A stretch of 27,650 nt of DNA from Fastidiosibacter lacustris (lineage in GTDB: Bacteria; Pseudomonadota; Gammaproteobacteria; Francisellales; Francisellaceae): positions 1-27,650 of the forward strand of contig NZ_QLIR01000023.1 of the NCBI RefSeq assembly GCF_003428155.1, read 5' to 3'. Both the position numbers and the translations under genes were made by a program. Below, piece by piece: positions 1-27,650 of this stretch (position 1 is its first letter; each line of letters starts with the position of its first letter). Under the pieces are notes generated by a model. That model saw only the letters and a program-made list of their open reading frames with translations, was not told the origin of the DNA and searched no databases.

Positions 1-6
1 GAGAGT

Positions 7-124
7 TACCTGATGATAATAGCGACTGTGAACCACCTGAATCCATTCCGAACTCAGAAGTGAAAACAGTTAGCGTCGATGATAGTGTGGCATTCGTCAT
101 GTGAAAGTAGAACATCATCAGGTT
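7..124 (+). rRNA. rrf: 5S ribosomal RNA (3' end of an rRNA operon; 23S lies upstream of the window)
   Basis: Helix I pairing ACCTGATGAT (8-17) with ATCATCAGGT (114-123). The internal string CCGAACTCAGAAGTGAAA...GATGATAGTGTGG...GAAAGTAG matches the conserved bacterial 5S core as I recall it from E. coli. Length is ~118 nt and a T-run (TTTTTATTTAT) follows. Ends are approximate to +/-2 nt. Confidence 0.9.
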
Positions 125-125
125 T

Positions 126-602
126 TTATTTATGTATTTTACTCATAAAATGAGGTATTTCTCTATTTATCCAAGTCATTTTCATGACCTTTGATTTATT
201 AATATAATATTGTTGATAGCTTGCTACGACATCCTTGATATCATTATCAGTTACTTTCAATGTCCAAGAAAAAGTTGTATTTGCCAAGGCTTTTGGCACA
301 TTAGATAGTATACCGCATAACATTTCAGACTTATGTAACTTTTGATAGCGGTATGTATATTCAGAACACAGCGCTATATAATGTTTGAGTAACCATTTAT
401 AATGCGCTTCGCTTTCTATCACCCATAATACGCAAGGATGGTTTTGGTGTGTTAAAGAATACAAAGCTTGATCATTACTGCCTGATAATCTGTGTACTGA
501 ACTTAAAATTTGTGCAGATTCTAATACCATTTTTACTACATGCTTATCACATTGATATCTAGCTGCCAAACTAGGATCTTTATCTAAAAAAAAGATATTC
601 AT
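126..602 (-). CDS. Conserved hypothetical protein, 158 aa, function unknown
   Basis: Clean ATG ORF. N-terminal motif FFLDKDPSLAARYQCDKHVVKMVLESAQILS and later HPCVLWV...EYTYRY...HKS look like conserved enzyme-like motifs. I only vaguely recall similar proteins in phages and intracellular bacteria and cannot name the family. The start overlaps the upstream ORF by 23 nt and the stop lies 1-2 nt from the 5S 3' end. Confidence 0.65.
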   Translation of the reverse strand: MNIFFLDKDPSLAARYQCDKHVVKMVLESAQILSSVHRLSGSNDQALYSLTHQNHPCVLWVIESEAHYKWLLKHYIALCSEYTYRYQKLHKSEMLCGILSNVPKALANTTFSWTLKVTDNDIKDVVASYQQYYINKSKVMKMTWINREIPHFMSKIHK

Positions 603-1317
603 AGCATCTCAACCTGCAAATTATTTTTCCTAAAGTAAGCTTCCAGTTCTTCATAAGTGTCAAACCATTAAACGCATCATAACTTAATGTCATTTCTCCT
701 AGTTTAGTAACATTGCCATTACTATCATATTCAACATGATGGCTTTTATCATCAGTGTAACTGTTAAGCTTATTGTTATATTGGCTAAACTGTATTTTGC
801 CATTGATGCTACTGATACGCTTAGGGCGCTGTTTGTGGTCATAGCTAAAATGTAAGGTTAAACCACCTAAATATTTAACTTCTTCGGGTAATCTATGTTG
901 ATTCCATCGGTAATTAGCTTCTTCATAAATCGTTGAACCATGAGCTATTTTTTTCTGACGCAATAAACCCTTGTCATCATAATAGGTACTGACATTTACA
1001 CTCTTGCTTTTAACCTCTTTAGGAAAAACGTGGCAGTCATGGCTATGCTCAAATAGTTTCTGCCCAATTAGCTGCCCACGATCAAAGGTTTTTATTTGAT
1101 ATTCAATTGGATTTGGACTGTTAACAATATAATCCATCCTTTCAAGATGCATATTGCCATTAACGGGATTGACTGGATCACCAACTAAATGACAAGGATC
1201 TCCCAATTCCGAAAAAATATCTCGAGTATTTAAGTCTTTGCGGCAGGCATAGCTGCTTTCGATACAAAGAAATAAACCAGAGAGATAAGTAATCGTTATT
1301 AAAGCTTTTTTGACCAA
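580..1317 (-). CDS. Short secreted YD-repeat (RHS-family) protein, possibly a C-terminally truncated remnant
   Basis: N-terminal signal-like segment (KKALITITYLSGLFLCIESSYAC). An Rhs-type entry motif is present (GDPVNPVNGNMHLERMDY). YD repeats include YYDDKGLL, FSYDHKQRP and YDSNGNVTKLGEMTLSYDAFNGL. At 245 aa it is far shorter than typical Rhs/WapA proteins (>1000 aa), and the last ~25 aa (KNWKLTLGKIICRLRCYEYLFFR) look non-native. The start codon is TTG, so the start is uncertain. Confidence 0.55.
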   Translation of the reverse strand: MVKKALITITYLSGLFLCIESSYACRKDLNTRDIFSELGDPCHLVGDPVNPVNGNMHLERMDYIVNSPNPIEYQIKTFDRGQLIGQKLFEHSHDCHVFPKEVKSKSVNVSTYYDDKGLLRQKKIAHGSTIYEEANYRWNQHRLPEEVKYLGGLTLHFSYDHKQRPKRISSINGKIQFSQYNNKLNSYTDDKSHHVEYDSNGNVTKLGEMTLSYDAFNGLTLMKNWKLTLGKIICRLRCYEYLFFR

Positions 1318-1541
1318 TTTATCATCTTCAAATCAGGTTAGGTACTGTTAGTAATAATATGAGGTTATGCTTAAGTGAGGTAGTGTTTTTGTGTAAAGAA
1401 TGGTTGTTTTATATAGTAAAACACAACGATAAGCCTAAATTGATTTATCTATTAGGTGCGTATTTGCATTGTCGATTGTGAGCACGAATTTGTATGGAGT
1501 ATGAACCAAAGCTTATTGTTACTCAAATATGAGACGTTGCT

Positions 1542-3065
1542 TTAATGATCCATAGTTAATTTAGTGCTTTTGGGTTTGGTTAACGTACAAATAAAAGGAA
1601 GGCAAAAAAGTAGCAATAAATAAGACAAATATGCAACATCATTAAAACCAATAATGTTTGCTTGTGTTGTGATGTTTTGTGCAATGATGGCTAAGGTCGT
1701 TGGATCTTGAGCTTGCCAATTTGTATGTTGAAGCCAAGTTTGATAGTAAGGATTGCTTGGATCAATATGCCTAACCATGCTGTACCAAGCTACTTGAGCC
1801 TGTTGGGTGAGTACTGTGACCATTATAGATGTGCCAACGGATGTGCCGAGGTTTCTAAAGAAGCTAAACATACCGCTACCTTCAGCTAAATCTTGGGGCT
1901 TTACTGTTTGTAATGCCATAGTGGATACAGGAACGAAGAAAAAACCCATGCCAATACCTTGAATGATGCCTGGATACATCAAATTCCACGTGTCGCTCAT
2001 CAGTGGTATTTGTGCATATAAATAATTGCCATAAGCGGTTATGGTAATGCCTAGGAAGATGATAAGGCGTAAATCCAGTTTTTTGGATAATGGTGAAATG
2101 AACATCATTGCGATAGCAGCTGCAATACCGCGTGGCATCATAAGTTCACCCGATAGTGCTGCAGAGTAATTCATAAAGCGTTGCATAATCAGAGGTTGAA
2201 TGGTCATTAATCCAAATATGCCAGCGGTATATAGTACGAGTAAAATGCAGGATGCAGCATAATTTCGATCTTTGAATAAATGCAAATTAAGAATATTTTT
2301 AGGGTTAAACCATCCTCGAATAATAAAGACGATGCCAACGATCAACCAGAACGTTAGCATGGCAACTATAAAGTGTGATGATAGCCAACCGTCATTATTG
2401 CCACGATCAAGAAAAATTTGTAAAGTAGAGATTGCTATGATCATAAGGAATAACCCGAGCCAATCGATATTAAGCTTCTCACGTTTGGTTTCACTGATAA
2501 ACAAGACAGTCATCACAATTGCAATTAAACATACTGGAATATTGATATAGAAAATCCAACGCCAATTCATCCAATCTGTAATATAGCCCCCTAATGTAGG
2601 ACCAAGTACAGGAGCAGCCATGATTCCAACACCCCACACTGCCATTGCCTTGATTTGTTCTTTGGGTGGAAAAGTGTCTCTTAATACATATTGAGAAAGG
2701 GGAACTAAAGAAGCGCCAAAGATGCCTTGCATAATCCTAAAAAATATCATTTCTCCAAGGGAAGCTGATAAGCCGCAGAGCATAGAGAAAATAAGGAAAC
2801 CGATAATGTTAATTAAAAGCAGACGTTTTCTGCCAATGGTACGCACAAAAAAACCTGTTAACGGCATGCAGATTGCTGATGAAACTATATATGAGGTGAC
2901 AACCCATGAAATTTCTTCAGCACTGGCACCAAGAGAACCTGCCATATCTTGTAAAGCGACGTTAACTATTGTGGTGTCGATGATTTCGATCATCGCTGCA
3001 AGCATAACAGTTACCGTAATAAGCCACTTCATAGTATTGGAAGCGATATGGTTTTGTTGTGTCAT
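1542..3065 (-). CDS. emrB: MFS drug efflux transporter, EmrB/QacA (DHA2, 14-TMS) family
   Basis: The 507-aa protein is colinear with E. coli EmrB as recalled: IIDTTIVNVALQDMAGSLGAS, FFRIMQGIFGASLVPLSQ, GPTLGGYITDWMNWRWIFYINIP, LQIFLDRGNNDGW. About 14 hydrophobic segments. ATG start. Confidence 0.9.
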   Translation of the reverse strand: MTQQNHIASNTMKWLITVTVMLAAMIEIIDTTIVNVALQDMAGSLGASAEEISWVVTSYIVSSAICMPLTGFFVRTIGRKRLLLINIIGFLIFSMLCGLSASLGEMIFFRIMQGIFGASLVPLSQYVLRDTFPPKEQIKAMAVWGVGIMAAPVLGPTLGGYITDWMNWRWIFYINIPVCLIAIVMTVLFISETKREKLNIDWLGLFLMIIAISTLQIFLDRGNNDGWLSSHFIVAMLTFWLIVGIVFIIRGWFNPKNILNLHLFKDRNYAASCILLVLYTAGIFGLMTIQPLIMQRFMNYSAALSGELMMPRGIAAAIAMMFISPLSKKLDLRLIIFLGITITAYGNYLYAQIPLMSDTWNLMYPGIIQGIGMGFFFVPVSTMALQTVKPQDLAEGSGMFSFFRNLGTSVGTSIMVTVLTQQAQVAWYSMVRHIDPSNPYYQTWLQHTNWQAQDPTTLAIIAQNITTQANIIGFNDVAYLSYLLLLFCLPFICTLTKPKSTKLTMDH

Positions 3066-3221
3066 GTCAGGATACCTAAATTTAAACGCAACTATTGTAA
3101 AATCATTTACGTTTATTGTATAGGATGGATAAACAAATAATACATAGAACGGATCTCATTCGAATCTTACTATAATCATTTTGCGAACAGCGATTTTGAA
3201 ACCATTATGCTAAACTGTGTG

Positions 3222-3250
3222 TGACCTGTTTTTAGGAAATGAGCTATACT
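3222..3250 (+). promoter_or_regulatory. Candidate sigma70-type promoter for mlaA
   Basis: TGACCT (3222-3227), a 17-nt spacer, then TATACT (3245-3250), ~35 nt upstream of the mlaA ATG in a divergent intergenic region. Found by pattern match only. Confidence 0.2.
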
Positions 3251-3283
3251 GACGCGCAATAATTAGAATATAAATAACTAAAT

Positions 3284-4036
3284 ATGAAATTCAGGACAAT
3301 AAGTATAAGTACTTTTGCTTTGGCGCTATCTGGCTGTGCTACTCAACAAAATCGGGATCCGTGGGAAGGCTATAATCGGGCAATATTTAAATTTAACCAG
3401 ATAACCTATGATTATGCATTTATTCCTGCGGCTAAAGGCTATGTTTATATTGTTCCTAATGAAGTTCAAACGGGAATCGATAATACTTATAATAATATTT
3501 TAGAACCAGGACGTGTAGCGAATAATTTGTTGCAATTTAATTTAGATTATGCTTGGCGCGATACGGCGCGTTTCTTGGCTAATACAATCTTTGGGGTTTT
3601 TGGTTTATTTGATGTGGGGAAGACGCTGGGTTTGCCAAGAAGAACACAAAATTTTGGATTTACACTTGCAAAATGGGGTTATCGTTATTCGCCATATTTT
3701 ATTTTGCCGATTTTAGGACCTAATACTTTTGGTGGGGCAACAGGTAACTTGGTCGATAGTGTATTTAATCCATTAAATTATACGTATATTTCACCACGAG
3801 TTGTAAGCTGGAGCGCTTATGGTATATATAAATCAAATGAGGGAGTGCAATATTTATCTTTATATGAAAGATTAATGAATAGCTCAATTGATCCATATAT
3901 TGCAGCACGTAATGCGTACTTGCAAAATTATGATTATGAGCTTGATAAAACGTTGCAAACTAAAGAGAACAATAGGCAACAAAACAGTTTTGCAAGTGAT
4001 AGAGATGTACTTGACATCTTAGATCAACAAGAGTAA
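3284..4036 (+). CDS. mlaA: Outer-membrane lipid asymmetry lipoprotein MlaA (VacJ family)
   Basis: Lipobox LALSGC at the N-terminus. Hallmark VacJ motifs are present: DPWEGYNRAIFKFN and GLFDVG. Length 250 aa. Confidence 0.9.
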   Translation: MKFRTISISTFALALSGCATQQNRDPWEGYNRAIFKFNQITYDYAFIPAAKGYVYIVPNEVQTGIDNTYNNILEPGRVANNLLQFNLDYAWRDTARFLANTIFGVFGLFDVGKTLGLPRRTQNFGFTLAKWGYRYSPYFILPILGPNTFGGATGNLVDSVFNPLNYTYISPRVVSWSAYGIYKSNEGVQYLSLYERLMNSSIDPYIAARNAYLQNYDYELDKTLQTKENNRQQNSFASDRDVLDILDQQE

Positions 4037-4075
4037 GTTTTTATCATTTTTACGATAATTCTTACAGAAAGGAAA

Positions 4076-4651
4076 ATGATTTACCTTGCCTCTCAATCGC
4101 CCAGAAGAGCAGAGCTGCTTCGCCTTGCTAATATTCCTTTTCAGCAATTTAGCGTTGATATTGATGAGACCGTTTTAGCAAATGAAATTCCCTTAAGTTA
4201 TTTAAAGCGTGTAATTACTTTAAAACGAATAGCTGCAGAAGCGATATGTCGACAACAAGACAAACCGATTTTAGTTGCTGATACCATTGTTGCACTTGAA
4301 GGTGAAATTCTTACTAAACCCTTAAACTTCGAAACCTTTTGTGATTATATGAGCAAATTAAGTGGCAAATGGCATCAAGTGTTGACTGTTTTTGCATTAA
4401 GCTATCAAGGGAAGGTACATGAAGAGGTAAGTATCAGTGAAGTTTTATTTGCTCGCTTATTAGAGCTTGAAATAAAACAATATTGGCGAACAGGTGAACC
4501 GCAAGATAAAGCAGGTGGTTATGCTATTCAAGGAGTTGGTGCGCGTTTTGTCAAGGCATTTAAAGGTGACTTTAATAACATTATCGGGTTGCCGATTGAC
4601 GCATTGAAAAAAGCACTTGATTCGCTAGAAATTCCAATGACAAAATCATAG
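4076..4651 (+). CDS. maf: Maf-family nucleoside triphosphate pyrophosphatase (septum formation protein Maf)
   Basis: LASQSPRRAELL N-terminus, ADTIV, DKAGGYAIQG, IIGLP. Length 191 aa. Confidence 0.9.
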   Translation: MIYLASQSPRRAELLRLANIPFQQFSVDIDETVLANEIPLSYLKRVITLKRIAAEAICRQQDKPILVADTIVALEGEILTKPLNFETFCDYMSKLSGKWHQVLTVFALSYQGKVHEEVSISEVLFARLLELEIKQYWRTGEPQDKAGGYAIQGVGARFVKAFKGDFNNIIGLPIDALKKALDSLEIPMTKS

Positions 4652-4710
4652 ATTATTTAAGTCAAGGAACGTACACTACCTTCATTAAAACAAATTGATA
4701 TAAAGAAAAT

Positions 4711-5448
4711 ATGGCAATTGAACACTTTGAAGTAGAGTTGGTGGATGCAAGCATGATCGCACCAAATGTTAAACATCTAGTATTTAAAAAAGCAGATGGT
4801 AGCAAATTTGAGTTTGTACCAGGACAGTTTATTACGTTTTTATTTGATCATGAAGATGGAAAACTCAGACGTAGAAGCTATAGCGTTGCAACGATTCCAA
4901 ACCAAACAGATTTAATTGAGATTGCAATTTCATATGTTGATGGTGGCATTGCCTCTGAAAACTTTTTTAACATGCAAAAGGGTCAGTGTTTTAATGTGAT
5001 GGGACCTGCTGGACGCTTGATATTAAAAGAGAATGAAGTTATTGATAAACTGATTTTAGTCGGAACGGGAACTGGCATTGCGCCTTATCGTGCAATGTTA
5101 CCAAGCTTACAAACGGCTCTAACAAAGAATGTGAAAACTGTTTATATTCTTTTAGGTGTGCAATATCAACAAGATGCAATCTATGCTAAAGATTTCCGTC
5201 AATATGTAAAAAACACTCCAAACTTGCATTTTATCGCCTGTTTAAGCCGAGAAGAAAATGCTTTGTTGGAAGATGAAGTAAAAGGCTATGTCCAGCGTTA
5301 TTTTGAAAAATTGGATTTAAATCCTGCACACGATGTCGTTTACTTGTGTGGTAATCCCAATATGATTGATGATGCATTTGCACTTTTATCTGAATATGGT
5401 TTTGATGCTAAGCATGTCAGACGTGAGAAATATATTTCATCTAACTAA
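4711..5448 (+). CDS. FNR-family FAD/NAD(P)-binding oxidoreductase (ferredoxin-NADP+ reductase-like)
   Basis: RRSYSVAT (RxYS FAD-binding motif), GTGTGIAPYRAM (NAD(P)-binding GTGxAP), YLCGNPNM near the C-terminus. Length 245 aa. Confidence 0.8.
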   Translation: MAIEHFEVELVDASMIAPNVKHLVFKKADGSKFEFVPGQFITFLFDHEDGKLRRRSYSVATIPNQTDLIEIAISYVDGGIASENFFNMQKGQCFNVMGPAGRLILKENEVIDKLILVGTGTGIAPYRAMLPSLQTALTKNVKTVYILLGVQYQQDAIYAKDFRQYVKNTPNLHFIACLSREENALLEDEVKGYVQRYFEKLDLNPAHDVVYLCGNPNMIDDAFALLSEYGFDAKHVRREKYISSN

Positions 5449-5518
5449 ACCTTCTCCACCTTATTTGTAGAATTTGAGATTAATCTAGTTTGGCTTAGTC
5501 ATGGAAATGGCAAGATCA

Positions 5519-6511
5519 TTACTCCTCTTTAAGCCCTCGAGTTAATAGTCTTTTGGCAATCGTTAGCATATCCATGTCTTGGTGTATGATATTATAAATG
5601 GCTTCAACGATGGGCATTGGTACTGCATATATTTGTGCAATTTTATGTACAACTTTAGTGGTAGCAATACCTTCAACAACTTGCTGAACTTCACGACAGG
5701 CTTGTTCTTTTGTTTTCCCCTGCCCAATTAAGACGCCAAATCGCCGATTGCGTGATTGATTGTCGGTACAGGTTAAAAGCAAATCTCCCAATCCACTCAA
5801 GCCATAAAAAGTCTCAAGGTTGCCGCCTAATGCTAGACCTAATTGTGTGAGCTCATTTAAGCCGCGTGTGATGAGACCAGCCCTGGCATTGGCACCAAAT
5901 CCTAATCCATCAGAAATGCCGCAAGCAATAGCAAGTATATTTTTAACTGCACCACCAATTTCAGCACCTGTTACATCTGTGGAGCTATAACAACGAAAGT
6001 TTTCACTATTAAAAAGTGTTTGAATATGTTTGGCATAATCAATGTCGTGAGCAGCAGCAAGAATAGCAGTTGGCAAGCCTTTTGCCACTTCTTTAGCAAA
6101 ACTTGGTCCTGTAATCAAACCAAAATTATTGTCTCTTAAAGTTTGTGCAACCAGTTGATCTAATAGTTGATAACTATTATGACAAAAGCCTTTTGTCGCT
6201 GAGATAATCCCTTGATTAGATAAAAGATAAGGTTTTAAAGTATTAATTGTATCAATAAAACCTAAGCTTGGAGTAGCAATGAGAATATCACTACACTGAT
6301 GAATAATGTATGACCAGTTATCAATGGCAAGTAGATTGGCTGGAAAAGGTGAATCAGGTAAATAATCATTGTTATGCTTGTCTTTTACCATTTTGGTATT
6401 GTGTTCGGTTTTCCACGAGTGAATATAAACAAGGTGACCTACACGAGCAAGTTGTAAAGCAAGTGCTGTACCCCAAGAGCCAGCGCCCATCACAAGAATT
6501 TGTTTGTTCAT
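5519..6511 (-). CDS. gpsA: NAD(P)H-dependent glycerol-3-phosphate dehydrogenase
   Basis: MGAGSWGTALA dinucleotide fold, GPSFAKEVA, GGAVKNILAIACGISDGLGFGANA, NQSRNRRFG. Length 330 aa. Confidence 0.95.
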   Translation of the reverse strand: MNKQILVMGAGSWGTALALQLARVGHLVYIHSWKTEHNTKMVKDKHNNDYLPDSPFPANLLAIDNWSYIIHQCSDILIATPSLGFIDTINTLKPYLLSNQGIISATKGFCHNSYQLLDQLVAQTLRDNNFGLITGPSFAKEVAKGLPTAILAAAHDIDYAKHIQTLFNSENFRCYSSTDVTGAEIGGAVKNILAIACGISDGLGFGANARAGLITRGLNELTQLGLALGGNLETFYGLSGLGDLLLTCTDNQSRNRRFGVLIGQGKTKEQACREVQQVVEGIATTKVVHKIAQIYAVPMPIVEAIYNIIHQDMDMLTIAKRLLTRGLKEE

Positions 6512-6590
6512 GATAAGTAAAAATTTAAGAAGTTTGTGAGGTATTGTAACGTTATTAACTTAGAGGCTTCAACTGTGATATGTAGGATTA

Positions 6591-7328
6591 TTAACGAGTA
6601 CGCTTTATTTCGGCAAGGACGTTATTCGATTTTTCAAGTTGCTTTCTGTAATATTCTAAATTTTGCTCGGCCTCACGCTTTAATTGACGAATTTGACCAT
6701 TTAAAAAAGCAATTTGTCCTTCTAAGGCATCGCGTAGGTCAGAAATGCGTTGAGTTGTTTGTTCTTTAAGTGCTTCGGCATAAATGCGTGCCTCTTTTGC
6801 CACCTGCTCAGCAGATTCACGTCGAGTTTGTTCCTTAACAAGAGCGGCATAAAGCTTGCGCACCTTGATTTCGGGATTACTTTCATTAAGTACCATGCTC
6901 CACTCATCTGACATACTGCTGAGGATATCGCTGCTTAATGATTGTGAACTTGCTAATAGCGCTTCAATCATAGGATCGGTATTTTTTGTGACTGTGACTT
7001 TGTTATGAGTATAATCAGAGGATTGAGTTTGATTTAATTGGGTGACTCCTTTTCCCTGATTTGCTTGTGTTTTTTCTAAAGCAGTTGCTTGAGTTATTGG
7101 CTGCATGTTTTCTTCTTTTTTAGAGGTAATTAATACTTCTTGTTTGATATTTTGAGGTACAGCGTTTTCCTGCTCGTCTCGCCATTGTTTTAAAAATTTA
7201 CTGATGGTGGTGGGACTGCCACGACCTATTGTATCTCTAACATTGTTGATGCTAGGTTTATTGCCTTGTGCATGCAAAGTTGCGATTGCGTTTAGTATAT
7301 CTTGGTAAGATAATCCTGGGCTAGCCAT
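6591..7328 (-). CDS. KfrA_N-like DNA-binding protein with a Q/T-rich linker and C-terminal coiled coil
   Basis: LSYQDILNAIATLHAQGNKPSINNVRDTIGRGSPTTISKFLKQWRDEQ follows the KfrA N-terminal pattern (G..P....VR...G.GS..TI...L..WR). The C-terminal ~100 aa have charged heptad-like character (EQVAKEARIYAEALKEQ...LKREAEQNLEYYRKQLEK). I prefer the ATG at 7328 (MASPGLS) over the track start at 7379. Confidence 0.6.
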   Translation of the reverse strand: MASPGLSYQDILNAIATLHAQGNKPSINNVRDTIGRGSPTTISKFLKQWRDEQENAVPQNIKQEVLITSKKEENMQPITQATALEKTQANQGKGVTQLNQTQSSDYTHNKVTVTKNTDPMIEALLASSQSLSSDILSSMSDEWSMVLNESNPEIKVRKLYAALVKEQTRRESAEQVAKEARIYAEALKEQTTQRISDLRDALEGQIAFLNGQIRQLKREAEQNLEYYRKQLEKSNNVLAEIKRTR

Positions 7329-7531
7329 GGTATTTGTATCCTTATTGATTATTTGATTATATAGCCTAACGAGAAACATTAGAGTTATTCACTAAAAACT
7401 GCCGAAATTATAGCAAGATATTTGTTTGCGTCAAACATTCATATGCGGCGAGCATATATTTTGTTATGATAGTGGGCAAATTTATTAAATGCCTTGATGC
7501 AGCCTAACTAAAATTATCAAGAGGAAATAAT

Positions 7532-9778
7532 ATGACATTGACAAAGTTGATTTATACCTATACAGATGAAGCACCAATGCTTGCAACCTATTCATTGTTA
7601 CCAATTATTCAAGCCTTCACTAAGCCATGTGGCATTGAGGTAGAAACAAAAGATATTTCATTGGCGGCACGTATTTTGGCGCATTTTCCGGAAAGTTTAA
7701 CTAAAGAACAACGCTGTGAAGATGATTTAGCAGTATTAGGTGAGCTGGCTAAAACACCAGATGCTAATATTATTAAATTGCCAAATATCAGCGCATCTAT
7801 TCCTCAGTTGCAAGCGGCGATTTCAGAATTACAAGCTCAAGGTTATAATATTCCTAATTACCCGGTAGATGCCAATACCGATGAGCAAAAAGAAATAAAG
7901 TCACGTTATACCAAAATACTAGGTAGCGCTGTCAATCCTGTATTGCGTGAGGGTAACTCAGATAGAAGAGTAGCAAAAGCCGTAAAAGAATATGCTAGAA
8001 AGCATCCACACTCAATGGGGGAGTGGTCAAAAGCTTCTAAATCACATGTAGCACACATGAGTGAAGGCGATTTTTATGGTAGTGAGCAATCTGTAGTGGT
8101 TGCCGGAAACACGAGTTTCAAGATTGTTTTTACAGCAAAAAATGGCTCAACAGAGCTGTTGAAAGCTCAGGCTCCACTATTAAAAGGTGAAGTGATTGAC
8201 GCCTCAAAGATGAGTGTAAAGGCGCTACGTGCATTCTTTGAACAACAAGTCGATCAAGCCCAAAAGGATGATATCTTATTGTCTTTACATATGAAGGCAA
8301 CGATGATGAAAGTATCTGATCCAATTATCTTTGGCCATGCAGTAAGCATTTACTATAAAGATGTATTTACTAAGTATAAAGATCAATTTGCGCGCCTTGG
8401 CATAGATCCAAACAATGGCATTGGTGATGTTTATGCTAAGCTTCAAAAGCTACCAGAAACTGAACAAGCTATGATTAAAAGAGATTTAGAAGTCGTATAT
8501 CAAACTAAAGCAAAGCTTGCAATGGTTGATTCTGATAAAGGTATTACTAATCTACATGTACCAAACGATGTGATTATTGATGCTTCAATGCCAGTCATGA
8601 TTCGTTCATCAGGTAAAATGTGGGGTAGAGATGGTAAGCTTCATGATACAAAAGCGATGATTCCAGACCGCTCATATGCTGGCATTTATCAAGAAACAAT
8701 CAATTTTTGTAAACAAAATGGTGCGTTTGATCCAAGAACGATGGGGAGTGTTGCCAATGTCGGTCTTATGGCAAAGAAAGCTGAAGAATATGGTTCACAC
8801 GATAAAACGTTTGAAATTAAAGAAGATGGCAAAGTGTCCGTTATTGATGAAAAAGGCAATGTACTGTTATCTCATGAGGTTGAAAAGGGTGATATTTGGC
8901 GCATGTGTCAAACTAAAGACATCGCAATTCAAGATTGGGTGAAATTGGCACTTATGCGTGCCCGCTTAACGCATACGCCTGTTGTTTTTTGGCTGGATAA
9001 AAATAGAGCACATGATGCCAATATGATCACAAAAGTTAACACTTATTTGAGAAATCATGATACATCTGACCTTGATATTCACATTATGTCACCAGCTGAT
9101 GCAATGCACTTTTCTTTACAAGCCATTAAAGTAGGTAAAGACGTTATTTCAGCAACGGGTAACGTGTTGCGTGATTATCTAACAGATTTGTTCCCTATTT
9201 TAGAATTAGGGACAAGTGCCAAAATGCTATCTATCGTACCGCTTTTAGCAGGCGGGGGGTTGTATGAAACAGGTGCAGGTGGTTCTGCACCTAAGCATGT
9301 ACAGCAGTTTATCACTGAAAATCATTTACGGTGGGATTCATTGGGTGAGTTTTTGGCTCTTGGCGCGTCATTAGATGATCTTGCAAACAAAACAAATAAT
9401 AGTAAGGTGCGTGTGCTTGCAGAATGTTTAGATCAAGCCAATGCTAAATTTTTAGATAATAATAAATCACCATCCCGTAAAGCTGGTGAGATTGATAATA
9501 GAGGCAGTCATTTTTATTTAGCACTTTATTGGGCACAGAGTCTGGCATATCAAACAAAAGATAAGCAATTGGCGGAAGTCTTTAACCCAGTTGCAAAGGC
9601 ACTACAAGATAATGAAGGTAAAATTGTTGCTGAACTTAATGACGTACAAGGTGCGAAGGTCGATATTGGGGGCTATTATCATCCAACCCCTGAGAAAGTT
9701 ATGAAAGTAATGCGTCCGAGTGCTAGCTTTAACCATATCCTTAATGCGTTAACAAAAGAAAGTATAGCTGCTGTATAA
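7532..9778 (+). CDS. icd: Monomeric NADP-dependent isocitrate dehydrogenase (~80 kDa type)
   Basis: 748 aa. The N-terminus [22 protein letters not shown] matches the monomeric IDH signature as recalled from Azotobacter and Corynebacterium. SD-like AAGAGGAAATAAT precedes the ATG. Confidence 0.95.
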
Positions 9779-10018
9779 AAGATGCGTTTTAATATGGGGG
9801 GGAAGGATACTTTTGAAGTGGTATAAACGGTGGTAGGTTAGAGTTTTAGTTTTCTGACTATAAATTTTTTCGAAAGTATTAAAATAACTGTGTAAATTCA
9901 TTTATAGATTTGTGTTGTCCCAATTGCCCTATTGTTGGCGACAAGTACTTCCTTGGCTTAAAGTAACGTTTTTGCATAAATAGCGCGTCCATCAGGTGGT
10001 AAAAACAAGGTCACCAAA

Positions 10019-10570
10019 TTAATGATCACTACTTGGTTTGTTATAGCGTGATTCAGAAATACTTTGTATTTGTAAGATGATATTGCTTGCAACTTGGGAT
10101 TGTAAATTATTGTAGATTTGGTGTTGCTGAGCGTTACTGCTTAGTTGTTGAGTGGCATTAGTTGTATAGGTTTGTGACGCAGAGTTATTTTGGTTTTTAA
10201 GGATGGCTTGATTTTTATTATTCAATATATCGTAGTTTGCGCTGTAGCTTAGGACATAATCGTTAGAAGATGCACCACCAGTGATGCCAATAAGGCGGCG
10301 ACTTGAGGTGGCACTTTTTATGTCAATTGTAACATCTGCATCTGTAGATGATGTAACAACTTCTGCTCCCGTTGCATTGATGGAGGCAGTTAAAGTATTT
10401 AAAAAATTAAAATCTGTACCTGCATGTCTGATATAAACTTTCTGCATAAATTTTGGCATACCTTCATTCCAGCTACGTAGATGAAAACCGCAACCATAAA
10501 GAAAACTTGCTACTAATACTAAGAACAAAAACTGGATAAAAAAGCATTTTTTCAATAAATAATTGATCAT
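10019..10570 (-). CDS. lptE: LPS-assembly lipoprotein LptE (RlpB)
   Basis: Lies 4 nt downstream of leuS, the conserved leuS-lptE arrangement. Lipobox plus LptE motif LYGCGFHLRS. Length 183 aa. Confidence 0.8.
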   Translation of the reverse strand: MINYLLKKCFFIQFLFLVLVASFLYGCGFHLRSWNEGMPKFMQKVYIRHAGTDFNFLNTLTASINATGAEVVTSSTDADVTIDIKSATSSRRLIGITGGASSNDYVLSYSANYDILNNKNQAILKNQNNSASQTYTTNATQQLSSNAQQHQIYNNLQSQVASNIILQIQSISESRYNKPSSDH

Positions 10571-10574
10571 CTAA

Positions 10575-13004
10575 TCACGCTCCCACTACAATATTTAGAA
10601 GTTTTCTAGGGACATAAATCATTTTTTTAATAACCTTGCCTTCTAATAGTTTGACCACAACTTCATGTGCTACGACCATATCTTTAATTTGTTGTTGGCT
10701 TAAATCGCTTGGCACATCAAGCTTGGTGCGAAGCTTACCGTTGATTTGAATCACCAGGGTAAAGCGATCACTCTTAAGTGCTTTATTATCCACCTGTGGG
10801 AAGCCCGCTGTTAGAATATCACTGCCAAATCCTAATTCTACCCATAACGCTTGTGCAATATGTGGTGTAAAAGGTGCAAGTAAGCGTAATAGAATATTAA
10901 TGCCTTCGCTAATAAGTTCAGATGGATTAGCATTTTGTAGGCTATTAAATATTTTCATACAGGCAGAGACAACCGTATTAAATTGCATTTTTTCAAAATC
11001 AACTAATGCTTGCTTAAGTGTTGTATGTATTTCTAAACGTACACTTTTATCGTTGCTATCAAGTTTATTGGTATCGACTTGTAGGTGAGGATCGATGCTA
11101 TCTTTGTTTGTATAAATATAATTCCAAATTTTCTTTAAGAAGCGGTGCGCACCATCTACACCTGAGTCTGACCATTCAAGTGACTGCTCAGGAGGAGCGG
11201 CAAACATACTAAATAGGCGAACGGTATCGACACCATATTTATTGATTAGGTGTTGTGGATCAACGGTATTTCCTTTTGATTTCGACATCTTAGCACCATC
11301 TTTTAAGACCATCCCTTGTGTTAAAAGGTTTGTAAAAGGCTCACTACTTGTTACAAGTCCTGCATCACGCATCAGTTTATGGAAGAATCGTGCATAAAGT
11401 AAGTGCATGATTGCATGTTCAATACCTCCTATGTACTGATCAACAGGTAGCCAGTAATTTGCTTCATCCTCTAACATTTGATCTGCATTTGGGCAGGTGT
11501 AACGTGCATAATACCAAGAGGATTCCATAAAAGTATCAAAGGTATCGGTTTCTCGAGTTGCTTTGCTACCACATTTGGGACAGTTTGTTTCATAAAACCT
11601 GGGCAAAAGTTTAAGCGGTGAGATTGTGCCGTTTAAAGTAACATCTTTTGGTAGTTTAACAGGTAGATTTTGTTCTTTTTCAGCGACGATACCACAGTGA
11701 TCACAGTGAATCATTGGAATAGGACAGCCCCAGTAACGTTGACGTGAAACACCCCAATCACGAATCCTAAAGTTGGTTGTCACTTCCCCTTTATTATGAG
11801 TAATAAGGTGTTCACTTATTTTGCTAAATGCTTGATCAAAGTTTAAGCCGTTGAAGTTACCTGAGTTGATTAAAATACCTTTCTCAGTGATCGCACCTTT
11901 GCCTAAATCTGTGTTACCTTCTGTCGTTTCAATCACTTGTTTTAAAGAAATATGATATTTATGAGCAAATTCCCAATCGCGATCATCATGAGCTGGAACC
12001 GACATGATTGCGCCTGTGCCATAGCTCATTAATACGAAATTTGCTATCCATACTTCAACTTTTTCGTTGGTGATCGGGTGAGTGGCATAAAATGATGTTT
12101 TAATACCGAGTTTTTCTTGGGTAGCAAGATCTGCTTCCATCGTAGAAGTTTGTTGACATTTTCTAATAAATTGAGCGATTTTGGGATCATTTTGAGCTGC
12201 TTGTGTGGCTAGGGGGTGTTCAGCTGCAATGGCTAAATAGGTCACTCCCATCAAAGTATCAGGGCGCGTAGTGAAAACCTTTAGTTTTGTGCCATTTACG
12301 TCAAAACAAACAGTAACGCCTTTTGATTTGCCAATCCAGTTGGTTTGCATTACCTTAACAGCTTCTGGCCAGCCTTGTAATCGGTCTAAGTCTTTTAATA
12401 ATTCGTCAGCATAATCGGTGATTTTAATAAACCATTGAGGAATTTCTTTTTTCTCAATAAGTGCCCCTGAGCGCCAGCCTCGACCATCAACAACTTGTTC
12501 ATTAGCAAGTACGGTTTGATCAATTGGATCCCAGTTAACAACTGAGTTTTTACGATAGGCTAAACCTTTTTCAAATAGCTTAATAAAAAACCATTGCTCC
12601 CAGCGATAATAGCTGTCGTCACAAGTAGCAATTTCACGATCCCAATCATAACCAAAACCAAGTGATTGTAGTTGTTTTTTCATATGGTCAATATTGCTAT
12701 AAGTCCAATCAGCAGGGACCTTTTGGTGTTTAATGGCAGCATTTTCGGCTGGAAGCCCAAACGCATCCCATCCCATTGGTTGTAATACATTTTTGCCAAG
12801 CATTTTTTGATAACGACTAATCACATCTCCTAAGGTGTAATTACGTACATGCCCCATATGTAGTGTTCCACTTGGATAAGGTAGCATTGAAAGGCTATAA
12901 AACTTCTCTTTTGAATTATCTTTTATTGCTTTAAAAGACTGGTTGTCATGCCAGAATTTCTGTACGGCTTTTTCTAAGTTTGTAAAATCATAAGTTGCTT
13001 GCAT
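10575..13004 (-). CDS. leuS: Leucine--tRNA ligase
   Basis: HIGH motif ([13 protein letters not shown]), KMSKS motif ([10 protein letters not shown]), and a CP1 editing domain region. I prefer the ATG at 13004 (MQATYDF...); the track offers a TTG at 13016 as an alternative. Confidence 0.95.
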
Positions 13005-13207
13005 GAGGTTATCCAATATGATGCTTGGTTTTTATTAAACTTACAAATACTTAAGGCGTAATGGTAGCGAAATTTTAGGATTGAAACCAGGGCGTAAATC
13101 GATTTTCTTTAAGTTTTAAAGAAGTAGGAGATGCTAATTTCATTTACGATTTTTTTATCTTTTATGCTACCATGAGCCATCTTTGTCCCAGATGGGTAGG
13201 ATTTCTT

Positions 13208-13459
13208 ATGGCAATTGATATACAACAAGATTTAGATCAAGAGGTGCTTGCGCGCGTGCGTTGGGCAGCAAGGCGCGGCATGTTAGAGCTTGATTTGATG
13301 TTATCTTCTTATATTGAGAGTGAATATTTAAAGGCTTCTAATGAAGAAAAACAAGCGTTCCACACTCTGTTAGAGTGTGAAGATCAAGACTTATTTAATT
13401 GGTTTATCAAGTCTAAACCAGTGGATAAAAAACACCAAAAAATGGTAGCAAAAATTTTA
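13208..13459 (+). other. sdhE: SdhE/YgfY (Sdh5-family FAD assembly factor) domain, encoded in frame with putA
   Basis: RVRWAARRGMLELDLMLSSYIESEYLKASNEEKQAFHTLLECEDQDLFNWFI...MVAKIL aligns along its length with E. coli SdhE as recalled ([25 protein letters not shown]...[22 protein letters not shown]...MVRLIQ). This includes the RGxxE motif. Confidence 0.8.
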
Positions 13460-16400
13460 ACGATTAAACAGCAAGGTACTCAAAGACAAGCACAAGATGC
13501 TACAGTTGAAAGCTGTGATGATTTGCAAGGTGAGGTAAGCATGATTTTAGATCGCATAGATAAATTTGATCAATCCCCTTTAATGCAAGAGGTTTCTAAG
13601 TATTGGTTATGTAACGAGAAGACAATCGTTGAAAAGCTTGCTAAAGAAGCTGCGCTTACAGAAAACGAACGCTTGAAAATACAGGATATTGCCAGTGGTT
13701 TGGTTGCAAGCGTACGTGAAACTCGGTTAAGTAAAAGTGGGCTAGATGCCTTTATGACCAAATATGATTTATCAAGTGATGAGGGTATCGTCCTCATGTG
13801 TTTGGCTGAAGCATTATTGCGTGTGCCTGATAAATATACAGCAGACAAGCTAATTAAAGACAAACTCACAAGTGCGAATTGGCAGGAACATGTTGGTGAC
13901 AGTGAGTATTTGTTTGTTAATGCAGCAACGTGGTGTTTGATGTTGACTGGTAAAATTTTAAAACCAGAGCTATATCAAAATAAGTTTAAAACCGTGCTCA
14001 AGAACTTCTTAGATAAGCGTTCGCGCCCTGTGGTGCGTCGCGCGGTTATGCACGCGATGAAAATCTTAGGTCAGCAGTATGTAATGGGTGAAACGATTGA
14101 AAAAGCCTTAAAGCGTGCTAAAGAGAAAGAAGAAATCGGCTTTACTTATTCATATGATATGTTAGGTGAGGCAGCAACGACGATGGCAGATGCTGAATTC
14201 TACTACAACGAATACCATAAAGCGATTGAGGCAATTGGTAAAGCTGCGCATAAATATAGTGTACGTACTAATCCAGGCATTTCTGTGAAGTTATCAGCAC
14301 TTCACCCACGTTATAAAGTTGCACAAGTAGATCGTGTACACCTTGAGATGTATCCAAAGCTCTTAAAACTTGTTGAATTAGCACAAAGCTATAATATCGG
14401 TTTAAATATCGATGCCGAAGAAACAGAGCGTTTAGAGCTTTCTCTTGAACTTGTTAAGCGACTTGCGTATGAGAGAAAATTACAAGGCTTTGAAGGTATT
14501 GGTATCGTGGTGCAAGCATATCAAAAACGTGCAAGTTTTGTACTCGATTATTTAATTGATTTGGCAGAGCAAACAGGTCATAGATTCATGATTCGTTTGG
14601 TTAAAGGTGCATATTGGGATTCAGAGATTAAACGTGCTCAAGTGGAGGGCTTAGAAGATTACCCAGTATTTACTCATAAGTGTTATACTGATCTTTCCTA
14701 CCAAGCATGTGTTAAAAAAATATTTAACCATACGAAGCATATTTATCCACAATTTGCCACGCATAATGCGTATACAACAGCATTGGTGATGCACTTAGCG
14801 GGAGAATACAAAGACTATGAGTTTCAATGTCTTCATGGTATGGGTGATGCACTTTACGATCATGTGGTTGGTAAGAGCAATTTTAATATACCTTGTCGAA
14901 TTTACGCTCCTGTTGGTACATATAAGCACTTATTACCTTATTTAGTAAGGCGATTATTGGAAAATGGTGCCAACTCGTCATTTGTGCATCGTATCGTTGA
15001 TGAAAAAACACCGATTGAAAGCTTAGTAGAAGACCCAGTGCAAAAAGCTGAGTGTTTAGGCTTTTTACCTCATTTGCAAATTGCATTACCGGTTAATATG
15101 TTTGGAGAAGAAAGAATGAATTCTAAAAGTTATAACTTAAATGATACCAGAACCCTTGAGAAACTTGCTTTACAGATGAGTCAGTTTGATCATAATGATT
15201 ATATTGCTAGACCCTTAGTTGTCGGTGTTGACACTTCTAAACTGGTGGCAGAAAACATTATTAATCCTGCTAATAATCAAGTATTTGGTAAAGTATATAA
15301 TGCTAATAAAGCTATTGCTCAAATAGCAATGAAAGTGGCACATACTGCATTTGATAGCTGGAGTTTAGTTAATGCAAATAAGCGCGCTCAAGCACTAGAG
15401 AAATGCGCAAATTTATTGGAAGAAAATATGCCAAAATTTATGGCAATTGCTGTGCGTGAAGCAGGTAAAACACTTGCAAGTGCTTTAGCAGAAGTGCGTG
15501 AAGCCGTTGATTTTTGTCGTTACTATGCCGCACAAGCCAAAGCTGAATTTGCAAATCCTAAGACACTTCCAGGACCTACTGGTGAGTTAAATCAAATTAG
15601 CTTGCATGGTAGAGGAGCTGTTGTTTGTATTAGTCCTTGGAATTTCCCGTTAGCGATTTTCTTAGGTGAGGTAACAGCTGCTCTTGCCGCAGGAAATACC
15701 GTTGTGGCTAAACCTGCTGAACAAACGCCAATTATTGCTTATGAAGCAATAAAATTATTACATGAAGCGGGTATTCCTAAAGATGTTGTGCAACTTGTGC
15801 CTGGCACAGGAGAAGAAGTGGGTGCAGCCTTAACCCAAGATCTACACGTTGCAGGAGTAGTTTTCACTGGTTCTACCGACGTTGCAAGACTTATTCAACG
15901 AACACTTTCTGCCAAAGAAGGTGCGATTGTACCATTTATTGCAGAAACAGGTGGTCAAAATGTGATGGTGGTGGACTCGTCGTCCTTACCAGAGCAAGTG
16001 GTACAAGACGTTATTTCATCAGCTTTTGATAGTGCAGGTCAACGTTGTTCTGCGTTAAGAGTGTTGTATTTGCAACAAGAGATTGCTGATACGGTTGTTA
16101 CCATGTTAAAAGGTGCGATGAATGAACTTAAGGTCCATGATCCTGCATTTATTGAAACTGATATAGGACCTGTAATTGACCAAGAAGCACAAGCAAATCT
16201 TAAAGCACATATCGATCATATGCGTAAATCTGCCAAGCTTGTTCATGAGATTGCAAGTGATAAGACCTTAGAAAAAGGTAACTATATTTATCCTGTGGTG
16301 TTTGAAATCGATAGTATCAAAGCACTTAAGCGAGAAGTATTTGGTCCTGTATTACATATCATACGCTTTAAGGCTGATGAGATGGACAAAGTTGCCAAAG

Positions 16401-16684
16401 ACGTTAATTCAACAGGTTATGGTTTAACTTTTGGTATCCATAGTCGGATTCAAGAAACCATAGATTTTTTTATAAAGCACATTCGTGTCGGCAATATGTA
16501 CATTAACCGTAATATCGTTGGTGCAGTTGTTGGCGTACAGCCATTTGGTGGACAAGGTTTATCTGGAACAGGTCCTAAAGCAGGTGGACCACTTTATTTA
16601 CATCGCCTAGCAGTTGAGCGCTCAATTAGTATCAATACAACAGCATCAGGTGGTAATGCGTCATTGATGAGTTTGGAGCAGTAA
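13208..16684 (+). CDS. putA: Bifunctional proline dehydrogenase / L-glutamate-gamma-semialdehyde (P5C) dehydrogenase PutA with an in-frame N-terminal SdhE-like module
   Basis: PRODH part: LMCLAEALLRVPD, YSYDMLGEAA, LVKGAYWDSEIKRAQ. P5CDH part: FIAETGGQN (catalytic Glu) and AGQRCSALRVL (catalytic Cys). I prefer the start at ATG 13208, which has AGGA ~6 nt upstream, over the track start at 13172. No in-frame stop occurs between the SdhE-like segment and PutA. Confidence 0.9.
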   Translation: MAIDIQQDLDQEVLARVRWAARRGMLELDLMLSSYIESEYLKASNEEKQAFHTLLECEDQDLFNWFIKSKPVDKKHQKMVAKILTIKQQGTQRQAQDATVESCDDLQGEVSMILDRIDKFDQSPLMQEVSKYWLCNEKTIVEKLAKEAALTENERLKIQDIASGLVASVRETRLSKSGLDAFMTKYDLSSDEGIVLMCLAEALLRVPDKYTADKLIKDKLTSANWQEHVGDSEYLFVNAATWCLMLTGKILKPELYQNKFKTVLKNFLDKRSRPVVRRAVMHAMKILGQQYVMGETIEKALKRAKEKEEIGFTYSYDMLGEAATTMADAEFYYNEYHKAIEAIGKAAHKYSVRTNPGISVKLSALHPRYKVAQVDRVHLEMYPKLLKLVELAQSYNIGLNIDAEETERLELSLELVKRLAYERKLQGFEGIGIVVQAYQKRASFVLDYLIDLAEQTGHRFMIRLVKGAYWDSEIKRAQVEGLEDYPVFTHKCYTDLSYQACVKKIFNHTKHIYPQFATHNAYTTALVMHLAGEYKDYEFQCLHGMGDALYDHVVGKSNFNIPCRIYAPVGTYKHLLPYLVRRLLENGANSSFVHRIVDEKTPIESLVEDPVQKAECLGFLPHLQIALPVNMFGEERMNSKSYNLNDTRTLEKLALQMSQFDHNDYIARPLVVGVDTSKLVAENIINPANNQVFGKVYNANKAIAQIAMKVAHTAFDSWSLVNANKRAQALEKCANLLEENMPKFMAIAVREAGKTLASALAEVREAVDFCRYYAAQAKAEFANPKTLPGPTGELNQISLHGRGAVVCISPWNFPLAIFLGEVTAALAAGNTVVAKPAEQTPIIAYEAIKLLHEAGIPKDVVQLVPGTGEEVGAALTQDLHVAGVVFTGSTDVARLIQRTLSAKEGAIVPFIAETGGQNVMVVDSSSLPEQVVQDVISSAFDSAGQRCSALRVLYLQQEIADTVVTMLKGAMNELKVHDPAFIETDIGPVIDQEAQANLKAHIDHMRKSAKLVHEIASDKTLEKGNYIYPVVFEIDSIKALKREVFGPVLHIIRFKADEMDKVAKDVNSTGYGLTFGIHSRIQETIDFFIKHIRVGNMYINRNIVGAVVGVQPFGGQGLSGTGPKAGGPLYLHRLAVERSISINTTASGGNASLMSLEQ
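13531..13543 (+). promoter_or_regulatory. Possible internal ribosome-binding site plus ATG for a stand-alone PutA
   Basis: GGTGAGGTAAGC precedes ATG (13541), i.e. a GAGG Shine-Dalgarno ~6 nt upstream of an in-frame Met, at about the position where PutA homology should begin. Confidence 0.3.
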
Positions 16685-16722
16685 CACAATCTATCTGGTC
16701 TATCAACAATAATCCTATCAAC

Positions 16723-17835
16723 TTAGGTTTTTTCTATTGCTTGCTGGATTATAGTTAATTGTGTTTTTTCAACTACTTTTGCAATAGTTTTTTTGTTTTT
16801 TAAGTCTTTAATTTCAGCGATATAATTATACTCTTTGAGTGCGCGTACGATATTCTGGCTAAGCGTGATGGATGCTAAAGCTTGAGGGTGTTCATGATAA
16901 ATATATTGAAATGTATATATGAGTAGATCAAAGCTTTGTGTATTGCGTAAAGCGTTAGCTGCTTTTAAAGTTCTTAATATTTCTTGTTCTGAAAAAGCAT
17001 AAATATTGCTAAAAAAATGATGATACCGATATGTTTCTAAGCATAATATTTGTGTAACTTTGGGAGTTCTTAGTTGTGATAAAACTTTGCTTATTAGTAC
17101 TTCATTTGCAAGTGGAAATAATAGTAAGGCAAACAAAATATCAGTTTGTTGACAGTTTTGTGTCTTAGCGTGGATGATATGAGATAGATCTTTATATGAA
17201 AGTTTTGCAAGAGGGGAAACAATGTGTTTAAAGACACCAGTATTTTGCAGAGTTTGAATGAAGATTTCTGGGTTTGGTGTTGAAAAAGCCTTAATAAATT
17301 CCTGATAAATGCGTTCAGATGATAGTCTTTCTAATTCATTATTGGCAACAATTGTACGCATAAGTGTTTGTGTTGCAGGTGCAATCGTAAAACCTAAGTA
17401 GTGAAATTTGGCAGCAAAACGTGCAACGCGCAACACCCGTAAGGGATCTTCACAAAACGCATTACTGACATGGCGAAGTGTTCTACTTTCTATATCTTTT
17501 TTGCCCCTAAATGGATCGTGTAACAACCCATCTTCATCGATTGCCATTGCATTAATTGTTAAATCTCGACGCTTTAGATCATCGACTAAACGAACATCTT
17601 CTGTGTTGAAAGTAAATCCTTGATAGCCTTTATCTACTTTTATTTCGGTGCGGGCAAGTGCATATTCTTCATAAGTTTCAGGGTGTAAAAAAACAGGGAA
17701 TCGTTTGCCAACTTGAATAAATCCTTTATCTAACATTTCTTGGCTTGAACCATCGACAACAAGCCAGTCACGATCTTCTACTTTGAGGCCTAAGAGCTTA
17801 TCGCGTACTGCCCCACCTACTAAATACGTTTTCAT
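16723..17835 (-). CDS. cca: CCA-adding enzyme / tRNA nucleotidyltransferase (class II), without recognisable HD motifs
   Basis: [46 protein letters not shown]. Length 370 aa. Confidence 0.9.
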
Positions 17836-17936
17836 GTTATTTTATTTCTATTTATCCAAATTGGCTTATTGCTTTATGTTATCAATAAATTTCGGTAAAC
17901 TCTGTCTAATTTGTGTTTTGGATCTCAAAAATTAAT

Positions 17937-19697
17937 ATGCAACTTTCTGAAAATGTGCACAAGAAAACCTATAGTTTATATCGAAGGTTGTTATGGGAAG
18001 TGCATTCATTGTGGCCTTTACTCATTATTTCTGTGATTGGTAGTATTGTATATTCTGGCTGTGATGCTTATGCAATGTATTTGATTAAACCGTTGTTAAA
18101 TGAAGGTTTTACACCAACTGGGGGCGAGTTTTTGAAAACCATTGCTTTGGTATTTTTATTATTGTTTACCTTGCGTGGAGTTGGTTCATTTCTATCTTCA
18201 TTTTTCATGGGGAAACTAGGAGCAAGCGTTGTCTATCGTTTCCGTAAAAAGCTTTTTCGACGTTTTTTGGATTTGCCAGCGCATTATTATGATAGAACTT
18301 CTTCAGGAAAGCTATTATCTAAAATGCTTTATAACGTAGATCAAGTGACTAGTGCAACAGGTTCAGCGATTATTACCGTAGTTCAAGATGGAACGTTTGT
18401 AATTGGATTAGTTATTGTGATGGTGGTAACAAGCTGGCAATTATCGATTACAGTGATTGTGGTTGCGCCATTTTTAACTGTTTTTATTACTTGGATTAGT
18501 AAAAAATTCCGCCATTATAGTCGCAATACACAATTGGCGATGGGCTCGGTAACACACGTTGCAGAAGAATCATTGATCAACTATAAAGAAATCCGTATTT
18601 TTGGTGGTCAGCAATACCAGCTGCAAAAGTTTGATCACAATTTAAGTTATACTTATCGCCAACAAATTAAAACTTTAATGTTAGATGGGTTGTCCTCACC
18701 GATTATTCAATTTATCGGTGCGATTGTTATTGCGATTATCTTATTTATCGTTGCCACTTATGGTTTAAAAGAAGGTGGTTGGTTAGATGCTGGTGGATTT
18801 GTATCATTTTTTGCATCGATGATGGCTATTTTAAAACCGATTAAAAACCTTACTAACGTTAACTCGACAATTCAAAAAGCCATTGCCGCAACAGAGGATA
18901 TTTTTGAGATTTTAGATCATACTCCTGAAGCAGATAGAGGGACTAATAAGCTTGAAAATGTGAAGGGTGAAGTTGAATTTAAAGCGGTAAGTTTTCAATA
19001 CCCTGAAGGAAAACAAATGGTACTAAAAAACGTTAACCTTATCGCTGAAAAAGGTCAGACGGTTGCTTTAGTTGGGCGTTCAGGAGGTGGCAAGACGACC
19101 ATGGTTAATCTGTTAGCACGTTTTTATGAGCCAACTAAAGGTCAAATTTTATTAGATGATGTGGATATGCAGTCACTAACTTTATGTAATTTAAGAAGTC
19201 ATATTTCATTAGTTTCACAACATGTTAATTTATTTGATGATACGATATTTCATAATATTGCATATGGTCGAGAAGGTGAAGTCAGTGAAGAGGAAGTTAT
19301 AGCAGCAGCTAAAGCTGCAAATGCTTGGGATTTTATTAAAAAATTACCAAAAGGTCTCTATACAGAGGTTGGGCAAAATGGCTTAAGTTTATCAGGTGGA
19401 CAGCGCCAACGAGTCGCAATTGCAAGAGCAATATTAAAAGATGCACCTGTATTGATCTTAGATGAGGCAACCAGTGCGCTAGATAATGAATCTGAGCGTA
19501 TTGTTCAGCAAGCCCTAGAGCATTTAATGAAAAATCGTACCACTTTTGTTGTAGCACATAGGCTTTCTACTGTTGAACATGCTGATAAGATCGTTGTTAT
19601 GGATGGTGGTGAAATCGTCGAAATTGGCAAGCATAGTGAACTACTACAAAGTGAAAATGGCTTATATCGTCAGTTATACCAGCAATCGCTAAGCTAA
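17937..19697 (+). CDS. msbA: Lipid A export ABC transporter (permease/ATPase) MsbA
   Basis: Six-TMS N-terminal domain. Walker A GRSGGGKTT, ABC signature LSGGQRQR, Walker B LILDEATSALD. Directly upstream of lpxK. I prefer ATG 17937 (MQLSENVH...) over the GTG at 17913. Confidence 0.95.
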   Translation: MQLSENVHKKTYSLYRRLLWEVHSLWPLLIISVIGSIVYSGCDAYAMYLIKPLLNEGFTPTGGEFLKTIALVFLLLFTLRGVGSFLSSFFMGKLGASVVYRFRKKLFRRFLDLPAHYYDRTSSGKLLSKMLYNVDQVTSATGSAIITVVQDGTFVIGLVIVMVVTSWQLSITVIVVAPFLTVFITWISKKFRHYSRNTQLAMGSVTHVAEESLINYKEIRIFGGQQYQLQKFDHNLSYTYRQQIKTLMLDGLSSPIIQFIGAIVIAIILFIVATYGLKEGGWLDAGGFVSFFASMMAILKPIKNLTNVNSTIQKAIAATEDIFEILDHTPEADRGTNKLENVKGEVEFKAVSFQYPEGKQMVLKNVNLIAEKGQTVALVGRSGGGKTTMVNLLARFYEPTKGQILLDDVDMQSLTLCNLRSHISLVSQHVNLFDDTIFHNIAYGREGEVSEEEVIAAAKAANAWDFIKKLPKGLYTEVGQNGLSLSGGQRQRVAIARAILKDAPVLILDEATSALDNESERIVQQALEHLMKNRTTFVVAHRLSTVEHADKIVVMDGGEIVEIGKHSELLQSENGLYRQLYQQSLS

Positions 19698-19722
19698 ATG
19701 ATCAAGTGATCGAGGTTAATAA

Positions 19723-20769
19723 ATGGATATTCAGGCGCATTGGTACCAAGCAAAAAAAACATTATTGTGCCAGCTGTTAAGACCTTTTTCTTGGTTATTT
19801 CAGCTTGTTAGCATTTTGCGTAAACATAAGATCCAAAGCCTAGCTTATCATAGTAAATTACCAGTGATTGTTGTCGGTAATATTACCGTAGGTGGTACGG
19901 GTAAAACCCCAGTGGTGCAAGCAATTTGTTCTTTTTTGCAGCAACAAGGGATGAATCCCGCTATTGTTACACGTGGTTATGGTGGACATGCAGCTCAATA
20001 TCCACTTTTGATTGACGATACAACACAAGCCAAATCATGTGGCGATGAACCATATATGCTTAAGCGCTTGTTGCCAGATGTGCCAATTGTGGTTGACCCT
20101 AAACGTGTTGAAGCGCTTAAGTTTATTGAAAGCAATTTGGCTCAGGTTGATGTCATTATTAGTGATGATGGTTTACAGCATTATTATTTTGCAAGAGATA
20201 TTGAAATCATCGTTGTTGATGGTAAGCGAACGTTTGGTAATGGCTTATGCTTGCCAGCAGGACCTTTGCGTGAACCAATTAAGCGCTTAGAAACAGCTGA
20301 TATAATTATTTTTAATGGTGGTGTAAGTCACACACTGAAACTAACTCATAAAAAGTTGTATCAGATGCAACTTAAACCTATTTACCTTGTTAATTTGCTC
20401 ACAGCTGAGAAAAAATCTATTTCTCAATTTAAAATAGAGTTTGGTAACAGCTGCCATGCGGTTGCAGGGATTGGCAATCCACAGAGATTTTTTAAGACGA
20501 TACAACAGCTTGGATTGACTGTTGATAGCCATATATTTCCTGATCACTATAGCTATACAAAAAAAGATTTTTTATTTTTACAAAATGAATCTTCAATTGT
20601 TATCATGACCTACAAAGATGCGGTCAAATGTCAGTTATTTGCACATAAGAGTTGGTGGTATCTGGAGATTTTCCCCATGATTGAAGATGAATTTTTTGAA
20701 CAGTTACAATACAAATTATCTCTGCTAGAGAGGGGAAAGGAGGGAGGGAATCACCCTAGCAGAGAATAA
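19723..20769 (+). CDS. lpxK: Tetraacyldisaccharide 4'-kinase
   Basis: P-loop VGNITVGGTGKTP, RGYGG, GDEP, SDDGLQH. Conserved msbA-lpxK pairing. Confidence 0.9.
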   Translation: MDIQAHWYQAKKTLLCQLLRPFSWLFQLVSILRKHKIQSLAYHSKLPVIVVGNITVGGTGKTPVVQAICSFLQQQGMNPAIVTRGYGGHAAQYPLLIDDTTQAKSCGDEPYMLKRLLPDVPIVVDPKRVEALKFIESNLAQVDVIISDDGLQHYYFARDIEIIVVDGKRTFGNGLCLPAGPLREPIKRLETADIIIFNGGVSHTLKLTHKKLYQMQLKPIYLVNLLTAEKKSISQFKIEFGNSCHAVAGIGNPQRFFKTIQQLGLTVDSHIFPDHYSYTKKDFLFLQNESSIVIMTYKDAVKCQLFAHKSWWYLEIFPMIEDEFFEQLQYKLSLLERGKEGGNHPSRE

Positions 20770-20818
20770 TGTTAATCACCCCTTGATTACTCAAGGATTT
20801 ATGCAATGTCCAAACTAT

Positions 20819-20844
20819 AACAGCATCTTTTGATAAATGCTGTT
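20819..20844 (+). terminator. Possible weak intrinsic terminator hairpin downstream of lpxK
   Basis: AACAGCAT (20819-20826), a 10-nt loop, then ATGCTGTT (20837-20844) give an 8-bp perfect stem. The tail (TCAAAG) is not a good U-tract, so this is weak. Confidence 0.25.
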
Positions 20845-21040
20845 TCAAAGCAGTATCTCTTTGTATTAAATCTGATACACTTTTCAATATCTTGATTGCT
20901 TGGGTTTTTCAAGCGTACTAAAACGCAAGCTAAACTTTACTTAATTGCTGATATGCCTATATTTTGATGGGTCTTACGTTTATAATTATTCCCATTTTTG
21001 AAAGTCAAATTTCTAACTTGAAACTGTCTATGGAGGCAAT

Positions 21041-23722
21041 ATGTCTGAAAGATTTCACGATATTGACGTAACAGAAACACAAGAGTGGCTAGAAGCCTTT
21101 GAAGATGTTGTTGCGCGTGAAGGAATAGAGCGCGCAAGCTTTTTAATGAATCGATTATTGGATCACGCTAATCAAATTGGGATTGAGAGTGCTTACGGAC
21201 CTTCACAAAGCATCTTATTTATGAATACGATTAAGGTAGAAGATCAACCAGCCTATCCAGGAAATTTAGAAATCGAGAACAAAATCGAGAATCTCAATCG
21301 CTGGAATGCAGCAGTTATGGTTGCAAAAGCTAATAAAAAAGATGGTTCTTTAGGGGGACATATTGGCTCTGGAGCATCTATTATTACCCTTTATGAAGTG
21401 GGATTTAATCACTTTTTTCATGCACCAAATGAGCAGCAAGCAGGGGATTTAGTATTTTATCAAGGTCATACAACCCCAGTTATATACGCGCGCTCTTATC
21501 TAGAAGGTCGCTTAACCGAGACACAATTAAAAAACTTTCGACAACAAGCATTTAATGATGAGGAAGGTTTGTCATCCTATCCACATCCTTATCTGCAACC
21601 AACTTATTGGCAATTTCCTACTGTTTCTATGGGCTTGGGACCTTTGCAGGCAATCTATCAAGCGCGTTTTATGAAATATCTTGAAGCACGTAAACTGGCA
21701 GATACAAAAAATCGTAAAGTTTGGGCATTTTGTGGTGATGGTGAGATGGATGAACCAGAATCACTAGGTGCAATTAATCGTGCGGTACGTGAAGGCTTGG
21801 ATAATTTGATTTTTGTGATCAATTGTAATTTACAGCGCCTTGATGGTTTGGTAGATGGTAATGGCAAAATCGTTGAGGAGTTTGCACAAATCTTTAAAGG
21901 TGCTGGCTGGAATGTAATTAAAGTGTTATGGGGAAGCAACTGGGAACCACTATTTGCTAAGGACACAAATGGTAAATTGCAACAACGCTTAGCACAAATG
22001 AACGATGGTCAGATGCAGTTTGCAAGTTCTCATGGTGGAGCAGACTTAAGACAAACAATTTTTGGTGGTGATCCTGAGCTTGAAGAAATAGGTAAAGGCT
22101 ACAGTGATGAAGATGTGCAAAACTTAATGCGTGGTGGGCACGATCCAACTAAGGTTTATGCAGCATATCAAAAAGCGGTTAACAATAATACAGGTAAACC
22201 GACTGTTATTTTACCGATGACGATTAAAGGTTATGGTTTAGGTGAGTGGGGCGAGTCAAAAAATATTGCACATAATGTCAAAAAGCTTGACACAGAAGCC
22301 TTAAAATATATTCGAGATCGTTTTAAGGTGCCAGCGACAGATGAGCAAGTTGAGCAAATGGCTTTTTTAAAGTTTGAAGAAGGTTCAAAAGAACATGCGT
22401 ATTTGCATGCACAACGTAAGGCATTAGGTGGTTATGCTCCTGCTCGATTTGAAAATAACACACCGTTGTTAATTCCACATTATCAAGATTTTGCTCAACT
22501 ATTTTTAGAAGCAAGTGGTGATCGTGATTTCTCTACGACAACAGCGTTTGTGCGTATGTTTGTCAACTTGACCCGTCACAAAGACCTAAAAGATCATTTA
22601 GTCCCGATTATGGTGGATGAGTCACGTACCTTTGGGATGGAAGGCTTATTCCGTCAATTGGGTATTTATAATCATCGTGGGCAGCAATATGTGCCAGAAG
22701 ATAAAGCACAAGTAATGTACTATAGAGAGTCTAAAGATGGTCAAATCATTCAAGATGGTATCAATGAAGCAGGTGGTTTTTGTTCATGGTTAGCCGCAGC
22801 TACTTCTTATAGTGTTCATCGTGTTCCGATGATTCCATTTTATATTTATTATTCTATGTTTGGTTTCCAACGTATTGGTGATTTGGCATGGGCGGCAGCT
22901 GATTCTCATGCAAAGGGTTTTTTGTTAGGTGGTACTGCTGGGCGTACTACTTTAAATGGTGAAGGTTTGCAACACGAAGATGGTCATAGCCACATCCAGG
23001 CAGGGTTGATTCCATCTTGCGTTACTTATGATCCAACTTACGCTTATGAGCTTGCTGTTATCCTGTGGAGTGGGATGAAACGCATGTATGTCGAGCAAGA
23101 AGAAGTTTTCTACTACATTACTTTGATGAATGAGAATTATACCCACCGCGCGATGCCAGAGGGGGTAGAGCAAGATATTATCAAAGGCTTGTATTTATTA
23201 AAAGCAGCTGAAAAAGTCAATGGCAACAAACACATTCAGCTCATGGGATCAGGCACGATTTTGCGCGAAGTAGAAGCAGCAGCAAATCTATTGCAACAAG
23301 ACTTTGGTGTTACAAGCGATATTTGGAGTATGACCTCTGCCAATGAGCTTTATCGTGATGGTCGTAAGGTTGCACGTTGGAACTTGTTACATCCGGAACA
23401 CATGCAAAAGCAAACACATATTGAAAAATGCCTTCAAAATCGCAAAGGACCTGTAGTGGTGTCAACGGATTATATTAAGTTATATACCGAGCAGCTTCGT
23501 GAGTTTATGCCAACTAACTACATTACATTAGGAACAGATGGCTTTGGTCGCTCTGATTCACGTGCAAATTTACGTCACTTCTTTGAGGTAGATCGTTATT
23601 ATGTGGTCGTTGCTGCTTTAAGTGGTTTGTTAAGAGAAGGTGCCATTGACAAAAAATTGGTAGTAGAGGCAATTAAGAAATATGGTATTGATCCAGATCG
23701 TGTCGATCCAGCTTATCATTAA
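21041..23722 (+). CDS. aceE: Pyruvate dehydrogenase E1 component (homodimeric type)
   Basis: 893 aa. ThDP-binding motif CGDGEMDEPES...INCNLQRLDG. SD-like GGAGG lies upstream of the ATG. aceF and lpd follow. Confidence 0.97.
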   Translation: MSERFHDIDVTETQEWLEAFEDVVAREGIERASFLMNRLLDHANQIGIESAYGPSQSILFMNTIKVEDQPAYPGNLEIENKIENLNRWNAAVMVAKANKKDGSLGGHIGSGASIITLYEVGFNHFFHAPNEQQAGDLVFYQGHTTPVIYARSYLEGRLTETQLKNFRQQAFNDEEGLSSYPHPYLQPTYWQFPTVSMGLGPLQAIYQARFMKYLEARKLADTKNRKVWAFCGDGEMDEPESLGAINRAVREGLDNLIFVINCNLQRLDGLVDGNGKIVEEFAQIFKGAGWNVIKVLWGSNWEPLFAKDTNGKLQQRLAQMNDGQMQFASSHGGADLRQTIFGGDPELEEIGKGYSDEDVQNLMRGGHDPTKVYAAYQKAVNNNTGKPTVILPMTIKGYGLGEWGESKNIAHNVKKLDTEALKYIRDRFKVPATDEQVEQMAFLKFEEGSKEHAYLHAQRKALGGYAPARFENNTPLLIPHYQDFAQLFLEASGDRDFSTTTAFVRMFVNLTRHKDLKDHLVPIMVDESRTFGMEGLFRQLGIYNHRGQQYVPEDKAQVMYYRESKDGQIIQDGINEAGGFCSWLAAATSYSVHRVPMIPFYIYYSMFGFQRIGDLAWAAADSHAKGFLLGGTAGRTTLNGEGLQHEDGHSHIQAGLIPSCVTYDPTYAYELAVILWSGMKRMYVEQEEVFYYITLMNENYTHRAMPEGVEQDIIKGLYLLKAAEKVNGNKHIQLMGSGTILREVEAAANLLQQDFGVTSDIWSMTSANELYRDGRKVARWNLLHPEHMQKQTHIEKCLQNRKGPVVVSTDYIKLYTEQLREFMPTNYITLGTDGFGRSDSRANLRHFFEVDRYYVVVAALSGLLREGAIDKKLVVEAIKKYGIDPDRVDPAYH

Positions 23723-23748
23723 ATAAATGACGGAAGAAGGAAAAACTC

Positions 23749-25326
23749 ATGGCAATTAAACAAGTCACAGTACCCAATATTGGTGACTATAAAGATGTTG
23801 ACGTGATTGAGGTCAACGTCAAAGTAGGTGATGTCATTCAAGAAGAAGACTCATTGATCACCTTGGAAACAGACAAAGCCTCAATGGAGGTACCTGCACC
23901 TTTTTCTGGTACGGTAAAAGAAGTGAGTGTCAAAGTAGGTGATAAAGTGTCTGAGAGTTCATTAGTTCTTTTGGTTGAAACAGATGCTGTAAATACAAAT
24001 GAAACAGCCTCATCAACCATCCTCACTCAAAGTGCGGTTGAGCAAGGTTCACAACAGCAAATTGCAGCTGCGCAAATGCTTGAGATAAAAGTACCAGATA
24101 TTGGTGATTATAAAGATGTGGATGTCATTGAGGTGAATGTTAAGCCAGGTGATGAAATCAAAGAAGAAGATTCATTGGCTACACTTGAAACCGATAAAGC
24201 CTCAATGGAAATCCCATCACCTTACACAGGCAAAGTCGTTGATGTCAAAATTACAGTCGGTGATAAAGTTTCTAAAGGAGACTTGGTGCTCACTCTTCTT
24301 GTGTCACAAGGTCAAGTTGCAACTGAAAATAAGATATCTAAAGCCGCGCAAGTTGAAGAGGTGGTAAAAAGCCCAGTCGTTGAACAAGCTGCTATTGTAT
24401 CTAAAGTTCCCAATACCAATGCACATGCCTCCCCTGCGGTTCGCAGATTAGCACGTATTTTGGGGATTGATTTATCACGTGTCATTGCGACTGGTAGAAA
24501 AGGACGCATCACGAAAGAAGACTGTGATAACTATATTAAAAAAGCAGTGCAATCCTTACAAACTGGTCAAGTATCCAGTGGGGGCGGTTTAGACTTATTA
24601 CCTGATCCCCAGGTGGATTTTGCAAAATTTGGTGAAATAGAAGTCGAAGCGTTATCACGTATTAATAAACTCAGCGCCAAGAATCTTGCACGCAATTGGG
24701 TTAAAATCCCGCATGTGACCTTTTATGACGATGCAGATATTACTGATTTAGAAGCATTTAGAAATGCAAAAAAAACAGCAGCAGAAAAAGCAGGGGTCAA
24801 AGTTACACCACTTTCGTTTTTAATCAAAGCAGCTGCAACAGCATTACAAGAATACCCACGCTTTAATAGTTCATTATCAAACGATGGCGAAGGCTTGATT
24901 GTGAAGAAATATTATCATATTGGTTTTGCCACTGATACCCCAAAAGGCTTGGTTGTACCTGTGATCAAAAATGCCGATCAGAAAGGTATTTTTGAGATCT
25001 CACGCGAAATCATGGACTTAGTGAAAAAGGGGCGTGAAGGTAAATTAAAACCAGATGATATGCAAGGGGCAACCTTTACCATATCAAGCCTAGGTATACT
25101 TGGTACAACTGCATTTACGCCAATTATTAATATGCCTGAAGTGGCGATTATGGGTGTGTCAAAATCAGCCATAAAACCTGTGTGGAATGGTACAGAGTTT
25201 ATCCCAAGAACCATGTTGCCATTGTCGTTATCGACTGATCATAGAGTAATTGATGGCGCATTAGCAGCTCAGTTTTTAACGCGTTACTGTGCAATTCTGG
25301 CAGATTTAAGAGAAATGCTTTTGTAA
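23749..25326 (+). CDS. aceF: Dihydrolipoyllysine-residue acetyltransferase (PDH E2) with two lipoyl domains
   Basis: Two lipoyl domains (LETDKASMEVP and LETDKASMEIP). E3-binding domain ASPAVRRLARILGIDLSRV. Catalytic motif STDHRVIDGA. Confidence 0.97.
   Translation: MAIKQVTVPNIGDYKDVDVIEVNVKVGDVIQEEDSLITLETDKASMEVPAPFSGTVKEVSVKVGDKVSESSLVLLVETDAVNTNETASSTILTQSAVEQGSQQQIAAAQMLEIKVPDIGDYKDVDVIEVNVKPGDEIKEEDSLATLETDKASMEIPSPYTGKVVDVKITVGDKVSKGDLVLTLLVSQGQVATENKISKAAQVEEVVKSPVVEQAAIVSKVPNTNAHASPAVRRLARILGIDLSRVIATGRKGRITKEDCDNYIKKAVQSLQTGQVSSGGGLDLLPDPQVDFAKFGEIEVEALSRINKLSAKNLARNWVKIPHVTFYDDADITDLEAFRNAKKTAAEKAGVKVTPLSFLIKAAATALQEYPRFNSSLSNDGEGLIVKKYYHIGFATDTPKGLVVPVIKNADQKGIFEISREIMDLVKKGREGKLKPDDMQGATFTISSLGILGTTAFTPIINMPEVAIMGVSKSAIKPVWNGTEFIPRTMLPLSLSTDHRVIDGALAAQFLTRYCAILADLREMLL
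23755..24303 (+). repeat. Intragenic tandem duplication encoding the two lipoyl domains of AceF (about 23755-23979 and 24079-24303)
   Basis: VPNIGDYKDVDVIEVNVKVGD...LETDKASMEVP and VPDIGDYKDVDVIEVNVKPGD...LETDKASMEIP are visibly similar at the DNA level too (attggtgactataaagatgttgacgtgattgaggt vs attggtgattataaagatgtggatgtcattgaggt). Confidence 0.85.
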
Positions 25327-25349
25327 GAAAATAAATTAAGGTAAAAAAG

Positions 25350-26768
25350 ATGAGTGATATAAAAACAGAATTAGTTGTTTTAGGTAGTGGTCCTGGTGGT
25401 TATAGTGCAGCATTTCGTGCAGCAGATTTAGGTAAAAAAGTCGTGCTTGTTGAGCGTTATGATTCGATTGGTGGGGTGTGTTTAAATGTCGGTTGTATTC
25501 CTTCAAAAGCACTTTTGCATGTTGCTAAAGTGATCAATGAAGCGCGTCACCTGGAAAAAGATGGCTTAATCAGCTTTGACAACTTGACTTTCAATAAAGA
25601 TAAAATCTTGGGTTATAAAGACAAGATCGTAAGCCAACTAACAGGTGGCTTAAAAGGGTTAGCTAAGCAACGTAAAGTTGACATTGTGGAAGGCTATGGC
25701 AAGTTCACTTCAAGTAATGAAATTGCTGTTGAAACGAAAGAGGGTGTTAAAACCATCGCTTTTGACAATGCGATTATTGCCGTGGGGTCAAGCTCTATTA
25801 AGTTACCATTTATTCCTGAGGATCCTCGTATTATTGATTCAACGGGTGCACTTCAAATGAAAGAAGTTCCTAAAAAAATGCTCGTCATTGGTGGGGGCAT
25901 TATTGGACTTGAAATGGCACAAGTTTATAGCGAGCTTGGTTCTGAAATCACGGTAGTTGAATTTATGGATCAACTTATGGGAACGGCAGATAAAGATATT
26001 GTGAAGCCTTATGAAAAGATGATGTCTAAACGGTATGACATTCGTTTGAAAACGAAAGTGACCAAGGTCGAAGCAAAAGATGATGGTCTTTATGTGTCAA
26101 TGGAAGGTGACAAACCACGCGAAAATGAGAGGTTTGACCGTATTTTATTAGCAGTTGGACGTACACCAAATGGTAAACTGATCGATGCAGAAAAAGCGGG
26201 TGTTAATGTTGATGAGCGTGGCTTTATTAAAGTTGATAACCAACTTAGAACTAATGTTCCACATATTTTTGCCATTGGTGATGTTGTGGGACAACCGATG
26301 CTTGCGCACAAAGCTGTCCCAGAAGGGCGTATTGCTGCGGAGGTTATAGCAGGTTATAAGCATTATTTTGAGCCAAAATGTATTCCAGCTGTAGCATACA
26401 CTGACCCAGAAGTGGCGTGGGTTGGGGTCACAGAAAAAGAAGCCAATGAAAAAGGAATCAAATACGACAAGGGAGTATTCCCTTGGGCAGCAAGTGGTCG
26501 TTCATTGAGTATTGGTCGAAATGAAGGTTTGACTAAAGTGCTTTATGATGAAAATCACGTCATTATTGGTGCAGGTATTGTTGGACCAAATGCAGGCGAG
26601 TTAATTGCAGAAGCGACCCTAGCCATTGAAATGGGTTGTGATGCGGAAGATATTTCTTTAACCATCCATCCCCATCCAACTTTGTCAGAAACGCTAATGA
26701 TGGCAACAGAGGTATTTGAGGGTAGTGCAACTGACATTTACGCGCCTAAGAAAGAGCGGAAAAATTGA
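25350..26768 (+). CDS. lpd: Dihydrolipoyl dehydrogenase (E3)
   Basis: FAD fold GSGPGGYSAAFRAADLG, redox-active disulfide GGVCLNVGCIPSK, NAD fold GGGIIGLEMA, C-terminal HPHPTLSE. Confidence 0.97.
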   Translation: MSDIKTELVVLGSGPGGYSAAFRAADLGKKVVLVERYDSIGGVCLNVGCIPSKALLHVAKVINEARHLEKDGLISFDNLTFNKDKILGYKDKIVSQLTGGLKGLAKQRKVDIVEGYGKFTSSNEIAVETKEGVKTIAFDNAIIAVGSSSIKLPFIPEDPRIIDSTGALQMKEVPKKMLVIGGGIIGLEMAQVYSELGSEITVVEFMDQLMGTADKDIVKPYEKMMSKRYDIRLKTKVTKVEAKDDGLYVSMEGDKPRENERFDRILLAVGRTPNGKLIDAEKAGVNVDERGFIKVDNQLRTNVPHIFAIGDVVGQPMLAHKAVPEGRIAAEVIAGYKHYFEPKCIPAVAYTDPEVAWVGVTEKEANEKGIKYDKGVFPWAASGRSLSIGRNEGLTKVLYDENHVIIGAGIVGPNAGELIAEATLAIEMGCDAEDISLTIHPHPTLSETLMMATEVFEGSATDIYAPKKERKN

Positions 26769-26781
26769 AATCATAAGACCT

Positions 26782-27018
26782 TTATTGCTTATTTTGTAAA
26801 TCCTGGGCAAGCTTCCTAAGTTCTTCAACAGAATACTCAAACTCGGGACCTTCCTCCATAGCCATCAGCTGGAGTAGTATCTCATCAAGATCAGGAGCCA
26901 ACCCAACTCCATGATCTTGATAAAGCTGGAATGCAACGCGAGCGATTCTTACGACGTCATATCCTTTATCCAGCTCAGCCTGCAACACACTACTTAGTTC
27001 TTTTGCAGTAAACGTCAT
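26782..27018 (-). CDS. Putative immunity protein for the upstream toxin domain (78 aa, acidic, predicted helical)
   Basis: Its ATG overlaps the toxin stop in the ATGA arrangement (..GGG TTA TGA / ATG ACG..). It is small and acidic (EEGPEFEYSVEEL) with no signal peptide, and its composition matches the toxin ORF rather than the neighbouring lpd. The assignment rests on context only. Confidence 0.55.
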   Translation of the reverse strand: MTFTAKELSSVLQAELDKGYDVVRIARVAFQLYQDHGVGLAPDLDEILLQLMAMEEGPEFEYSVEELRKLAQDLQNKQ

Positions 27019-27650
27019 AACCCTAACTCCCTAGTAACTGGAGGATAATGTTGAGAATTAACGGTTTGGCCATTAATTGACTTGGGGTGCACCCTGTTCA
27101 CACTCCCTGCATGATCGTAACTTTCCATCCACTGCCTTACGTTTCCATTTTGGGGGTTATGCTCGGTAACAAAAGAAGCACCTCGAGTTGGACCTTCCGT
27201 TCTAGCAGGAACTTCCTGGGTGTAATAACGAACGCGCCCATCTGGTAATTGCCGTGTAGTAGCTGCATTTTGCTGTGCTTTCTCTAGTCCAGATAATTTC
27301 GCTCTAAGAGCTGATTGCGCGTTTACGTTTTCAGCACCACTACTTACCTTCCTCGCAACCGTCCCACTTTCCTTAATCACCCTTGGCAATGCCACCTTTG
27401 CCATTGCCTTGCCACCTCTGACGGTGGCACTTAACCCCGCTTTCGGTATTCCCCCTAGCACATTCGCTGCAATTAAACCTGCATAATGCGCTAACTTATG
27501 CTTGTCATCGTAACTAAAGTCCATTAATCCAAAACTTATTTCATTGACAAAACCCCCACCAAACGCTGTCACTGTGCCATAACAATACGATAAAAACTGC
27601 CAGCCAAAATGTCGCGCCAATGCCCCCAGCGGATCTGCCTGGTATTCACG
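27015..27650 (-). CDS. C-terminal toxin region of a polymorphic toxin (Rhs-like or related), 5'-truncated by the window edge
   Basis: The reading frame stays open to nt 27650 (upstream residues REYQADPLGAL precede the TTG the track calls as the start). DPLGAL resembles the DPxGL demarcation motif at the end of Rhs cores. A Gly-rich hydrophobic segment comes next, then a hydrophilic terminal domain (LPDGRVRYYTQEVPARTEGPTRGASFVTEHNPQNGNVRQWMESYDHAGSVNRVHPK). A coupled small ORF follows and G+C is higher. Confidence 0.65.
   Translation of the reverse strand, partial: REYQADPLGALARHFGWQFLSYCYGTVTAFGGGFVNEISFGLMDFSYDDKHKLAHYAGLIAANVLGGIPKAGLSATVRGGKAMAKVALPRVIKESGTVARKVSSGAENVNAQSALRAKLSGLEKAQQNAATTRQLPDGRVRYYTQEVPARTEGPTRGASFVTEHNPQNGNVRQWMESYDHAGSVNRVHPKSINGQTVNSQHYPPVTRELGL

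Follow-up and report, generated by a model that had tools for sequence, protein, structure and literature searches.

The last bases of the window (by which we mean the whole stretch of 27,650 nucleotides of Fastidiosibacter lacustris DNA analysed here) very likely encode the C-terminal end of a polymorphic toxin of the Rhs type, about 1015 aa long, together with its cognate immunity protein. As a type of system, this is an ordinary, textbook Rhs toxin-immunity locus. Its novelty lies in the uncharacterised cargo families: the toxin and immunity families are both unnamed in the resources that we searched, and the toxin domain has no solved structure.

Both genes are on the minus strand. The 3' end of the rhs-family toxin gene (27015..27650; 211 codons followed by TGA) continues past the window edge and, as an initial annotation of this DNA had stated, the reading frame is open to that edge, with no stop from 27650 to the TGA at 27017-27015. 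The encoded fragment is 100% identical to the F. lacustris protein P0001, which is cut at the same point (the genome contig seems to stop there), its C-terminal half has about 90 protein matches (E = 1e-25 to 1e-63) and the 78-aa ORF that follows it has 35 homologues; the toxin ORF is therefore not a chance one. Fragment residues 1-96 (27363..27650), ending in ...ALPRVIKESG, form a pre-toxin linker that is common to the Fastidiosibacter rhs paralogues. The earlier description of a Gly-rich hydrophobic stretch applies to residues ~12-96 of this linker, which are indeed Gly-rich but only mildly hydrophobic. Since the highest Kyte-Doolittle mean over 19 residues is 1.28, below the usual threshold for transmembrane segments, a canonical membrane segment is not supported. 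The toxin domain follows at 27018..27350 (fragment residues 101-211), as delimited by an AlphaFold model and by family matches. This domain is hydrophilic, as had been observed, and basic (pI 9.8 for residues ~101-211), lacks Cys and includes the strings LPDGRVRYY, GPTRGASFVTEH and NVRQWMESYDHAGSVNRVHPK to which attention had been drawn.

The two genes are translationally coupled: the toxin's stop codon and the immunity gene's start codon overlap in an ATGA at 27015..27018, and an AGGGAG at 27027..27032, within the toxin's last codons and 8 nt upstream of the immunity ATG, presumably acts as a Shine-Dalgarno sequence. The immunity gene itself (26782..27018), assigned on the basis of an AlphaFold model, homologues and synteny, encodes 78 aa that are predicted to form four helices. 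In agreement with the initial annotation the protein is acidic, with a pI of 4.4 and a net charge of about -8; it has neither a signal peptide nor a hydrophobic N-terminus. The GC content of the module is 43-49%, versus 37.7% in the remainder of the window, which suggests that the module is of foreign origin.

The upstream part of the toxin gene is visible in a second assembly. The exact sequence of the immunity protein also occurs on a 29-kb contig, L001, of GCA_024208055.1 (JAMBMW, 'Ca. Nebulobacter yamunensis'). The latter, an obligate endosymbiont of Euplotes, is almost indistinguishable from F. lacustris, and the paper describing its genome makes no mention of Rhs or toxins (PMC9837558). 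Compared with the final 1650 bases of the window, L001 has 15 mismatches. It extends the toxin ORF by 790 residues upstream. The delivery part had been expected to lie beyond the window, and that is where we find it: the upstream 790 residues contain three stretches that match PF05593 (RHS_repeat, E = 1e-30), as well as an RHS core (PF03527, E = 8e-8), so the scaffold is not missing. The canonical end of the Rhs core in L001 is NNPVNIVDPLGL (...AENNPVNIVDPLGL; ...YAYAENNPVNIVDPLGL), whose DPLGL motif is located 13 residues (39 bases) past the window edge. YD/RHS repeats and a core that ends in PxxxxDPxGL are class features of Rhs proteins, and both are present on L001; cleavage at this site is putative.

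This location changes the interpretation of a second motif. It had been suggested that DPLGAL (27618..27635, fragment residues 6-11) lies near the Rhs boundary. The motif is present, but it does not mark the boundary; because the canonical motif is outside the window, preceding DPLGAL in L001 at a distance of 17 residues, DPLGAL is a second DPxG copy. Two Asp residues are found 22 and 25 positions upstream of DPLGL in L001. Judged by eye, the N-terminus on L001 continues the signal-peptide-like MRIKLPVLSRVCGILFILLSISTFTTYGA... of the paralogues.

The genes surrounding the module in the window and on L001 are housekeeping genes (lpdA, aceF, aceE, lpxK, msbA, pcnB, putA, leuS, icd and others). 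No T6SS, PAAR, VgrG, CdiB or chaperone genes are present in the window or on L001, a contig that ends before the DNA upstream of the gene start. A PAAR- or VgrG-binding N-terminus, or corresponding neighbour genes, would be expected of an Rhs effector delivered by a T6SS; we found neither, and the N-terminus is instead signal-peptide-like. The locus resembles established Rhs/RhsI systems, such as Dickeya dadantii RhsA/RhsB, T6SS Rhs effectors and TcC. Like these, it has YD/RHS repeats, the core motif PxxxxDPxGL, a variable C-terminus, an immunity gene directly downstream, paralogues with other toxins and orphan cassettes. It differs from them in that the protein is short, has a signal-peptide-like N-terminus in place of PAAR and carries a paralogue-constant linker between DPLGL and the variable domain. 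Additional differences are that no VgrG, T6SS or chaperone gene is in view and that the toxin and immunity families of the pair are unnamed.

In Rhs and TcC proteins, a YD shell holds the C-terminal fragment and an aspartyl autoprotease cuts at the end of the core. By analogy, the YD shell of the protein described here would enclose the C-terminal ~224 residues, and an aspartyl autoprotease would cleave after DPLGL. The freed fragment would then pass into a neighbouring target cell, while the producer would be kept safe by its immunity protein, which is predicted to bind the toxin in the producer's own cytoplasm. Another useful comparison is WapA of Bacillus subtilis, a YD-repeat toxin that is exported by Sec and has tRNase domains at its C-terminus. 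Both proteins have a secretion signal at the N-terminus (putative in ours) and a shell of YD repeats, and in both a small toxin at the C-terminus is paired with a small immunity protein in the cytoplasm. However, WapA is a wall-associated protein of a Gram-positive bacterium, whereas the producer here is Gram-negative, and a Pfam search revealed no sequence similarity between our toxin domain and the WapA toxin domains.

The proposal that the fragment is the C-terminus of a polymorphic toxin is borne out by the other rhs genes of Fastidiosibacter, which show the variable C-terminus on a constant scaffold that is typical of Rhs proteins, and by the occurrence of the same domain on several types of carrier (see below). 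Four paralogues (P0007, P0087, P0090 and P0091) have the same linker up to ...ALPRV(I/V)KESG, and then continue into different C-terminal domains: DUF4258 in P0007, 'polymorphic toxin type 37' in P0087, 'type 8' in P0090 and an unnamed domain in P0091. As the paralogues diverge after PRV(I/V)KESG, the variable junction is about 115 residues past DPLGL, not at DPLGL itself. Moreover, 12 of the 15 mismatches between the window and L001 are clustered within 27356-27523, where L001 has the variant that is found in paralogue P0007. Based on this pattern, the linker seems to have been exchanged among paralogues. The F. lacustris genome also has a second pair of the same toxin and immunity families, P0002 with P0125. 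Relative to the pair in the window, the toxin domains are 77% identical and the immunity proteins 45%.

The toxin domain is widespread. Word-indexed searches yielded 91 proteins with the fragment as query and 248 with a profile. We also scanned 1.84 billion cluster representatives (50%-identity clusters) exhaustively with HMMER, using a 25-sequence profile, and found the domain in at least 729 clusters (E <= 1e-3), 233 of them at E <= 1e-30. In the 150 matches listed, the aligned region reaches the C-terminus of the protein or stops close to it, and the proteins are up to 2359 aa long. The carriers comprise Rhs proteins, CdiA (TPS, DUF637, Fil_haemagg_2, PT-VENN), Neisseria MafB, proteins with SpvB+FG-GAP+TcdB_mid+RHS, PT-HINT and PT-TG. 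An N-terminal DnaJ domain is present in carriers of 1238-1364 aa from Legionella shakespearei and from a Coxiellaceae MAG, and a carrier in a Francisellaceae MAG matches ankyrin weakly, with a score that does not reach Pfam's cutoff. The same toxin domain and immunity family thus occur on CdiA and MafB in other genera, as in CdiA-CT/CdiI and Neisseria MafB/MafI systems; the carrier in our case differs in being an Rhs protein that has neither a VENN motif nor a MafB domain.

We confirmed 154 loci in a collection with one genome per species, and kept 80 of them for analysis. These 80 loci span about ten phyla, and their taxa include Gamma-, Beta- and Alphaproteobacteria, Chlamydiae, Planctomycetes, Fibrobacteria, Acidobacteria, Lentisphaerae, Flavobacteria, Dependentiae, Elusimicrobia and Oligoflexia. 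From Chlamydiae to Pseudomonas, the toxin domain has a mean pairwise identity of 60%, which is unusually high.

The 78-aa ORF had been proposed as the toxin's immunity partner, and the same loci uphold this proposal, with protection itself being a prediction. An ORF of 47-255 aa is directly downstream of the toxin in all 80 loci (74-84 aa in 68 of them), mostly with an overlap of -4 or -1 bases. This ORF matches an HMM of the window's immunity family (E < 1e-3) in 76 loci, and the remaining four ORFs are of similar size and have the same ...G.EFE.s..E(L/I) pattern; the conserved immunity motif is MEEGPEFE. Together with the ATGA overlap, these data establish the immediately downstream position of the immunity gene that is expected of the Rhs class. 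Pairwise identities of toxins and of immunity proteins are correlated (r = 0.69, Mantel p <= 0.001), and the immunity proteins, with a mean identity of 31%, diverge much faster than the toxins. In Vibrio penaeicida, the pair forms an orphan cassette that comes after a 2451-aa SpvB/Rhs gene, which in turn is accompanied by an immunity gene of its own. Elsewhere, many short copies of the toxin are likewise found downstream of large ORFs (1300-1900 aa), and YD motifs occur in two of these ORFs.

It is important to consider whether the pair might instead be an addiction (toxin-antitoxin) module that is not exported, or the decaying remains of one that became fused by chance to an rhs gene. Small proteins encoded by overlapping genes are reminiscent of type II toxin-antitoxin operons, and approximately 15 of the 80 loci consist only of a domain of ~110-140 aa and a small ORF. 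However, the toxin gene comes first, the domain is at or near the C-terminal end in the 150 matches listed, many of which are long secreted carriers, and the position of many short copies behind the large ORFs just mentioned is that of orphan cassettes. In addition, the immunity protein matches no DNA-binding family above threshold (for TFX_C, E = 0.003-0.16, under that model's cutoff). The features of a type II system, a stand-alone, non-secreted pair with a DNA-binding antitoxin, are thus not what we observe. As for a remnant, the F. lacustris genome does include internally deleted 'mini-Rhs' genes, but the full-length gene is intact in L001. We therefore regard both forms of this explanation as very improbable.

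The distribution of the domain also raises the question of its targets. The toxin could be aimed at eukaryotes in the Fastidiosibacter lineage, i.e., at a ciliate or amoeba that is a host or predator, and not at competing bacteria, in which case the immunity gene would only protect the producer. The contig L001 derives from an obligate Euplotes endosymbiont (PMC9837558), and the domain is found in the protist-associated Protochlamydia, Parachlamydiales, Babeliales, Paracaedibacteraceae, Legionella and Coxiellaceae, where some carriers have eukaryote-like DnaJ or Ank domains. On the other hand, most carriers are classic interbacterial proteins (CdiA, MafB or Rhs in Pseudomonas, Neisseria, Acinetobacter and Vibrio), toxin-immunity cassettes occur as orphans downstream of large genes and the immunity sequences are strongly diversified, as in bacterial kin discrimination. 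Given these observations, we consider a toxin directed at eukaryotes to be quite unlikely. An anti-eukaryotic role is nonetheless compatible with our main model of an Rhs toxin with its cognate immunity protein, and both target ranges are possible if the substrate is universal.

The terminal domain had originally not been assigned to any named toxin fold, and our searches of Pfam, NCBIfam, PHROGs, PADLOC and of PDB sequences and folds likewise gave no named family. The toxin domain matches no Pfam family (including the Ntox and Tox-* models) or NCBIfam family at E <= 10. Both toxin and immunity lack PHROGs and PADLOC matches, as well as Pfam and NCBIfam models, and no Pfam model is common to 25 diverse toxin members or to 32 immunity members. 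Sequence and profile searches of PDB chains matched neither protein, and the solved MafB2-CT (PMC9970974) accordingly has no detectable sequence similarity to the toxin domain. A full-text literature search with motifs of the domain found nothing relevant. In a systematic toxin-discovery preprint, one supplementary file lacks three of its motifs, and a keyword search of a PT-TG survey, whose new toxins are from Gram-positive species, gave no sign of it.

Predicted structures gave similar results. The AlphaFold model of the toxin domain (pLDDT 88.7) has an N-terminal helix (9-28) and a sheet of five strands (31-34, 40-43, 57-65, 70-78 and 84-92) that is modelled as antiparallel. The model of the immunity protein (pLDDT 93.2) consists of the four helices noted above. 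For both models, Foldseek returned nothing below E = 0.1 in PDB and nothing below 0.01 in BFVD, with query TM-scores of at most 0.36 for the toxin and at most 0.44 for the immunity protein. No RNase is among the best 50 PDB matches of the toxin model, all of which have a query TM-score of at most 0.35.

Clues to the activity of the toxin domain come from its conserved residues, which we number according to the 111-aa domain (the toxin domain is ~105 aa). Among 81 sequences, the residues conserved in at least 97% are D37, G38, R39, R41, Y42, Y43, E46, G53, T55, R56, G57, E63, W74, E76, G82, P89, K90, G94, H101 and P103. Conserved residues alternate along the modelled strands (R39/R41/Y43; S59/E63; R72/W74/E76/Y78; R86/H88/K90), and conservation extends to H101-Y102, close to the C-terminus. 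Provided that the sheet forms a simple meander, the alternating residues probably occupy a common face, with H101-Y102 nearby. The target would be cytoplasmic, since the immunity protein lacks an export signal, and the combination of a basic toxin with an acidic inhibitor suggests that this target is probably a nucleic acid. The acidic MEEGPEFE motif of the immunity protein is predicted to dock on the face that carries Arg, Lys and His.

A putative face of Arg, Glu, His, Lys and Tyr residues, in a small domain that has no Cys and no metal-ligand motif, gives an RNase-like pattern. Metal-independent RNases with such a pattern include barnase, RNase Sa, YoeB, RelE and colicin E5. We therefore propose, as a tentative reading that falls somewhat short of probable, that the toxin is a metal-independent RNase, in which Glu and His would serve as acid and base and Arg and Lys would be arrayed on one face of the sheet, in the manner of barnase, RNase Sa, YoeB and other BECR-type toxins. 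The general resemblance to BECR and microbial RNases (barnase/barstar, RNase Sa, YoeB, colicin E5/D and CdiA-CT tRNases) extends to a length of ~100 aa, a basic, Cys-free toxin with an acidic inhibitor and, in the predicted model, an N-terminal helix on an antiparallel meander. Differences are the lack of a significant profile or fold match and the immunity protein, whose all-helical bundle is unrelated to barstar.

The toxin domain also contains local echoes of these enzymes, LP..YY..E..TRG and RxWxE...R...HY. RxWxE resembles barnase R69-E73 and LP..YY..TRG resembles RNase Sa 44-68, and a C-terminal H-Y pair is another short echo. Homology to barnase or RNase Sa is nonetheless not supported: hhalign assigned probabilities of 0.1-1.3% in comparisons with RNase Sa, barnase and a profile of 38 sequences (barnase, binase, RNase Sa and 35 barnase relatives from metagenomes), and the local matches of LP..YY..TRG and RxWxE are in incompatible registers. 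The domain has no match to PF00545, and the profile, the fold and the E...R...R...H-Y order of microbial RNases were not found in it. The choice of catalytic residues is also affected by a distant subfamily, composed of a protein of 358 aa in Yersinia pseudotuberculosis and a remnant in Rhizobium sullae, which retains only R39, R41, Y43, E63, R72, W74 and E76. Since E46, R56 and H88 are missing from this subfamily, the catalytic set is uncertain.

A gene of the PF09204 family is located near the distant Yersinia relative and, together with a shared ...EFE.S..EL motif, it was the source of the idea of a ColD-type immunity. As a candidate family for the 78-aa protein, PF09204 is not supported: none of the 32 immunity members matches it and hhalign gives a probability of 0.3-0.4%, with an alignment that covers only the ...EFE.s..EL motif.

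With the same architecture, the toxin might not be an RNase at all, but some other enzyme that works in the cytoplasm, such as a DNase, an enzyme that consumes NAD(P)+ or nucleotides, or a modifier of a translation factor or of RNA, possibly with a new fold and chemistry. The lack of any sequence, profile or fold link to an RNase family favours such activities, and the high mean identity across phyla, with about 20 near-invariant residues among 105, would suit recognition of a large conserved partner. At the same time, the known ART, NADase and RSH folds are too large for a domain of ~105 aa with one sheet, and the domain has no HNH, PD-(D/E)xK, HExxH or Zn-deaminase motif and no Cys. A non-RNase activity is thus a possibility that we view with some doubt.

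A bolder version is that the toxin has a new fold with an unseen interbacterial activity and the immunity protein also has a new fold, that the extreme conservation of the domain over about ten phyla reflects the recognition of a universal target in the cytoplasm and that the same warhead is used on eukaryotic hosts. We consider this unlikely. If it is true, the DnaJ and Ank carriers in Legionellales and the Rhs proteins of protist endosymbionts would represent uses of this warhead against eukaryotic hosts.

Because the system type is a textbook one, the locus leaves the current view of Rhs toxins unchanged. What it contributes concerns the cargo pair, which is abundant: its clusters and loci, counted above, are distributed over at least six delivery architectures. 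Defining the family would annotate hundreds of CdiA, Rhs and MafB tips that are now 'hypothetical', and could provide the toolbox with a compact enzyme that is controlled by its immunity protein.

The toxin and immunity module (26782-27650) has a GC content of 43-49%, whereas the remainder of the window is at 37.7%, a difference consistent with horizontal acquisition. Elsewhere in the window, a plus-strand gene (13172-16684) encodes PutA (proline dehydrogenase / aldehyde dehydrogenase; 1170 aa), in which residues 27-97 form an N-terminal Sdh5/SdhE flavinylation-factor domain (PF03937). We know of no earlier example of this fusion. On the minus strand, a 262-aa protein (6591-7379) has a KfrA_N plasmid-type DNA-binding domain, and its neighbours are chromosomal housekeeping genes. 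Also on the minus strand, a 245-aa ORF (580-1317) starts with TTG and matches no Pfam family at E <= 1e-5.

The same toxin domain lies at the end of ORFs at other loci, namely L071 (2617-6333), L063 (2245-6336), L070 (2242-6336) and L049 (3589-6360), and the immunity gene is retained at all of them. These carriers include proteins of 1238-1364 aa with a DnaJ domain at the start and the toxin domain at the end; the N-terminal DnaJ domain was confirmed in two carriers, from Legionella shakespearei and a Coxiellaceae MAG. At L070, which is labeled 'uncultured archaeon', the ORF and downstream gene are nearly equal in size to the Coxiellaceae ones, and mis-binning of this sequence is possible. Another carrier, a Francisellaceae protein of 923 aa, gives a weak match to ankyrin, under the Pfam cutoff.

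An RHS repeat protein also carries this domain (locus L005, 3010-6636), on the mobilizable plasmid pPNK of the amoeba symbiont Protochlamydia naegleriophila. It is accompanied by a 99-aa member of the immunity family, and the pair stands at the start of an array in which more RHS-core fragments and small ORFs follow. A more distant relative of the domain forms the C-terminal end of a 358-aa hypothetical protein of Yersinia pseudotuberculosis (pYPSE1-1; locus L004, 4167-5815). All of E46, R56 and H88 (numbered in the 111-aa domain) are missing from this relative. Downstream of its gene, a 67-aa ORF comes first, followed by an immunity gene of the colicin D type (PF09204, E = 1e-34).

Three genes, encoding P0091, P0002 and P0090, are 'mini-Rhs' genes of 170-220 aa, in which a signal-peptide-like N-terminus and the first YD repeat (~83 aa) are fused directly to the final ~20 linker residues and a toxin domain, so that the entire Rhs shell is absent. 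Since the P0091 gene (locus L086, 8001-8573) is in the central part of a 55-kb contig, it is probably a real gene rather than the product of an assembly end.

When the window's last 1650 bases are compared with the near-identical 'Ca. Nebulobacter yamunensis' contig (L001), 12 of the 15 mismatches are concentrated in the pre-toxin linker (27356-27523), where L001 has the variant of the Fastidiosibacter paralogue P0007. The pattern resembles the outcome of gene conversion between rhs paralogues.

On an 81-kb contig, F. lacustris encodes another toxin of this family with its immunity protein, P0002 and P0125, so that the genome has two such pairs. The toxin domain of P0002 shares 77% identity with that of the window, but for the immunity proteins the figure is only 45%, which suggests that the two pairs represent non-cross-protecting specificities.
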